The notes under the pieces are model-generated. The model had not been told where the DNA came from and searched no databases. It was given only the letters and a program-made list of their open reading frames with translations. Below are positions 1 through 64,000 of a stretch of DNA of 64,000 bases, one piece after another (within the stretch, counting starts at the first letter, position 1; every line of letters starts with the position of its first letter). Source of the stretch: an uncultured cyanobacterium. GTDB lineage: Bacteria; Cyanobacteriota; Cyanobacteriia; PCC-9006; JAAUQQ01. Made by a program: the position numbers and the translations under genes. Location: NCBI GenBank assembly GCA_963718615.1, contig OY970368.1, positions 768,001 to 832,000 of the forward strand, read 5' to 3'.

Positions 1-2468
1 GAAGAAAAGATTGAAACATCTCCAGCTCGTTCTGTTGACTCAACACTACCTATCTTTCCTCCTCTTAAAGATCCAATTACACTCAAAACATAAAGATTTT
101 CTACAGAAGAATCTATATTACCAGTAATCGCTGAAGTGTTTGCGTGGACAGAAATATTTCCGCTTGTTGACGCTAACCTAACAGATCCTATTTCTCCACC
201 ACGATAACTATTGATAGGCACTCTACTAACGTCGTTTTGTACTTGAATCGAATCATCGAATGAGCCAAAATTTATGCGAGAATCGACACTTACGTATGAT
301 TTTATTTTATTTGCCAAAAGTTCATTTTGAGATGAAATATCTATGTTTCCGCCTTTGAAAGATAGATCAAGACTATTTATCTCTCCTCCTCTTCCTGCAT
401 ATGCAAATGAATCTGAAGATGCTGTTGCTAGAAAATCTAAATGAGCCACGTCTACAAATGCAAGGATATCACTTGCAACGAACGAGTTGCCTGCCGAGAT
501 ATTGATGTCTCCACTATTTCCGACAAATTTTCCTGCATCAACTTTACCACCATTTCCAGTGAGAAAAGATGAATCTTTAGATGCGAACGTGGATGCATAT
601 AAATCTATAAATGTGTTTATCCTGATAGAAGAATCTATTTTTTGGGACTCGAAAGATTGATTAGAATAGACTGTTATGTCTCCTCCAAAAACCGTCTGAT
701 CAATAGCCAAAATTGTTCCTCCATTGACCACATCAAATACAGGATTATCGTTGGCATATTTCTGAGCAGATGCATCTATATTTACGAGTGAATTAGAAGA
801 GGATTGAATATTCTTGGCTGTTAGTGAAATCAGAGAATCTAGAGAAATATCTCCACCGGCCGTTATTGTTTTTATCTCTCCGATTTGCGCTGAGTTTCCT
901 GACTCTACTGAGGCGTTTACTTTTGTGTAGCTATAAGCAGAGGCGTATATTTCTCCTATTCTAGCCGATGCAGAAGAGGATAGACCAATATTACCTGCAA
1001 CAGATGAGTTTGATACCGCCTCAATATTGCCCTGGCTGATAGCAGTACCATTGATTGTGTAGAATTGAGAACTGCCTTCTGAGATTGACGCTGAATAAGT
1101 ATATATGTCCTTGAGTAGGACTTCGCCATCTGCCTGTATTACTATATTCCCTCCATGAGATAGAGTCAGGGGTCGAGTAATATCATTCACGTTAAGAGTT
1201 TCACCATAGGAAACAGACTGAGCAGATGTATTTAGGTTTTGACCTAAGATATTAGAGCCAGACTTCAAGAAAATACTACCTCCCTTTGCTTCTGCAATAT
1301 CCCCAGAAGGTAGAAAGATGATATTCGGATTGAGAGCGTATTCAAGTTCAGACAAGTCTCCAATCCAGTTGCCGACCCTTGCAGCGGTTATCAAATCTCC
1401 GTTCAATTCAATTTCCCATTGAGAATCAATCCAAACATCTCCCCCATTTGCAAACTGGCCCATCTCGAAAATCTGCCTTGTATCAATCATTTCAGCCTGT
1501 ATATCTCCTTCTTGCAATGTAAGATTTGGCTGATACTGATTGGTCAACAAAACTGTTCCGCCTTCATTCCGAATGTCCCCAATTTCAATTCCCGACCCTA
1601 CCGTCCCATCACCACTACTTAGCGCCAATATCCCCGATCGCACATCCACCGTCGGCTCCGCAGCCCCATCAATCTCTACCACCGTCGCCCCATCCGACAA
1701 CAGCACTGACTCCCGCAGCACATTCCCTGCCAGTCCCTGCCCCATCACCGTAACATCTCCCACTGTCACCGAGCCCCCTGACAAAATATGCAACGAGCCT
1801 CCGGTGTAATCTCCTAGTGTGATACTTCCAGGCGATCGCAACAAAACCCCACCCCTCGCCGCTAGTGCTCCCTGCAACTCAATCGCACTCCCATTCAGTA
1901 GCAGCCCCCCCTCTGAGCTCAAAGCTCCTTCAGCGACAATGGGCGATCGCCCCACCTGCAAACCCGGCTGAACCTTCAGCGTCAGCAACGGTGCAGCACC
2001 CAAATTGAGCACCTCAAAGATGCCATCGGCACCAAAATCAAAGGCATCTGCTGTGCTAGCAATAAACGAACCCGCCAAATCCAGCCTGGCTCCTGGCCCG
2101 AACAAAATACCATTGGGATTGAGCAGGAATAGATCTGCTGACCCCGACACCCCCAGCGTCCCATCAATCCGGGACGCTGCATTCCCTGTTACCCGACTAA
2201 AGATCTGCTCAATGCCAGCCGGATTCTCAAAATAAACCGCTCGACCCGCCCCCACCCCAAATGACGTAAAACTGTGAAAGAGATTTGGTCCTCTTGACTG
2301 CCCTCCCTCGATCACATCAAGCACAAGATCATTATTGACCACCTGACGCACACGAGACGATTCCACACCCAAACTATCATCTGGCAATACCTCTTGGGCA
2401 ATCCCCGGCAACACACTTAAGGTAATACCCCCAAGCGTCAGCAGAACTGTCAACCTTGTATCCCGCAT
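1..2468 (-). CDS. Filamentous haemagglutinin N-terminal (TPS secretion) domain exoprotein; 3' end runs off the window
   Basis: Not in the ORF track because there is no stop in the window. Manual translation from ATG 2468 gives a signal peptide (MRDTRLTVLLTLGGITLSVLPGIAQEV), then NLFHSFTSF, IFSRVTG, LFLLNPNGILFG, and GDVSI-type beta-helix repeats in the same frame near base 1. Confidence 0.9.
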   Translation of the reverse strand, partial: MRDTRLTVLLTLGGITLSVLPGIAQEVLPDDSLGVESSRVRQVVNNDLVLDVIEGGQSRGPNLFHSFTSFGVGAGRAVYFENPAGIEQIFSRVTGNAASRIDGTLGVSGSADLFLLNPNGILFGPGARLDLAGSFIASTADAFDFGADGIFEVLNLGAAPLLTLKVQPGLQVGRSPIVAEGALSSEGGLLLNGSAIELQGALAARGGVLLRSPGSITLGDYTGGSLHILSGGSVTVGDVTVMGQGLAGNVLRESVLLSDGATVVEIDGAAEPTVDVRSGILALSSGDGTVGSGIEIGDIRNEGGTVLLTNQYQPNLTLQEGDIQAEMIDTRQIFEMGQFANGGDVWIDSQWEIELNGDLITAARVGNWIGDLSELEYALNPNIIFLPSGDIAEAKGGSIFLKSGSNILGQNLNTSAQSVSYGETLNVNDITRPLTLSHGGNIVIQADGEVLLKDIYTYSASISEGSSQFYTINGTAISQGNIEAVSNSSVAGNIGLSSSASARIGEIYASAYSYTKVNASVESGNSAQIGEIKTITAGGDISLDSLISLTAKNIQSSSNSLVNIDASAQKYANDNPVFDVVNGGTILAIDQTVFGGDITVYSNQSFESQKIDSSIRINTFIDLYASTFASKDSSFLTGNGGKVDAGKFVGNSGDINISAGNSFVASDILAFVDVAHLDFLATASSDSFAYAGRGGEINSLDLSFKGGNIDISSQNELLANKIKSYVSVDSRINFGSFDDSIQVQNDVSRVPINSYRGGEIGSVRLASTSGNISVHANTSAITGNIDSSVENLYVLSVIGSLRGGKIGSVESTERAGDVSIFS

Positions 2469-2649
2469 CACTGTGCCTCTGCTCTACTCAATTATTTTAT
2501 ACTCAGTGGATCGCGAATACTTCGAAAATCTCTATCAACACAGTATCTAAAATAACCAAATGATTTGCTCCGACCTTCTAGAAGCAAGGCAGAATGCCTT
2601 ACATTACTCAATTTCACAATAGGCCTTACGTTTTCTAGTCTACTTGGTG

Positions 2650-2839
2650 AGCTACGAGCAAGCTGGATCACCGCTCCGACCTTTCCTGGGGTGTAGCTCA
2701 TCTCTTGACGAATCTCATCCAGGAAAAACACGGACAAATTGCCTCCATGGGTCCTGATCCAGTGGTCTTTGTCAGAACCAGGCAGGGCCGACAGCCAGAT
2801 CACTTTGGGCTGGGTTTCGTCGCGCTGGCGATCGCCCAT
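2650..2839 (-). pseudogene. Fragment of an AAA_33/polynucleotide-kinase-like P-loop protein
   Basis: VIWLSALPGSDKDHWIR...FFLDEIRQEM...GAVIQLAR resembles the SGLPGSGKD...SLDEIRQEL region, with a degenerate Walker A; both ends are missing. Confidence 0.5.
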
Positions 2840-2984
2840 ATCGTGATTCCGGGATGTCCAAGTTAAAATAATGGGAGAGCAATGTTCTGATCGGTTGAGG
2901 TTATGGTCTACCAAAACTCTCCACAGTATTCCGTCTACACCCGAAGGGTTAGGGGGTGGTGAAGCGAAGCGCGAGTGATAAGGA

Positions 2985-3055
2985 GGAAGAATGCAAAGCG
3001 TAAAGACTGAATGTAGCCCACTTTGAAGGATTTTGAACTGATAAAATAAACTCAT
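2985..3055 (-). pseudogene. N-terminal remnant of Y1 transposase TnpA
   Basis: QSGLHSVFTLCI resembles the TnpA N-terminus (GxHSVF/YxLxxH); divergent from tnpB and cut short at the left-end hairpin. Confidence 0.5.
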
Positions 3056-4241
3056 GCTAACCCTGACCTATGAGTACAAACTGAAGCCAACTGCTCAGCA
3101 AATTGAAGAGCTAGAAAATAGCTTGGATGTTTGCCGAAAGGTTTGGAATTATGCCCTCAAAGAGCGCAAGGACTGGATTGCTTCAAGGAAGTGTCCTATC
3201 AATGCCTGTTCTCTTCAGAGTGAATACATCATGGTGGCAGATGCTCCTTATCCTGGTTTTGCTCAGCAATGCAAATCCTTGACTCAGGCCAAGAAAACAA
3301 ATCCTGACCTCAAATCCGTCAATGCTCAATCCCTTCAGCAGGTGCTGAAGACTTTAGAGAAGGCATTCAAGGATAGAACAGATCGTGGGTTTGGCTTTCC
3401 TCGGTTTAAGAAACCTGGCCAGATGAAGTCCTTTCTATTTCCCCAACTGGGAAAGGCTCCGCTAGGGGAGGGATGGGTGAAGCTTCCCAGTATCGGGAAA
3501 ATTGCTATCCGGCAGTCGAGACCCTATCCCGAAGGCTTCCAGGTGAAGCAGGCCAGGATAGTGAAGCGGGCGTCAGGGTTTTATGTGATGCTCTGTTTTC
3601 AAGCAGAGTTGTCCATTCCCGATGTGCCATTGGTAGGTCAGTGTGTGGGTGTCGATGTGGGGTTGGAATATTTCCTGTCAGCTTCGGATGGGCTGCAAGT
3701 TCATCGTCCTCGGTTTTTCGTTGACCTGCAAAGCGAGCTGAAATTGCTGCAACGCAGACTCAAGAAAAAGGTGCTGGGGTCGAAGAACTGGAAAAAGCTT
3801 CAACTCAAGAGCGCAAAGCTGCATGAACGAATCAGCAACACTCGCAAGGATTTCCACTTCAAGATTGCTCATCTGCTCTGTGAGCGGGGCGATGTGATTG
3901 TGGTGGAAAATCTGAATCTCGTGGGCTTGTCTCGTGGCATGTTGGGCAAACACATGCTCGATGCTGGATTGGGACAGTTCCTGAATCAGATTTTGCCTTG
4001 GGTGTGCTTCAAGCGAGGGAAAGGGTATCTCAAAGTGGATGCCCGTGGAACTTCTCAGCAATGCCCTGATTGTGGTCATGCCGTGAAAAAGGTACTGGCA
4101 GACCGTTGGCACAATTGTCCCCATTGCGGGTCATTAATGCCTCGGGACATTGCCAGTGCGATTGTGATTAAGCAAAGGGCCGTGGGGCGCACGGTTCAAG
4201 AAAAGGCTTGTGGAGACGGTCTAGCGGGGGTGGCGGCATGA
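3054..4241 (+). CDS. tnpB: RNA-guided endonuclease TnpB
   Basis: N-terminal YEYKLKPT/HTH, GFPRFK, RuvC I VGVDVGL, RuvC II VVENL, zinc finger CPDC...CPHC, RuvC III RDIASA. Confidence 0.95.
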   Translation: MLTLTYEYKLKPTAQQIEELENSLDVCRKVWNYALKERKDWIASRKCPINACSLQSEYIMVADAPYPGFAQQCKSLTQAKKTNPDLKSVNAQSLQQVLKTLEKAFKDRTDRGFGFPRFKKPGQMKSFLFPQLGKAPLGEGWVKLPSIGKIAIRQSRPYPEGFQVKQARIVKRASGFYVMLCFQAELSIPDVPLVGQCVGVDVGLEYFLSASDGLQVHRPRFFVDLQSELKLLQRRLKKKVLGSKNWKKLQLKSAKLHERISNTRKDFHFKIAHLLCERGDVIVVENLNLVGLSRGMLGKHMLDAGLGQFLNQILPWVCFKRGKGYLKVDARGTSQQCPDCGHAVKKVLADRWHNCPHCGSLMPRDIASAIVIKQRAVGRTVQEKACGDGLAGVAA

Positions 4242-4318
4242 AGGTGCTGTCATCTAGCCAAGAGTCTGTGAAACAAGAATCTCCTTCTGTACCTGAAAGG
4301 TCAGAGGGAGAGCGTCAA

Positions 4319-4993
4319 TCACTCCAAGATAAGTACATCAACCTGCTGACGGACTTTGGCTTTAAGCGTGTTTTTGGCATGGAACCCAACAAGCAGCTTT
4401 TAATGGATTTTTTAAACACACTGCTTCCTCCAGAACGCCAAATCGAAGACCTCACGTTCAAAAACAATGAGAACATTGGCAATACACCCATCGATCGCAA
4501 AGCAATCTTCGACATCTATTGCCAGGGGTGGATGTACGTGTTGAGACACTTGGCAGAATTGAGCGATCGCCCCCCTGCCCTTCAGGAAGAGATTTTTAAC
4601 GAACTATTTCGAGTTGCAGAAATAGCTAACTTCTCTCCGGTAGAACAGGATAGCTATCAAGATAGTTTGAAATACTATCGCGATCTCAATAATGTTGTGG
4701 ATACCTCTCGACAGGAGGGATTTGAGCAGGGGATCGAGCAAGGGATCGAGCAAGGGATTGAGCAAGGGATTGAGCAAGGGATTGAGCAAGAGCGATCGCG
4801 ATTGTTAGAACGTCAGCGAGCGCTTGTTCTGCGACTATTGCAGCGATCGCTAGGGACTTCACTCCATGCGGCCCAGGAAAGCATTCAGCAGCTTTCTTTA
4901 GAACAGTTAGAGGTTTTGTATGAAGCGCTGCTTGATTTCTCGACGTTGGATGATTTGATGCTTTGGCTAGAACAACACGAATCAGTAAACTAA
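4319..4993 (+). pseudogene. Rpn/PD-(D/E)XK nuclease-family protein with C-terminal DUF4351; start displaced by IS, internal in-frame deletion
   Basis: YINLLTDFGFKRVFG...RKAIFDIYCQG joins directly to WMYVLRHL, lacking the ExQ region. EQGI repeats and an LEQLEVLYEALLDF tail follow. The first three codons lie at 2903-2911. Confidence 0.85.
4720..4789 (+). repeat. 12-bp coding tandem repeat (GAGCAAGGGATT-like, about 6 copies; EQGI)
   Basis: Directly visible; typical Rpn linker. Confidence 0.9.
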
Positions 4994-5035
4994 ACCAAAA
5001 TTCCAGGATACAGCCTTCCTCACCCCAAACGCTTG

Positions 5036-5743
5036 ATGCAATTCCTCACCCTCGAACAGACCCAAGCCCCCCTCACCCCAGCTCCTAGCCTCCTTGCCAT
5101 GACCCCTGAGGAGTATCAGCAACAGGGCCAGGGATTAGAAATTATCTATGGTGTGCATGAGAGCCGTTTTGGTCCGTTGTTAATGGGCCAGGGCGATCGC
5201 GGCCTTTGCACCCTCCAGTTTTTAGATTCAACCGATTCAGATGTCCAGGCAACTGCAAAAGCCTTGCTCAAGAAACAATGGCCCCAGGCTTCCTTTCGAG
5301 CCGATGACCAAGGCGCAGCCATGGTCCAAAATCTCTTTAAGCCCCAAGCGCCTCGCGATCCCCTCACGCTTTGGGTCAAGGGCACCGACTTTCAAATCCA
5401 AGTCTGGCGTGCGCTGCTCAAAATTCCCCTCGGTCAACGGGCGACCTACCGCGAACTCGCCTGCGCCATCGGCAAACCCACCGCCGCCCGCGCCGTCGGC
5501 AATGCCATTGGCAAAAACCCCATCGCTTATTTGATTCCTTGTCATCGGGTGATTCGAGAATCCGGGGCGTTGGGGGGCTATCGTTGGGGGGGCGATCGCA
5601 AAGCAGCCCTCCTAGACTGGGAATCTGCCTATGGGGAGTCCAGCAAAAACGCCACACCCCAGTTATCAGAGGAGGCAGAGGTGCGAGAAGCCCCAACGAC
5701 CCTTTCAGGCGAAGACGTTCTACCGGATTTGCGCTGGAGCTGA
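5036..5743 (+). CDS. ogt: Methylated-DNA--protein-cysteine S-methyltransferase (Ogt/Ada C-terminal type)
   Basis: GTDFQIQVW, ARAVGNA, IPCHRV active site, GGYRWG. Confidence 0.92.
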   Translation: MQFLTLEQTQAPLTPAPSLLAMTPEEYQQQGQGLEIIYGVHESRFGPLLMGQGDRGLCTLQFLDSTDSDVQATAKALLKKQWPQASFRADDQGAAMVQNLFKPQAPRDPLTLWVKGTDFQIQVWRALLKIPLGQRATYRELACAIGKPTAARAVGNAIGKNPIAYLIPCHRVIRESGALGGYRWGGDRKAALLDWESAYGESSKNATPQLSEEAEVREAPTTLSGEDVLPDLRWS

Positions 5744-5763
5744 CAGCGCTTGGGTAGGCAGGC

Positions 5764-6285
5764 TCAATCCATTGCCACCCCGAGAAACCGATGGGCGAGG
5801 CAAAAGACCTTGCCAAGATCTGCCTCGCGCCCTTCTAAAAAATGCTCCAATAAGGGATTGTGGGTCTGCTGACTCAAGGTACTTTGTCCCATCCGCAACA
5901 GTTGTATGACCCAGGGTAAGACCTTAGGGACAAAGGCCTGTATCGTTTTAGCAGAATACCCTGTTTGTCGAATCACGGATTTAATCAGCTCGCACTGCGG
6001 TTCATAGCCTTGATCAATGGCTTGATCAACGGTTTGATCAAACGGTTGATCAAACTGTGCCAGCATATCCTCCATCGCCGATGGTCGTCGCTGCGCACCC
6101 AGTCGTCGCAAACTCATCCGCAACGGAGAGCTCAGTGCCGTTAACACCACCTCCGTTTGCACGAGGTTCAAGCGATGACGATTGCCCAACTGCCGAATCT
6201 GCATCACACAATCATTGAGCTGCTGCACCGTTCCCTGGCAATGGGTATTGTTAATACAACTTAGGACTTCAAAAAATAACGTCAT
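5764..6285 (-). CDS. DUF937-like cyanobacterial protein
   Basis: MTLFFEVLSCINN...QGTVQQL N-terminus and NPLLEHFL...DLGKVF C-terminus resemble this family. Confidence 0.6.
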   Translation of the reverse strand: MTLFFEVLSCINNTHCQGTVQQLNDCVMQIRQLGNRHRLNLVQTEVVLTALSSPLRMSLRRLGAQRRPSAMEDMLAQFDQPFDQTVDQAIDQGYEPQCELIKSVIRQTGYSAKTIQAFVPKVLPWVIQLLRMGQSTLSQQTHNPLLEHFLEGREADLGKVFCLAHRFLGVAMD

Positions 6286-6290
6286 CCAGG

Positions 6291-7877
6291 CTACTCCTCC
6301 GACGATAGGACCCTAGCAACATGGGTTTGACACGATCGCCCCAAACTCAAAAACCGACGTTCCAGTGTCAAATACCCGATTTCCATTTCATAATGACAAT
6401 CCCCTGCGGGTACCCTGACGAGGCGATCGCGCATCGCTTCATTCACCGGATATTCGCGGATCAACCGACGCTGGGTTATGTGAGGGCCGAGGGCATAAAG
6501 CCGCAGAACCAAGACCTTGCCTCCCCGTTGTCGCAGCATCTGCCGCCGGTCTTCAGCAATATCCCAATAGAGATATACCTGGAGTGGTTTGGCGCAGGCC
6601 AACAGCAAAATTCGACAGGCCTCATAGGTCGCCGGGGCGTGATAGGTATAGACCGAGCGGGCCACATGCAGCCATTGCTGAGCCGATGTTAAATAGCCAA
6701 TTTCAGCCACATAATCGCGATCGCCCAGGGGCAGTTCAACCCAACGACTGGCTTCTCCCGGCTGACAATCATAAACCTGAAGTTGATCAGGGGCTTGCCC
6801 CTCATGCTCGAAATCTAGATGCTCCGCATCGTGGATCTTCAGCACCAGTTGCTCTCCTTGGTGTTGACTGACCAACCGCAGATGGGCCTGGGAAATATGC
6901 CATTCCACCTTAGCTCGGCGCGGGCCAACGGGCAGGAGTCGAATCCAGGTGCGATCGCCCAGGGGATCTGCCAGCAAACTCGCCTTTGCGGTCCCTGGCT
7001 CCAGCTCCAGCTCCAGCAAGGTACGGGTCATGGTTTTTCGCTTGGCACAGGCTGGTACCCTCGCGGCCTCGGAAATTGCCAAGGACTGCCAGCGACCCTC
7101 CGCCCCCACATATCCCAACTCTACCTGATAAAAATGGTTGTCTAGTTCAATCGACAACTGCATATCACAGACTTGAGCCTCGCAGTCATATTGCAAAAAG
7201 GGGCGAGTTTGATGACTAGGCTGGGTAACATCATAAAGCCGCAGTTTTAGGGCCTGCTGGTCAAGGCCTTGGCGACGATCGGCCTGGGACCATTCCCAGT
7301 AGGCATAGGCATGGTGACAATCGCGGGCAACTAAAACCAAGCGGGTCTGGTCTGAAGCCTCAGCGATCGGTTCAAGTCGGGATTCAGCCCAGGATTGAGC
7401 CAGGGATCGAGTCAGGAATGGCCCCCTATCCGGATAGAGTCTCCCCTTCGCTGCCGATTTTCCCCGCCGCATCCACCCGACCCCAAGCAACCCGATCGCT
7501 ACCGGCCCAAGTAGCAGCCAACGGGACCAATCCGGCGTAGGGCGCTGAGGCCCTTGGGCGGGCGATCGCTTTTCCGATCCTCCATTGTGCTCCCCAGCCA
7601 CCGACCCTCGCCTATCCACCAGTCCGTCAAGTAGCCCTTCATTCTTCCAAGTCGAACCGAGCCGTCTTTCAATTCTTTCAGTTGAATCAGGGGGGGTGAT
7701 CGGCAACTCATGCAGTTGCCCATCTAAGAATTGCTCATCCAGTTGCTCACCCGATCGATGAACAAAACTGGCATGTACCCTATGGGGTTGCCACAATCCC
7801 GATGCAGCAGGCAGGACGAGCCCCAGCAATAGTGTCAACATCAGCCGAGGAGCGTTTTGTGAATTCACCATATGCAC
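6291..7877 (-). CDS. Membrane-anchored protein with three DUF4912 domains
   Basis: Signal-like N-terminus and a TM helix, then three repeats of L..RD...AYAYW...LRLYD...Y.VE(L/I)GY. Confidence 0.8.
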   Translation of the reverse strand: MHMVNSQNAPRLMLTLLLGLVLPAASGLWQPHRVHASFVHRSGEQLDEQFLDGQLHELPITPPDSTERIERRLGSTWKNEGLLDGLVDRRGSVAGEHNGGSEKRSPAQGPQRPTPDWSRWLLLGPVAIGLLGVGWMRRGKSAAKGRLYPDRGPFLTRSLAQSWAESRLEPIAEASDQTRLVLVARDCHHAYAYWEWSQADRRQGLDQQALKLRLYDVTQPSHQTRPFLQYDCEAQVCDMQLSIELDNHFYQVELGYVGAEGRWQSLAISEAARVPACAKRKTMTRTLLELELEPGTAKASLLADPLGDRTWIRLLPVGPRRAKVEWHISQAHLRLVSQHQGEQLVLKIHDAEHLDFEHEGQAPDQLQVYDCQPGEASRWVELPLGDRDYVAEIGYLTSAQQWLHVARSVYTYHAPATYEACRILLLACAKPLQVYLYWDIAEDRRQMLRQRGGKVLVLRLYALGPHITQRRLIREYPVNEAMRDRLVRVPAGDCHYEMEIGYLTLERRFLSLGRSCQTHVARVLSSEE

Positions 7878-8189
7878 CTAATTAGAAGAAGTCAAAAACG
7901 TCCTAGGAAGGTCCTCACCCTTATCCATTGTAGTCACAGCTCCGTAGTCACGGTTCCCCCTGGGGATTGAGCAACTTTAGGGCCGAGGAAGAAACTGTAC
8001 CCAATGTACGCTACTGTACGCTAGGGTTTGCTGGGTTTCAGCGAGACTTAAAACTTCTTGCGGATTCTTGTGAATTTCACGGAACACCATCAAGTTTCTT
8101 AACGGAATCAGACGTTGACCGATGCTGTTCTGAAGTTTCATGGAAATGCTAGCCTAGGGGCAGCATTGCTTCAGCGAAAGGGGCGGAAC

Positions 8190-9272
8190 GTGGTAAAGCG
8201 CAGGGCACAGAAGATAGTGGTTGGCCTCTCGGGAGGGGTAGATAGTTCAGCGGCGATCGCCCTGCTCCATGACCAGGGCTACGCGGTAGAAGGCCTGACG
8301 CTCTGGCTGATGAAGGGCAAGGGTCAGTGCTGCTCAGACGGCATGGTCGATGCGGCCAAAATTTGTGAAGACCTCGGCGTCGCCCACCATATTGTTGATA
8401 TTCGCGATCGCTTTCAGACCCACATTGTGGAGTATCTGGTCGAGGGCTACGAAGCCGGGATCACGCCGCTGCCCTGTTCCAACTGCAACCGCATGGTCAA
8501 ATTTAGCCCCATGTGGACCCATGCCCGTGACCATCTAGATGCGGATGGGATTGCAACCGGTCACTATGCCCGCACAAGCTATGACGAAGCAACGGGACGG
8601 ACTCAGCTCCTGCGAGCGGTGTATCGGCCTAAGGATCAGTCCTATTTTCTGTACGATTTGTCCCAGGACGTCTTGGCCCATGTGCTCTTTCCCCTGGGAG
8701 CCTATGCCAAAACCGAAACTCGCCAAACCGTTGCGGCCCATGGCTTACACACCGCAGAAAAACCGGAAAGCATGGACCTCTGTTTGGTGGAGGCCAATGG
8801 CTCCATGCGGGCCTTTCTCGATCAGTATTTAGCGCCCAAACCGGGCGAAATCATCCATACCTCGGGGGAGATCCTGGGACAACACGACGGTATTCATCAC
8901 TACACCATCGGCCAACGCAAAGGGCTAGGCGTAGCCTTCCGTGAACCGCTGTATGTGGTGGCTTTGGATCCAGTGATGAATCGGGTGATTGTCGGCAATC
9001 GCGAGGAGACCCTGGCCTCTGATCTCACCGCCCAACGGGTCAACTGGGTTTCGATCCCAGCACCCACAACGCCCATTCGCGCCGAGGTCCAAATTCGCTA
9101 TCGTTCGGTTCCGACGCCCGCTATCGTGATTCCGTTGACCGAGGAACGGGTGCGGGTGGTGTTTGATGAACCCCAGTCCAGCATCACACCGGGTCAGGCC
9201 GCAGTCTGGTATGACGGAGAGGTATTGTTGGGAGGCGGTGTCATCGAACGTCAGGAGACAGAAAGCCCATGA
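8190..9272 (+). CDS. mnmA: tRNA-specific 2-thiouridylase MnmA
   Basis: [50 protein letters not shown] 8190 is preferred over TTG 8115. Confidence 0.97.
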
Positions 9273-9280
9273 ACGGAGAG

Positions 9281-9409
9281 ATGAATTTGGATTGGGTCTT
9301 AGGGGCATTAGCGCTGGCGATCGCCCTAGGTGGCCTTTGGATGCTGTTCAACGGCATGGGTGGGATGAATGACGACGGAGCCCCGCAAAAGGCCAAAAAA
9401 CGGGATTAG
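9281..9409 (+). CDS. Small single-TM protein, 42 aa (MNLDWVLGALALAIALGGLWMLFNGMGGMNDDGAPQKAKKRD)
   Basis: GGAG upstream, one hydrophobic helix and a basic tail; an in-frame ATG at 9269 overlaps the mnmA stop. Confidence 0.6.
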   Translation: MNLDWVLGALALAIALGGLWMLFNGMGGMNDDGAPQKAKKRD

Positions 9410-9589
9410 GTTGAGCGCAGCGGAGCCTATTGCCGAATGCAATTTCCGGTTCGAGTTTAAAGATATACAACTGAGACGAAGTTAAGACGGGGCAAGACTC
9501 CGAGTAACTTTTTGGCCCCAATCCAGTGTCATGACCTAGGATGAAACTTGATACCCGCTTGGCACCCTAGCAATCAGGGAGGCAACATA

Positions 9590-10330
9590 ATGACCTGCGG
9601 AAAGATGTTAAAGATTCCGGTCCCGAGTTTGGCTATCCTGTTGGGGGCGATCGCCCTCAACTTTTTCTGCATCCCGATGCCAGCGCTACGGGCACAGTCC
9701 TCAATGGATACCGCCATCCCCCACCCACCCAGCCGAGGACGAGCAGGCGGCACGCGCGGTTGCAATAGCTATGCCCAAACCCTGCCGGAGAATCGCTCCG
9801 CCGCACTGATTTTGCTGGCCTCCCCTCGGGGCGACATTCAAACCCTCGCCAGCCGCCCAACCTTTGCCTGGTATGTCCGAGACGCGGTGGATTTACCCTT
9901 GATTTTTCGGATCTACAAACAGCCCCCGGCCTCCGAGCCTTGGCCGATCTCGGGGTTATTACCGATCCTGGAGCTAACTCATCCAGAATTGCGCAGCCAA
10001 GCCGGACTCGTCAGTCTGACCCTACCTGACACCGTTCCGGCGCTGCAACCGGGAGAGCGCTATCTCTGGCAAGTCGAGTTGCGCTGCGATCCGAACGACC
10101 CCTCCAGCGGTATTTTTGCCGAAGCCGATATCGAGGTGGTGACGCAACCAGGTTCACGCCCCTTTTGGTATGACAAACTCCAGATGGCCTTGAGGGCTCC
10201 GCAGCAATTGGGTAGCGCTGCACTCCGGGCGGCATTGCTGACGGATGCAGGCGTTCCGTCCCAGGGGGCAAAGGATTTGGGCGATCGCCCGATTGCCGAG
10301 GTATCGACCAACTTCTGGTTGATTCCCTGA
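9590..10330 (+). CDS. DUF928 domain exported protein
   Basis: GGAGG RBS, signal peptide, RAGGTRGC, PTFAWYV, LQPGERYLWQVELRC, FWYD. Confidence 0.85.
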   Translation: MTCGKMLKIPVPSLAILLGAIALNFFCIPMPALRAQSSMDTAIPHPPSRGRAGGTRGCNSYAQTLPENRSAALILLASPRGDIQTLASRPTFAWYVRDAVDLPLIFRIYKQPPASEPWPISGLLPILELTHPELRSQAGLVSLTLPDTVPALQPGERYLWQVELRCDPNDPSSGIFAEADIEVVTQPGSRPFWYDKLQMALRAPQQLGSAALRAALLTDAGVPSQGAKDLGDRPIAEVSTNFWLIP

Positions 10331-10347
10331 TCTATTCCCATCGGTTA

Positions 10348-13134
10348 CTAAAGCCAATTCCCCACTGCAATAAACGCGGCCCAATAGCCCGGATGGCTGA
10401 ATTGACTGCGACGCGATCGCGCAATCCAATCCCGTTGCATGGTTTGCAGCGCTGCTGCTCGACCCATGCCCTGCTGCCACACTTGATAAAACTGAATCAT
10501 CATCTGGGCGGTGGCTTCATCATCAACCCGCCAGAGCGACGCCAAACTAGACTGCACACCCGACTGAAACATCATGCCTGAGATGCCTAGGATATCGCGA
10601 TCGCTCCCCACTGCGGTCTCACAGGCACTCAGCGTCAGCAGGCGAATCGGCTCTGGAGCCTGTTGAACCACGTCCGCCAATTGTTGAATGGTTAGGGTTT
10701 CATTAAATTGCTCGGGCGTGCTCCGTAGGGCCTTTTGCTGGGGCGAATTCTGGGGCAAATTTTGCGGTAGATCCTGGGTTAAAGCATCCGATCCTAAGGC
10801 GTCTTCAGGCTTGCCCAAAATCAAAAACGTTTGCCGTGCGTCATAGCCAAACTGCGCATGGGTCGCGAGGTGTAGCAACTGAGCCGGTTGAGAATGGGTC
10901 ATCTGGCCGAGAAACAGCCGCGTAAATTTTTCATTAAATAGACCCTGATGGGGTACAAATTGGTCCGCAATGGTATTCACTTCTTCGTCCACATAATCGA
11001 GGGCCGGAAAGCGCAATCCATTGGCCAATTCTGCCGGTTGAGTCAGCCCAAAGGGCAACGCTTGAATCTGATTCACCACTAAGGGTAAGGGTTTAATTTC
11101 TGACAGGATGGGTGCGATCCCCAGGGCGTATTGTTCAACCAAAAATTGCTCCCCATCAAACAAGGGAGCCATGGGAATGCTCCGCAAAATACCGTCTTGC
11201 ATAAACACTAACGTGTCGATGCCTGCCGCTTGGAGCTGGGCCGCAACCGGACGAATCAGCCAGTCGTAGAATTGCGTTGCCCCCTTGAGATAGCCGTTGG
11301 CGCGGTCGGAGCGTTGGCCCAGCAAGCTACGAAATTCATTGACCTGTTCGATCAACTCGGTGCGCTTGAGCGGAATCCAGTACAGCTCCGACCGAACCGG
11401 AACCAGATCCGCCTGACCTTCACGGGGCTGAATCGGATTCTCGGGAGTGACATTGGGAATGGCCACCACCACCGCCGTGGCCTCTTCAAACACCAAGGTG
11501 GTAATAATGGCCGTATGGGTGTCACCGGGCGTAATCGGTGGCAGTTCCGGTGGCGGTTCGCAGACTTTACCCAAATAGTTTTGCAACTCCAGCAAGTGGA
11601 GTTCATCAATAATTTGGACTGCATTGATGAGTCGCTTCTGAGCCTCCGCGTCGGGCCAAGCCGTCACCCCAAAGGCCCCAGGATAGGCCACGGAACGCAC
11701 CAGGAGGCGACTGAGCTGACGGTAGATGGGTGCAATGACGCTGTAGAAATCCGGTTGGCGATCGCGCGTCGAAACACTCAACACTCCCCGCACCCCCTTG
11801 AGCGAGTCCAGCGTATATTGGTATGCCTTTAAGGCCGCCGCTTCATTGCCCTGGGCCAGCAAAATCCGGGCTGCTTGCCAATTCCACAGATAACGATCCC
11901 CCTTGTCCTGCCCCAAAACCTGGGCTTGGCGGGTCCAGTCTTGAGCGGTTTTATAGTCACCTTGGCATTCGTACAGATGACCCATATGGCCCCGCACCAC
12001 GGACTCTAGGCCCGCATCCTGGAGCCGCTGCGCCCCCAGAACTGCTCGCCGCACCCAGCCTGTCAGCCTCCGGGTAGGCGCAAGGTTCTCACAGAGGGCC
12101 GGGGCTCCTTCTCGCAGAAAATCCTGGGGGGGCGGTACCTCCAGAAAACCAACCCGCAAGAGGTCATAAACCTGGTCCTGGGAAAGGGGCATCTGATTGA
12201 CGAGGCTGCGGGCTTCCGCTAGGGCGGCCTGGGTGATCGCCTGCATGGACGGTTGATACCGGCTCACGGACACCAAATTTAACAGCCGCTCCAGACGCTC
12301 CGTCTGCGGTTGGGGAAGCTGCAACGCCTCTTGGAGGGCGGTAATGGATTCCTGGGTATGGGTTTGCACCGCTGCGCGAAAGTTCTTAGCGGCAATCCAG
12401 TCTTTTTTTCCTTCGGCAAACCGGGTATAGCGTTCGTTTTGCACCATCAGCCGGTAATGCAACGCTCCCAACTGACTAAGGGCGGCAATTTGATAGGGAA
12501 AATGCTTCAGCTCCACAGCCAGGTTGTAGGCGCGCTGGTAGGTGGCGATCGCCGCTTCATACTGGGCCTGCTCAAAGAACGCACTGCCTAGGGCACCGAG
12601 GGCCGCAGTCAATCCCACGCCATCGTTTTGGTCCATGGCGATCGCCACCGCGCTATCGGGCAGACAGGTTTGCGGCGGGGGCTGGTTCGGTTCGGATTGG
12701 CCGCAGAGCAGCGCCACTGCCCAGTCATATTGACCCAGGTCCGCAGCGATTTGGGCTTGCTCCGTCAGCATGTGACCTAGGTCCGTGGGCCGTTGAAGCT
12801 GTTGGTAGGCTGTAATCAGGCGATCAAACTCATCAATTGCGGGTATCGTTTGACCCGTTTTTTGATAGGCCCTTGCCTGATAGCGGTACAAATCCAGTCG
12901 GGTTTCCAGATTGGGGGCTTGGCGGAGCGCATTCTTCCAAAAGGCCAGGGCGTTGTGATAATCCCCGGCATAGTAGGCATCTAAGCCTTGCTGAATGAGG
13001 CGTTCGGGTTCCCCAAGCTGACTGAGGGCTGGGGCGATCGCCCCGAGTCGCAAACAAAAAATTAGGGTACAAATCACAGTACCCACAAAAAGACTCAATC
13101 GTCGCCAAATTCGTAACCGGCTACGGATGGCCAT
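10348..13134 (-). CDS. Exported TPR-CHAT (caspase-like) domain protein
   Basis: Signal peptide, TPRs, DGILRSIPMAPLFDG, HLATHAQF, LSACETAVG, ASLWRVDD, HPGYWAAF. Confidence 0.93.
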   Translation of the reverse strand: MAIRSRLRIWRRLSLFVGTVICTLIFCLRLGAIAPALSQLGEPERLIQQGLDAYYAGDYHNALAFWKNALRQAPNLETRLDLYRYQARAYQKTGQTIPAIDEFDRLITAYQQLQRPTDLGHMLTEQAQIAADLGQYDWAVALLCGQSEPNQPPPQTCLPDSAVAIAMDQNDGVGLTAALGALGSAFFEQAQYEAAIATYQRAYNLAVELKHFPYQIAALSQLGALHYRLMVQNERYTRFAEGKKDWIAAKNFRAAVQTHTQESITALQEALQLPQPQTERLERLLNLVSVSRYQPSMQAITQAALAEARSLVNQMPLSQDQVYDLLRVGFLEVPPPQDFLREGAPALCENLAPTRRLTGWVRRAVLGAQRLQDAGLESVVRGHMGHLYECQGDYKTAQDWTRQAQVLGQDKGDRYLWNWQAARILLAQGNEAAALKAYQYTLDSLKGVRGVLSVSTRDRQPDFYSVIAPIYRQLSRLLVRSVAYPGAFGVTAWPDAEAQKRLINAVQIIDELHLLELQNYLGKVCEPPPELPPITPGDTHTAIITTLVFEEATAVVVAIPNVTPENPIQPREGQADLVPVRSELYWIPLKRTELIEQVNEFRSLLGQRSDRANGYLKGATQFYDWLIRPVAAQLQAAGIDTLVFMQDGILRSIPMAPLFDGEQFLVEQYALGIAPILSEIKPLPLVVNQIQALPFGLTQPAELANGLRFPALDYVDEEVNTIADQFVPHQGLFNEKFTRLFLGQMTHSQPAQLLHLATHAQFGYDARQTFLILGKPEDALGSDALTQDLPQNLPQNSPQQKALRSTPEQFNETLTIQQLADVVQQAPEPIRLLTLSACETAVGSDRDILGISGMMFQSGVQSSLASLWRVDDEATAQMMIQFYQVWQQGMGRAAALQTMQRDWIARSRRSQFSHPGYWAAFIAVGNWL

Positions 13135-13315
13135 ACCCCATGACTACATCTCACTAGTGGGTCAATAGGACAGAACTTAGTTATTATCTCGCAGAAGGTT
13201 TTAGCGGATTTACAGGAGTCATGAATTCACAAATCGTGAAATGATGCTTTTGTAGGTTTTTGTTCAAGCTTTGTTGCCATAGTTATCGTTCATTTGTCGT
13301 TATTCCTGCGCTGCC

Positions 13316-15613
13316 ATGCTTCATCAGCCCCGCTTTGCGCCGCAGTTTCGCGTGATTTCGCTCCCACCGGATCAAGTTTTGCTGCGGACAGAGCAGGATT
13401 TTTTTATGCTCCAGGGTGCTCTCTATTGCCAGATTGCGGCCTTAATCGATGGCCAGCACACAACCGATGAGATTGTCGCAGCCTTACAACCCCAGGGGTC
13501 GCTGCCGCAGCTTTACTATGCGCTCATGCAGCTCGAAGAAAAGGGATACACCATTGAATCAAATTCGACCCGTCTTGATTTTGTAAGTTTTGCTGGTTTT
13601 AGTGTTCAAAGAGTTTCTGTAAAAACCTACATTTCAGCAGAAAGTCAACCCACATTAGAGGCCCTAGGGCAGGCGAGCGCCACCCAACTCACCGCCGCCC
13701 TCAGGGATTGGGGACTCACTCCAGTCCCCCCCGACGACCCGGACGTGGACCTCGGCATTGTCCTCACCGATAACTATCTGCACCCAAACCTAGAGCGCTA
13801 TAACCAACTCACCCTCGCAGCCCAGCGTCCCTGGCTGATCGTCAAACCCTGGGGGGAGCAGATTTGGCTGGGTCCTTGGTTTCAGCCCGATGACACCGGC
13901 TGCTGGGGCTGTTTGGCGCAGCGACTGCGGGGCAATCGTCCGGTGGATGCCTGGTTGAGTCAGTTGGAGACGGTAGAGCTGCTACAAACGGAGGTCTGGG
14001 GGGAGGACCCTGGGATGGGGGCGATCGCCCTCGGTTTAATTCGCCAAGCCCTCTATCATTCCGAAACCGTCTGGGGACAGTTGCTGACATTCAACCCCCG
14101 CACCCTCACCAGTCGCAGCCATCCGCTGCCCCATCGTCCCCAATGTTTGGCCTGTGGCTCCATCGATTTTCAGACAATTTGCACCGACCAATTGCCCACC
14201 GAGCCCTGGGTGCTATCGGCCTCGCCTAAGGCTTTTACCCAGGATGGGGGCCACCGCAGCCAGCCCCCCGAAATCACCCTGGAACAGCTCCAGCCCCACA
14301 TCAGCCCCCTCCTGGGAATCATCCGCGAGTTGCGAGAAGTGCCACCGGCGCATCCCAACCACACCACCCAAACCCTGCTCCACACCTATGTCGCCGGTCA
14401 TGACACTGGAGCGACCCCCGAAACCCTCAACGCCCTCAAGATCAATTTGCAAGGTCGCAGTGCCGGTAAGGGCAAAACAGCGATTCAAGCCCAGGTGAGT
14501 GCATTGTGTGAGGCGATCGAGCGCCATTCTGGGATTTTTCAGGGGTATGAATTGCATCGACGCGATCGCTACAACCACCTTGGCCCAAACCTCGCCATCG
14601 ATCCCCAGCCCTTGCTCCTGTTTAGCCCCTCCCAATATGCCAATCGGCAAGCCTGGAATGCCACCTTGCCCAATTTGCGTCACCAGGTACCCGAGCCCTT
14701 TGACCCCGAAGCAGAGGTTGATTGGACGCCCATTTGGTCGCTGACGGAAAATCGCTGGAAATATATTCCCACGGCCTATTGCTACTACAACTATCCCGGT
14801 AATAAGCTCAACCAACCGCCTCCTTTTTGCTATGCCAACTCCAATGGTTGTGCCGCAGGCAACAGCCGCGAAGAGGCGATTTTGCAGGGTTTATTTGAGT
14901 TGGTGGAACGGGATGCGGTGGCGATTTGGTGGTGTAATCAGCTAGGGCGGCCTGAGGTGGATTTGACCAGTTTCCCGGACCCCTATTTTACTCAACTTCA
15001 GCATCACTATGCCGAGGAGCAGGGCCGGACGCTGTATGTGTTAGACCTAACGCACGACTTAGGCATTCCCACCTTTGCGGCGGTGTCCTATTTGCTGGAG
15101 CCGATTCCAACGGGGGAAGGCAACAATCCTGGAATTTTGTGTGGGTTCGGCTGTCATTTTGATGGGGCGATCGCCCTCTCCCGCGCCCTCACTGAAATCA
15201 ATCAGCTTTTGGTAGGAACGCCGGTGGCTAAGGCGAGGACGGAGGATGGAGGAGAAAAAAACGAGACGCCAGGGGAAACACCGTTGCAACTGGAGGGGCA
15301 GGATCAGCTCTTGCCGGATCCGTCTCAGCCGCGACGACGATATGAAGATTTCTCTGAGGAATGGCGGCAGGACCTGCGGGATGATGTATTAGCTGGGATG
15401 GAGATTTTGCGATCGCACGGTCTAGAAATGCTGGTCCTGGATCAAACCCGTCCGGACGTGAATTTGCCAGTGGTGCGAGTCGTCGTGCCGAAGATGCGCC
15501 ATTTTTGGCATCGGCTGGCACCAGGGCGGCTCTACGAGGTGCCGGTGGAGATGGGATGGTTGTCTCAGCCCAAAACCGAGGCTGATGTCAATCCGATCCT
15601 GTTTCCTTTTTGA
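13316..15613 (+). CDS. Fused TOMM cyclodehydratase (RRE + E1-like + YcaO; PatD/TruD-like)
   Basis: CWGCLAQRL and CLAC, DGGHR, CEAIERHS, NSNGCAAGNSREEAILQGLFELVERDA, Pro-rich C-terminus NPILFPF. Confidence 0.95.
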   Translation: MLHQPRFAPQFRVISLPPDQVLLRTEQDFFMLQGALYCQIAALIDGQHTTDEIVAALQPQGSLPQLYYALMQLEEKGYTIESNSTRLDFVSFAGFSVQRVSVKTYISAESQPTLEALGQASATQLTAALRDWGLTPVPPDDPDVDLGIVLTDNYLHPNLERYNQLTLAAQRPWLIVKPWGEQIWLGPWFQPDDTGCWGCLAQRLRGNRPVDAWLSQLETVELLQTEVWGEDPGMGAIALGLIRQALYHSETVWGQLLTFNPRTLTSRSHPLPHRPQCLACGSIDFQTICTDQLPTEPWVLSASPKAFTQDGGHRSQPPEITLEQLQPHISPLLGIIRELREVPPAHPNHTTQTLLHTYVAGHDTGATPETLNALKINLQGRSAGKGKTAIQAQVSALCEAIERHSGIFQGYELHRRDRYNHLGPNLAIDPQPLLLFSPSQYANRQAWNATLPNLRHQVPEPFDPEAEVDWTPIWSLTENRWKYIPTAYCYYNYPGNKLNQPPPFCYANSNGCAAGNSREEAILQGLFELVERDAVAIWWCNQLGRPEVDLTSFPDPYFTQLQHHYAEEQGRTLYVLDLTHDLGIPTFAAVSYLLEPIPTGEGNNPGILCGFGCHFDGAIALSRALTEINQLLVGTPVAKARTEDGGEKNETPGETPLQLEGQDQLLPDPSQPRRRYEDFSEEWRQDLRDDVLAGMEILRSHGLEMLVLDQTRPDVNLPVVRVVVPKMRHFWHRLAPGRLYEVPVEMGWLSQPKTEADVNPILFPF

Positions 15614-15651
15614 ACCTGTCCACTTGAACCTGTCCATTTGAACCTGTCCAC
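15610..15651 (+). repeat. 14-bp tandem repeat x3 (TTGAACCTGTCCAY)
   Basis: Directly visible, starting at the YcaO stop codon. Confidence 0.95.
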
Positions 15652-15677
15652 CTGTACTTTACAATCCGTACTTAGCC

Positions 15678-17201
15678 ATGGCTGATTCAATTGCTGACTC
15701 AACTGCTGCCGCAACGCTGGATTCCTTAACGCTCTCACTGAAGCCTGGAATTTCAATTGTGACCGATGCAGCAGAAGCCGGGGCCATCTTGCAAACGCCC
15801 TATGCCCAGCTTAATCTCAGTCATTTTTCACCCGGTTTGCTCGCAGCGTTGCAGCAATTGTCAAAAGTAGGGGCAACGGAGTCCGCGTTGAGTTTACAGG
15901 TGATGGCAACGGATGGTTTTAGTGGTTTGCCTAAGCTACACTTTTTGCTCGCCAAGCTGATCCAGCTAGGGACGATTTGCTATGGTGTGCGGCAGCAGGA
16001 TAAACCCTTTGCAACCTTAATGCCGACGGTTTTCGGTGTAGCCTTTGAGTCGCCTCGGTTTCCTGCGATTTCGCTCGAAACAGGCTACAAACTCTCTCGA
16101 TTTGCCTATAGCCACAGCCAGCTCGATTCCCATTCCGATCAAAACCAATGGGTGCTGAAATCACCCTTAGCCCAAGCCCAAATTGTTCTGCACGATTGGC
16201 GCGGGGGGGCCATGGTCGCAGCTTTGGCGACTGGCATGACAGGACAAGTATTACTGACAGAAATTCCTGGTTTAGAACCTGAGACGGTCCAAGGGCTTTT
16301 GAGTTTGTTAGTGAGCTGCCAAATGGTCGCAGTCTGCGCAGAAACAGGTGATGTAGACCCCGAACCCGATACGCTGAAACAGTGGGAGTTTCACGATTTG
16401 ATTTTCCACACCCGCTGCCGTCAGGGTCGGCACAATCAAGTGGTGGGATCAACCTATCGTTTTCGAGGCCATATCGATCCGCTTCCTGTGATTAAAACCC
16501 AACCCGATGAATGGAAAAAAATTGATCTCTATAAACCCGATTTAGAAGCCCTCAAGGCTCAAGATCTGCCTTTCACTCAAGTCCTAGAAGCGCGTCGTTC
16601 CATTCGCAAATTTGCCCCAGCGCCAATCACGCTTGAGCAGTTGGGTGAGTTTCTTTATCGTTCGGCCAGGGTACGGCAAATCTTCCCGATGGAAAATCTG
16701 GACTGTAGCGATCGCCCCTACCCCAGCAGCGGGGCCTGCTACGAATTTGAACTGTATATTGCGGTGAATCAGTGCGAGGGGTTGGCCCAAGGGCTTTATC
16801 ATTATTGTCCCCAAGAACATCGTTTGGGGAAAGTGAGGGATTGGCATGAGGCGATCGCCGCCCTCCTGACTGACGCCAGCCACGCCAGCCGCCGGGAGGA
16901 ATTGCCCCAACTGTTGATTGTGATTGCGGCCCGATTCCCACGATTAACCTGGAAATACCAATCCCTGGCCTATTCGCTGATTTTGAAAAACTTGGGTTGT
17001 CTTTACCAAACGATGTATCTGGTGGCAACGGCAATGGGCTTGGCTCCCTGCTGTTTGGGTAGCGGTAATGCGGATCGGTTTGCGCAGATTGCAGGGACGG
17101 ATTACTGGGTGGAGACTTCTGTGGGTGAGTTTATGTTGGGGAGTCAACCGGCTGATCTATCGGGGGAGGCGAAGGTGTTGCTGATTGAGCGATCGCGGTG
17201 A
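15678..17201 (+). CDS. SagB/ThcOx-family FMN-dependent azoline dehydrogenase
   Basis: WEFHDLIFH, ARRSIRKF, RPYPSSG, catalytic WKY, LYQTMYLVATAMGLAPC, VGEFMLG. Confidence 0.93.
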   Translation: MADSIADSTAAATLDSLTLSLKPGISIVTDAAEAGAILQTPYAQLNLSHFSPGLLAALQQLSKVGATESALSLQVMATDGFSGLPKLHFLLAKLIQLGTICYGVRQQDKPFATLMPTVFGVAFESPRFPAISLETGYKLSRFAYSHSQLDSHSDQNQWVLKSPLAQAQIVLHDWRGGAMVAALATGMTGQVLLTEIPGLEPETVQGLLSLLVSCQMVAVCAETGDVDPEPDTLKQWEFHDLIFHTRCRQGRHNQVVGSTYRFRGHIDPLPVIKTQPDEWKKIDLYKPDLEALKAQDLPFTQVLEARRSIRKFAPAPITLEQLGEFLYRSARVRQIFPMENLDCSDRPYPSSGACYEFELYIAVNQCEGLAQGLYHYCPQEHRLGKVRDWHEAIAALLTDASHASRREELPQLLIVIAARFPRLTWKYQSLAYSLILKNLGCLYQTMYLVATAMGLAPCCLGSGNADRFAQIAGTDYWVETSVGEFMLGSQPADLSGEAKVLLIERSR

Positions 17202-17349
17202 GAGGAGGGTTGGGAGATTCTAACTTGTCTAAAATTTTGTGAAGGCTCTCGGGAGGGGTGGCTGGGTGGCTATACTGGGATGAGTCTACCTAATCTGCCT
17301 ATGAGGGTGTTATGCAGACATATGGCTACCCAATCTCCTCTAGAGGGTT

Positions 17350-17427
17350 GTTAGATGGACAGATTTCCATCTAACGCGCCCAAACCGTGACTAGATGGAC
17401 TAGATTCAGTCCAATAAATTGTTAGGC
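17350..17427 (+). other. attI-like recombination site
   Basis: Simple site GTCCAAT-AAATT-GTTAGGC at 17409-17427. Upstream: perfect IR GTTAGATGGA-N6-TCCATCTAAC and a direct repeat TAGATGGAC (17352, 17392). Confidence 0.65.
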
Positions 17428-19005
17428 ATCATCAATATTTTCAATAATTAACAAAAGTAAGGACTGCATTTAAGTTATGCTTCTTAACCAAATTGACTGG
17501 GGTGATGATAGCGCAGAGAGAGATGAACATCTTCTTGAATACTTTGTCAGTTCAGAAGCATTCCGTCGGCTTTCTGAGAATCGTCGGTCGCTAGTAATTG
17601 GGCGTAAGGGATCAGGAAAAAGTGCGCTTCTAAAAAAGCTATATAACCATTTTCAGAAAACTGAGGATACTTATGTAGTCAAAATAGCTCCAAACTTTAG
17701 CAGTATTCGCACAATCCTAAATGACCATGATTTGAAAGAATCCTTTGGAGAGGAAATCTTTTTTCAACACACATGGTTGCGTCAAATCTTGATTGATTTA
17801 CTTTGTGCCATTGGTCATAGTGCTAAAGGAGCGTATTGCCACGGAAGCCACGCTTATGCACGTCAAATTGCACAACAACTAAACCGAACCTCCAAAGACC
17901 TTGTCGAAAATATATCAGAGATATTAGAGAGAACTAAGCTTAAAGCTGGAAAATTAGGAGAGTTTGGTCTAGGGCTTGAGAATCAGCTAAAAGAGATTTC
18001 GGAAGTGGATGCCTTGCAACATCATTTAGTTGAGTTGGCAAAAGGTGGAGCTCATTTTGTTGCTCTAATCGATGATTTGGATTTAGGTTGGGATAACTCG
18101 ACAACCGCAAATAATTTGCTTTTAGGTCTACTGTCTGCGTCTAACTATATTTCTGGTCTACACGAGTTCATACATCCCATTGTGTTCCTTCGTGAAGATG
18201 TATACACCATTTTATTGAGTAAGACTCAACATTCTGATAAATATCGTGATGTGGAGAGAATTAGATGGGCTCAAGAGCAGCTTCTTTCGGTTCTGGAAAA
18301 GAGGATAAACTTTAACCGTCAAAGAGCAGGTTGTCCGGCAATTGATGAATCATTTTTTTCCGTTTTTCCACGCACTATTGGTACTGCAAATACTGACAAC
18401 TGGTTGATTGAAAAAACTCTGTCTCGTCCCAGAGAGTTAATACAACTTGCTCGTTATTACACTGAAGATGTGAATGACAGTGATCCTTCAGATGAGAAAC
18501 TAAAATCAGCAGAACCAACGTACTCAAGCTGGAAATTAGATGATCTTTGTGCTGAGTATTCAAATCAGTACCCTGGTTTAAGCGCTATAATGTCGTATTG
18601 GAAGACGAGGTTTCGTCGCAGAAAATATCATCTAAAGCGAGCAGAAGTTGACGAAATTCTACTTGAAATCATGTCTAACGTTACGCTCGATTGTCATTGG
18701 TTCAATCAACTTATTGATAATACGGACACTTCGGAATTCCTAAGGATATTATACGAGATAGGCTTTCTCGGAGATTTTGTGCTGGGAGGTCAGGGAGGAA
18801 GTAGAACTTACTACGCATATCAGGAATATCATGAACCTTCGTTTGAGGAGATTCAAATTCACCCTTGTTTCAGGCGCGCTGTCAATACAGTTGAGAGAAT
18901 TAGAAACCGTTAGCTGTGACTTGATGCCTAACGTGTCGTGGCAGCGGACGGACAGAAGGTATCTGTTGACGACTGAAAGTTACTGACCGCCGCTGCACTT
19001 TGCCG
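17422..19005 (+). mobile_element. Integron-type gene cassette
   Basis: Starts G|TTAGGCATCA; its exact 11-bp reverse complement TGATGCCTAAC follows the gene stop and opens an attC. Confidence 0.88.
17477..18913 (+). CDS. P-loop ATPase (Sll1717/FunZ-like), cassette-borne
   Basis: WGDDSAERD, Walker A GRKGSGKS, Walker B ALIDDLD, VFLREDVY, RPRELIQ, LYEIGFLG, IHPCF; AT-rich. Confidence 0.8.
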   Translation: MLLNQIDWGDDSAERDEHLLEYFVSSEAFRRLSENRRSLVIGRKGSGKSALLKKLYNHFQKTEDTYVVKIAPNFSSIRTILNDHDLKESFGEEIFFQHTWLRQILIDLLCAIGHSAKGAYCHGSHAYARQIAQQLNRTSKDLVENISEILERTKLKAGKLGEFGLGLENQLKEISEVDALQHHLVELAKGGAHFVALIDDLDLGWDNSTTANNLLLGLLSASNYISGLHEFIHPIVFLREDVYTILLSKTQHSDKYRDVERIRWAQEQLLSVLEKRINFNRQRAGCPAIDESFFSVFPRTIGTANTDNWLIEKTLSRPRELIQLARYYTEDVNDSDPSDEKLKSAEPTYSSWKLDDLCAEYSNQYPGLSAIMSYWKTRFRRRKYHLKRAEVDEILLEIMSNVTLDCHWFNQLIDNTDTSEFLRILYEIGFLGDFVLGGQGGSRTYYAYQEYHEPSFEEIQIHPCFRRAVNTVERIRNR

Positions 19006-19011
19006 TTAGCC
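18926..19011 (+). other. attC site (86 bp)
   Basis: R'' GCCTAAC, 5 nt, L'' GTGGCAGC-GGACGG ... CCGCC-GCTGCAC L', 6 nt, R' GTTAGCC; two unpaired extra bases in the left arm. Confidence 0.9.
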
Positions 19012-19078
19012 AGCCTTCACTCTTAAATTTTGCCAGTTCTGGAAAACTGCCTGTAATAAGGTTGCCACTAATTGACAC

Positions 19079-20782
19079 TCACAGAGGAAAGTCTGATCTC
19101 CAAATGTGAACAGCTCGCTGTGCTAGATACCTTTGCCGTGTAGCGAGTGTATTTGGATTCCATTCTTCAGCCAAAACATCTTTTGTTAGAGTGTAAACAC
19201 TCTGCTGATAAACTGTTCGCTTGATTAGATAAAGCCCATTTCCTACCTGACGATTAAGATGAGGTTCTAAGGGGGTTAGATTTCCAATGCGGTATACCAT
19301 TTCTTCTATTTGGGCATCATTGAAACTTTGCCACCACTCACTACTCGGTGATTCAGGCAAAATGTGTTCAATAGAAAAACTATCTTCATTGACCTCTATA
19401 TTTGACGTATCTGCCTCAAGCTTGAACAAAATATATCGGACTAGTTTCTTCTTTTGCCCTTTTGTGGAAATTGAGAGTAGGGAAAAGTCTTGCAAGAACT
19501 TCTCATCCGAAACATAAATTGAGCGAAGATTATCAAACACCTGTTTAGGATTGGTTATTTCACCATTTACAATCCCGATGGCTACTTTGTTGTAAAGAGT
19601 TTCTAATTCATTGGGATTTAGACGACTAACAACGGTATAACGAAAAGATAATACACACACAAGTTTTAATAGGCGAGTAAAGTTTTCAGGAGAAAACCTC
19701 TCATATGCTGCAAATAGAGTTGGATAGGCTTGCTTTACTCGAAATAACTCAAGTTCGCGAATATAGGGTCGGTTTTCTGAAGCATCACGCCAGAACTCGT
19801 CGTTAGAGTTACTGAGAGCAATAAAAAGACTACCGTAGTTCTCAAGCTGATCGAGCAATTCAAATGCTTGTTGACCATCCTTTACCGATTCACGAACAAC
19901 TTTAAATAGTCGTTCACGTCTCACCCTAGTCTGCTTAAGACTAAGGTAGTAACGAAGAAACTCAGGGAATTTCTCCATTTGAACTGTATTGATAATTCTC
20001 CTCCATTGTCTTTGTGCCTCTTGTAGATCGTCTGGTCCTTGAAACAGAGAAAATAGGTAATTCTTTAGTAAATCGGTTGAACTCAGTTCGATGCCTCTAG
20101 CATTTAACGTCTCAAAGACGGTATAAGCATTTAATTCATCCTCAACATTAATCTGAATAAAAAGGAGTCTTTGAGCAACAGTATCCGTTAAAAACTCAGC
20201 CAACTTTTCCCCATTCTGAACAACGTCTTGAAGCCCCTCTAAATGATGTGAGAAATACTGAAAAGCTTGCCAGAGCAATTGATTGGATTTTGAAAGCGAT
20301 CTAATGTTAAGTGGCTTTCTAAGATTTATCAAATTACTTTGATAAAAATCGTTGTTGTTTTCATTCAAGAGAAGCTTGCTTGAGTAACGAAGAGAGCGTG
20401 GATCTCTATCGCTCAGATAAGTACGCTTGAGAATTTCTTGTCGTTCTTGATTAGCTTCTTTTTGCTCTTCTCGCTCTACTAATTTTTGAATCTTATCAAT
20501 AACAGCGATAGCAATAATACTGAGAGTGGCTAACCGTTGTTGTCCATCTATGATCGTAAACGCTTTGTCTGAAGTACTAGAGCTTTGTAGGACAAGTGCG
20601 CCCATGTAGTGACTAGAATCAGAGTTTACGTGGAGTACTAAAATATCCTGCCAAAGATCCTCCCAGTTTTCCTCATTCCAAGAGTAATCACGCTGGAAAG
20701 GCGGCACTCGATAAATCTTGCCATTGCCGATCAAATCGCCGAAACTGTTAGTGCGCGTGTCCAACAGATTAATTCGAGCCAT
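19079..20782 (-). CDS. GmrSD-family type IV restriction endonuclease (DUF262 + DUF1524/HNH)
   Basis: VPPFQRDYSW, IIDGQQRL, VFETLNARG, SIEHILP, IGNLTPL. Confidence 0.92.
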   Translation of the reverse strand: MARINLLDTRTNSFGDLIGNGKIYRVPPFQRDYSWNEENWEDLWQDILVLHVNSDSSHYMGALVLQSSSTSDKAFTIIDGQQRLATLSIIAIAVIDKIQKLVEREEQKEANQERQEILKRTYLSDRDPRSLRYSSKLLLNENNNDFYQSNLINLRKPLNIRSLSKSNQLLWQAFQYFSHHLEGLQDVVQNGEKLAEFLTDTVAQRLLFIQINVEDELNAYTVFETLNARGIELSSTDLLKNYLFSLFQGPDDLQEAQRQWRRIINTVQMEKFPEFLRYYLSLKQTRVRRERLFKVVRESVKDGQQAFELLDQLENYGSLFIALSNSNDEFWRDASENRPYIRELELFRVKQAYPTLFAAYERFSPENFTRLLKLVCVLSFRYTVVSRLNPNELETLYNKVAIGIVNGEITNPKQVFDNLRSIYVSDEKFLQDFSLLSISTKGQKKKLVRYILFKLEADTSNIEVNEDSFSIEHILPESPSSEWWQSFNDAQIEEMVYRIGNLTPLEPHLNRQVGNGLYLIKRTVYQQSVYTLTKDVLAEEWNPNTLATRQRYLAQRAVHIWRSDFPL

Positions 20783-21020
20783 AAGTCAGGATGAGTGAAC
20801 TAGTTCCAATCTCTAAGGTATCAGGAGCTAGTCTATTTGGTGTAGCTGAACTCCCGACAGGCCAATCGGGATAGGGGTCGCCTTCACAGACTCCTCCTCC
20901 TAACTGCTAGACAAACTGATAGCCCTTCTTCTTGTAGCCCTGGACCTTCATCCACAGGTTATGAATCGATAGCAATCCCTATAGTCAGTCCATCATGTCC
21001 CGCTAGTATCGTGCAATTTG

Positions 21021-21254
21021 CTAACGAATGGGGGCTAGGCTTTGGGTCGGCTGCGGATCCCCCCCAAAGCCCAGCCACTGGCCAAATAGCTCAAATACCT
21101 GATTCGGACCAATTCCGAAAAACGTCAACAGCAAAAAGATAGCCGCCACCAACAGCGCCGTTTTAATCGTTGTTTTGACAATTTTGAGCAAAAACGTAAA
21201 CACGAGCCAAGCAATCAGAATGGCACCGATGACAAGAATTGCAGTTTCCATCAC
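21021..21254 (-). CDS. Small membrane protein (2 TM)
   Basis: Hydrophobic 77-aa ORF with GGAG RBS directly after dxr. Confidence 0.75.
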   Translation of the reverse strand: MMETAILVIGAILIAWLVFTFLLKIVKTTIKTALLVAAIFLLLTFFGIGPNQVFELFGQWLGFGGDPQPTQSLAPIR

Positions 21255-21286
21255 TCCTCCGGTTTTTGGGTTTGGTTCTCTATCGC

Positions 21287-22507
21287 TTAAACGCTCAAAA
21301 TGGGTTGTTTCTCTAAGGCATTACTCGCTTCCAAAACCGCTTGGCGAGCCCAGGTGTCCGCTTCCAAAATATCATCGAGACTCGGGTTGGCGTTATTGTT
21401 GTTGCGGTGGCGATCGCACACCTGCTCAATCACCCGAGGAATCTCCAAAAACTGAATTTGTTCCTCAATAAACAACGCTACCGCCTGCTCATTGGCCGCA
21501 TTCAACACCGCCGTCATCGAGCCTCCCGCCCGACCCGCCGCATAGGCCAAATCCATACAGGGATATTTGGCATGGTCCGGCTCTCGGAAGGTTAAACTCC
21601 CGGCTTTCACCAAATCCAACGGCTCCCAATTTGTATAAATTCGCTCCGGCCAAGACAGGGCATAAAGCAAGGGCAGACGCATATCCGGCCAGCCGAGCTG
21701 AGCCAGCATCGACGTATCCTGCATTTCGATCAGCGAATGGATAATGCTTTGGGGATGGATGACAATATCGATTTGGTCGTAGTCCAGGCCAAACAAATAG
21801 TGCGCTTCGATCACCTCCAAACCCTTATTCATCAGTGTGGCAGAATCCACGGTGATTTTTTTACCCATGGACCAGTTCGGATGCTTCAGCGCATCGGCCA
21901 CCGTCACCTCCGGCAGCCGTTCCACCGGCCAATCCCGAAAGGCTCCACCGGAAGCCGTCAGCAAAATCCGCCGCAGCCCCACATCCGGACGACCGACGAC
22001 AAAGTCTTTTCCGTGGGACAGACCCTGGATGCATTGAAAAATCGCCGAATGCTCCGAATCCGCCGGAGTAATGCGGATGCCATGTTCCTGGGCCAGAGGC
22101 AACACCACGGGGCCACCGGCAATCAGCGTTTCTTTGTTGGCGAGCGCAATATCCTTTCCAGCCTTGATCGCAGCCAGGGTGGGCAACAGTCCGGCACAAC
22201 CCACAATCCCCGTGACAACGGCTTCCGCATCGCCGTAGGCCGCCACTTCGCACATGCCCTCGGGTCCAGCGCAGAGCAGGGGCTGGGGGGTGACATCGGC
22301 GATCGCCTCCTTCAGCAGCGGTAGATCCTCGGGGCGGGCGATCGCCACAATCTCCGGCTTAAACTGACGAATCTGCTGGGCAATCAACTCAAGATTTCGC
22401 CCCGCCGCCATCCCAACAATCCGAAACTGGTCCGGATGATCCTGCACGATATCAAGGGTCTGGGTCCCGATGGAGCCGGTGGAGCCGAGGAGGGTGATTG
22501 CTTTCAC
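21287..22507 (-). CDS. dxr: 1-deoxy-D-xylulose-5-phosphate reductoisomerase
   Basis: [45 protein letters not shown]. Confidence 0.98.
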
Positions 22508-22527
22508 AGCCGTCTAGGATAGGGATT

Positions 22528-25500
22528 TCAAAATTTCCTCAACATCATACGCCACCGTGCTCCGGTGCGGCGTTTGGGATTCAGGCCAAAGAGATCATGG
22601 AGCAACAGGTAAAAGCAAGGAATAATAAACAGCGTCAACAGCGTTGCCAGGGACAGCCCTGAAAACACCACAATGCCTAAGGGTTGCAAAAACTCCGAGC
22701 CTTCACCAATTCCGAGGGCTAGGGGAAACATGCCTAACACCGTTGTGATCGTGGTCATCAATACCGGGCGCAACCGTTGGGGGGCCGCTTGGAGGATGGC
22801 CGTGCGGCGATCGCACCCCTCCCGCTCCCGCAGTTGATTCGCCAGCTCGACCATAATAATCGCGTTATTCACCACAATTCCGACCAACAGCACCACCCCC
22901 ACAATCACCGTTGCGCCGATCGCCGTTTGGGTCACATAGAGCCCTAATAATCCCCCCGCCAACGCCAAGGGAATCGTAAAAATAATCACCAGCGGATCCA
23001 CCAAGGAATTGTATTGAACCGCCATCACCACAAACACCAAAAACACCGCTAAACCGCCCAAGACCTTGAGAGAATCCTGCAATTGGCGATTGGCCTCAGC
23101 GGAGGCGCTGGGCAAGCGCGAAACCCCCTCGGGCAAGTCGATATTGGCAAAGGCGGCTTCGACTTCTGCCAATGCCGTCCCCAGGCTGGCTCCTTCGCTC
23201 AACGACCCCGCAATCAAAAAGACCTGGCGTTGATTAATCCGCTGAAGTTCGCTGGGGGCCTGTCCATCTTCGATCTGGGCAATGTCCTTCAAGCGGATTT
23301 GACGACCCCCGTTGACAAAGAGCGGCAGTTGATTGAGCTGAGAGGGCTGGGCGATCGCCGTTTCGTCCAATTCCACCCGCACATTCACCAAGCGATTGCC
23401 CCGCTGAAGTTGTGTCGGCACCGAACCGGTAATCGCCGTTGCAATCGTATCGCCAATCTCCTGGGCGTTGAGTCCCACCGCCGCGACTCGCTCCCAGTCT
23501 GGACGAATTTGGATCTCAGGCTGACGGGGGTCTGCATCGGGACGAAACCGAGCCGATCGCACCTGCTCACTCAAAACGCTTAAACTCTCACGTCCCGCCT
23601 GGGCAAGGGTTTGGGCATCATCTCCCTGCAAAATGATATCCACCTCTGCACCGCGTACAGGGGAGTTGTTGGTAATCAGGCCGCGCACTTCGCCGGGACG
23701 CAGTCGCAATGAAATATCAACCAAATTGAGTTGGTCAAAGGCTTTTGTCACCCGTTCGATATAGGCTTCCACATCGGTACCTGGTTTGAGCGTAATCGTG
23801 CTACTAGACCGCAGGGGATTTTCGCTAGTGTTCGAGCCAAACAGAAATCCTCCGGTGGTGGTAAAGGCATATTCGGTTTCCGGTTGCTGCTGCAAGATAT
23901 CATCGACGAGGGCCATGACCTGATAGTTGCTTTCCAGGGGCGTTCCCGGTGGAAACTGAGCAATGAGCTGGGCTTGGCCCGTATTGATCCGGGGCAGGAT
24001 TTCCTGGGGAAGTTGGCCCATCATCCAAGCACTGCCACTGCCAAAGATGAGGAGAGCTGCTGCAATCATCCAAAGCCGTTGGTGGAGGACCTGGGCGAGT
24101 AATCGTCGGTAGGCTATCGTGGCAGCCGCAAAGCGTTGATTAAACACTCGCAACAGCCAAAAGTTCGTAAGGCCGCTCGACCTCTGAATCGCCAGCAACC
24201 GCGACGTAGCCATGGGAACCACGGTCACCGCGATCAAAATCGAAGCCGCCACCGCAAAACTAATCGTTAAAATGAGTTCCTTAAACAACAGCGAAATAAA
24301 CCCACCAATCAACAGAAACGGCAACACCGCCACCAAGTTCGTACTCGTGGACGCAATCAGCGCCGATTCCACCTCCTTAGCACTCCGTTCCGATTGGCCG
24401 AGCAACTGCTGGGCGCTCAGCCCGGTCCGCGCATCTTTGCCAGGGGTCATGCCTGCGCCTTCGGCGATATTCTCTAACATGACGATCGAGTTATCGACAA
24501 CAATCCCAACCCCGAGGGCTAAGCCCCCCAGGCTAAAGACGTTGATCGATAGACCAAATAGCCCCATCAAGATAATCGCCGCCAGAGTCGCTAAGGGAAT
24601 GGCAATCACAATAATCAGGGTTTGGCGGATAGAGCCGAGGAATAGGAGAACGGCGATCGCCGCCAAAGCCGTCCCAGTCAACCCCGAGGTGATCACCGTA
24701 GAAATAGAATTGCGAATAAACTTGGACTCATCGGAGGTCGGGGTCAAAATCGCATCCGCCGGAATCACCCCAGCGGTCCGCAGTTCTTCAATGCGTTTCT
24801 TCACCCCATCCACCACCTCCACCGTATTGGCGTCTGGCTGTTTTTGAATACTCAGCTTGACCGCCGGTTGCCGATTCAACGAAACGAACACCCGCTGATT
24901 TTCGCTGCCATCTAAGACCTGGGCCACATCTCGTAAATAGACCTGCCCATTGGCAGAAGTTGCTGTCGTGGTTGATGTTGTAATAGGTGTTGCAGTTGAT
25001 GCCGATCCACTGGCTCGACCCACCGCCAACGGCAAATTCCGAATTTCGTCCGTATCCTGAAACTGGCCTCGGGTCCGCACCAACGGTTCCGTCAGGCTCC
25101 CCTGAATGCGCCCCCCCGAAACATCCTGATTGCGTTCTCGTAGGCCATTGAGAATATCCGTCAAGCCAATGCCTAGGGCCTGTAGCCGATTGAAATCGAC
25201 CACTACTCGAACTTCCTCATTGGCCGCCCCACTGACATCAATTGCCGACACCCCCGGTACCACCCGCAGCTCCCGCGCCAAGGTTTCGTCCGCAAAGACC
25301 CGCAGGGCTTCGCCCTCAAGCTGCGGTGACGTTAGCGCCAGTTCGTAAATCGGCGACTGGGACGGATCTACCTTAAATAAACGAGGCTGTTCTAAGGTAT
25401 CCGGCAACGATCCCCGCGCCCGGTTCAACGACGCCGTGGCTTCATTTAACGCTTGGTCAATGTCGCCCCCCGGTCGGAAAAACAGATCAAGGCTGATGCG

Positions 25501-25788
25501 ACCCTCACGGGTTTGGGAATAAATTTGAACAACTCCCTCCGTCGACGCCAACGCTTCTTCCAGCGGACGGGTAATTTCATCCACAGCCACCTCCGGCGAA
25601 ACGCCAGGCGCACTCACCCGCACCCCAATGCGAGGATAGGTAATTGAAGGCAGCAAGTCCACCTGCAGCGTTGACACCACAAATAGACCAATGACGATCA
25701 CCGCCAGGGTCAACATCAAAGTGCCAATGTGTTGCCGGATAGAGAGTCCGCTGAGGCTAAATCCAGTTTTAGCAGTCGTCTGAGTCAT
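22528..25788 (-). CDS. RND efflux transporter permease (AcrB/D/F family)
   Basis: GIVVDNSIVMLEN, GIVVNNAI, RLRPVLMT; 1086 aa. Confidence 0.96.
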   Translation of the reverse strand: MTQTTAKTGFSLSGLSIRQHIGTLMLTLAVIVIGLFVVSTLQVDLLPSITYPRIGVRVSAPGVSPEVAVDEITRPLEEALASTEGVVQIYSQTREGRISLDLFFRPGGDIDQALNEATASLNRARGSLPDTLEQPRLFKVDPSQSPIYELALTSPQLEGEALRVFADETLARELRVVPGVSAIDVSGAANEEVRVVVDFNRLQALGIGLTDILNGLRERNQDVSGGRIQGSLTEPLVRTRGQFQDTDEIRNLPLAVGRASGSASTATPITTSTTTATSANGQVYLRDVAQVLDGSENQRVFVSLNRQPAVKLSIQKQPDANTVEVVDGVKKRIEELRTAGVIPADAILTPTSDESKFIRNSISTVITSGLTGTALAAIAVLLFLGSIRQTLIIVIAIPLATLAAIILMGLFGLSINVFSLGGLALGVGIVVDNSIVMLENIAEGAGMTPGKDARTGLSAQQLLGQSERSAKEVESALIASTSTNLVAVLPFLLIGGFISLLFKELILTISFAVAASILIAVTVVPMATSRLLAIQRSSGLTNFWLLRVFNQRFAAATIAYRRLLAQVLHQRLWMIAAALLIFGSGSAWMMGQLPQEILPRINTGQAQLIAQFPPGTPLESNYQVMALVDDILQQQPETEYAFTTTGGFLFGSNTSENPLRSSSTITLKPGTDVEAYIERVTKAFDQLNLVDISLRLRPGEVRGLITNNSPVRGAEVDIILQGDDAQTLAQAGRESLSVLSEQVRSARFRPDADPRQPEIQIRPDWERVAAVGLNAQEIGDTIATAITGSVPTQLQRGNRLVNVRVELDETAIAQPSQLNQLPLFVNGGRQIRLKDIAQIEDGQAPSELQRINQRQVFLIAGSLSEGASLGTALAEVEAAFANIDLPEGVSRLPSASAEANRQLQDSLKVLGGLAVFLVFVVMAVQYNSLVDPLVIIFTIPLALAGGLLGLYVTQTAIGATVIVGVVLLVGIVVNNAIIMVELANQLREREGCDRRTAILQAAPQRLRPVLMTTITTVLGMFPLALGIGEGSEFLQPLGIVVFSGLSLATLLTLFIIPCFYLLLHDLFGLNPKRRTGARWRMMLRKF

Positions 25789-27311
25789 TTTGCAGCTCCC
25801 TTGGGGGGTGTTTCAGACAAAACGCTCAAGTTGACGGGATCACCCGCCTTGAGCGGCCCACTACTGCGGGCAATAAAAAACTCGCCGGGATTGAGCCCAG
25901 CCAAAATTTCAACCTGACCATTGGCCTGCTGACCCAGGGTGACGGCACGGGCCTCAACGCGGGGCGATGGGCCTTGCTCCAGCAGCACAAACAGGGTGGC
26001 TTTTCCTTCGGACTGAGCTTGCAGCGCCGTTTCGGGTACAACCACTTGGGCCGTTTCCGGGGAAAACGTTACCCGTGCCAAAAGACCGCTGCCAATCTGG
26101 CCATTGGGGTTGGGAATCGTAATTTCGATGGGTAATAACCGCGCTTGGGGATCGGCGGCGGGCGAAATTCGGCTAATCTGCCCCGCAAAGGTTTGATTGG
26201 GCAACGCATCCAGCGTCACCTGGGTGGACTGCCCCACCTGTAAATTCCCAAGCTCTAGTTCAGACACTTCAACCAAAATTTTGACCTGACTAAAATCCCC
26301 TAATTTAAGAATTTCGCTGCCGGGTTGAACCAAATTTCCCGGTTCCGTAACGCGCTCCAGAACGAGTCCATTAATTGGGGAAAACACCGTGCTGTAGGAG
26401 CGCCGCTCCTGGGCTTGGCCGAGGGCGGCCTGACGAGCGGCCAACTGGCCTTGAGCTGCGGTAATGCTTTGCTGTTCAATTTCAACTTGTGACTGGGCAG
26501 ATTGCACAACCTGCTGGGCAAGTTTGGCCTCGGTTTGGGCCTGGGCAATTTCCTGACTGGCCTGGGCCTGCTGGTCGAGGAGAGTTTGACGGGCTTGGCT
26601 GGCGGTGGTGCGGGCCTGTTCGGCCTGCTGCTGGGGCACCGCGCCTTGGCGGGCTAGGGTTTCTAGACGGGTGGCGTCGCTTGTGGTTTGCTGAACCCGC
26701 AGCCGCGCCTCTTCGATGCGGGCGTTCCAGACATTTTGTAAGCGGGTGATGTTGCCCTGGGCCTGCTGGAGCGACAGGCGCGCCTGCTCAACATCGGTGC
26801 GGGCATTGCCGACGCGGCTGCGGGCTGTCACCACGGCGGACTGCTGCGCGGCCCATTCGGCCTCCGCTTGATTGACAGCCCCTGCGAGCAAATTGTCATC
26901 TAAGCGGGCTAGGGTTTGTCCTTTTTTGACGGGATCGCCAATGTCCACCGGCAGGTCGAGGAGTTGGCCTTCGGCCCTGGCCCGCAGTGAAACTTCCTGC
27001 ACAGGACGGGTGGTGCCGGTGTATTCGATGGGGGGGCGGAGGGTGTCTTGACGGGCGATCGCCACATCCACCGCCATTGGCCCTTCTCTTGACTTTCCCT
27101 TGGTTTTTGGGGTCTGACTGCCTGCCCCTCCAGGCGGGGCCTGCGCTTCTACTTCTCTACCGGGAAGCAGATCACAACTGGTCAGGGTGATGAGCAAAAT
27201 AGCACCAAGCACCCCGCCCCCAATCCGCTGAATTCGCCTAAAAGCGATCCATCCAGATCGCATTTTTCTGGTCCTAACCCACTGTGGGACAGCCTGTGTG
27301 ACAGCGTTCAT
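25785..27311 (-). CDS. RND periplasmic adaptor (membrane fusion protein)
   Basis: Lipobox LTSC, GDPVKKGQTLARLD, long coiled coil, SPINGLV. Start uncertain. Confidence 0.92.
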   Translation of the reverse strand: MNAVTQAVPQWVRTRKMRSGWIAFRRIQRIGGGVLGAILLITLTSCDLLPGREVEAQAPPGGAGSQTPKTKGKSREGPMAVDVAIARQDTLRPPIEYTGTTRPVQEVSLRARAEGQLLDLPVDIGDPVKKGQTLARLDDNLLAGAVNQAEAEWAAQQSAVVTARSRVGNARTDVEQARLSLQQAQGNITRLQNVWNARIEEARLRVQQTTSDATRLETLARQGAVPQQQAEQARTTASQARQTLLDQQAQASQEIAQAQTEAKLAQQVVQSAQSQVEIEQQSITAAQGQLAARQAALGQAQERRSYSTVFSPINGLVLERVTEPGNLVQPGSEILKLGDFSQVKILVEVSELELGNLQVGQSTQVTLDALPNQTFAGQISRISPAADPQARLLPIEITIPNPNGQIGSGLLARVTFSPETAQVVVPETALQAQSEGKATLFVLLEQGPSPRVEARAVTLGQQANGQVEILAGLNPGEFFIARSSGPLKAGDPVNLSVLSETPPKGAAK

Positions 27312-27361
27312 AAGCCGCTCGCGCTTCAAAAAAATATCGAAAAAGGGGCCTAGGCCGTCTA

Positions 27362-27386
27362 TAGTTAGATACACTAACAGTTAGAC
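27362..27386. promoter_or_regulatory. Probable MarR operator (GTTAG-N5-CTAAC with overlapping CTAAC-A-GTTAG)
   Basis: Palindromes between the divergent marR and pump genes. Confidence 0.55.
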
Positions 27387-27442
27387 AAAAAAACTATTTT
27401 CAGTCAAGTCGATTTGTGGTGAATGGGTGAAATAGGGCGATT

Positions 27443-27880
27443 ATGTCAAAGACCACCGCAGAAGATTGTGCTACTGAGGTGATAGAAGCCATTCCGGTGG
27501 TGATGCAATTTATCCGTGCAGAAATGCGTCGTCAGGGGGCTCAGGTTTTGTCGGTTCCCCAGTTTCGGGCACTGCGTTTTTTTAGTCAGTATTCAGGGGC
27601 TTCCTTGTCAGAGTTGGCGGAGCATCTTGGGGTGACTCGTGCTACGGCTTCTGCGATTGTGGAACGGCTGGTTCGTCGGGCGCTAGTGAATCGCTCAGAG
27701 CATCCCCAGGAACGACGGCGCAACTGGCATACCCTAACGCCCGAAGGGGCTCAATTGCTGCAGGATGCCCGTCGTGCTGCCCGTCAAAGTATGGTAGTGG
27801 CGTTGGGTGAATTGTCTGAATCTCAACTTCAGCAAATTACAGCGGGGGCGCTGCTGCTGAAGGGCGTGTTTAAGGATTGA
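27443..27880 (+). CDS. MarR family transcriptional regulator
   Basis: LSVPQFRAL, SLSELAEHLGVTRATAS, ERR...LTPEG. Confidence 0.93.
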   Translation: MSKTTAEDCATEVIEAIPVVMQFIRAEMRRQGAQVLSVPQFRALRFFSQYSGASLSELAEHLGVTRATASAIVERLVRRALVNRSEHPQERRRNWHTLTPEGAQLLQDARRAARQSMVVALGELSESQLQQITAGALLLKGVFKD

Positions 27881-27913
27881 ATAATTGGCTGAAACCGCTA
27901 GATCAAACCGTTT

Positions 27914-28399
27914 TTATTGATATTCAATGGCATGCCGCTGTAAACAAAGCGCCAGGGTTTGGTGCATGGCCTGCCGCTGGAACTCCCGCCATTGTTCCTC
28001 TAGATCATTGTCATCGAGAAAATCCAAAACCCGTTGGGAAACCCGATGATGGTGCTGCAAAATCGCGGTGAATTGCGATCGCACCTCTCCCCCCTCCAGG
28101 GTTTCACAAAATCCCTGCAACAACACCGCCTCATCCCGCACCCCCGGCGAGGGCAATGGCACCCAGTCATCTGATGTTAAAACTTCGCGAATTTCATCAA
28201 TGATTTCAACCTCAATCTCCGGCAGCATATCATCATGGACTTCGCTCAGGATCGTAATCTCTTCCTCTGGGATTGTCTGTAGCCGTCCCGTTGGCTTGTG
28301 CAAATAGACTGTTTCATCGGAGGTGGCAAGGCTTAATTCATCGAGAATGGTTTTGAGTAGAATCGGTTGAGCATTGGACACAGGAAGGGGTTCTTTCAT
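27914..28399 (-). CDS. UPF0158-like acidic protein
   Basis: YLHKPTG, WVPLPS, LEEQWREF pattern. Confidence 0.65.
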   Translation of the reverse strand: MKEPLPVSNAQPILLKTILDELSLATSDETVYLHKPTGRLQTIPEEEITILSEVHDDMLPEIEVEIIDEIREVLTSDDWVPLPSPGVRDEAVLLQGFCETLEGGEVRSQFTAILQHHHRVSQRVLDFLDDNDLEEQWREFQRQAMHQTLALCLQRHAIEYQ

Positions 28400-28411
28400 G
28401 GGGATTCGTAA

Positions 28412-30058
28412 TTAAACTAAAGCAGGAGCGGTGAAATGTTCTAACGCAATGGTCAAGTGTTTTTTTAAGGTTTCGTCGGGCAGTGGCCCCTGCAAATGGT
28501 GCCAGGGCAGGACCTGATCCGTAGACCAATCTTGATGGACATAGTAATCCAAATTAGGCAGTTGGCCCCGCAAGTCCTTAAAGGCGCGTTTGTAGCTGCC
28601 GAGGGAATCGCCGTAGTCTCGGACCCGTTCGAGTAGGGGGGCTAGACGGCGATCGCCCCGCGAAATCAACGCCTGAATCACCGACCAGCTATAGCTCTCG
28701 GGCCGAAAGTCAATGCCCTGGGGACGCAATCGTTTTTGCAACTGTTTGAGCCGTTTTTCCGCCTGAGCATCTACCCCCCGCCACTGAAACGGCGTATGGG
28801 CCTTGGGCACGAACGTGCTGCACCCAAACGTCAGTCGCAGCCCTGGTGCAGATTTTTTCAGGCTGATCAGCAAATCCGCCGTTGCGTCTAAATCTTCCGC
28901 CCCTTCTCCCGGTACTCCCGCCATGCCATAGAGCTTGAGTCCACTTAATCCTCCAGCTTTTGCGTTAACCGCCGCCTGACGGATTTCGTCGTTGCTCAGC
29001 TTTTTGTTGACAATCTGGCGCACCCGTTCCGAGCCGCTCTCAATGGCGATCGTCAGGGATTTTGTTCCCCGCTGCGCCAGGGTCCGCGCCAAGGTTTCCG
29101 TCACCGTATTCGTCCGGACCGAGGCAATGCTGAGTCGCACATCCTCGTATTGGGACTGGTTCAAATAGTCGAGTAACGCTTCAAACTCCGGGTGCTGGGT
29201 GACCGAGGCTCCGAGTAAGCCAATGCGGTTGGTGACCTTGAGGCCCTGGGCGATCGCCGGAATCAGCGACTCCTCCAAACTAGCCGTCCGGAAGGGCAAT
29301 GTCAGATAGCTGGCCAAGCAAAACCGACACATCTCTGGACAACTGCGCACCACCTCCACCATAAAAATATTTTCCCAAGCCGCCCGCTCGGTGACGACCG
29401 TTGAAGCAGACAGCCGGTTACCGCGATAGGTTTGTTTGGCAATCTGGGCGGGGATGTCGGGGTCGATGGGGGTGATGGCCGCGATCGCCCCTTCCCCATC
29501 CTCGTAGGTCACGGCATACAAACTGGGTACGTAAATCCCCGGCACCTGGGCCAGACGTTTGAGCTGGGTTTGCCGCTCTTGGTGGCGCACTTCCTGGTAG
29601 GCATCGATAAAAGGATGGAGGACGACTTCCCCATCTCCGACCAGGATGACATCAAAAAACTCGGCAAAGGGTTCTGGGTTGGCGGTAAGGACGGGGCCAC
29701 CGCCGAAGATGAGGGGATAGGGCGTGGAAGACTGGAGGCGATCGCCACTGCGCAGCGGGATTCCCAGAGAGTCCAAAAGCTGAAAAATATTGACATAGTC
29801 CAACTCCCAAGACACCGAAAACCCCAGCAGTTCGGGCTGTGTTGGCAGGGGCTCGTGGAGGTCGGTAAACAATCGAGAGACGTCCAGATCGCTCCGACGG
29901 GCCAGCGTGGCCCAGACGACTTGGTAGCCAAGGCTCGTGATCCCCACGGTGTATTCATTGGGAAAGGCAAAAACCAGCGGCACCGCTCCCGCCTGGGGGG
30001 GGGCGGGCTCAAAGAGCAATCGCTCCTCTGCAAATACCGTTCCAGCAACCGTTGTCAC
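28412..30058 (-). CDS. B12-binding-like radical SAM protein
   Basis: FPNEYTVGITSLG, CPEMCRFC, FVPKAHTPFQW. Confidence 0.9.
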   Translation of the reverse strand: MTTVAGTVFAEERLLFEPAPPQAGAVPLVFAFPNEYTVGITSLGYQVVWATLARRSDLDVSRLFTDLHEPLPTQPELLGFSVSWELDYVNIFQLLDSLGIPLRSGDRLQSSTPYPLIFGGGPVLTANPEPFAEFFDVILVGDGEVVLHPFIDAYQEVRHQERQTQLKRLAQVPGIYVPSLYAVTYEDGEGAIAAITPIDPDIPAQIAKQTYRGNRLSASTVVTERAAWENIFMVEVVRSCPEMCRFCLASYLTLPFRTASLEESLIPAIAQGLKVTNRIGLLGASVTQHPEFEALLDYLNQSQYEDVRLSIASVRTNTVTETLARTLAQRGTKSLTIAIESGSERVRQIVNKKLSNDEIRQAAVNAKAGGLSGLKLYGMAGVPGEGAEDLDATADLLISLKKSAPGLRLTFGCSTFVPKAHTPFQWRGVDAQAEKRLKQLQKRLRPQGIDFRPESYSWSVIQALISRGDRRLAPLLERVRDYGDSLGSYKRAFKDLRGQLPNLDYYVHQDWSTDQVLPWHHLQGPLPDETLKKHLTIALEHFTAPALV

Positions 30059-30232
30059 AGATTCTTTTTTCCTGATCCGACTTCCTCACTGTAAGGGTAA
30101 AGCTGGGCGATCGGGGGGGTGTGCTTTGAGATTTCTGCGATCGTTTGGGGGGGCGGAAACCGGCAATGCATCACTCCACGGGATTTACAATAGCCTAATC
30201 TAAGTACAGCTTGATGGGAGAGCGGGGAAGCC

Positions 30233-30898
30233 ATGGTGACAACAACGGTGAGATCTCAGCCCCCACAGGCTCCAGCGCGGGAGTATGTACTGTTGCGGGG
30301 CATTGCTTGGGAAACCTTTGAGGCGTTAATTCGAGACTTGGAGTCGCAGCCGAGTAAGCGTTTGACCTATGACGATGGAGTATTGGAGATTTGGATGCCA
30401 CAGCCCCCTCACGAGCGCTACAAGAAGTTCATTGCTCGGTTGATTGAAGTGATGACGGAGGAGCTGGAGGTTGAGATCTGTAGCTTGGGGTCTTGTACGT
30501 GGCGGCGTCCGGATTTAGCAAAGGGGGTGGAGGCGGATGAGTGTTATTACGTGCAGAATGAGGGGCTGATTCGAGGACGGATGGAGATTAATTTGGCGTT
30601 TGATCCACCGCCGGATTTGGCGATCGAAATTGACATTACCAGTTTGTCACTGCCTCGCTTGCCGATTTATGGGGCGTTGGGAGTGCCGGAGGTGTGGCGG
30701 TTTGATGGAGAACAGTTGGTGTTTTTGCAATTGGCAGAAGGGGAGTATGGGGAGATGGAGCGATCGCTGGCGCTCCCCCTGATAACTTCGGCGGAGTTGA
30801 TGGATTGGCTGAATCGGGCGCAGGAGATGGGGGAGACGAGTTGGGCGCGATCGCTACGGCGCTGGGTGCAGGAAAAGCTTGAGGAGACTCGGGGTTAA
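30233..30898 (+). CDS. Uma2 family endonuclease
   Basis: EADECYY, PPDLAIEIDIT, LGVPEVWRFDG. Confidence 0.93.
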   Translation: MVTTTVRSQPPQAPAREYVLLRGIAWETFEALIRDLESQPSKRLTYDDGVLEIWMPQPPHERYKKFIARLIEVMTEELEVEICSLGSCTWRRPDLAKGVEADECYYVQNEGLIRGRMEINLAFDPPPDLAIEIDITSLSLPRLPIYGALGVPEVWRFDGEQLVFLQLAEGEYGEMERSLALPLITSAELMDWLNRAQEMGETSWARSLRRWVQEKLEETRG

Positions 30899-31004
30899 GG
30901 GTGGGGTTATAGCAACGTCAATGGCTGACCCGACTGCTTTTCGGGAAATACGGCAAAATGAATGAAATTGCCGCCAGCTTGGCCCTCCTTCAAGATTAGT
31001 CTTT

Positions 31005-31715
31005 TTAGCCTTGAGTCCTCAGGGCTTCCACAAACGCCTGATGCTCCGCAGAAGCAACCCCTTGCTGCGCAATCTGCCCAACCTGAGCCATATCCTCTGA
31101 CAGGAGTGCATTCACGAGCAACCACAAACCAGGAAAGACCCGACTCCGAATCACCCCATCTCCATCGGGCAACAACGATACATATTCATCCTCCTCAATG
31201 ACAAACCAATCCAAGCGATTCTCGTACATCTGCCAAACAATGTACTCCTGCACTCCATTGCGTAAATAAGCTGCCTTCTTATCCCCCAAATCATAAGCAG
31301 CACTGCTCGCAGCGATCTCAACGATTAGCTCTGGTGCGCCTTCCAGATAGTCATCCCACGAGACGACAACCTGACCTCCCAAGGCTGGCTCAATAAACAT
31401 GGCACCATCCGGCTGAGGATTGTTGTTGCGGTCCAAGCGGACGGTTGGGTTATCGGCGACCTTCACCCCAGATGTAAACATTCGGTACAACCCTAACCAA
31501 GCCATCAAATCAGCATGGGGCCTGGCATGACTCTCCAATCGTAGGGCAGCGGCCACGTACACAACTCCTTCGATTAGCTCTGCATATTTGATATGGGCTG
31601 AGGCTTCATAACGACGCTCAAACTCTGCGCGGGTGAGGCGATCGCCATTCTCCAGCGGTGGCACCGGCTTCGCAGACTCCCGCTTTTCTTGACTCTGGGT
31701 TGGATTTGCAACCAT
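31005..31715 (-). CDS. Uma2 family endonuclease
   Basis: PPLENGDRL, PQPD, APELIVEIAASS, GVQEYIVW. Confidence 0.93.
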   Translation of the reverse strand: MVANPTQSQEKRESAKPVPPLENGDRLTRAEFERRYEASAHIKYAELIEGVVYVAAALRLESHARPHADLMAWLGLYRMFTSGVKVADNPTVRLDRNNNPQPDGAMFIEPALGGQVVVSWDDYLEGAPELIVEIAASSAAYDLGDKKAAYLRNGVQEYIVWQMYENRLDWFVIEEDEYVSLLPDGDGVIRSRVFPGLWLLVNALLSEDMAQVGQIAQQGVASAEHQAFVEALRTQG

Positions 31716-31776
31716 GACATCCTCACAGCATCGCCACAGCCATTATCGCAAACCCACCAGGCGATCGGGATAGTCC

Positions 31777-32323
31777 TTGACACTCCCCAGCCCTAAAGGG
31801 ACGGGGATTCTTCTTTCATAGACGTGACTTTCCCCAATTGCCCAGAAGCAACTGACAAAGAGGTCTCATCTCCAGAAGCGTTCGGATCTTCGATCCAAGT
31901 TCCCGTATGCCCTACGGTACTTAATCCCACAGAGAGGATATTCAACGCTGCATTGTGGTCTCTGTCTAGTTCGCACCCGCATCGACAAATATGGGTGCGA
32001 GTGGACAGTGACTTTTTCACTATCGTTCCGCAGCTTGAACAAGTCTGAGACGTGTATTGAGGCGGAACGGCAACCGTGACCCGACCAAACACGACGCCAA
32101 ACCGTTCCACCCAAACTCGGAACTGGTACCAACCGGCATCAGAGATAGACTTCGCGAGACAATGGTTTTTGACCATGTTCTTGATCCTCAAGTCTTCGTA
32201 GGCAATCAAGTCGTTAGACTGAACTACGCACCGTGCCAATTTCACGGCATGGTCTTTACGTTGCCTACTTATCTTGAGGTCAAGCTTCGCCAAGCGAACC
32301 CTAGCCTTTTGTCGGTTGTTGCT
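31777..32323 (-). pseudogene. tnpB: 3' part of a tnpB gene plus intact IS605 right end
   Basis: IAYEDL, TSQTCSSCG, DRDHNAALN; right end GAATCCCCGTCCCTTTAGGGCTGGGGAGTGTCAA. The 5' half is replaced by ISAs1. Confidence 0.9.
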
Positions 32324-33704
32324 CAGGGATCGCGTATGACTTTAATCGAGAGAATAATCGGATTTCATAGATGAGCTGTGTGAGCAACATCTGGTTTTGT
32401 CGTGGCACTGTGGAGAATCGTGCAGAGATAGTCATTGTCCATAGAAGCCCTGTATCGCTTGAGTTTGAGTGACTTTTGGAAGCTCTTCTCCTGGGATAAT
32501 AGGTTGAGCGCTAAACGCCTCAGCAACGAGAAGTTGCGCGGACGGTTTCCCTTGCGAATGCGCGAGGCATCCTCGCGAAAAACCACATCCAACACCCAGT
32601 GAAGCTGGTTCTCAATCCCCCAGTGGGAACGAATCGCTCTTGCCAAGACTGAGGCTTGCGCCTCGCAGCTTGTGAGGTAAAAGTGAACCTCACGGGTCGT
32701 TTTGTTCCACAGCACTCGTTCGCGGCGTACTACCACGATGCTGGCGAGTCCTTCCCACTCGCCCAGTTCAGGCCAATCGGGCAACTCGCTGATGTCGATC
32801 GCCCAGACTTGGCGGGTCTCATCGCGCCCATGAAGCGTTTCCTGACTTTGGGCAAAGTCGAATTCGATTCCCTCCCACTGGTTCGCCTCTGCGGCCTCGA
32901 CCCAGTCTTTGACCAAGCCGTAGAGATTCGCGTGATTGGCCTTGAGCGTTAGGACATAGTCTGCCCCCTTGCCCCGAATCTGCTTGGCAATCGCCTTTTG
33001 AGTCCCCATCGCATCAATCGTTACGATACAACCGTCCAGGGCGAGCATGTCCAGCAGCTTCGGAATCGCCGTGATCTCATTCGACTTTCTGTCCACCGGC
33101 ATTTGACCGAGCACCAAACGATGCTCGCTGGCCCAGGCACTGACTTGATGCAGCGCTTTGAGCCTCTGGTTGCGGTCATAGGAGCCCCGTTGCGTTTTGC
33201 CATCCAAGGCAATCAGCTTGGCACTTCCCCCGTAGCTCACCAGCAGCTCCTGCACCCATTGCCGGAATCCCCGCTCGAAGGCGTCCGCATCAAGATGCTC
33301 AAACACCCGCTCAATCGTATCGTGGGACGGAATACCGAACGGTAAGTCCAGAAAGCTTTCCAGCCACTTTTGTTTGCTACGTCCGTACACTTCTATCTCC
33401 TCCCAGTGCTCCGCCCCGCACAACACTGCCAACAGCGAGATTCCGATAATTGATAGCAGAGGATGCCAGTAACGCCTATCACGCCTGGGGTCTTTGAGTC
33501 CCTCGAATGCTTTCAGCCAGCCGCCCGGCGGCTGGCAACCTTCCCAAGACGGCTCTTTCCTAGCGGCCTGGAATCCTTCTGGCTTGACGCCAGCAACTTT
33601 GGGGGGATTCAGCATCTGCAAGTACCTATAGGCTTTACTCTCTCAGCTTTCCCTCTCTGACTCTCTCATCTTTTTCTCTCTGCTAAAGTGATGCGTTCGC
33701 CCTG
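32324..33704 (-). mobile_element. ISAs1-family insertion sequence
   Basis: Imperfect IRs CAGGGATCGCGTATGACTTTA / CAGGGCGAACGCATCACTTTA; no target duplication. Confidence 0.9.
32365..33621 (-). CDS. ISAs1 family transposase
   Basis: DPR, IPSHDT, ALDGK, KSNEITAIP, TIDAMGTQ, RSHWGIENQLHWVLDVVFRED. Confidence 0.96.
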   Translation of the reverse strand: MQMLNPPKVAGVKPEGFQAARKEPSWEGCQPPGGWLKAFEGLKDPRRDRRYWHPLLSIIGISLLAVLCGAEHWEEIEVYGRSKQKWLESFLDLPFGIPSHDTIERVFEHLDADAFERGFRQWVQELLVSYGGSAKLIALDGKTQRGSYDRNQRLKALHQVSAWASEHRLVLGQMPVDRKSNEITAIPKLLDMLALDGCIVTIDAMGTQKAIAKQIRGKGADYVLTLKANHANLYGLVKDWVEAAEANQWEGIEFDFAQSQETLHGRDETRQVWAIDISELPDWPELGEWEGLASIVVVRRERVLWNKTTREVHFYLTSCEAQASVLARAIRSHWGIENQLHWVLDVVFREDASRIRKGNRPRNFSLLRRLALNLLSQEKSFQKSLKLKRYRASMDNDYLCTILHSATTKPDVAHTAHL

Positions 33705-34195
33705 ATAAAAATGCCATTGAACAAAATCCATCCCCATCGAGATCTTGGTTTAAGTTGAAAAGCGAGAAAGACCCTAAATATTCCATCAACAAAGAAGAAA
33801 ATTCCAATTAATAGCGTTAGGGAGATTACGCTGGCCCAGGGATCAAACAAGAGCAAAATACCTAAACCCAAATACAAAAGTCCAATCAAAAATCTGAGCA
33901 CTAGTGTGCTGCCACTGCGATAATGCTGAATGGCTTCAACACCTTGTATAATGCTGCTAGCAATAAATAGCCAGCCTAAAAAGATGCCAACCGCGATACT
34001 TGCAAACAACGGACTCGCGATCGCAATCCCTCCCAAAATTACCATCAGGCTCCCTAATGCAATCATCCAACCTGCGTTAAACTTAGCACTTTCGCGGGTC
34101 TGGTGGCGTTTCAATTCATGGTTTTCAGATAGATTTTGACTCAGCGGTTTACGGTTTTCCGTCTCTTTGCGCTCAAACATATTGCTTGTGTTCAA
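33683..34195 (-). pseudogene. HdeD/DUF308 membrane protein, C-terminus truncated by ISAs1
   Basis: GWMIALGSLMVILG...WGWILFNG, then reads into the IS inverted repeat. Confidence 0.8.
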
Positions 34196-34271
34196 CCCTG
34201 GTTTTGGTCTTAAATTGCTACATCTAGCTTGGAGGATTTGATGAGCCTTCTCATCCTTCTAAATCCAGAGT

Positions 34272-35546
34272 TTATTCGGCGCTATCTCCTTCTTTAGAAA
34301 TAAGCTTTGAGTGATGAAGCTCATACCAGCATCTATACCGGCGAGTCAATGGAACAGCACTCAAACCTTGAGCCAAGATAGAAGCACAGATCATTGCCGC
34401 ACAAATTGGCCAAATCCATTCAGTCGTATGGTGTCTTAGAACATATCCCGCATAGAACAATGCAGCAATTCCCACTGGGCCAAACCAACCCATAAAGAAA
34501 GCTTCAGGTTGATTTTTAATCGGTTTAATCCAGCGAGAAAAAAGCAGTAACGATGGCATACGACGTAACAATAGAAGCAGCACAGTTAGAATTAGTAAAT
34601 TTTGCCATCCTAATTCAAGCCATAAGCGCCAAGGCAATATTGTTCCTAGTAAAACAAAAATAGGTAAAGTTAAAAACCTATTAATTGCTTCCTGAATATT
34701 TTCTTCTTCGGCTCGCTCTTTTCCGCCAATTAGGGCATCGAAGGCAATACCTGAGATAAAAACTGCCAAGATACCGTTCATCCCTAGCAAACTAACTACG
34801 CCTAATACCGTTAGGCTCAGCGCTAAGGTATAACCTAAAAAAGATTGACGCTCGATCGTTTGGTGACGTTCTGCCCATCGCAAACTCCATCCCGCCAAAA
34901 CCCCTAGGGCCGTACCTAAAAGAATCGCCCCTATCACTTCCCACAAAATCACTCGCGTCATCCATTCCCCTAACGCTGCAATGGGCGATCGCTCTAACAT
35001 CAGCAAACTCAGCAACACAAAAGGATAGGCCAGTCCGTCATTCAGACCCGACTCAGTTGAAATCAGATGCCGAAGCCGAGGCGGTAAGTTTTGCTCAGCG
35101 ATGACACCTGTCACAATTGAATTGGAGACAATTGGATCAGTAGGTGCAAGGGCAGCGCCAATCAACATGGCTGACCAGAAGGAGAGCGGAAACACCACAT
35201 AAATCAGCAGACCGCTCAATAGCCACATCCCAGGCATAACCAGGCCGAGCAAAACCAGCAGCGATCGCCAATTGCGACCAATGTAACCCTTAGGAATTCG
35301 CAGGGCAACGCCCATCAAACCGACGGCAAGCGTTAGGCGTGCTGTTTGCTCTAGCAGCAATCCTGGGGCAATATCCCAGCGCGCTGGATCAATCGCTCCT
35401 AAGCCAACGGGTCCTACCAAAATGCCAAGAAGAAGAGTCGTTAGCGGGTCAGAGGCCCACCAATTGCGTCGAAAGTAGTCGGAAAAGAGACCGAGGAGTA
35501 AGACCGTTCCGCCGATTACAACTACAACAATATTAATTTCGTCCAT
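34272..35546 (-). CDS. Cation:proton antiporter (CPA1/NhaP-like)
   Basis: LAPTDP, ESGLNDG, WFGPVGIAA; multiple TMs. Confidence 0.92.
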   Translation of the reverse strand: MDEINIVVVVIGGTVLLLGLFSDYFRRNWWASDPLTTLLLGILVGPVGLGAIDPARWDIAPGLLLEQTARLTLAVGLMGVALRIPKGYIGRNWRSLLVLLGLVMPGMWLLSGLLIYVVFPLSFWSAMLIGAALAPTDPIVSNSIVTGVIAEQNLPPRLRHLISTESGLNDGLAYPFVLLSLLMLERSPIAALGEWMTRVILWEVIGAILLGTALGVLAGWSLRWAERHQTIERQSFLGYTLALSLTVLGVVSLLGMNGILAVFISGIAFDALIGGKERAEEENIQEAINRFLTLPIFVLLGTILPWRLWLELGWQNLLILTVLLLLLRRMPSLLLFSRWIKPIKNQPEAFFMGWFGPVGIAALFYAGYVLRHHTTEWIWPICAAMICASILAQGLSAVPLTRRYRCWYELHHSKLISKEGDSAE

Positions 35547-35805
35547 GTCATTCAGATTGACTCATAATTGAGATTTTACGGTCTGTGAAATCTAGCAAGA
35601 TTTGGCTGTAGGATGTTATTTTTTTATGCTAAGCCCATTTTTCAGCCGCTCTTTCTGTCGCTTTTTTAAGTGCGATCGCCTCCCTCAATTTGCAGCGAGT
35701 CTTCTGTTAATAGGATAATAGGACTCTTGAATACAACACCGAATGCAACAATACAAAATACAACGCAGACTGCGCTATCGCATCCATCCAAAGAGACGGA
35801 TCTAA

Positions 35806-37207
35806 CGCTCATCAATGACTCTAGCGAGAGATAAATTAGGATAAAGGAGACGAAAGCAAAGAAGGGCCTATGGTAGAGCCGCGTGAAGCAAAGGCGACCG
35901 TGAGATTCGTGGATGACTATTGCGCCAGTTACCGAGACCTATTTGCGGAGGTAAGAAGCTTCGAGGCGTTCAAGCATTTACATATAGGGATGATATCAGA
36001 GGCAAAGCGTAAATCGTTACCAGCGATTGCAAAGGTAACGGGTTTGCCAAATGCTCAGTCGCTGCAGCAGTTTCTGGTCAACTCCCCCTGGAGTGTAAGT
36101 CAGCTAAGGAAAAGGCGATTGGAGCTGATATTGTGTCAGCTAGCGGGTCGAAAGTTGGTGTTGGTGATTGACGAAACAGGAGACCGCAAAAAGGGTCATA
36201 CGACGGACTATGTGCAGCGGCAATACATTGGCAATTTAGGCAAGGTAGAGAACGGGATTGTATCTGTAGATGCTTATGGTGTAATCGATGGAATCACGTT
36301 TCCTTTGAGCTTTGAAGTATATAAACCCAAAGGGCGGTTGAAAGAAGGAGAAACTTACCGCAGCAAACCCCAAATCGCAGCTGCTCTGGTGGAAGAGCTG
36401 TGTGAGCTTGGCTTTGAATTTGAGCTCGTCTTGGCCGATAGTGAGTATGGCGAAAGTCGCAGCAACTTTGTCAGAGTCCTTGAGCAATTACAGCTTCCTT
36501 ATGTTTTGGCAGTCCGGTCGAATCATGGTGTTTGGCTACCCAAGGGGCAAACAGTACGGACAAATCAATGGCATGAGTATGAGCGAACCTTCAGCGAGGG
36601 TAGAAGCGAAACTCGCTTCATTCAAGAAATTATCTACGGCAAACGAGGCCCGATTCGCTACTGGCGACTGACCACCGATAAAGAAACCTTGCCATCAGCT
36701 TCTACTTGGATGGTCATGACTCGAGTTGAGGGAATTTCCTATAAACAAGTGGGAGACCTCTATGGTCTGAGAAACTGGATTGAATATGGGTTCAAGCAAT
36801 GCAAGAACGAGCTAGGATGGGCAGACTTTCGCGTTACGAACTACGACCCAATCCACAAGTGGTGGGAGATAGTGATGAGCGCCTATCTCATGGTGACTCT
36901 GCACACTCCTCCCTTGCGTCCGGAGGAGGTTATCTCCCCAGAATTGCATGATTCGGCTGTGGTCTCATCTTTTACTAAACATTCAGCATGGGATGAGGGA
37001 CAGGGATGGAAGAACTGGCTTAACAATCTTCGCCTGATTCTCCTGCCCTGGGTGAGTTTCAACTTGCTACGACCTTGGCTTCAGATTTTCCCGATGCCAG
37101 AGCTAGAGCTTGGATTTCAAATCCTTCTTCGCCTCATGAATCAGTTTCGAGGGGCTTCTGTTTCTCCTCCTGATTCTTTTTCCTCCGCCTAGAGTCATTG
37201 ATGAGCG
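35806..37207 (+). mobile_element. IS701-family insertion sequence
   Basis: Perfect 19-bp IRs CGCTCATCAATGACTCTAG (35806-35824 and 37189-37207); flanks CTAA / ATAG differ. Confidence 0.9.
35870..37192 (+). CDS. IS701 family transposase
   Basis: IDETGDRKKG, RQYIGNLGKVENG, VLADSEYG, RNWIEYGFKQCKNELGW. Confidence 0.95.
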   Translation: MVEPREAKATVRFVDDYCASYRDLFAEVRSFEAFKHLHIGMISEAKRKSLPAIAKVTGLPNAQSLQQFLVNSPWSVSQLRKRRLELILCQLAGRKLVLVIDETGDRKKGHTTDYVQRQYIGNLGKVENGIVSVDAYGVIDGITFPLSFEVYKPKGRLKEGETYRSKPQIAAALVEELCELGFEFELVLADSEYGESRSNFVRVLEQLQLPYVLAVRSNHGVWLPKGQTVRTNQWHEYERTFSEGRSETRFIQEIIYGKRGPIRYWRLTTDKETLPSASTWMVMTRVEGISYKQVGDLYGLRNWIEYGFKQCKNELGWADFRVTNYDPIHKWWEIVMSAYLMVTLHTPPLRPEEVISPELHDSAVVSSFTKHSAWDEGQGWKNWLNNLRLILLPWVSFNLLRPWLQIFPMPELELGFQILLRLMNQFRGASVSPPDSFSSA

Positions 37208-37403
37208 ATAGGCTGAACCTAAGCTGCTCCTCGTTTTCCCGGCTTAAGTTACTACCCGCGTTTTCAGTTTTTCGCCTACGTTTATAAAATTCCCCCAGCT
37301 TCTGAACATCGGGACTAGAGCGCCATCTTAGTGAGTGAAGCGAGTTCGACAAGAAAGAGGCCAGATCTATACACAAGTCCAGCCCCTATGGTGAACTGTA
37401 ACT

Positions 37404-40400
37404 CTACTCAGGCTGTTTCTCCGGCAACAAACACTTGTCCGAATCACACCCCGCAGGCCCCGCCTCCATCATCGGCCCCGAATCATATCGCTTCAGCGCG
37501 GCCAAGAAATCAGCCGTATCCCGCCGCTGTTTCACCGCCAACAACATTTGCTCATAGGTCTGCTTATCAATCGGCTCAAAGGGCAGACGCGGGAACGTTT
37601 GCAAATCGTCAAACCGCGCTAGCAAAGCAGCTGACATATAGCCTTCATCCGTTTCAATGCAGCGATAAATTCGCTCCGCCAGGGGTTCAATCTCCGCTTC
37701 CCGCAACTCCACCGTCGCCGATGTGTTGTGGGTTGTATAGTGCTTCTGCACCTGCATGTAGAAATCAAACTGCGCTAAGGCCGAGAACTGGCTGATGTCG
37801 ATGGTATCGGCTCCCGGCAGATTGGCCCAGCTAACCTCTGTGGGGATCTCCACCAGCCACTCGGTGCAACGCGGATCAAAGGGATCATTGAGCAAATTGC
37901 CGTGTTCATCCTTGTCCGACTGGGATGGCACCACCTGATAGCCATAGTCAATGCAGGCCATGGCCACGGGATCGTTTTTGCGGAACGTAATGCGACGGAT
38001 AAACCGCTGGGCCTTGGGCGGATGCCAGCCGGAGCTTGCGCCCGTGAGTAGACTCTTCGTATTGTGGGACTTCAGTGCACCCTGCCAGTACCAGGAGTCA
38101 TCGTCATCGACCCCCGCCACCGCAAAGTCGTAGCTGTAGTCAGGCACGGTTTCAAAGGCGATCGCCTCCACCCGATAGGGATGAAAGGCAAACTGACGCT
38201 TGGGCTCAAACAGTGGACGCAACCCGCACTTGCGACTGTGGGCATTGAGATAGGCCAAGGCATCTACAGAGGACAACATGCGGCTGAGACACAATCCCCA
38301 CATATTCTTCGTTCCTTGCAGATTTTCGCCTTGGGTGTTGTGAAAGATCGAGCAGCAGAGCCCAACGGCTTCGCCGACCTGTTGCAGGTTACGAATAAAC
38401 GCCTCGCTGGCGGAGTCAATTGACAAAGCCCCTTGCTTGCGAACACAACCATCGGTGTCAATTAAACCGCAGAAAAACGAGAGAATGGTTTGCTGTGACG
38501 AGCGCCGAATGGCTTGGGGAATCCGATCCAGTTCGGTGCTGCGAGTTTTGCCGAGTCGGTTGAGCTGAAGCCAGTCAAAGAGCTGCCTGGAGGCAAATAC
38601 CAATTCACCTCGGGAATTGTGATTACGGGGGTCATAGTGAACGGTTCCCGTGATGCCAAACCAGCGTTGCGCAATGGCCTGTAATCGTTCTACCAGATCG
38701 GCTTCCTCTGCGTTAAAGGCAAAGCGAATGCGGCATTTACCTTCGCTCATCGCCCCGTCACCCAACAGACAACCGAGGAAGTAACCGATTTCTGGGTTCA
38801 ATGTTGTGGGAGTCAGAATCTCCTGCGTCAGCACCCCACGTCCATGACCCACCTGTTGTTTGCGTTCTTCGCGGCTGTACTGCAATGGATCAAGGCTAAG
38901 TAAGAGGGCGTCTTCTTGTTTCTTGTATTCACCAATAGAGTAGTCAATGTCAAGCCCTGTTTGAAGTTCGTCTGCACGCACCCATTGCCCCTGAATCGAG
39001 AGCCGATGATTGGGCGTCATGCGCAGAATGCGACCATTTTTGAGCGTCACTTTGATTAACCTCAGGGGTTGGTTGGCGATCGCAGTATCAGCCGCAATTC
39101 CGCCGCGTACGCTGAGATCTAAACCCTCTGTTTCTCCACTGCCCGGTTCGATGATTTCGTCCGCATAGAGCAAGCCTTGATCAAAAATCCGCAGCGCGGT
39201 GCGATCGAGACATCCCGCAGGCTGCACCGTTGTACAGCGATTGGGACGGTGGAGATTGTGGCGATCGCAATAATCCCAAATGGTTGAATGGACAACCTCC
39301 CGCCAGCGATTCAGATAGGCCGCCTCTTTCGCCTTAAACCCTAGCCCCTGCTCCGTCTCAGGCCGACCTTCTACCCACCACTCTAGCCAGGGTGTACCCA
39401 AGGCATGGACGAAGAAATCAAATAGGCCTGTGAAGGATACGCCGACGATCGGGTCGAGTTCGCGGGATTCGCGGTAGCGATCTTCGATGAATTGATGGTT
39501 CAGCAACGCCGCGACAGAGAGGGCACCGGCACGGAACGCATCGACTTGGTCCTGCTCATTGTTGGGGTCCAGTTGGTTGAGGTGGACTTCCGAAAGGTTG
39601 CAATGGAAATTCGCCCCAATAATCTCACCGCAGTTGTGTGCCACAAAGCCATTGGCATCAAATCTTGCAGGTCCAGGAACGGTGCAATCGTACACAGGCT
39701 CGATGCCAGCGGGGGCGATCGCCTTTACCCGCACTGCAAACCGTTCTCGATTCGGTTGACGGCGATAGCTACCCAATAACTCAGACAAACGCTCGGATTT
39801 CTGAGGCTCTGAAAACCCAATTAGCTCAGCAAACACTTGAATGTTGTCATTGCTAATGACCAATTCATGTTGGGCTTGATCAATCGTCGAAGCAATACCC
39901 AATCGCAGCAACATCCGCTGAGCTGCTTGTAGCAAGGGTAAATTGCTTTGAGCTAAACGAATGCTGACGCCTTTTTGCTGTTGCCCTTGGACCGAGCCAT
40001 CGGCATCAAATAACCCCCGTAAAAAGCCCTGATAAAATTCATAGCTAGTTTGCTCAACCGCCGCTGTAATCGTTTTATGGCCGCGTACAATGCCATATTC
40101 GTCAGCAAGTTTGCGAAGGTTGGCAGAGGCGACTTGAAGATAGCCATTGCGTTTGTGATAAACCGCTACTTGTCCGACAGAAAGCTGTGTTTCCTCCAGT
40201 CTTTCTAGCGCCTGAGCTGCCATTTCTACTTGCGATTCACCCCAGTAGCGTAGGACGACTTGGCGATTTTGAGCGGTGATATTATCCGCTAAAGAGCCAT
40301 CACCGACCAAACTGCCTAGCAACCAGCCTTCTTCCTCTGAGCCTTTCCCAATCCAGGGTTGTAACCCGCGATGATTGTGGATGAGAACGCGATCGCCCAC

Positions 40401-43118
40401 CTGCAACTCACCCGCTTCTACCCACTCGCTATACTGCGCTTTTTGCGTTTGAGCTGAAACTTTAAGGAGTTGATGATTGGCGGTCAAACGAAGCTCGAAA
40501 CCCTCCTGGGTTTGCAGCCGCACAACAGACTTTGTACCGCTATAAAAGAAGCCCTCAGCGGTTGTGCTAAACAGTTCGCCATTGATATAGGTACTGTGCT
40601 GCACTCCCAGTAGATCTTTGACCTGACGGGGACCATGTTCCGTATGCACCCAAGTGTCGGCGGTGACGCAGGGGTTCAAACCATAGCGCTGGAAGCGATG
40701 CTCTAGTTCCTGGTCACTCATTTCAGGTCGATATTGTCTGATCCAGGTTTTGGCTTCTTCGATACCGAGCTCGTCGTAGATGCCCAAAAATTCTTGCTTG
40801 AGATCTGGGTGGGTCAGGAGGTCGGCGTTGGCACGGGCGATCGCCTCGGGCGCATACTGAATTGCCCCTTCCCCAGAGTAAAACTGCTTCCGTACAGCTT
40901 CAAAGGTTTCTTCCTTCGTGGGTTTCCGATGAAACACCCGCGTATGATTCGCCATTCTCAAGGCATCCCGCTCGGGGTCAATGCGCCAGTTGCCCTGGGC
41001 GTCCTGCTGCCAAAGATTTTCCTTGGCACCTGCCGCGCCTTGATCATTGCTATCAAATTGACGCATACCCGCACTATTGTGCGTCAAATAGCCATCGCAA
41101 TAGAAACAATGGGCTTCTTCTACCTCAATATCATAGGTTTTCACATGGTCATGGCTCCCGAGTGCTTGCATCGTGACCGGAATATCTAGATCGAGACTGG
41201 ACTGGGCTACATAACGTTCATAGTTGCTATCTGTTGTGCGTGAGCCTTCAAATCCCATACCTCGCATTTCACTGTAGGTATAGGCTTCGCGCATCATTGC
41301 CCCCGTAAAGGTAAAGCCGTGGGCTTTTAAGCCCTGCCGGAGTGAACCTTTGACCGAATGGGGGGCAATTAAAGCGTTGTAACGGTCCTTGAGTGCCGGA
41401 AGCTTGAGATTGTATTTGAGTTGCCAATGGGATTTTTCTGGACGCGTGATTGAAATTCGACCTGCAATCCCTAAGCTGGATAGTAATGCCGTGACTTGAC
41501 GGACAAAGTCTCGATAAACAGAGGTTAATAAATGGGGAGGGCGGTTATTGACTGCACCATCACTATCCATCAAGCCTGCTAAATAAGCAGCACGCACATC
41601 CACTGAACCTTGCAAGATAAAACTTGGAATCGTTAAGGGCTGTTTTGGCTGCTTGATGTATTGATGAAAATACTCAGCCAATCGTATAGAAGAACAGATG
41701 GCCTTGGCTGTATTCTCCCCCTTAACCGTGCCATGGCTTGCCCTCAGCCCAAACAGTTCTAGGGCAATATCAATTTTGTTCTGAAGTTGCGGTAATAGAT
41801 CAAAATCATGACCATTCATCGCCCATTCCACCCGACCATAGGGCTTATCGTGCTTATTTCGGCCTAAAGCAACATAGCCATCACCATGGGTAAAGCCAAT
41901 CAACCAGGCAACCTCAGGCGTTAAGGGTGGAATTCTGAGGGGCTTAATCGTCCGACTTTGTTCGGGACGAGCTTGGGTAAAGTCTGGGGGAAGTTCCGTG
42001 ACCGTACCGGGGAGAATCGTGCAGTTGTGCAGGAGGCGATCGCCCTCAACCAATTCCCCAACCCGCTTCCACTGAACCGTTCCTGTCGCATCGCCATAAA
42101 CCGCCATGCGATGATTCAACGTGGCCCGAGGCGAGGGTCCATTGGTTTCAATTTCATGAACCTCCTGGAAGCCTTGATCAAACTTATCGAGGACGCGACG
42201 AAATCCGAGGGGCGTTTGGACGCGATCGCCCACCTGAATTTCTCTGATGGGCACCAATCCATGGTCGGTATGAACCAACGCATCTTCGGGTAAACAGCGC
42301 CGAATATTGCCTGCAACGATTGTTACTGCTGCTTCGTCAATCAGCAAACAGCATTCCACCGAATTGAGCTGCCGCCCGATCGCCTGATTCAAAATCCGAG
42401 CCACCCGCGCATACATATCCGGCAGCTTCACCGGGTTGGCCATGCCCCCAAATCCCTTGAGCGTTTCCCCCGCAGGACGGACATCGCTCATGTCCACCAG
42501 AACCTCAACCGCACCCTCAAAGCGCTCGTCGCTGCACAATTCCAGGAGCGTTTGGTAAGACTTCACCCAACCGTGACGGCTATCGCCCACATGGATCACG
42601 ACCTGGTTGCCGTTAACAATGACTTCCGTTTCTTCCCGGCGTTGGAGGGCAGGGGTAACGCCTACTTCCCCTTGGACCTTGAGCGCAATGGGGTTACGAA
42701 CCGGCGGCAATTGCTCAATGTACTTTGGCTCCAGCACCGCGCCCGTGCCGCAACCCATCATCGCCAGATCCATCATCAGGGCAAAGGCCCGCCAATCCGT
42801 GACATTGGTGGAGGTGCAGTTATAGCCCCCGGAGAAATTCTGGCGCTGCTCAATCCAGTTCGTGCCGCCGATCCAGAGCCAGCGCCCCGACGTCAGGGTT
42901 TTCAGCTCCCGCTGCATGCGGCTGATCAGCGCTTCTTCCTGGGAGGTGAGCTGGCCGAGCTGGGCGATCCCGGCGACGGTGCGATCGCACACCTGCTCCC
43001 AGCTTTCCCGTCCCGCCTCCGTTTGACGGCTATAGGTCCGGAAAAATACCGGATTGGCGGCAGGGGCTGAGGGGGGAAAGTCAGCGACGGTAGAGCGGCG
43101 AAAAATTTCTTGGACCAT
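37404..43118 (-). CDS. nrdJ: Class II (AdoCbl) ribonucleoside-triphosphate reductase with three inteins; spliced product 767 aa
   Basis: VFFRTYSR, NCT, GNIRR|SAG, NP|CGE, CNLSEV, VQPAG|TKSLL, C-terminal CDSDKC. Confidence 0.96.
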   Translation of the reverse strand: MVQEIFRRSTVADFPPSAPAANPVFFRTYSRQTEAGRESWEQVCDRTVAGIAQLGQLTSQEEALISRMQRELKTLTSGRWLWIGGTNWIEQRQNFSGGYNCTSTNVTDWRAFALMMDLAMMGCGTGAVLEPKYIEQLPPVRNPIALKVQGEVGVTPALQRREETEVIVNGNQVVIHVGDSRHGWVKSYQTLLELCSDERFEGAVEVLVDMSDVRPAGETLKGFGGMANPVKLPDMYARVARILNQAIGRQLNSVECCLLIDEAAVTIVAGNIRRCLPEDALVHTDHGLVPIREIQVGDRVQTPLGFRRVLDKFDQGFQEVHEIETNGPSPRATLNHRMAVYGDATGTVQWKRVGELVEGDRLLHNCTILPGTVTELPPDFTQARPEQSRTIKPLRIPPLTPEVAWLIGFTHGDGYVALGRNKHDKPYGRVEWAMNGHDFDLLPQLQNKIDIALELFGLRASHGTVKGENTAKAICSSIRLAEYFHQYIKQPKQPLTIPSFILQGSVDVRAAYLAGLMDSDGAVNNRPPHLLTSVYRDFVRQVTALLSSLGIAGRISITRPEKSHWQLKYNLKLPALKDRYNALIAPHSVKGSLRQGLKAHGFTFTGAMMREAYTYSEMRGMGFEGSRTTDSNYERYVAQSSLDLDIPVTMQALGSHDHVKTYDIEVEEAHCFYCDGYLTHNSAGMRQFDSNDQGAAGAKENLWQQDAQGNWRIDPERDALRMANHTRVFHRKPTKEETFEAVRKQFYSGEGAIQYAPEAIARANADLLTHPDLKQEFLGIYDELGIEEAKTWIRQYRPEMSDQELEHRFQRYGLNPCVTADTWVHTEHGPRQVKDLLGVQHSTYINGELFSTTAEGFFYSGTKSVVRLQTQEGFELRLTANHQLLKVSAQTQKAQYSEWVEAGELQVGDRVLIHNHRGLQPWIGKGSEEEGWLLGSLVGDGSLADNITAQNRQVVLRYWGESQVEMAAQALERLEETQLSVGQVAVYHKRNGYLQVASANLRKLADEYGIVRGHKTITAAVEQTSYEFYQGFLRGLFDADGSVQGQQQKGVSIRLAQSNLPLLQAAQRMLLRLGIASTIDQAQHELVISNDNIQVFAELIGFSEPQKSERLSELLGSYRRQPNRERFAVRVKAIAPAGIEPVYDCTVPGPARFDANGFVAHNCGEIIGANFHCNLSEVHLNQLDPNNEQDQVDAFRAGALSVAALLNHQFIEDRYRESRELDPIVGVSFTGLFDFFVHALGTPWLEWWVEGRPETEQGLGFKAKEAAYLNRWREVVHSTIWDYCDRHNLHRPNRCTTVQPAGCLDRTALRIFDQGLLYADEIIEPGSGETEGLDLSVRGGIAADTAIANQPLRLIKVTLKNGRILRMTPNHRLSIQGQWVRADELQTGLDIDYSIGEYKKQEDALLLSLDPLQYSREERKQQVGHGRGVLTQEILTPTTLNPEIGYFLGCLLGDGAMSEGKCRIRFAFNAEEADLVERLQAIAQRWFGITGTVHYDPRNHNSRGELVFASRQLFDWLQLNRLGKTRSTELDRIPQAIRRSSQQTILSFFCGLIDTDGCVRKQGALSIDSASEAFIRNLQQVGEAVGLCCSIFHNTQGENLQGTKNMWGLCLSRMLSSVDALAYLNAHSRKCGLRPLFEPKRQFAFHPYRVEAIAFETVPDYSYDFAVAGVDDDDSWYWQGALKSHNTKSLLTGASSGWHPPKAQRFIRRITFRKNDPVAMACIDYGYQVVPSQSDKDEHGNLLNDPFDPRCTEWLVEIPTEVSWANLPGADTIDISQFSALAQFDFYMQVQKHYTTHNTSATVELREAEIEPLAERIYRCIETDEGYMSAALLARFDDLQTFPRLPFEPIDKQTYEQMLLAVKQRRDTADFLAALKRYDSGPMMEAGPAGCDSDKCLLPEKQPE
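38061..39212 (-). mobile_element. Intein 3 (384 aa, LAGLIDADG), +1 Thr
   Basis: CLDRTALR...FFCGLIDTDG...LKSHN|TKS. Confidence 0.92.
39633..40670 (-). mobile_element. Intein 2 (346 aa, LAGLIDADG), +1 is the thiyl-radical Cys
   Basis: CVTADTWV...FLRGLFDADG...FVAHN|CGE. Confidence 0.93.
41076..42296 (-). mobile_element. Intein 1 (407 aa, LAGLIDADG), +1 Ser
   Basis: CLPEDALV...YLAGLMDSDG...YLTHN|S. Confidence 0.93.
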
Positions 43119-43249
43119 GTCTCTTCTTGAAGGCTCAATGCCCTAATCAATGGAAAGCCCCCACGGATCGAGCCAAGCGCGATCGCTGCGGGGGAGGAAA
43201 ATGCTGGCGAGAGTTTCAGGAATCATTCTCGAACCTTTCCTACTGTAGA

Positions 43250-43307
43250 ACATGATATCTGGCGGGTAAACCCGTCTCTTTAAGAAATAAAACGCTATAT
43301 CTAGGGC
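43250..43307. promoter_or_regulatory. Tandem NrdR boxes
   Basis: ACATGATATCTGGCGG (43250) and ACGCTATATCTAGGGC (43292), 42 bp apart, upstream of nrdJ. Confidence 0.7.
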
Positions 43308-43489
43308 TGTAACAAATTCCCAACCAATACCTAAGGAATTTCCAGGAAACTCCCAAGGAATTTCCTAGGACGGATAGGAAATTTGCGTTAAATCATGTAT
43401 GCAAGGCCACATTTGTCCAGGGGGAGTGACATAGAATATAAATATCTCGATGGATTCATTTAGATTTCTTGATTTGGGAGGAGCGTTTT

Positions 43490-43684
43490 ATGTTAGTGCT
43501 CTTGACCAAAGACCACGTCATTCCCACCCAGCAGGTGTGTCAATCCTGTATGTTCGCTAGCCAAGCGGGTCAACCCCGCTGGCGAGACGGTCACCTCACC
43601 TGTGGCCAAACACGCAAGGCAACGCTAACCCATGGCCAGCGGCAAGAATGTCCCATGGGATTTCGGGTGGTCGAAGTGGAATGA
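43490..43684 (+). CDS. Small Cys-rich cyanobacterial hypothetical protein
   Basis: GGAGG RBS; CQSC...C...CPMGF. Confidence 0.7.
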   Translation: MLVLLTKDHVIPTQQVCQSCMFASQAGQPRWRDGHLTCGQTRKATLTHGQRQECPMGFRVVEVE

Positions 43685-43756
43685 GCCCCAGGCTGGGTGC
43701 GCTATCCTAGGAAGGCACGAAGCTATTTAATTTCAGCCTCACCAGGAGAGTTCAGC

Positions 43757-44260
43757 ATGGCATGGCGCGGATCTAGCACCATTCAGGATCGGGTTTTTGG
43801 CGGTCTTCCTTATCTGCTGCCATTGATCGACGTGATTGCTTTGGGGTTTGGCAATTTTCTCTTTCGCCAGGTGCCGCTGTTGGGAGCGATTCTTCTTACC
43901 CCTCTGGCCCCTCTCATCTTGCTCTATCGCGGCATTCCCTTCGTGGGCCTGATTATTTTCTTTGCGTTGTTTATGCTGGTGATCCGCAACGAGAACATCT
44001 CGCATTTCATCCGCTTCAACACCATGCAGGCGATTTTGATTGATATTGTCCTGTTCCTTTGCAACGTGGTCGACACCTATCTGCTGGGACCGACCCTGGG
44101 TAAAGCCGGTGGAGCCAGCTTCTTGATCGAAGTGCTCTACAACGTGATTTTCCTCGGAACACTGGCTGCGGTGGCCTACTGCGTCGTTCAGGTGGTGCGC
44201 GGACTCTATCCCGACAAGATTCCGAGTCTATCTGAGATCGTGGCCATGCAGGTGCGCTAA
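43757..44260 (+). CDS. Tic20/Ycf60 family protein
   Basis: MAWRGS, LPYLLP, SHFIRFNTMQAILID. Confidence 0.92.
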   Translation: MAWRGSSTIQDRVFGGLPYLLPLIDVIALGFGNFLFRQVPLLGAILLTPLAPLILLYRGIPFVGLIIFFALFMLVIRNENISHFIRFNTMQAILIDIVLFLCNVVDTYLLGPTLGKAGGASFLIEVLYNVIFLGTLAAVAYCVVQVVRGLYPDKIPSLSEIVAMQVR

Positions 44261-44286
44261 AGCTCTACCCTCGCCCGATCGTCCCT

Positions 44287-45078
44287 TCAGACGGTGGGGG
44301 GTTTGCGAGCAATGACGGGATTGGCGAGGCGTCCAATGCCTTCAATCTCGATTTGGACGCGATCGCCCACCTGCAAAGGTCCCACCCCCTCCGGTGTGCC
44401 GGTCAAAACCACATCCCCCGGCATGAGGGTCATGATCTGGCTAATATAGGCAACCAGGACCTCGGGTTTATAAACCATTTGTTGGATGCTGGCGGATTGA
44501 ACGGGTTTAGGCTCGTCATTGTGAAAGGTCTGAATCGTGGCACCGGGAGAAATTTCGCGCACGATCCAAGGGCCAAGGGGACAAAAAGAATCAAACCCTT
44601 TCGCCTGGGACCAAGGGCCTGGGCTGGCCCGCTGGAGATCGCGGGCGGTGACATCATTGGCGATGGTATAGCCCCAAATTTTGCTGAGGGCTTCTTCTGG
44701 AGAGCAGTTGAGACAGCGATCGCCGATCACCAACGCCAGTTCCCCTTCATAATCCACCCGCTGAGATTGAGGGGGATAGAGGATGGGTGCTTGGTCCGCA
44801 ATAATGGCGCTGGGCGGCTTGAGAAACAGTAGCGGTTCTTTGGGAACGGCGGATTCCATCTCTGCGGCATGGGCGGCATAGTTTTTGCCAATGGCCACGA
44901 TTTTGGAAGGCGCACAGGGGGCCAACAGGCTATAGCGATCTGGTTCTAGGACGAGATCCGTGGGCTGACCCTGGAGCCAGGGCGGCGCATCGAGCACTTG
45001 GACGGTGCGGTTGAGGTGAAGGATACCGTAGTAAGTGGTCCCTTCTGGAGTACACACCCGGACATAGCGAGTCGCCAT
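44287..45078 (-). CDS. Fumarylacetoacetate hydrolase family protein
   Basis: GKNYAAHA, VDYEGEL, NDVTARD, LTGTPEGVG. Confidence 0.93.
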   Translation of the reverse strand: MATRYVRVCTPEGTTYYGILHLNRTVQVLDAPPWLQGQPTDLVLEPDRYSLLAPCAPSKIVAIGKNYAAHAAEMESAVPKEPLLFLKPPSAIIADQAPILYPPQSQRVDYEGELALVIGDRCLNCSPEEALSKIWGYTIANDVTARDLQRASPGPWSQAKGFDSFCPLGPWIVREISPGATIQTFHNDEPKPVQSASIQQMVYKPEVLVAYISQIMTLMPGDVVLTGTPEGVGPLQVGDRVQIEIEGIGRLANPVIARKPPTV

Positions 45079-45172
45079 AAAAATCTATGTGAGTTGGCGG
45101 AAACTGATCTAAGATTGTAAAGCCTTGCTTCTTGTAGCGTGCAAGAGGCCATATCGTCCAGAGGGATCTTTA

Positions 45173-45490
45173 ATGAAAGACTTTGTTTACGAAACGATGT
45201 ATGTCCTTCGTCCGGATTTGGGTGAAGAAGAGGTTGAGAACCTGATCACCAAATACCAGGACATCCTCAAGGAAGGGGGTGCGGATATGCTAGAAACTCA
45301 ACATCGGGGCAAGCGCCGTCTGGCTTACACGATTAATAAGAAGCGGGAAGGGATTTATATTCAGATGAACTATAAGGCTCCGGGGGCGGCGATCGCTCCC
45401 CTCGAACGGGCCATGCGTCTGAGCGAAGATGTGATTCGTTATCTGACGGTGAAGCAAGAGGTTCGGGCTCCGGAACCTGTGGAAGTCTAA
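45173..45490 (+). CDS. rpsF: 30S ribosomal protein S6
   Basis: [28 protein letters not shown]. Confidence 0.97.
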
Positions 45491-45540
45491 CCGCAAGCAC
45501 CGCTAAGGGATCCGCAGTATTCAGTTGCGATTTCATCACT

Positions 45541-45577
45541 AGACGCCTTCGGAATTTTCCGGGGGCGTTTTGTTTTG
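45541..45577 (+). terminator. Intrinsic terminator after rpsF
   Basis: GACGCCTTCGGAA-TT-TTCCGGGGGCGTT hairpin followed by a T-rich run. Confidence 0.75.
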
Positions 45578-45654
45578 CATCCTCCAGCCTTCTCTGCGCC
45601 ACCAGACATCTGGGTGTCCTGGGCTAGAATGAGCTAGCGCTAGGATGAGACTCT

Positions 45655-45785
45655 ATGGAAGATCAGCATTTTGTTCAGTTTCAGCTTGAGGATGGCGATG
45701 GGGAGGTCATTTTTATCCAGGTGGCGGAGTCTGAGGGCAACGGGATTGAGCGTGCGTCTTCAGCTTCAGGCCGTAGGTTTGTTAA
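45655..45785 (+). pseudogene. N-terminal fragment of a Trypco1/CU044_2847-like protein cut by IS
   Basis: FVQFQLEDGDGEVIFIQVAESEGNGIERAS; ends at the IS IR. Confidence 0.6.
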
Positions 45786-47049
45786 CTCAGATCTTGTAGC
45801 ATTCTTGATAAGCCGGTTCAGGCAGCGGAGCAAGGACAATCTGAAAGCCTTGTAGAGCGGCAATTTCGCGGTGAATTCGGATTTGTCGTAGCACCTGTAG
45901 CCAGAGACGGTCGGGAAGCAAGGTTTCCATGGCCAAGCGAGCCGTTTTTCTCCAGTCCAAAACCGAGGGGCTATGCCATCGGTGAATCCAATGGGTCAAG
46001 AGATAGGCGAGGCAGGAGAGAATCAGCCAGCGATAGACTCCCAAGGGTGTGGATTGACCAAAACAGTGCAAGCCAAAACGATGTTTTACGGTTTTGAAAA
46101 AGCCCTCTATGGCCCAGCGCTGGCGACCGAGACGAACGAGATAGGTCCCCGAATAGGGGTAGGTAGAAGCGACAAATCGGAGTTCGCGTTTTCCTTCAGC
46201 CCGCTTGAGCCAAAACCAGGAAACGGTGAGGGGATAAGCCAAGCCTTTCAAGTAAACTTGGCAACCTCGCTTGCGATGGCGATACAAGTCTTTGAGATGA
46301 CGACCATCTTGAAGGGTGCGATTGTGGCGCACCCCCACCACGGCGTGCCAACGGCGTGCCCGCACGGCGGCGAGAAAGTCGATCGTGCCAAATTCAGTAT
46401 CAGCCTGGACAATCACGCTCCTTCCCTGAGTCACAGACTTGGGAAGCGTGGCCAACAACTGACCAGCCAATTGAACCGGACTTGGGTGCCCTTTCCCACG
46501 CCAGATGCGAAACCCCCAAGGGACGCGCCATTGGCCTAGAACCAGATACAACATAACCAGATGCAATCCCCGCTTCTGATTGAGCATCCTCACCCAGGGG
46601 TCAGGGGAAGTCGTCTCGTCGGTGACGGTACTCAAGTGCTGAAACTTGCCGATTTTGGGCAAGGTGGTCAAATCGAGCAAGAGCTTCAGCGGAGCGTTGG
46701 GATGGGGCCGATGCTGGGCCAATTGCGCCACAACCGCGCGGCGACTGATCCGAATCACCTGGCGAGTTGGCCAAGAGTAGTGATTGAGAAATCGACTCAG
46801 GGAGCTGGCTGACTTGATCTGGGTATGAGCTGGCAAGGCGTGGCCATCGGGAGCCAGAAACAGAGCGAAAATCGCCTTGAGACTATCGTTTTGATAGATG
46901 CTAGGCATCAGACAAAGGAGACTACACACTAGCCCTTGAGCGTGTTGAAGAATGGTTTCCATGACCGTCTTCTGATTTTTTTGCTACGCCCTTTCTTACA
47001 GATTTTCTTCCATTAGGCAAGCATTAATGAGATTGGTGCAAGATCTCAG
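45786..47049 (-). mobile_element. DDE insertion sequence (IS4/IS701-like; family not certain)
   Basis: IRs CTCAGATCTTGTAGCA / CTGAGATCTTGCACCA; no target duplication. Confidence 0.85.
45787..46962 (-). CDS. DDE transposase
   Basis: LLDLTTLPK, QADTEFG, RWAIEGFFKTVKHRFGL. Confidence 0.92.
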   Translation of the reverse strand: METILQHAQGLVCSLLCLMPSIYQNDSLKAIFALFLAPDGHALPAHTQIKSASSLSRFLNHYSWPTRQVIRISRRAVVAQLAQHRPHPNAPLKLLLDLTTLPKIGKFQHLSTVTDETTSPDPWVRMLNQKRGLHLVMLYLVLGQWRVPWGFRIWRGKGHPSPVQLAGQLLATLPKSVTQGRSVIVQADTEFGTIDFLAAVRARRWHAVVGVRHNRTLQDGRHLKDLYRHRKRGCQVYLKGLAYPLTVSWFWLKRAEGKRELRFVASTYPYSGTYLVRLGRQRWAIEGFFKTVKHRFGLHCFGQSTPLGVYRWLILSCLAYLLTHWIHRWHSPSVLDWRKTARLAMETLLPDRLWLQVLRQIRIHREIAALQGFQIVLAPLPEPAYQECYKI

Positions 47050-47218
47050 ATATCCCTTTGAAGTCCCTCTGCCGCCTGAGTTGCAGACTCAAGGTGTGGT
47101 TCTTGCCGATCAAATTAAGTGTCTGGACTGGAAATCCCGTAGCGTTCAGTTTGTTGAGTCTGTTCAAGCAAGTGTTGTTGAAGAAGTACAGGCAAAGATC
47201 GAGCCATTGCTTCTGTAG
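47050..47218 (+). pseudogene. mazF: C-terminal half of MazF/PemK toxin
   Basis: YPFEVPLP...GVVLADQIKCLDWKSR. Confidence 0.85.
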
Positions 47219-47344
47219 CAACCAAGCAATCACTCGTAGTTGCCCCAGCTAACTTCACCGTTAGCTAGCTTCGGTTATGGGTTGGGGCAGTACAGTTAAG
47301 CCATCTGTGCAGTGTTCGGCATCAGGTAAGTGGTAATATAGTTT

Positions 47345-47476
47345 ATGAACTTCGATCAAGCTTATTTTGAGGTGCGCTGTGAGTGGGGTGAGAAGGGAAT
47401 TTCGCAGTTAACTCCGATCAGTAGTGATTGTGTTCCTACATTAGCTAATGGAGCTTACACAAATTATGCAAGATAA
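47345..47476 (+). pseudogene. Internally deleted 2-phosphosulfolactate phosphatase (ComB-like) relic
   Basis: MNFDQAYFEVRCEWGEKGISQLTPIS fused in frame to SDCVPTLANGAY, which resemble the N- and C-termini of this family. Confidence 0.55.
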
Positions 47477-47689
47477 TCGGAATAGGGAGAATCCTCACGA
47501 ATCCCCCCTCCCAGTCATGATGGATTATCCATTCTGCAAATAAACTTTTTTGTGAGCATGGCTCGATAAATATAACGACGAAGACGTGCGGATTGCAGTA
47601 GCACTCATTTTCAAAAGTGACTCTCGCGTTCCGATCCCGAAGTCATTCTATTTGGGAACTCTAAGAGCAACCCTTACTTCGAGATCTTC

Positions 47690-48637
47690 ATGGCTACATT
47701 GCTGCTAGAGTTCTGGACCGAAGGCAATGACTTTTTTATCTATGCAGAAATGGATGACTATGAAAAAGAATTAGTCCTTGAAGGGAAAGCGAAAAGCATT
47801 ATTACAAACCTAGAAGCGATTTATGAAATCCTAGAAGAAACACAAGAGCATCGAGAAACAAAATTAGAAAATAGCATAGAGACCTTGAGCCAGCAGCTAA
47901 TTGCACCTTTTGCTCAAGCTTTAACGCGATGTCAGCTAGTCCGTTTTGTAGTAAGCAAAGAGCTAATTCGTTATCCTTTCGATCTGCTGTTATTTGAAGA
48001 AAAGCCGTTGTTCTTACAGCGAAGTATCTGCTACCAAATTGAAGAAGGAGAAGGAGAAGGAGAAGATAATCCTGAAATCGAAATAAAAAGTGCTTTACTC
48101 ATTGCAGATCTAACGGCTGATCCGGAAGAAGCTTGCAAAACAGTCTCGAAGCTGATTCCAGAGTCGAAGTATAAAAAGATGGAAGACTCGAATTTGAGTT
48201 TAATCAAAGATGCTGCGGATAAAATTGATGTCTTAGTTGTAAGTGCTCATGGTGATTTGGATGAAAACAACTCAGGCGGGATTTCAATTAATGATGAAAC
48301 CATTAGCTCCAAACTCATTGCCAAACTTGAAGCTTGGATTGTCTATTTTGACTCTTGTCAACAGGGCTCTAATCTAGACTTTTTGCAAACCTTTCAAGAA
48401 AAAAGCGATACACAATTCTATCTTGCTCCCATCATTAGCAATGATGCGGGTGATTCCTCAACCAAAACCATGATTTGGTTCTTCAAGGCTGTGCTTCAGC
48501 ATGGGAACCCAATTCAAGCCTTGTTTGAAACTCGCAAACGCTTATTTGATTTCTATGCCTTTGAGGAAGAATTAAGCACCATCGCAAGCTTCAATAAGGC
48601 TTTTGCCTTCAGGATCTATGAATTTGTGGAATTATAG
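47690..48637 (+). CDS. Stand-alone acidic CHAT/caspase-like domain protein
   Basis: LIRYPFDLL, LLIADL, VVSAHG, YFDSCQQG (His/Cys dyad), ALFETRK; AT-rich. Confidence 0.65.
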   Translation: MATLLLEFWTEGNDFFIYAEMDDYEKELVLEGKAKSIITNLEAIYEILEETQEHRETKLENSIETLSQQLIAPFAQALTRCQLVRFVVSKELIRYPFDLLLFEEKPLFLQRSICYQIEEGEGEGEDNPEIEIKSALLIADLTADPEEACKTVSKLIPESKYKKMEDSNLSLIKDAADKIDVLVVSAHGDLDENNSGGISINDETISSKLIAKLEAWIVYFDSCQQGSNLDFLQTFQEKSDTQFYLAPIISNDAGDSSTKTMIWFFKAVLQHGNPIQALFETRKRLFDFYAFEEELSTIASFNKAFAFRIYEFVEL

Positions 48638-48689
48638 ACGCAAGATAATGAAAGAATTATGAAAAAATAAAAGCTGGACTACACCAGTA

Positions 48690-49715
48690 TTGGGAAAAAT
48701 CATTATGGGGTCTTGCAAGTTTTGTAGAGGGACGAAGACGCAGTCGGTTGCGATGCAGGTTATGGGTCTTGGTGCGATCGCCCTCCTCCTCACCAGTTGC
48801 GCCAGCGCCTTGCAATCTGAATCCAACCCAGCGACTCCAAGCTCCCCTAAACTTCCCAAGGTTGTCGCCACCAGCACGATCATCGCTGACCTCACCGAAA
48901 CCATCGCTGGGGATGAAGTCGAAGTCGTAGGTTTGTTGCGGCCTGGGGATGACCCCCACATTTATGAGCCCGTACCCGAGAATATCAAGGACCTAGAAAC
49001 GGCGGATTTAATTCTCTACAACGGCTTTGATCTGGAACCCGCGCTGATTCGGCTGCTCACCTCAGCGGGGCAATCAGCGGAACAACTGGCCGTCGGCGAA
49101 GTGGTTCAGCCCCTGGATTTGGAGAAAGCAGGGCAAAAGCAGCCAGATCCCCATGTGTGGGGGGATGCGGAGAATGCGATCGCCATGACCCAAGTCATCC
49201 GCGATGCCCTCACCCAGCTCTCGCCAGAAGATCAAGCCTTGTTTGCAGCCAATGCCGCCCAGTTGACTCAGAAACTGGAAACCCTCGATCGCTGGATCAT
49301 CAGCCAAATTCAAACCATCCCCCCCAGTCAGCGCAAACTCGTCACCACCCACGATGCCTTCCAGTACTATGCTCGTGCCTATGGCCTAGAGATGCTGGGC
49401 ACGCTCATCGGGATCAGCACCGAAGAACAGCCCAGTGTCCAAACTGTTCAGCAGCTTGTCCAGGCGATTCGTACGGCCCAGATCCGGGCCATTTTTGCTG
49501 AAACGACGATTAATCCCCAACTGATTCGCACCGTTGCCACGGAAGCTGGCGTGAAGCTTGCGCCAGAGCCGCTTTACTCCGATTCCATTGGCGTTCCCGG
49601 CAGTTCTGGGGATTCTTACCTGAAGATGATGGAGGCTAATACGCGGTCCATTGTGGAAGCCTTGGGGGGGAAATTTACGGCCTTTGAGGTGAAGTCTGGT
49701 GATGAAGGCCGGTGA
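48690..49715 (+). CDS. Mn/Zn ABC transporter substrate-binding lipoprotein (TroA/MntC-like)
   Basis: Lipobox LTSC, DPHIYEP, DPHVW, HDAFQY, YSDS. True start is probably downstream. Confidence 0.93.
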   Translation: MGKIIMGSCKFCRGTKTQSVAMQVMGLGAIALLLTSCASALQSESNPATPSSPKLPKVVATSTIIADLTETIAGDEVEVVGLLRPGDDPHIYEPVPENIKDLETADLILYNGFDLEPALIRLLTSAGQSAEQLAVGEVVQPLDLEKAGQKQPDPHVWGDAENAIAMTQVIRDALTQLSPEDQALFAANAAQLTQKLETLDRWIISQIQTIPPSQRKLVTTHDAFQYYARAYGLEMLGTLIGISTEEQPSVQTVQQLVQAIRTAQIRAIFAETTINPQLIRTVATEAGVKLAPEPLYSDSIGVPGSSGDSYLKMMEANTRSIVEALGGKFTAFEVKSGDEGR

Positions 49716-49849
49716 CCGGCTAGCCAATTAACGGCGGTCTGGGGGCGATCGCTCGATGATTAAACGACGATGATGGGGCCAAGCCTTGCGCGGAGGTGAT
49801 CGGCCGATTGTTATAATGGCTTTAATCTCAGATTCCGAATAGTCGCTCC

Positions 49850-50131
49850 ATGAATCTTCCGACAAGCCTCCAAGCTGCGATCAATCAATGGGCGGAGACC
49901 CAAGGGATTTCGCCGGATGCTCTTTTGGCGCAGGCTGTCATAGAAAAGCTCAACCGTCTACAACAAACCTACAAGCCCGAGCAGTCGGCTTCCGCTTTAG
50001 CTGATTCCAGACGCCTACGCCGCAAAAATAAGGTTTTGATTCTAGAAACTGACTCTGACCCCGCGATCGATATCAATGCTTGGATCGAACAACTCCGCGA
50101 AGAACGGATTCAGGAGCAGATGGCGTTGTGA
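49850..50131 (+). CDS. Putative antitoxin
   Basis: RHH-like N-terminus and IEQLREER C-terminus; overlaps the PIN gene (GTGA). Confidence 0.65.
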   Translation: MNLPTSLQAAINQWAETQGISPDALLAQAVIEKLNRLQQTYKPEQSASALADSRRLRRKNKVLILETDSDPAIDINAWIEQLREERIQEQMAL

Positions 50132-50386
50132 GGGTTTTGTTCGATACTTCAGTCGTTTTTGCGGCTTTGATTTCCAGTCACTCAATGTGTCACGCTAACG
50201 CCCGATATCTATCGATTGGCGATCGTCCAAATGGTGCAGCTTGACCTACCGGGGGGTGGCATTTTCGATACATTAATTGCCCAAGCTGCCTTAGAAATCA
50301 ATGCCAGCCAACTGCTCACGCTCAATCCCAAACATTTCACCCGTATCAGTCCGACGGTTGCGAATCTGGTCAAGGTGCCGAGCTGA
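50128..50386 (+). pseudogene. PIN/VapC toxin, internally deleted and frameshifted
   Basis: MRVLFDTSVV..., then in another frame GGGIFDTLIAQAA...LLTLNPKHF; span 259 nt. Confidence 0.85.
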
Positions 50387-50393
50387 GCTGTTG

Positions 50394-50426
50394 GGCGTAG
50401 GGAGAGCACACCCAAGTGCCTACGCC
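50394..50426. repeat. GTAG-type REP-like hairpin
   Basis: GGCGTAGG...GCAC-N6-GTGC..CCTACGCC; contains the stop codon of the CHAT-STAND gene. Confidence 0.55.
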
Positions 50427-53400
50427 GACAACCGCCGCAAAATCTCTCCCACAATTAACGAATCCCGAAAATCCAATTCCTCACACAATTCATCCTCATC
50501 CCGTGCCCCGGCCCAAATCCGCTGAATCGCCGTGGCTAAGGCTGGAACTTTCGATAACGCGGCCTCTACCTGTGGACGAACTTCGGCATCACTCATCGCC
50601 ACAACCACACCTTGAATGAATCCTTCATTCTGCTTCAACATCTGCTGCGACCCCGCAAAGGCGGCGTAGGACTGGCGGGACTGCCGACGGTAAGCCTGGG
50701 CTTTGGCGGCTTCGCCCTGCTGGGTGGCAATCTGGGCGAGGAGTTCGTAGGTTTTCCAAATCTCAGCGGCGGCGGGGTCTAGGGTTTGCTTGAGCGTGAG
50801 GGCTTCTTCGGCGAGTCGTTGGGCTTCGGGGAGGTTGCCTTGGGTTTGCAGCAGGTCGGCGAGGTTGCTGAGTGATCGCGATGTTTGCACAATATCCCCA
50901 ACCGCTTTGCTAGCCTCGATCGCCTTCCGATACCAAGCCTCTGCCTCCTTGGGTTTCCCGGAGTTTTGACAGACGATCGCCAACTGATTCCAAATCGCGG
51001 CGGCTCCGTTATTCCCAGCAATCAGTCCTTGGGTTTCTTTGATTTGCGACGCTCTTCGATATGCATTTTCTGCCTGCTCCCATGATTTTGCTTCTTGATA
51101 TACCCACCCAAGGCCATGCCACGAGGCCGACTCCTGCTCCGGTTCTTCGAGGGTGCAGAAGGTGGTGAGGGCCGATTGGTAGCGCGTTTCGGCTTCGGCG
51201 AGGTTGCCTTCGAGCATCGCGAGGGTGCCGAGTTGGCCGTTGGAAACAGCCGCCCCGCGTTCATCATTCAGTTCTTGGTCGATCGCCAAACTCACCTCAT
51301 AAGCCTGCCGCGCCGCCCCATAGTCCCCCACAGCCCTCAGCACATCCGCCAAATCCGCCTGCGTTGCGCCCATCTGCCGCTTTACCCCATCACTCGGCTC
51401 CAACTGCCCCAGTTCTGCCAATGCCTGACGGTACAGCACCGCCGCCTGCGCCGGTTGCCCCATTGCCTCCCAGCAGCGTCCCAGTCTGCCCAAGGTAAGA
51501 CACCGCTCATAGCTCGTCCGGTTCCCCCCTTCTGAAGGGGGGCTAGGGGGGATCACCAACCCCGCCAAAATCTCCTCAAAAATCACCTTCGCCTGCTGCG
51601 GCTGCCCCGACTGATACAATCGCTCCCCCGCATTCGTCCGCGCCAGATACCAAGCTTGGGAACCCACCGCCACCGACTGCGCCGCCCGCGCCGCCCGATC
51701 GGTCAGATCCACCCGGTCCCCATTCATCCCAAAGAAATTCAGGAACCAATTCACCTTGTCCACAAAGTCCACCGCCCAGTCTTCCCCCTCGGCGAGTGCC
51801 CCCCGCACCGCCACCAGCAGATTCGGCAGTTCCCGCTGGGCGATGGCACGCGCCGCATAGGGATTCTTATCATCCTCCTGGTACAACCACCCCGACAGCG
51901 CATAGTACCGCTCCCGATGCCGCCGTTGCAGCGCCTCCTGCTCCCCCTCCTCCAGGCTGGCCCACAGCACCCGCGCCAACGTCGGATGAAACTTCAAAAA
52001 CGGCACCCCCACGCCGACATTTTCCAAACCCTCCGCCCTCACCAGCCCCGCCGATTCCAACTGTCGCCGCAACGGCTGCCACTGCTTCGCTGTGAACTCT
52101 GTAATGTCGAGTAAAACATTCTCAAACGCCCCACCCTCAAACACCCCCAACCGCCCCACCAACGCCCTCGCCCCCCCATCCAGCCGCTCCAGCGACAAAT
52201 TCAACGACGCCACCAAACTCCGATCCTTCCCCTGCCCCTCCGGCACCTCCCCCAGCAACCGATCCAACGCCTGGATCACATCCACAATCCCCCGACTGCG
52301 CAACTGCTCCGCCACCAGCGCGATCGACAGCGGATGAAAATCCACCATCCCAAACAACTCAATCAACGCCTTCCTGGCAGGCAACCTGTCCGGTTGCGGC
52401 GGCACCGCCATCAACGCCTGAAAATAATCGATCGCATCATCCGGGTAAGCCACCGTCCCCAACCCCGTCAGCGCCATCAACTGATGCTCATAACCCGATC
52501 GGCCATACCGCCCATGCCCCAAATCATCCTGCCGCGTCGTAATCAGCACCCGACTCTGCCCCGCCTCCGACCAAGCCACTGCCTGCCCCAGCAACGCCTG
52601 CCCCGCCTCCCGCGACAAATCCTCCAAATTATCCAAAATCACCAACACCCGCCGCCGCGCCAGCTCCCTCGTCACCGCATCGGCATCAATCAAATTCGTA
52701 TTTAAATCCCGCGCTAGCGTACTCACCGCCACCGCCACCGCATCCTGCCCCTGAAACGCCGCATAATCCACAAACACCGCCGACTCAAACAGCCCCGTCC
52801 GCACCAACCACCGCCCCGCCTCCGCCGCCAGCGCCGTCTTCCCCTGCCCCCCAAACCCCGCGATCGTCAACCGCCGCGTCTCCTTCCTAGGTTCTGTCGG
52901 ATTCGGCGTAAACGCCCGCTCGATTTGCCACAACTCCCGCCGCCGCCCAAAGAACCCCGCGATCGGCTCCGGTAGGGGCGCGCTTTCCGCGCCCGGTCCC
53001 GCGCCCGGTTCGGCCACCGATCGCGCCTCCCCACCCACCAACACCATCCCCACATCCGCCCCCGACTGATACAGCGTCGGCACAAACCAATCCTCCAACC
53101 GCATCACAATCCGTTCTTGGCCCCGCGATCGTTCCCCCCGATCCTGATTCACCATCAACGATCGCCGCGCATTATCCAACGACTCCCCAATCCCCTTCCC
53201 CCGCACCAACTCCCCATAAAACGCCCCAAACAACATCTCCGTCGTCTTCACCAGCACCGAATAGCTCATCGCCAACACCGACGGCACCCCCGTTTGGGTC
53301 AATCTTGCCGCCACCGAACCGATCGCCCCCGTCTCGCCCTCTTCCTGGCTCTCCTGCCCATACATCGCCGACTGACAAGCCGACAGCACCACCAAACCCA

Positions 53401-54262
53401 AACCCTGTTGATTCAACAACTCACCTAACCGCTCCGCCGACACCAAATCCTTGTGGCCATCCGCCGCCTCAAACAGCAGATAGCCCATATTCTTACCCTC
53501 ACCCTTCAGGTGAGCGCTCTCCCCCGCCTTCCCCGCCAGCGTCCCCGACGCATCGAACACTCCATGCCCATCAAAATGCACAATATCCACCCTGGGCTGC
53601 GCGTCATCCTCCAGCCGCGCCGTCAGCCCTGCCAACGTCCCCGGACGCAAAAACTCCACCACAATCCGTCCCGCACCATGGCGATCGACTGCATCCAGCA
53701 CCGCCCGCGACTCCCCAAACGGATCAATAAACCCCGCATCCGTCGGACGGCTCACCACCATCAGCACCCGCAACGCATCCTTCGGCTTAAACTTCTTCAG
53801 CTTGCGGCCTTTTTTGAGCTGCGACAAATTCCGCCGCACCGAAATCCTCGGTTTTTCGTTGAAAATATAGGCCCCACCCGGCTGATGCAACAGCTCCCAA
53901 GGCAACGCCAAAATCTCCGGCCTCACCGACTGCACCGTCACTAACCGTCCCGGCTCATCATCCGCATCCAGAAATTGATCAAACAACCGAATCGCCGATC
54001 GATCCACAAACGCCGCCTCAAACAGCCGCGTCCCAAGCTTTTTCAAACCGACCGCAATTCTATTTGCCGAATCGTCATCCTCATCCGCCGTATACTGCGC
54101 CCCATAGGTCTCCAAATACCAGCGCACATCCCGAAGCTCTGCCGCCGTAATCGGATTCTCGAAATTGATCGGACTCGAATTCTCACCATCAAACGTGACG
54201 GTCAACTGATTCGCATCGGAAAAATTCAGCAGCAACTCTAGAGGCATTGGAATCCAATCCAA
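50420..54262 (-). CDS. CHAT protease - STAND (NB-ARC-like) NTPase - TPR protein (bacterial NLR-like)
   Basis: LPWELL, HFDGHG, LSACQS, FFGRRREL, Walker A GFGGQGKT, Walker B VILDNLE, HPLSI, FHP, about 8 TPRs. Confidence 0.93.
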   Translation of the reverse strand: MDWIPMPLELLLNFSDANQLTVTFDGENSSPINFENPITAAELRDVRWYLETYGAQYTADEDDDSANRIAVGLKKLGTRLFEAAFVDRSAIRLFDQFLDADDEPGRLVTVQSVRPEILALPWELLHQPGGAYIFNEKPRISVRRNLSQLKKGRKLKKFKPKDALRVLMVVSRPTDAGFIDPFGESRAVLDAVDRHGAGRIVVEFLRPGTLAGLTARLEDDAQPRVDIVHFDGHGVFDASGTLAGKAGESAHLKGEGKNMGYLLFEAADGHKDLVSAERLGELLNQQGLGLVVLSACQSAMYGQESQEEGETGAIGSVAARLTQTGVPSVLAMSYSVLVKTTEMLFGAFYGELVRGKGIGESLDNARRSLMVNQDRGERSRGQERIVMRLEDWFVPTLYQSGADVGMVLVGGEARSVAEPGAGPGAESAPLPEPIAGFFGRRRELWQIERAFTPNPTEPRKETRRLTIAGFGGQGKTALAAEAGRWLVRTGLFESAVFVDYAAFQGQDAVAVAVSTLARDLNTNLIDADAVTRELARRRVLVILDNLEDLSREAGQALLGQAVAWSEAGQSRVLITTRQDDLGHGRYGRSGYEHQLMALTGLGTVAYPDDAIDYFQALMAVPPQPDRLPARKALIELFGMVDFHPLSIALVAEQLRSRGIVDVIQALDRLLGEVPEGQGKDRSLVASLNLSLERLDGGARALVGRLGVFEGGAFENVLLDITEFTAKQWQPLRRQLESAGLVRAEGLENVGVGVPFLKFHPTLARVLWASLEEGEQEALQRRHRERYYALSGWLYQEDDKNPYAARAIAQRELPNLLVAVRGALAEGEDWAVDFVDKVNWFLNFFGMNGDRVDLTDRAARAAQSVAVGSQAWYLARTNAGERLYQSGQPQQAKVIFEEILAGLVIPPSPPSEGGNRTSYERCLTLGRLGRCWEAMGQPAQAAVLYRQALAELGQLEPSDGVKRQMGATQADLADVLRAVGDYGAARQAYEVSLAIDQELNDERGAAVSNGQLGTLAMLEGNLAEAETRYQSALTTFCTLEEPEQESASWHGLGWVYQEAKSWEQAENAYRRASQIKETQGLIAGNNGAAAIWNQLAIVCQNSGKPKEAEAWYRKAIEASKAVGDIVQTSRSLSNLADLLQTQGNLPEAQRLAEEALTLKQTLDPAAAEIWKTYELLAQIATQQGEAAKAQAYRRQSRQSYAAFAGSQQMLKQNEGFIQGVVVAMSDAEVRPQVEAALSKVPALATAIQRIWAGARDEDELCEELDFRDSLIVGEILRRLSA
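51523..51554. repeat. Cyanobacterial small dispersed palindromic repeat inside a CDS
   Basis: TCCCCCCTTCTGAAGGGGGGCTAGGGGGGATC, read as IPPSPPSEGG between TPR helices. Confidence 0.7.
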
Positions 54263-54291
54263 ATAGACGTTTCAAATCAATGCGAGTTAAC

Positions 54292-54378
54292 CGTAGGTTG
54301 GGTTGAAGCATGAAACCCAACGAGCAAAAGCCTTAAGCCCTGGCTTTGTCGGGTTTCGTTGGCTCAACCCGACCTACG
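54292..54378. repeat. REPIN-like inverted REP doublet
   Basis: CGTAGGTTGGGTTGA..GAAACCCAAC ... GTCGGGTTTC..TCAACCCGACCTACG. Confidence 0.85.
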
Positions 54379-54841
54379 CATCCCGCTCGGCAGCATCCTC
54401 ATCTGCGCCGCAGCCATACTCCTCACAAAACGTCCGCAGCCCCAAATGCACCACAATCACCGCCACCGGCACCACCAGAATCGGCACATTCACAATCCCC
54501 AACCCCGCCAAAGCACCCGCCACCACCTGCACCGTGCTAGAGCTACTCAAATCCTGATACTGCTTCCACTGCTGATTCAGCAGCCCCCCCTCCTCACAAA
54601 TATCCCGCCGCGTCACCCGGCCAAACTTGCGCAAAAAATTATCCGTCGGCTCCTGCACTTCCTGCGCCACCAGTTGCCACTGCATCTCCAGCTCCAACCG
54701 TTTGCGAGCCAACTCGTCCTCTGCACCCTTACTCACCCGCAGCTGCACCGTCCGCACCGCCTGCAACTGGGCATCCACCTGCTGGGTCAACTGGTCAATT
54801 TCCGCCGCGCCCAATTCCACGCTGAATCCAGACTCCGCCAT
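54374..54841 (-). CDS. Hypothetical helical protein with a C-terminal hydrophobic hairpin
   Basis: 155 aa; same strand and same G-rich codon style as the downstream CHAT-STAND-TPR gene. Confidence 0.8.
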   Translation of the reverse strand: MAESGFSVELGAAEIDQLTQQVDAQLQAVRTVQLRVSKGAEDELARKRLELEMQWQLVAQEVQEPTDNFLRKFGRVTRRDICEEGGLLNQQWKQYQDLSSSSTVQVVAGALAGLGIVNVPILVVPVAVIVVHLGLRTFCEEYGCGADEDAAERDA

Positions 54842-54965
54842 CTTCCCTAGCTCCTGCCGTCTCGTATTGTCATCCTGTGATTTCTCCGACGGTAACCCAC
54901 ACGCTTAGGTTGCGACCAGAGGGAGAAAACCCTAAAAACAATCGGCACCAGAGATAAGGTCAAGC

Positions 54966-55463
54966 CTAATTCATCGCTTGATAATCCTCAGGACATTGCA
55001 GCAGCGTACCGATCGCCTTTCCTTCTGCCACCTCCACACTTCCTTTCGCCTGCGAGCGGCAAAGAAGGGACGTCGTTTTATCTTCGGACTTGGCCACCAC
55101 CCCCGCATAGCCCCGCAGCTCGGGATTGCGCGATCGCGCCTTATTGGTCACCAGTTTGCCATCCGCCGACGAGGCAACGTCATAGTCATAGAACCGACCC
55201 TGTCCTGGAATCCCTAACTCCAGATCTGCGAGGGACTGGGCGAACGCTTCGTAGACCGCATAATGGGCCTGTTGAGCTCGATTCATGGAGCCGACGAGGG
55301 TTTTACCTTCGGTTTCCTGGGCTTTGACTTTTTGGTTGAGGAAAGAGGGGAGGGCGATCGCCGACAAAATTCCCATCATGACGATCGTAATGAGGAGTTC
55401 CAGCAGGGTAAAACCCCGTTCGGCCTGGGGACAGCGGGAACGCAACAGCAGGAATAACAGCAC
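54966..55463 (-). CDS. Type IV pilin-like (Pilin_GH) protein
   Basis: G|FTLLELL, IALPSFLNQ, MNRAQQAHY, C-terminal Cys pair. Confidence 0.92.
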   Translation of the reverse strand: MLLFLLLRSRCPQAERGFTLLELLITIVMMGILSAIALPSFLNQKVKAQETEGKTLVGSMNRAQQAHYAVYEAFAQSLADLELGIPGQGRFYDYDVASSADGKLVTNKARSRNPELRGYAGVVAKSEDKTTSLLCRSQAKGSVEVAEGKAIGTLLQCPEDYQAMN

Positions 55464-55725
55464 TTTTCTCTCAATATTTCGGTTAGGTTGGGCTACCGAG
55501 ACCCATAGCTCTCTCGGTAGAGGACAGCACCCTGCAAGTCTGTCTGTTTTTACGCAGGTAGGGAATTCAAACCCGCATAGTTTGGAATAGACTTAAATCA
55601 AGGGAGCTGTTTTTGAACCCCATAAAAAATAAACTCAATTTTTCCGGATGCGGAAAGGATTCTGCGTAATCTAGAAGCGTTCAACGCTTCACCCCCAGTG
55701 ATTCGGTCACTAAATCAAGGGATGA

Positions 55726-56298
55726 CTAATTCAAGGGCCTATAGTTGCTGGGACAGACCAGAGCCCCCGCTACGACCGTTCCTTGGCCCACGGGGTCCAT
55801 TCCTGGATCATCCGCTTGACAGAGCACGGTACCAATGCGGCTGCCCTCTAGCAGTGAAACAACACCTGCATAGCCCCGTAGGTTCAAATCCCTCGGTTGG
55901 GCTTGATGGGTCACGACCTCGCCTGGCGCAATCTGGTAAATAAAAGCATTGGTCTGGGTGGGAATCCCTAAGGCCAACGCATTGAGATGGGTCGCAAAAC
56001 TCAAATTTGCCAGGTAGTAGGCCTGCTGGGCTCGGTTCATCGTGCCAATGTAGGTCTTGGCTTCGGATTCTTGGCTCTTGGCCCGTTGGTTCAAGAGGGA
56101 GGGGAGGGCGATTGCCGAGAGAATGCCCAAAATCACCATCGAAATCAGAAGCTCCAGCAGCGTAAATCCCGACGCTGTCGAAGGATGGACAGTGCGATCG
56201 CGAGGGTATGGCGGGTGAGGCGATCCTGCCGAGATGGGCGCAGCCCATTGCAAAATTTTCATGGTGGTCATCCGTCCTGCCTGTCTAACGGATTCCAC
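55726..56298 (-). CDS. Type IV pilin-like (Pilin_GH) protein, paralog
   Basis: G|FTLLELL, IALPSLLNQ, MNRAQQAYY, C-terminal Cys pair. Start uncertain. Confidence 0.9.
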   Translation of the reverse strand: MESVRQAGRMTTMKILQWAAPISAGSPHPPYPRDRTVHPSTASGFTLLELLISMVILGILSAIALPSLLNQRAKSQESEAKTYIGTMNRAQQAYYLANLSFATHLNALALGIPTQTNAFIYQIAPGEVVTHQAQPRDLNLRGYAGVVSLLEGSRIGTVLCQADDPGMDPVGQGTVVAGALVCPSNYRPLN

Positions 56299-56335
56299 CC
56301 CACACCGTCTCGATCCGGGATTTCTTTGATAGATC

Positions 56336-56644
56336 CTAGGAGCTTTGGGTGTCCGAGGGTTTGAGGAGGGCTTCTAAGCGTTCCTTGGACCAAGAATCAA
56401 TCGGATAGGAAAAGGCGACAATTTCCGAGAGCTTGATCAACCACACCGCCCGCTCACAGAGCGAGTTGGTGTCGCTTTCATCCACATAGAGGGAGAGAAT
56501 CTCGACAAACTCTCCATCCAAATGAACCGGAACGCCATAAAAACTGCTATTGGCCAAGCGAATCCGAACTTCGGTGCCCTGCTGTAATGCCTCTTGAAGC
56601 CGGTGGAAAAGCAGGTCAGAGATGCGAGCAGATTGTAGTGCCAT
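56336..56644 (-). CDS. Hypothetical protein (possible Sm-like beta fold)
   Basis: Helix followed by beta strands ending WLIKLSEIVAF. Confidence 0.6.
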   Translation of the reverse strand: MALQSARISDLLFHRLQEALQQGTEVRIRLANSSFYGVPVHLDGEFVEILSLYVDESDTNSLCERAVWLIKLSEIVAFSYPIDSWSKERLEALLKPSDTQSS

Positions 56645-56863
56645 AGCGATTTTTCCGTCGTAAAGATCACTTCTGCGTTTTTCTATGTTAGCGATGTTGG
56701 CGATGGATGTCTCAACTCGACCCGTCAATGTGGGCCGAATTTTGGGCCGAATGTTAAGGCGGTGGACGATTTTCCAGCTTTTTGGGGCAAGAGTGACCGC
56801 TCTAATGTTACAGGATGTAGTATTGAAAGGTAAACCCTGCTAGAAGGAGTGCAGAGACGTACC

Positions 56864-57280
56864 ATGATTGCCCCTGGAATAACCACGATCAAAAGAACAC
56901 CGACAACGGAAATGCAAGTTACGAGTATTCGCCTGGAAACGGATTTGAAGGAGCGACTACGGGCCTTGTCGGGGGTACAGGGGTATCAAAGTTTGATTCG
57001 AGAGATCCTTTGGGACTACGTAGAACGTCAGGAGCAGGGGCAGCGCGATGCGCTCAAGGCCGGGGGGGCACATCGCCTTTCTGCTTCAGAAATTCGGGCA
57101 ACCCTGCCGGCGATCGCCCAACAAGAAGAGTATTGTGCAGTGACGGGGGAGGTTATTTCGGCGCGATCGCCCATGCTCCTAGGACTAACCGCGTCGGGAC
57201 AATTGGTGCCCCTGTCCGAATCTTTAGCACCTGAATCTTTAGCGCCTGAATCTTTAGTGCCCGAGTCTTCTTCATGCTGA
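56864..57280 (+). CDS. Ribbon-helix-helix domain protein
   Basis: TSIRLETDLKERL...GYQSLIREILWDYV. Confidence 0.8.
   Translation: MIAPGITTIKRTPTTEMQVTSIRLETDLKERLRALSGVQGYQSLIREILWDYVERQEQGQRDALKAGGAHRLSASEIRATLPAIAQQEEYCAVTGEVISARSPMLLGLTASGQLVPLSESLAPESLAPESLVPESSSC
57218..57262 (+). repeat. 15-bp coding tandem repeat x3 (ESLAP)
   Basis: GAATCTTTAGYRCCY repeated. Confidence 0.9.
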
Positions 57281-57762
57281 AGTTTCAGCGTAGCATTCAG
57301 ATCAATGCCCCCGTCGAAACCGTTTGGGCCTTTCATGAGCGGGCCGATATCCTGAATATTCTGACTCCCCCCTGGCAGCCGGTGCAGGTTTTGTGGCGAG
57401 AGGGGGGACTTGGGGTTGGGACCAGCTCAGCCTTTCGGCTGTGGCTTGGCCCGCTGCCGGTCCTGTGGCTGGCTCAGCATGTGGAATGCGAGCCGGATCG
57501 CCTTTTTGCGGATCTTCAAACCCAAGGCCCGATGGCCCATTGGCTCCATCGCCACCGCTTTGAGCCGCTTGCTGCCTCAAACCTAGGTCCCGCCCAAATG
57601 CGTTTGACCGATGAAATTGAATATGCCTTACCGGCAGGGGACTGGACAGAGCCGTTGCTCAAAACTTGGGTGAGCGCCCGACTGGGAGATATGTTTGCCT
57701 ACCGGCATCGGGTGACGAAGCTAGCCTGCGAGCGTCTGGAATCCTGCGGATCCTCAGGCTAG
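57274..57762 (+). CDS. SRPBCC family protein
   Basis: INAPVETVWAFH, LTPPW, GPMAHWLHRH, MFAYRH. Confidence 0.9.
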   Translation: MLKFQRSIQINAPVETVWAFHERADILNILTPPWQPVQVLWREGGLGVGTSSAFRLWLGPLPVLWLAQHVECEPDRLFADLQTQGPMAHWLHRHRFEPLAASNLGPAQMRLTDEIEYALPAGDWTEPLLKTWVSARLGDMFAYRHRVTKLACERLESCGSSG

Positions 57763-57928
57763 GGAAAATTCGTAGCCATTCGTCTCGGAATATTCCGGGT
57801 TCAGCGAAAACACGCAGAAAACTACAGTGAGAACCGCAGATCTCATTAGATCTCAATTTAGAACTTAGTAGAACTCGGCTCACTCAGTGTGCAGGCAACT
57901 GAATCCCTATGCAATCTTCTGCGTAAGT

Positions 57929-58498
57929 ATGGTTTTTGAGACCCAAACCCTCGTTCAGAGGGAAACTCAGCCCCGAGGACTGGCTGAACAGGACTGTGCC
58001 GTTAATCGGATGGCGACGGAGCTCCGTCGTATTCGGGCCATTACGATTTTTTTGGCCAAAGGCGTGATGCGGATGCAAAAGGCCCGTCGGGAGGCGATCG
58101 CCCTGTCCCCCCACGACTGCAAGCAATACCTGACCTGGGACTTTCCGGTTATTCAAGGCCCCAATGCCGAAAGCACCATCGAACGGTTTGCCAAGTTATC
58201 GGATCCGGAGGCCGAGCGTTCTGAATCTCGGTATTTGGGCAAAGCTGGCAGCCGGGAAAGCAAAGGCTGGATTCCGGTGGAATACCGCTATCCTGGTTCT
58301 CAGCCCTATACCTGGTCTCGTAGCGTGCTGGTGTTGTTGAATACTGGCGGAATGGCGATTAGCAGCTATTTTGACCACCCCAATCAGGAGGGGCAGTGGC
58401 TTGGCCTTGACACAGGCATGGGCCAGGTCACCCATTGGCATGAGCTGCCGCCGCTACCCAGGCGCGGGGATCCCCTAGAGGAGGTGATTTGGATTTAG
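57929..58498 (+). CDS. Hypothetical protein with C-terminal DUF551-like domain
   Basis: WIPVEYRYP...VLV...VTHWHELPPLP. Confidence 0.65.
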   Translation: MVFETQTLVQRETQPRGLAEQDCAVNRMATELRRIRAITIFLAKGVMRMQKARREAIALSPHDCKQYLTWDFPVIQGPNAESTIERFAKLSDPEAERSESRYLGKAGSRESKGWIPVEYRYPGSQPYTWSRSVLVLLNTGGMAISSYFDHPNQEGQWLGLDTGMGQVTHWHELPPLPRRGDPLEEVIWI

Positions 58499-58511
58499 AG
58501 GGGCTGACCGA

Positions 58512-59165
58512 TTAGGCCAATTGCTCCGCAAAGTCTTCCACGGCATCAACTCCGAGCCCCCGTCGTACAATTAGGGGTTCATCACCGGTCATGTCTAGCA
58601 TGGTTGACCCTTGATGCAGTGGATCTTCGCCGTTGTCAAGGATCAGATCCACTTGATTTTCTAGGGCGTCAAACAGCTCATAGCGAGACAGAGGGCGCGG
58701 TTGCCGTTTGCCCTGGGGTGGGGGCAAAGGGGCAGAAGCCGAGATCACGGGATTGCCCAGGCTCGCCAATAGGGCCTGACAGACGGCATGGTCGGGAACC
58801 CGAATACCGGTGGTTTTGCGTTTAGGATTCAGAACCAGTTTGGGCACCAGTTTGGTGGTGGGAAGAATAAAGGTGTAGGGGCCGGGAATCAGGCGACGCA
58901 TGGTACGGTAGGCAAAATCCTGGACGATCGCATATTCCGCAATATTGGACAGCGACGAACATAAAAACGTCAGCGGTTTGTCGTTCGACATCTGCTTGAT
59001 CTGTCTAACCCGCTGTAGGGCCGCTTTAGAATTGAGGTCACAACCGATCGCATAAACTGTATCCGTGGGGTAGAGCATGACCGCGCCTGAGCGAAGCTGA
59101 TCCACGATTTGGTCGATGGTGCGCTGTTGCGGTGTATCTGGATGAAGCTCGTAGCTCGTAGCCAT
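58512..59165 (-). CDS. Sua5/YciO/YrdC family protein
   Basis: YPTDTVYAIGC, PGPYTFILP, GIRVPD, STMLD. Confidence 0.92.
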   Translation of the reverse strand: MATSYELHPDTPQQRTIDQIVDQLRSGAVMLYPTDTVYAIGCDLNSKAALQRVRQIKQMSNDKPLTFLCSSLSNIAEYAIVQDFAYRTMRRLIPGPYTFILPTTKLVPKLVLNPKRKTTGIRVPDHAVCQALLASLGNPVISASAPLPPPQGKRQPRPLSRYELFDALENQVDLILDNGEDPLHQGSTMLDMTGDEPLIVRRGLGVDAVEDFAEQLA

Positions 59166-59336
59166 GGGCCTTCCCCCGAGGATAAAGGGCAATCGATCGA
59201 GTGACCGAGTATGCGGGAATAGCATAACTCAGTTCATCGCCCTTCCAAGCTCCGGTATCAACCGTAGCAGCAGTGGCCCGAGGCAGGACTGATATGATCG
59301 GGCTCCGGACGATTTCGGAGTATCAATCAACAATCC

Positions 59337-60371
59337 GTGGGTCCTTTTCCAAGAAACTGTACGTTTAAGCCATCGGACTGGGAGATTCTGGCCCAGTTTT
59401 GGTATCCCATCGCCTTTAGTCGAGACGTGGGCGATCGCCCCCTAGGCACTCAGTTGCTCGACCAACGTCTAGTCCTCTGGCGCACAGCCCAGGGTCTATC
59501 GGTTGCCAACGATCTTTGTTTGCATCGAGGCGTTCCCTTGAGCATGGGCCATGTGCAGGCAGAACACCTGGTTTGCAAATACCATGGGTTTCACTATGAC
59601 GCTGACGGACGCTGCACCCGTATCCCAGCGGACCCTCAAGCGAAGATTCCAGCCAAACTCTGTCTGAAAACCTATCCGGTTCGAGAAGCGGCGGGGCTGG
59701 TGTGGACAACCCTCGCCGGTCAGGATTCTCTCCAGACTTCCCCCGAGGAACTGCCCCATTTCCCGGAGTGGGACGACCCGGCCTATCAGCAAATTTTGCC
59801 CGATGCGGTTGAGGTAAAGGCGGCGGCGGGACGCCAGCTAGAAGGATTTTTGGATGTGGCCCATTTTGCTTGGGTTCATGACCAGGCCTTTGGCGATCGC
59901 AATCAGCCCGAAGTGCCCCCCTACACCGTCACGCCAACCCCCCGAGGGGTGCGGGCGCAGTATTTCAGTACGGTCAGCAACTTTCCCAAGGCGCTGCAAC
60001 ACCGGGCTCCAGCGGATTTTGTGTGGTTGCGGGACTTTGAGGTGTTTCTCCCCTTTACGGCTCGGCTAACGGTTCATTTCCCGGAAGCCGGACGGCTCTG
60101 CATTCTCAACGCCGCTTCACCGGTTTCCGCCCGCCAAACCCGTGTGTTTTCGCCCCTCTGCCGCAACTTTGACCAGAACTCTCCCCTAGAGCCCGTCTAT
60201 GAATTTAACTATCAGATCTTTAGCGAAGACAAGGAAGTTGTAGAAGCCCAATACCCCGAAGACTTACCCCTGGCCCTGCGGGATGAGGTGCATATCCAAG
60301 CGGACCAAACCTCGATCGCCTATCGCAAGGCCCTGGGGGCGTTGGGGCTAGGGGCCAGCTACACGACTTAG
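59337..60371 (+). CDS. Rieske non-heme iron oxygenase (VanA/Ndm-like demethylase type)
   Basis: CLHRG...CKYHG, EGFLDVAHFAWVH, IFSEDKEVVE. Confidence 0.92.
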   Translation: MGPFPRNCTFKPSDWEILAQFWYPIAFSRDVGDRPLGTQLLDQRLVLWRTAQGLSVANDLCLHRGVPLSMGHVQAEHLVCKYHGFHYDADGRCTRIPADPQAKIPAKLCLKTYPVREAAGLVWTTLAGQDSLQTSPEELPHFPEWDDPAYQQILPDAVEVKAAAGRQLEGFLDVAHFAWVHDQAFGDRNQPEVPPYTVTPTPRGVRAQYFSTVSNFPKALQHRAPADFVWLRDFEVFLPFTARLTVHFPEAGRLCILNAASPVSARQTRVFSPLCRNFDQNSPLEPVYEFNYQIFSEDKEVVEAQYPEDLPLALRDEVHIQADQTSIAYRKALGALGLGASYTT

Positions 60372-60414
60372 CCTCGCCCCTTCAGGGCTGGGGAGTAGTC
60401 AACCCTCCATACTC

Positions 60415-62145
60415 TTAATAATGGTTGCCGACCTTGCGGTGATGCACCGCCGTAATGCCATCGGTGTTGGAGACCCGACCGCTATCGACTTTGCTATAAA
60501 CAATCCAGTGGTCGTCCCCTTCCATGCGGGTCACCACTTCGCACTCCATATAGGCCAGGGCCTCGGTCAAGATCGGTGCACCGTTGTCTGCGGGCTGGGT
60601 ATCGATGCCTGCAAAGCGGTCTTGCCCCGGCTTAAAGCGCTTGAGAAAATGGCGCATGAGGTGCTGGTAATTGCCCTCTTCGAGGACATTGAGGACGAAG
60701 CGATCGCCCACATGCATCAAGGATTCGATCGCCCGGTCCTTGGCCACCGCGATTGTAATACCCAGGGGCTCTATACTGGCCTGGGCGACCCAGGAGGCTA
60801 GCATGGCACTGGCAACTTCGCCTTTTTGGGCCGTGATGATATACAGTCCGCCGCTCAGGCGACCGAGGGCTTTGTCCAAATCCCCATCCAAGGACTTCAT
60901 TTTCTGAATGGCTTTGTCTTTGTTGAGCAACTGACCCAGATCTGTCCCGGACTCATCACAGCGTTGATAGGTGGCGTAGGTCGGGGGATCCTGGAGCTGG
61001 ATCGTCGGGAAGCCTTCCTTGAGTCCAGATTCAAGCAGACTGCTGCGGATGGGATAGACCGATTCATCATCGCCACCGCCGGTTTCAAAGAGACCAAAGA
61101 CCTGTTTGCTGTTGACCGAGGCGAGGGCTGTGCTCAGGGCGGTTTGGGTGATGCTGTTGAGCGATCGCGGCGGCATCCCGATCACAATCCCCGCTGCCAG
61201 CTCCGTCAACACCCGCACTTCGGACATATCAGAAACCCGCAGATCCATGGTTTCTACCGCAATTCCAGTTTTGGCAATGCCCTGGGCCAGGGATTTTGCC
61301 AAATGCTCGCTCTCGCCATAGTCGGACACGTAAAACAGCGCCACGGTTTTCTCTGCCTTGGCTTTGTTTTTACTCCATTCTTCGTAGCGTCCCATGAGTT
61401 CTTCCAAGTGATGCTGAATCAGCGGGCCGTGGCCCGTGGCGATCTGCTGGACTGGAGGCAGTTGGCTGACCCGCTTGAGCGCTGACAGGACGGAGCGGGC
61501 GTTGGGCTCCATCAAACAGTTGTAATAGATTTGGTAGTCTTCGCTGATCAGCTCCAGGTCTTCGTCGTAGGTGCAGTCGTCGCAGAAGTGCATGCCAAAG
61601 GCATCGCAGGTGAAGAGAATCTGGGTTTTGTGGTCGTAGGTGAAAATCGTGTCGGGCCAGTGCAGGTTGGGCGCGGAGACAAATTCCAGCTCATGACCGT
61701 TGCCGAGGTCGAGCTTTTCGCCGCTTTTGACCACTTGCTTGGTGTAGGGCCGATGGACGAGGTCATCCAAAAACTGTAGCGCCACCTTGGCTCCCACGAC
61801 GGTGATCTGGGGATTGAGTTCGAGCAGGTCAGCAACGAGGCCGCTATGGTCTGGTTCGGTGTGGCTAATGATCAGATAGTCGATTTGGGCAATGTCAATT
61901 TCGTTGCGTAGGGCCTTGAGATAGATGTCGCGAAACTTGGCGTGGGAGGAATCGACGAGGGCGGTTTTTTCGCCACGAATCAGGAAAGAGTTATAGGTGG
62001 TGCCGTTTTTGAGGCCAAATTCGATGTCAAAGCGATCGCGATCCCAGTCGAGCGATCGCAACACCGTCGTATCCTCGGCAATGGCCACGATGTCCATGGT
62101 CAGCCGAGTGGCTGTTTTGGGGGTTCGTTCTTGAGCGACTACCAT
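60415..62145 (-). CDS. Flavodiiron protein (Flv3/Flv4 clade, canonical diiron ligands)
   Basis: SHTEPDHSG, LHWPD, TCDAFG, flavodoxin domain, flavin reductase domain ending HHRKVGNHY. Confidence 0.95.
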   Translation of the reverse strand: MVVAQERTPKTATRLTMDIVAIAEDTTVLRSLDWDRDRFDIEFGLKNGTTYNSFLIRGEKTALVDSSHAKFRDIYLKALRNEIDIAQIDYLIISHTEPDHSGLVADLLELNPQITVVGAKVALQFLDDLVHRPYTKQVVKSGEKLDLGNGHELEFVSAPNLHWPDTIFTYDHKTQILFTCDAFGMHFCDDCTYDEDLELISEDYQIYYNCLMEPNARSVLSALKRVSQLPPVQQIATGHGPLIQHHLEELMGRYEEWSKNKAKAEKTVALFYVSDYGESEHLAKSLAQGIAKTGIAVETMDLRVSDMSEVRVLTELAAGIVIGMPPRSLNSITQTALSTALASVNSKQVFGLFETGGGDDESVYPIRSSLLESGLKEGFPTIQLQDPPTYATYQRCDESGTDLGQLLNKDKAIQKMKSLDGDLDKALGRLSGGLYIITAQKGEVASAMLASWVAQASIEPLGITIAVAKDRAIESLMHVGDRFVLNVLEEGNYQHLMRHFLKRFKPGQDRFAGIDTQPADNGAPILTEALAYMECEVVTRMEGDDHWIVYSKVDSGRVSNTDGITAVHHRKVGNHY

Positions 62146-62328
62146 CTCAGTTCCTCCGAATCGTCATCCCAATGGGTAAATCGACTTACTCGTTACGTTT
62201 CTTTATCTTGACTCATCTTGGGCGAATTGGTCAGCTGGGGGCTTTGAAAGTCTGGATAGGGATCATTAGAAAAAGCCATCCGATAGGATAGGAGGATAGC
62301 CTCGCAGGTGAGTGGATTGGGTAAAACG

Positions 62329-62889
62329 ATGGTTCAAACCCCTATCAAGCCGCTAACGTTGGCGGAGTTTCTGATACTGCCGGAAACGAAACCGGCGAGT
62401 GAATACATTGATGGCCAGATGATTCAAAAGCCCATGCCCAAGGGAAAACACAGCGTTATTCAAACCGAACTGGCTCCAGCGGCCAATGCGGCGCTAAAAC
62501 CGGCTCAAATTGCTCGGGCGTTTACGGAGTTGCGCTGTACGTTTGGGGGGCGATCGACGGTTCCGGATATTTCGGTGTTTGTTTGGTCTCGGATTGCACG
62601 GGATGAGAATGGCGAGGTGGCGAATGCCTTTGAGATTGCACCGGATTGGACGATTGAGATTTTGTCACCGGAGCAGAGTCAGACGAAGGTGACGAAGAAT
62701 ATTTTGCACTGTCTCAAGCATGGCGCGCGGATGGGTTGGTTGATTGATCCGCAGGAGAAGTCGGTATTAGTCTTTGAGCCGAAGCAGTCGCCGGAAATTT
62801 TTGATGAAGCGAGCCAGATGTTGCCGGTACCGGAGTTTGCGGCGGCGTTTCGGCTGACGGTGGGGGAGCTGTTTGATTGGCTACATTAG
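62329..62889 (+). CDS. Uma2 family endonuclease
   Basis: LPETKPASEY, VPDI, PDWTIEILSP. Confidence 0.93.
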   Translation: MVQTPIKPLTLAEFLILPETKPASEYIDGQMIQKPMPKGKHSVIQTELAPAANAALKPAQIARAFTELRCTFGGRSTVPDISVFVWSRIARDENGEVANAFEIAPDWTIEILSPEQSQTKVTKNILHCLKHGARMGWLIDPQEKSVLVFEPKQSPEIFDEASQMLPVPEFAAAFRLTVGELFDWLH

Positions 62890-62904
62890 CTCATGGGACA
62901 GCTC

Positions 62905-62939
62905 AAAAAGAAGCCTCCACTGAACGCAATGTGGAGGCT
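62905..62939 (-). terminator. Intrinsic terminator between convergent genes
   Basis: AGCCTCCAC-N10-GTGGAGGCT with an adjacent A-run (U-run on the minus strand). Confidence 0.7.
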
Positions 62940-63009
62940 GGGAAGATTACAAGTTGAATAACAGAACTCTTAGATCAAAAGACAAACTTCGCACTCTCTA
63001 AGGCTGTTA

Positions 63010-63519
63010 CTAGAGGCGACTCTGTGGTTTGACAGGACAGGTTCCTTTGTCTTGCATAAAGTCAGTAAAAGGAACTGATTCCTGTATATCGAGCCACTGG
63101 CCATATTTTGCAACAGACTTCGCATTAAAGTCAGCAGCGCTCTTGTAGCTATATCTACAGAAAGAGCCTTGACCGTCAGAATAGTAAACGCCAGCGTATT
63201 GGTATTTAAAGTTTCCTCCAGGGATGCTACCGTAGCACTTACCCTCAAGTTCCATTGAGTCAGGTATGCTGTTGAAGTTAAGAACTTGTGTTTTTGCGCC
63301 TCTTGTAGCAAATTTAAAGTGTGTAGGACTCGTGTATTGACAGTAAGTTGTGTCTGATGTTACACGGTATAGGTTTGCGCCATGAAAGCTAAAGTTGACT
63401 CCGACAGGAATCTTTTGTGCAGAGGCAGGAGTGGCCATCCCTCCCATTACTGTCGCAAACAGAAATGCAGATGCAGTAACACGGCTACCTAGTTTCATTG
63501 ACTTGATTGCTTGTAACAT
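63010..63519 (-). CDS. Secreted hypothetical protein with two internal Cys-pair repeats
   Basis: Signal peptide ending ASA|Q; IPxGxNF...C.Y...M...GxC occurs twice. Confidence 0.75.
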   Translation of the reverse strand: MLQAIKSMKLGSRVTASAFLFATVMGGMATPASAQKIPVGVNFSFHGANLYRVTSDTTYCQYTSPTHFKFATRGAKTQVLNFNSIPDSMELEGKCYGSIPGGNFKYQYAGVYYSDGQGSFCRYSYKSAADFNAKSVAKYGQWLDIQESVPFTDFMQDKGTCPVKPQSRL

Positions 63520-64000
63520 TATTTTTCTTCCTGACTATTTTTCTTAGATGAACGACTTTGCAGATGTTGAGTTAACATTCACGAGGTTTAACACTCATGA
63601 AAAGTTATACATAACTGTTCTAAATCATTCCCGAAACTGTCTCAAAATCTATCGCCAAAAACTCTGTTTTGTCCACAATAGAGCTCTTGTCGGCAATAGA
63701 GAATTAATAAATTAGTGCAAGCGTACATATACTGATTATCGTATGCTTAGCACTTAAAATCTTGAAGTTTCCACGCACTTTCATCTGAGATGGAAATTGC
63801 AAGGAACAGTTTCTCCGTGTCCTAGAGGTTAAAAAGCGCATCAGGTTTTTAGGTATATAAATCACAGAGAATAGCTCATCTGGTGATTATAAATCGCTGA
63901 AACTCTACTGGCTTGAATAACCTCTAGAAGGGACGTTAGGCTATATTAGAGCCCTGGTATTTGTGGGGGAGAAGTGGGTAGACTCCCTAGATGAAGACAA

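Follow-up and report, generated by a model that had tools for sequence, protein, structure and literature searches.

A likely array of integron cassettes behind an attI-family site that lacks its own integrase gene in a cyanobacterial genome

Organization of the Locus

How does a gene cassette with a recombination site come to lie behind an apparent insertion site in a chromosome where no integrase gene stands beside it? This question is raised by positions 17220-20862 of the window, the whole 64-kb stretch of cyanobacterial DNA analysed here. We consider it likely that this segment is a small integron cassette array, with an attI-family site at its head and without an integrase gene of its own. 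The structural reading of the array is held with high confidence. The features of the locus are listed in Table 1.

Table 1. Features of the proposed cassette array and of its right flank (positions are those of the window; R1 and R3, attC models; R2, module model; profile A, profile of close module copies).
Feature	Position	Strand	Evidence or remark
attI-family module, 205 bp, no adjacent integrase gene	17220..17424	+	Close copies; profile A; R2 85.5 bits
TATACT, conserved hexamer	17271-17276		In the attI-family module
Inverted box pair 1	GTTATGC 17309-17315; partner ~17324-17334		
Inverted box pair 2	17350-17375		Perfect 10-6-10 palindrome
Inverted box pair 3	CTAGATGGAC 17391-17400; GTCCAAT 17409-17415		
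Crossover core GTTAGGC	17421-17427		Closes the module
Cassette 1, complete (TTAGGC to G of R')	17422..19005	+	Complementarity of its own ends; recurrence in other runs
Cassette gene, 478-aa P-loop ATPase, Sll1717 family	17477..18913	+	NCBIfam NF047389 249.6 bits (cut-off 75)
attC of cassette 1, 86 nt	18926..19011	+	R3 74.9 bits; R1 83.2 bits; fold z -3.5
R'' GCCTAAC	18926-18932		Followed by 5-nt spacer
L''	18938-18951		Two unpaired bases, G18941 and A18948, on the R''-L'' arm
L'	18987-18998		Followed by 6-nt spacer
R' GTTAGCC	19005-19011		
Cassette 2, truncated; GmrSD gene reversed	19006..20862	+	attC missing from R'' onward
GmrSD-type (DUF262/DUF1524) type IV restriction-like gene	19079..20782	-	Pfam GmrSD_N 128 bits, GmrSD_C 94 bits; PADLOC HEC-06 763 bits
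Relic of group II intron maturase gene, last ~20 codons	20899..20980	-	36 nt beyond cassette 2

The left neighbour of the module is a ThcOx-type cyanobactin oxidase gene (15678-17201), preceded by a YcaO gene, which agrees with the RiPP oxidase named in the first-pass annotation. Its stop codon (17199-17201) is separated by 19 nt from the left end of the module. The same annotation had placed one AT-rich gene between two inverted repeats. The gene is indeed there, but the low-GC island (~0.39 vs 0.52-0.60) goes on to ~20850 and includes a second, truncated cassette that had escaped notice. The islet around the ATPase and GmrSD genes is AT-rich and defence-like, and in Pfam and PADLOC the ATPase of cassette 1 shows weak similarity to defence ATPases at the P-loop.

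As had been claimed, no integrase gene adjoins the module: searches with TIGR02249 and tblastn gave no match within 3 kb of it, and the nearest intI is 163 kb distant, so that the module does not occupy the position between intI and the first cassette by which an attI is recognized. In the IntegronFinder sense, a complete integron is defined by intI and at least one attC per locus, and the window is without intI. The locus is also not a CALIN, as only one attC is detectable here, that of cassette 2 having been deleted. It does correspond to the definition of a SALIN, a single attC without integrase, and this is what IntegronFinder would most likely call it, since one attC survives.

An Rfam search of 17000-21400 and of L037 returned zero families. 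An unoccupied version of the locus was not found in relatives, which retain only dxr and a small membrane gene, where their contigs stop. Among public sequencing runs, none contained more than 0.13 of the sampled words, none was of this strain and no RNA run was listed.

The attC Site and the Mobility of Cassette 1

The attC of cassette 1 was assessed with two models of the attC family, R1 and R3, of which R3 is a covariance model built from 17 sites in seven other genomes with the window site excluded. The stretch 18926-19011, which had been expected to match an attC covariance model, was the sole credible match of R3 in the 64 kb (E 1.7e-22). Apart from this site, reported as 18924-19013, a search of the window with both models for further attC gave only a 12-bit match at 47223-47268 (E 0.2-0.45). 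Neither model detected an attC upstream of cassette 1, in line with the earlier proposal.

Consensus boxes are RYYYAAC for R'' and GTTRRRY for R'. The two boxes of the window site pair at 6 of 7 positions, and the sixth base of its R' is off the strict consensus, for which reason regular-expression scans missed the site and covariance models were used in their place. The site had been described as a canonical attC with 5- and 6-nt spacers and two extrahelical bases. The spacers and the two bases stand; the word canonical does not fully apply, given the base in R' and the bulges, which read C and T on the bottom strand. In class 1 attC sites the bulges are G and T, and one bulged base therefore differs. 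The bottom strand folds with -20.2 kcal/mol, and none of 200 shuffles was equally good. In the family alignment, 97.7% of the cells of the L-box helix are paired, compensatory changes occur in 5 of 12 pairs, and both bulges (alignment columns 18 and 25) are invariant across all 18 members. Homologues of this attC amount to 12 sites in 7 of the 30 other genomes searched, and one contig (G019:C15) carries eight R1 sites within 12 kb. When ten intI-attI loci were tested, R1 sites were located on the expected side and strand at six of them and on the wrong side at one, with none at the other three. The stretch 17366-17430 was considered as a short attC and rejected, its fold being no better than that of shuffles (z -1.5).

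The 11-mer GTTAGGCATCA at 17421-17431 has its reverse complement, TGATGCCTAAC, at 18922-18932, which gives two matches in the window vs 0.02 expected from shuffles. The 5' end of the cassette and the preceding G are complementary to its own R'' over 11 of 11 nt, and such complementarity is the signature of a circular intermediate. Taken alone, an 11-nt inverted repeat is expected by chance about 0.7 times per 2.4 kb; the present one is significant through its placement on two recombination boxes. This background rate, together with the position of the hairpin between convergent genes in an AT-rich, defence-like islet, would suit an explanation unrelated to integrons, in which the repeat arose by chance and 18926-19011 is a bidirectional terminator of an acquired defence islet. 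We find that explanation scarcely credible: the hairpin lacks a T-run terminator, it scores as one of an attC family that shows covariation and is found in arrays beside intI, and the unit recurs elsewhere with exact cassette ends.

The last point comes from contigs of public runs, where the ends of cassette 1 correspond to 17421-19011 (X1), 17421-19010 (X2) and 17417-19008 (X5). In three of the four runs compared, the unit is 92-97% identical, with ends within 4 nt and different flanks. This comparison of contigs shows that segment 17422-19005 is a whole mobile cassette, which meets the module precisely at G|TT (17421|17422).

Cassette 2 and the Right End of the Array

The unit 19004/19006-20862 recurs in contigs of two runs (X2 and X3) with a family attC after it, and in the X3 contig the tail of a different attC stands ahead of it. 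A 92% identical counterpart in G019:C3/C11 is followed by an attC detected with R1 (76 bits). The window copy ends in GGCCAAT at 20860-20866 instead of GGCTAAC. These data show that cassette 2 joins at G|TT (19005|19006) and has lost its own attC.

The 82-nt repeat 20899-20980 was examined as a second attC and discarded. It is structureless (z +1.3 and +1.8) and represents the maturase relic, as its translation matches the C-terminus of ORF L037:4333-4650 (Pfam GIIM, E 2.6e-5). Longer copies of the repeat are present in this genome, G024 and G018. The array shows wear, with cassette 2 devoid of attC and the intron relic 36 nt further on.

The Upstream Module as an attI Site

The inverted 11-mer, the palindrome, the repeated boxes and the attI-like simple site had all been pointed out before our analysis, and each was found where it had been placed. 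The TAGATGGAC box occurs twice upstream (17352 and 17392) and once inside the GmrSD gene, 3 occurrences vs 0.33 expected. An alignment of 16 modules has in common three inverted pairs of core-like boxes and GTCCAAT-N5-GTTAGGC at the crossover. A promoter consensus scan gave no excess (4 promoter-like sites vs 3.6 expected).

A second copy of the module, hereafter copy B, is located at C1:5044749-5044954 beside mnmG/gidA and is identical at 173 of 205 positions; a third is present in G003:C252, and a fourth, covering 17220-17417, in an X2 contig. The close copies (window, copy B and G003:C252) agree at 83-85% of positions as far as ..ATTGTT and have nothing in common beyond it, so that homologues of the upstream site do have different downstream sequences, as had been predicted. 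The left end 17220 falls on an inverted core-like CTAAC and recurs in three unrelated contexts (window, copy B and the X2 contig). The identity of the window module to copy B climbs toward the crossover, from 63.6% through 87.5% to 92.6%. An order-level DNA search found the module in two of eight genomes, this one included. An exact-pattern scan for the 3' motif of the module gave 60 loci, none of which had a match to the module profile or to IntI, and these loci are attributed to chance. The module and the ATPase do not form one repeated unit, the proteins after three modules being unrelated (21-24% identity in a gappy alignment).

The relation to integrases was examined in other genomes. Profile A, built solely from the three close copies, matches in G244 the site that is separated by 84 nt from the start codon of an intact intI (E 1.7e-12). 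With a joint profile, a match next to the intI start was obtained at 10 of 30 intI loci (E <= 0.002), and model R2 places a module beside eight of the nine full-length intI genes in five complete genomes. In five other genomes, N-terminal intI stubs adjoin 5 of the 31 module loci. The expectation that some copies would stand next to intI is borne out by these relatives. These profile matches show that the 205-bp module belongs to the attI family whose place in cyanobacterial integrons is between intI and the first cassette.

Modules, attC Sites and Integrases in the Genome

A genome-wide set of such sites had been suggested as a possibility, and it does exist, with different cassettes after GTT. 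This genome contains ~26 attI modules, 21 of them without a detectable integrase nearby, and an attC lies downstream in 17 of the 26; attC sites number 19-22. These module and attC counts are approximate, because the genome searches scored only 150 first-look candidates per genome with models (R1, R2 and R3) that were calibrated briefly. Of 19 attC matches, 13 follow a module of the same strand at a distance of no more than 5.5 kb, vs 0.22 expected.

This association bears on the idea of an off-target, attG-type insertion at an ordinary genomic GTT, with the attI-like features upstream being incidental. Cassettes that stand alone (SALINs) occur frequently and little beyond GWT is required for insertion according to the account in 10.1101/2022.09.11.507474, and a single attC is detectable at the locus. 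Nevertheless, such an insertion is very improbable here. The upstream 205 bp form a conserved, repeated module with relatives beside intI, its homology always ends at the same GTT, and the excess of attC downstream of modules indicates that dispersed random insertion is not the rule in this genome.

One intact intI gene is present in the genome (C1:948635-949606; TIGR02249 443.8 bits, cut-off 265). Its product can be aligned over the full length with the integron integrase of solved structure 2A3V, and the regions of the RHR..Y motif are conserved. Four further intI copies are now broken. Beside at least three orphan modules of this genome, the opening codons of intI are still recognizable by DNA similarity, and loci 1907, 3859, 4646 and 4713 consist of an intI stub, attI and cassettes. 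Beside modules in this genome and five others, intI forms a decay series that starts with full genes, passes through N-terminal stubs and ends with no trace; this argues that most orphans are what remains of full integrons. Many integrase-less modules elsewhere carry N-terminal intI stubs, so that the orphan set is explained, at least in part, by loss of an integrase that once stood alongside. The extra 130-170 nt common to modules 2250414 and 4667340 were also inspected for an intI remnant; when the frames were read by eye, no likeness to the IntI N-terminus was noted.

Three different modules, one of them adjoining the intact intI, share an ORF-less cassette of 203 bp (copies 92-97% identical) immediately behind their GTT. 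The attI at 1907450 equals that at 948483 (163/170) minus the ORF-less cassette, so that the genome contains the site in both empty and filled form. On the evidence of these copies, the GTT junction is the probable recombination junction, with exchangeable cassettes to its right. The ORF-less cassette at copy B is 97% identical to that at the integrase-linked attI, and the two orphan modules that share an integrase-less left end (window and copy B) are 84% alike. The comparison of 97% for the cassette with 84% for the modules suggests that the cassette may have reached copy B after the integrase was lost, a reading that relies on molecular clocks that are unequal.

The profile of the window-type module and that of the integrase-linked attI of this genome gave no match to each other at E <= 1 in either direction. 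Judged by these profiles, the window module is of another subfamily than the attI beside the only intact intI. Integrases are generally choosy about attI. For both reasons, the surviving IntI may fail to recognize the window module.

Could the locus be a dead relic, in which the intI of a once complete integron was deleted and attI and the cassettes were frozen, the modules being a graveyard of decayed integrons? The decay series, the loss of the cassette 2 attC next to an intron relic and the difference in subfamily all fit, and intI loss is an accepted origin of CALINs as treated in PMC8618304 and PMC4889954. We regard this explanation as rather unlikely. The ThcOx stop codon lies so close to the module that no integrase remnant is left between them, and the occurrence of the left end 17220 in three contexts is better explained by a module moved or copied after integrase loss than by three identical deletions. 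The increase in conservation toward the crossover, the 97%-identical ORF-less cassette at an orphan module and the presence of an intact IntI in the genome also speak against it.

Proposed Mode of Cassette Acquisition

Based on the above, we propose the following scheme for the array. Each cassette would have arrived in circular form, an integrase having recombined the folded bottom strand of its attC with the double-stranded attI, and would have taken the first position of the array. The arrays of core-like boxes in the module are putative integrase-binding sites. TATACT may serve as the -10 element of a candidate cassette promoter reading into the ATPase gene, whose start is 55 nt past the crossover. 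The enzyme would be supplied from elsewhere in the chromosome, either by the intact IntI or by one of the four now-broken copies. We infer such service in trans at the integrase-less modules.

Whether the window site is still used in trans today is, in our judgement, evenly balanced. The rising identity toward the crossover and the 97% ORF-less cassette are hints of continued use. More tentatively, cyanobacteria may have a distributed integron, in which one surviving integrase would serve dozens of dispersed, promoter-bearing attI pads, and cassettes, in this case of defence genes, would be loaded, expressed and exchanged simultaneously at many chromosomal sites rather than in a single array. 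The pads would be ~200-bp units copied to new places, as suggested by the identical left end in three unrelated contexts; we see this broader scheme as a possibility of lesser weight.

Should the orphan sites be active, integron function in these bacteria would have the whole chromosome as its unit and not one locus, and defence genes of the GmrSD and Sll1717-type ATPase kinds would be shuffled among many expressed positions. If they are relics, they form a graded series of integron decay in which the landing site and promoter are kept. On either reading, an integrase and an attC donor can be tested directly against defined orphan modules. What is new here is an attI family that is recognized across cyanobacterial families and can be searched by profiles, and a genome in which most attC sites lie behind attI-family modules while most modules are without integrase.

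Comparison with Known Integron Systems

The origin of CALINs and SALINs is debated, with decay, rearrangement or off-target insertion being considered. Knowledge of attI in detail is restricted to a few mobile integron classes, and surveys accordingly define CALINs and SALINs by attC alone. In the definitions given in PMC4889954 and 10.1101/2022.09.11.507474, these elements do not include attI, which is described there as unsearchable in most integrons. The window array resembles them in having real cassettes and an attC with no intI nearby. It differs in retaining a recognizable attI module, one of a family of ~26 copies behind which most attC are found. In the literature searched, whose coverage was limited, no description of dispersed integrase-less attI sites was found.

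With complete chromosomal integrons (C1:948483-949606 and G244:C43) the array has in common the layout of inverted pairs of core-like boxes ending in ..TTGTTA, the G|TT crossover, the orientation of the cassettes and the family of the attC. In contrast to them, it has neither intI nor a remnant of it, the RiPP oxidase gene ends 19 nt away, and its module belongs to a subfamily unlike the genome's own. The class 1 attI consists of two direct repeats plus a simple site. The window-type attI is more elaborate, with at least three inverted box pairs over 150-200 bp (at least 330 bp in a sister subfamily).

Recombination between attC and attG has been demonstrated experimentally, as reported in 10.1101/2022.09.11.507474, and the window likewise contains a cassette outside a complete integron that is joined at GTT. 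However, an attG site has a GWT core in genomic sequence that is otherwise unrelated, whereas the window site is a conserved attI homologue. Cassettes of the delta-attI type in mobile integrons, as presented in PMC12901181, carry attI inside arrays away from intI and still recombine, and they are resembled by the tandem modules at C1:4665790 and 4667340. In that presentation the delta-attI elements are truncated attI1 or attI2 pieces that provide resistance cassettes of clinical class 1 integrons with their 3' site, whereas the window has a full-length attI heading a chromosomal array. Finally, loci 1907, 3859, 4646 and 4713 are of precisely the kind of the decayed Xanthomonas-type integrons with inactivated intI outlined in 10.1101/2025.06.18.660453. 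The window differs from these in that it keeps no integrase remnant and in that its module recurs with the same left end elsewhere.

Organization of the Cassette Array

The array lies in a cyanobacterial genome assembled as a single contig of 6.10 Mb (G000), of which the window covers C1:768001-832000. To its left, a RiPP cluster (10348-17201) comprises a CHAT-TPR protein gene followed by YcaO cyclodehydratase and ThcOx-type oxidase genes. The islet between the flanks is AT-rich (GC of about 0.39 vs. 0.52-0.60 around it) and consists of an attI-family site (the module), a G|TT point, cassette 1, a second G|TT point and cassette 2, which has no attC. The first-pass annotation had described one AT-rich gene here; the ATPase cassette is indeed present, but the second, GmrSD cassette had been overlooked. 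Every motif it listed was located at the position it gave, including the 11-mer GTTAGGCATCA at 17421 with its reverse complement at 18922 (two matches in the window vs. 0.02 expected), the 10-6-10 palindrome (17350-17375) and the TAGATGGAC boxes, two of which lie in the upstream region among three window matches (0.33 expected).

Features of the array and related sites in G000 and elsewhere (bare coordinates, window; C1, genome)
Feature	Position	Details
ThcOx-type cyanobactin oxidase gene	15678-17201	left flank, after YcaO gene
attI-family module	17220-17424	205 bp
P-loop ATPase gene, Sll1717 family	17477-18913	cassette 1 (17422-19005); NCBIfam NF047389, 249.6 bits (cut-off 75)
attC of cassette 1	18926-19011	R'' GCCTAAC, 5-nt spacer, 14-nt L'' arm with two unpaired bases, variable loop
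attC, 3' half	up to 19011	12-nt L' arm, 6-nt spacer, R' GTTAGCC
Cassette 2, GmrSD-type gene	19006 (G|TTAGCC)-20862	reverse orientation; PADLOC HEC-06, 763 bits
Group II intron maturase relic	20899-20980	minus strand; 82 nt, last ~20 codons (GIIM C-terminus)
Small membrane ORF and dxr		right flank of the islet
Module copy (sister)	C1:5044749-5044954	173/205 identical; adjoins mnmG/gidA
Module copy	G003:C252 (other genome)	162 nt with 83-85% identity; flanked by CHASE2 gene and by ExbD-like, Mrr, DapB genes
Module copy	331-nt contig of run X2	covers 17220-17417
Module beside intact intI	C1:948484
Modules beside broken intI copies (n = 4)	C1:1907315, 3859327, 4712945, 4714016
ORF-less cassette copies	C1:948283-948484, 5044953-5045155, 4665789-4665991	first position after module

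The attC of Cassette 1

The predicted attC has the geometry claimed for it, with 5- and 6-nt spacers and two extrahelical bases, and its bottom strand folds with -20.2 kcal/mol (z -3.5). When 30 related genomes were searched at the DNA level, 12 places in seven of them proved 74-79% identical to the attC stretch alone, and local BLAST added five further sites of the family. In an alignment of the window's attC with 17 foreign sites (A1, 18 rows), the L helix was 97.7% paired with compensatory changes in five of 12 pairs, both bulged columns were invariant and the R helix was 69% paired. Overall pairing reached 87.1% vs. 81.3% in shuffles, and none of 500 shuffles attained the observed value. 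Trained on the 17 foreign sites alone, covariance model R3 (a family model rather than that of IntegronFinder) matched 18926-19011 with 74.9 bits (E 1.7e-22), in agreement with the initial call, and gave a single other match in the rest of the 64-kb window (12 bits, E 0.23). This weak other match, on the plus strand at 47223-47268 (12.2-12.4 bits, E 0.23-0.45 with the attC models), was scored as full-length though only 46 nt long and is probably due to chance.

The attC family is linked to integrons. Of ten integrase loci examined, six have family sites on the side and strand of intI-attI where they would be expected, one has a site on the other side and three have none; one contig of another genome (G019:C15) carries eight family sites in 12 kb.

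Mobility of the Cassettes

Over 11 nt, the start of cassette 1 with the preceding G is complementary to the cassette's own R'', a feature that a circularising unit should show. The ATPase of the cassette weakly resembles defence ATPases in its P-loop. When contigs from four other public sequencing runs were aligned to 17100-21100, cassette 1 was found in X1 (17421-19011, about 97% identical), X2 (17421-19010, about 92%) and X5 (17417-19008, about 95%), with unlike sequence on both sides of the unit; the letters preceding it in X1 and X2 resemble the end of another attC. Cassette 2 was present in X2 and X3 (19004/19006-20862), where a family attC then follows, and in X3 the end of another attC precedes it. 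At the sequence level, these comparisons show both cassettes to be mobile.

Cassette 2 is 92% identical to copies in G019 (C3/C11), a genome from another cyanobacterial family, and there an attC recognised by family model R1 follows. Such DNA identity points to a recent horizontal transfer of the GmrSD cassette. Window positions 19015-20865 make up the segment matched at 92% by the two loci (L024 on C3 and L025 on C11), where the cassette also holds one more ORF, of about 680 bp.

In the window, the homology of cassette 2 ends inside R'' (GGCCAAT in place of GGCTAAC), and the R3 scan found no attC after it. The maturase relic begins 36 nt past this truncated end. Group IIC introns target attC sites. 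An association of such introns with integrons is reported (PMC7923331), and so the intron behind this relic may have played a part when the attC was lost. Longer copies of the relic repeat occur at C1:1008570-1008650 and partly at 4657318-4657364, as well as in two other genomes (G024, three copies, and G018).

The Module as a Member of an attI Family

The module has three further copies. It had been expected that homologues of the upstream site would be followed by different sequences, and this was borne out: homology stops at ..ATTGTT in all of them, the DNA beyond is unrelated, and the proteins behind three G000 modules are mutually unrelated. The left end, 17220, falls on an inverted core-like motif, CTAAC; it is common to the window, sister copy and X2 contig and is preceded by unrelated DNA. 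The conserved TATACT at 17271-17276, within a GGTGG-N-TATACTG block common to G244 (another genome) and type C modules, may be a cassette promoter; a promoter consensus scan gave no further support for it.

An ORF-less 203-bp cassette occurs in three G000 copies (pairwise 97.0, 92.6 and 92.2% identical), each directly following the GTT of a different module, namely the attI beside the intact intI and the orphans (modules without nearby intI) at 5044954 and 4665790. This cassette carries an attC of about 120 nt by R1. The attI at 1907450, beside an intI stub, is identical to the intact-intI attI at 163 of 170 positions and is without the cassette; on alignment, the pair represents an empty and a filled site, with the insertion exactly at G|TT. 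Sequences after GTTA often start with a similar motif of about 25 nt (TGCTGCT..AGTCCTC..G..GGGAC) with a small hairpin inside, e.g., at C1:2250414, 1907450, 4667340 and 948283 and in the loose X5 end after 19008. The motif is a leader shared by cassettes, or else it belongs to attI as its native right half.

Further copies were detected with an nhmmer profile of five modules; each of them ends in an inverted core-like box pair, 5-7 nt and GTTA, with unrelated DNA after. Split profiles of the window type and intact-intI type gave no mutual match at E <= 1, and by this measure the modules are shown to fall into subfamilies; a third type adjoins three intI wrecks. The architecture is common to all types in a 16-sequence alignment (A3). 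Modules of the sister subfamily are longer (330 to >430 nt, five or six box pairs), and two of them (C1:4665643-4665790 and 4667193-4667340, L030) form a tandem on one strand with 1.4 kb between them, each with its own cassette. Tandem modules also occur at two loci of another genome (G220).

Of 401 genomes sampled from the class, 127 encode integron integrases above the curated cut-off; several copies in one genome are common, as are in-frame stops. Among 30 integrase loci examined for a module beside intI, the joint profile had a match no more than about 250 nt from the intI start at ten (E <= 0.002) and at one more with E 0.06, with no match in 19. The profile made solely from the three window-type copies matched G244:C43 (E 1.7e-12) at a site that points away from an intact intI, 84 nt from its start codon, with a cassette and attC behind. 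Relatives of the upstream site next to intI, as the first-pass annotation had predicted, are thus seen in other genomes. These matches are the decisive link of the module to attI, and sequence comparison shows it to be a member of that family.

Genome-Wide Distribution

Based on R2, a sequence-only model of A3 (cut-off E <= 0.01), G000 contains about 26 distinct module loci, in line with the proposed genome-wide set; module and attC counts are approximate, as no more than 150 first-look candidates per genome were scored with briefly calibrated models, and the modules are quasi-palindromic and give echo matches on the opposite strand. For 21 modules there was no TIGR02249 or tblastn match within 3 kb, and at least three of these orphans (1477, 4518 and 3238) can still be aligned, as DNA, with the first intI codons. 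An attC lies downstream of 17 of the 26 modules, and for 13 of 19 attC matches in G000 a module lies at most 5.5 kb upstream on that strand (0.22 expected).

Five other complete genomes contain 31 module loci (R2), including eight beside full-length intI (eight of the nine full-length genes), five beside N-terminal stubs and 18 without an integrase match nearby at E <= 0.001. In one genome (G023), family attC sites follow four of eight orphans within 5 kb on the same strand. A weak module match (21.7 bits, E 7e-4) lies 22 kb left of the window (C1:745658-745779); no attC was found downstream of it.

Proposed Mechanism and Possible Use after Integrase Loss

We suggest that an integrase whose gene lies elsewhere would have inserted the cassettes as circles by catalysing attC x attI recombination. 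G000 has one intact integrase, 163 kb away (C1:948635-949606; TIGR02249, 443.8 bits). Its end-to-end alignment with the solved integron integrase 2A3V covers the integron-specific insertion as well as the regions of the catalytic motifs.

The window and sister modules have the same integrase-less left end and are 84% alike; over three segments their identity climbs in the direction of the crossover (63.6, 87.5 and 92.6%). For the ORF-less cassette, the copies at the sister module and at the integrase-linked attI are 97% identical. Because of this rise and of the 97% for the cassette vs. 84% for the modules, the modules may have been used after losing their integrase, a weak hint given the unequal clocks. 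Present activity is made less likely by the subfamily difference, by the worn state of the array and by the integrase stubs, which form a decay series. Taken together, the observation behind the first-pass annotation is confirmed, and its structural claims and genome-wide prediction are supported; the docking site may, as it proposed, be served in trans.

Comparison with Known Systems

By IntegronFinder definitions the locus is a SALIN, and would be a CALIN had the second attC survived. Three origins of integrase-less arrays are given in the literature (PMC8618304; 10.1101/2022.09.11.507474): off-target insertion, integrase loss and rearrangement. Off-target insertion (the attG route) is contradicted by the homology of the module to the attI family, while integrase loss fits part of the genome-wide set. 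The tandem modules at 4665790/4667340 recall the attI-ended cassettes described for clinical integrons (PMC12901181). According to PMC4889954, attI is unknown for most integrons and not searchable, and in the literature searched no description of dispersed integrase-less attI sites was found. The locus is a cassette array that keeps a recognisable attI without an integrase and is a member of a large dispersed set.
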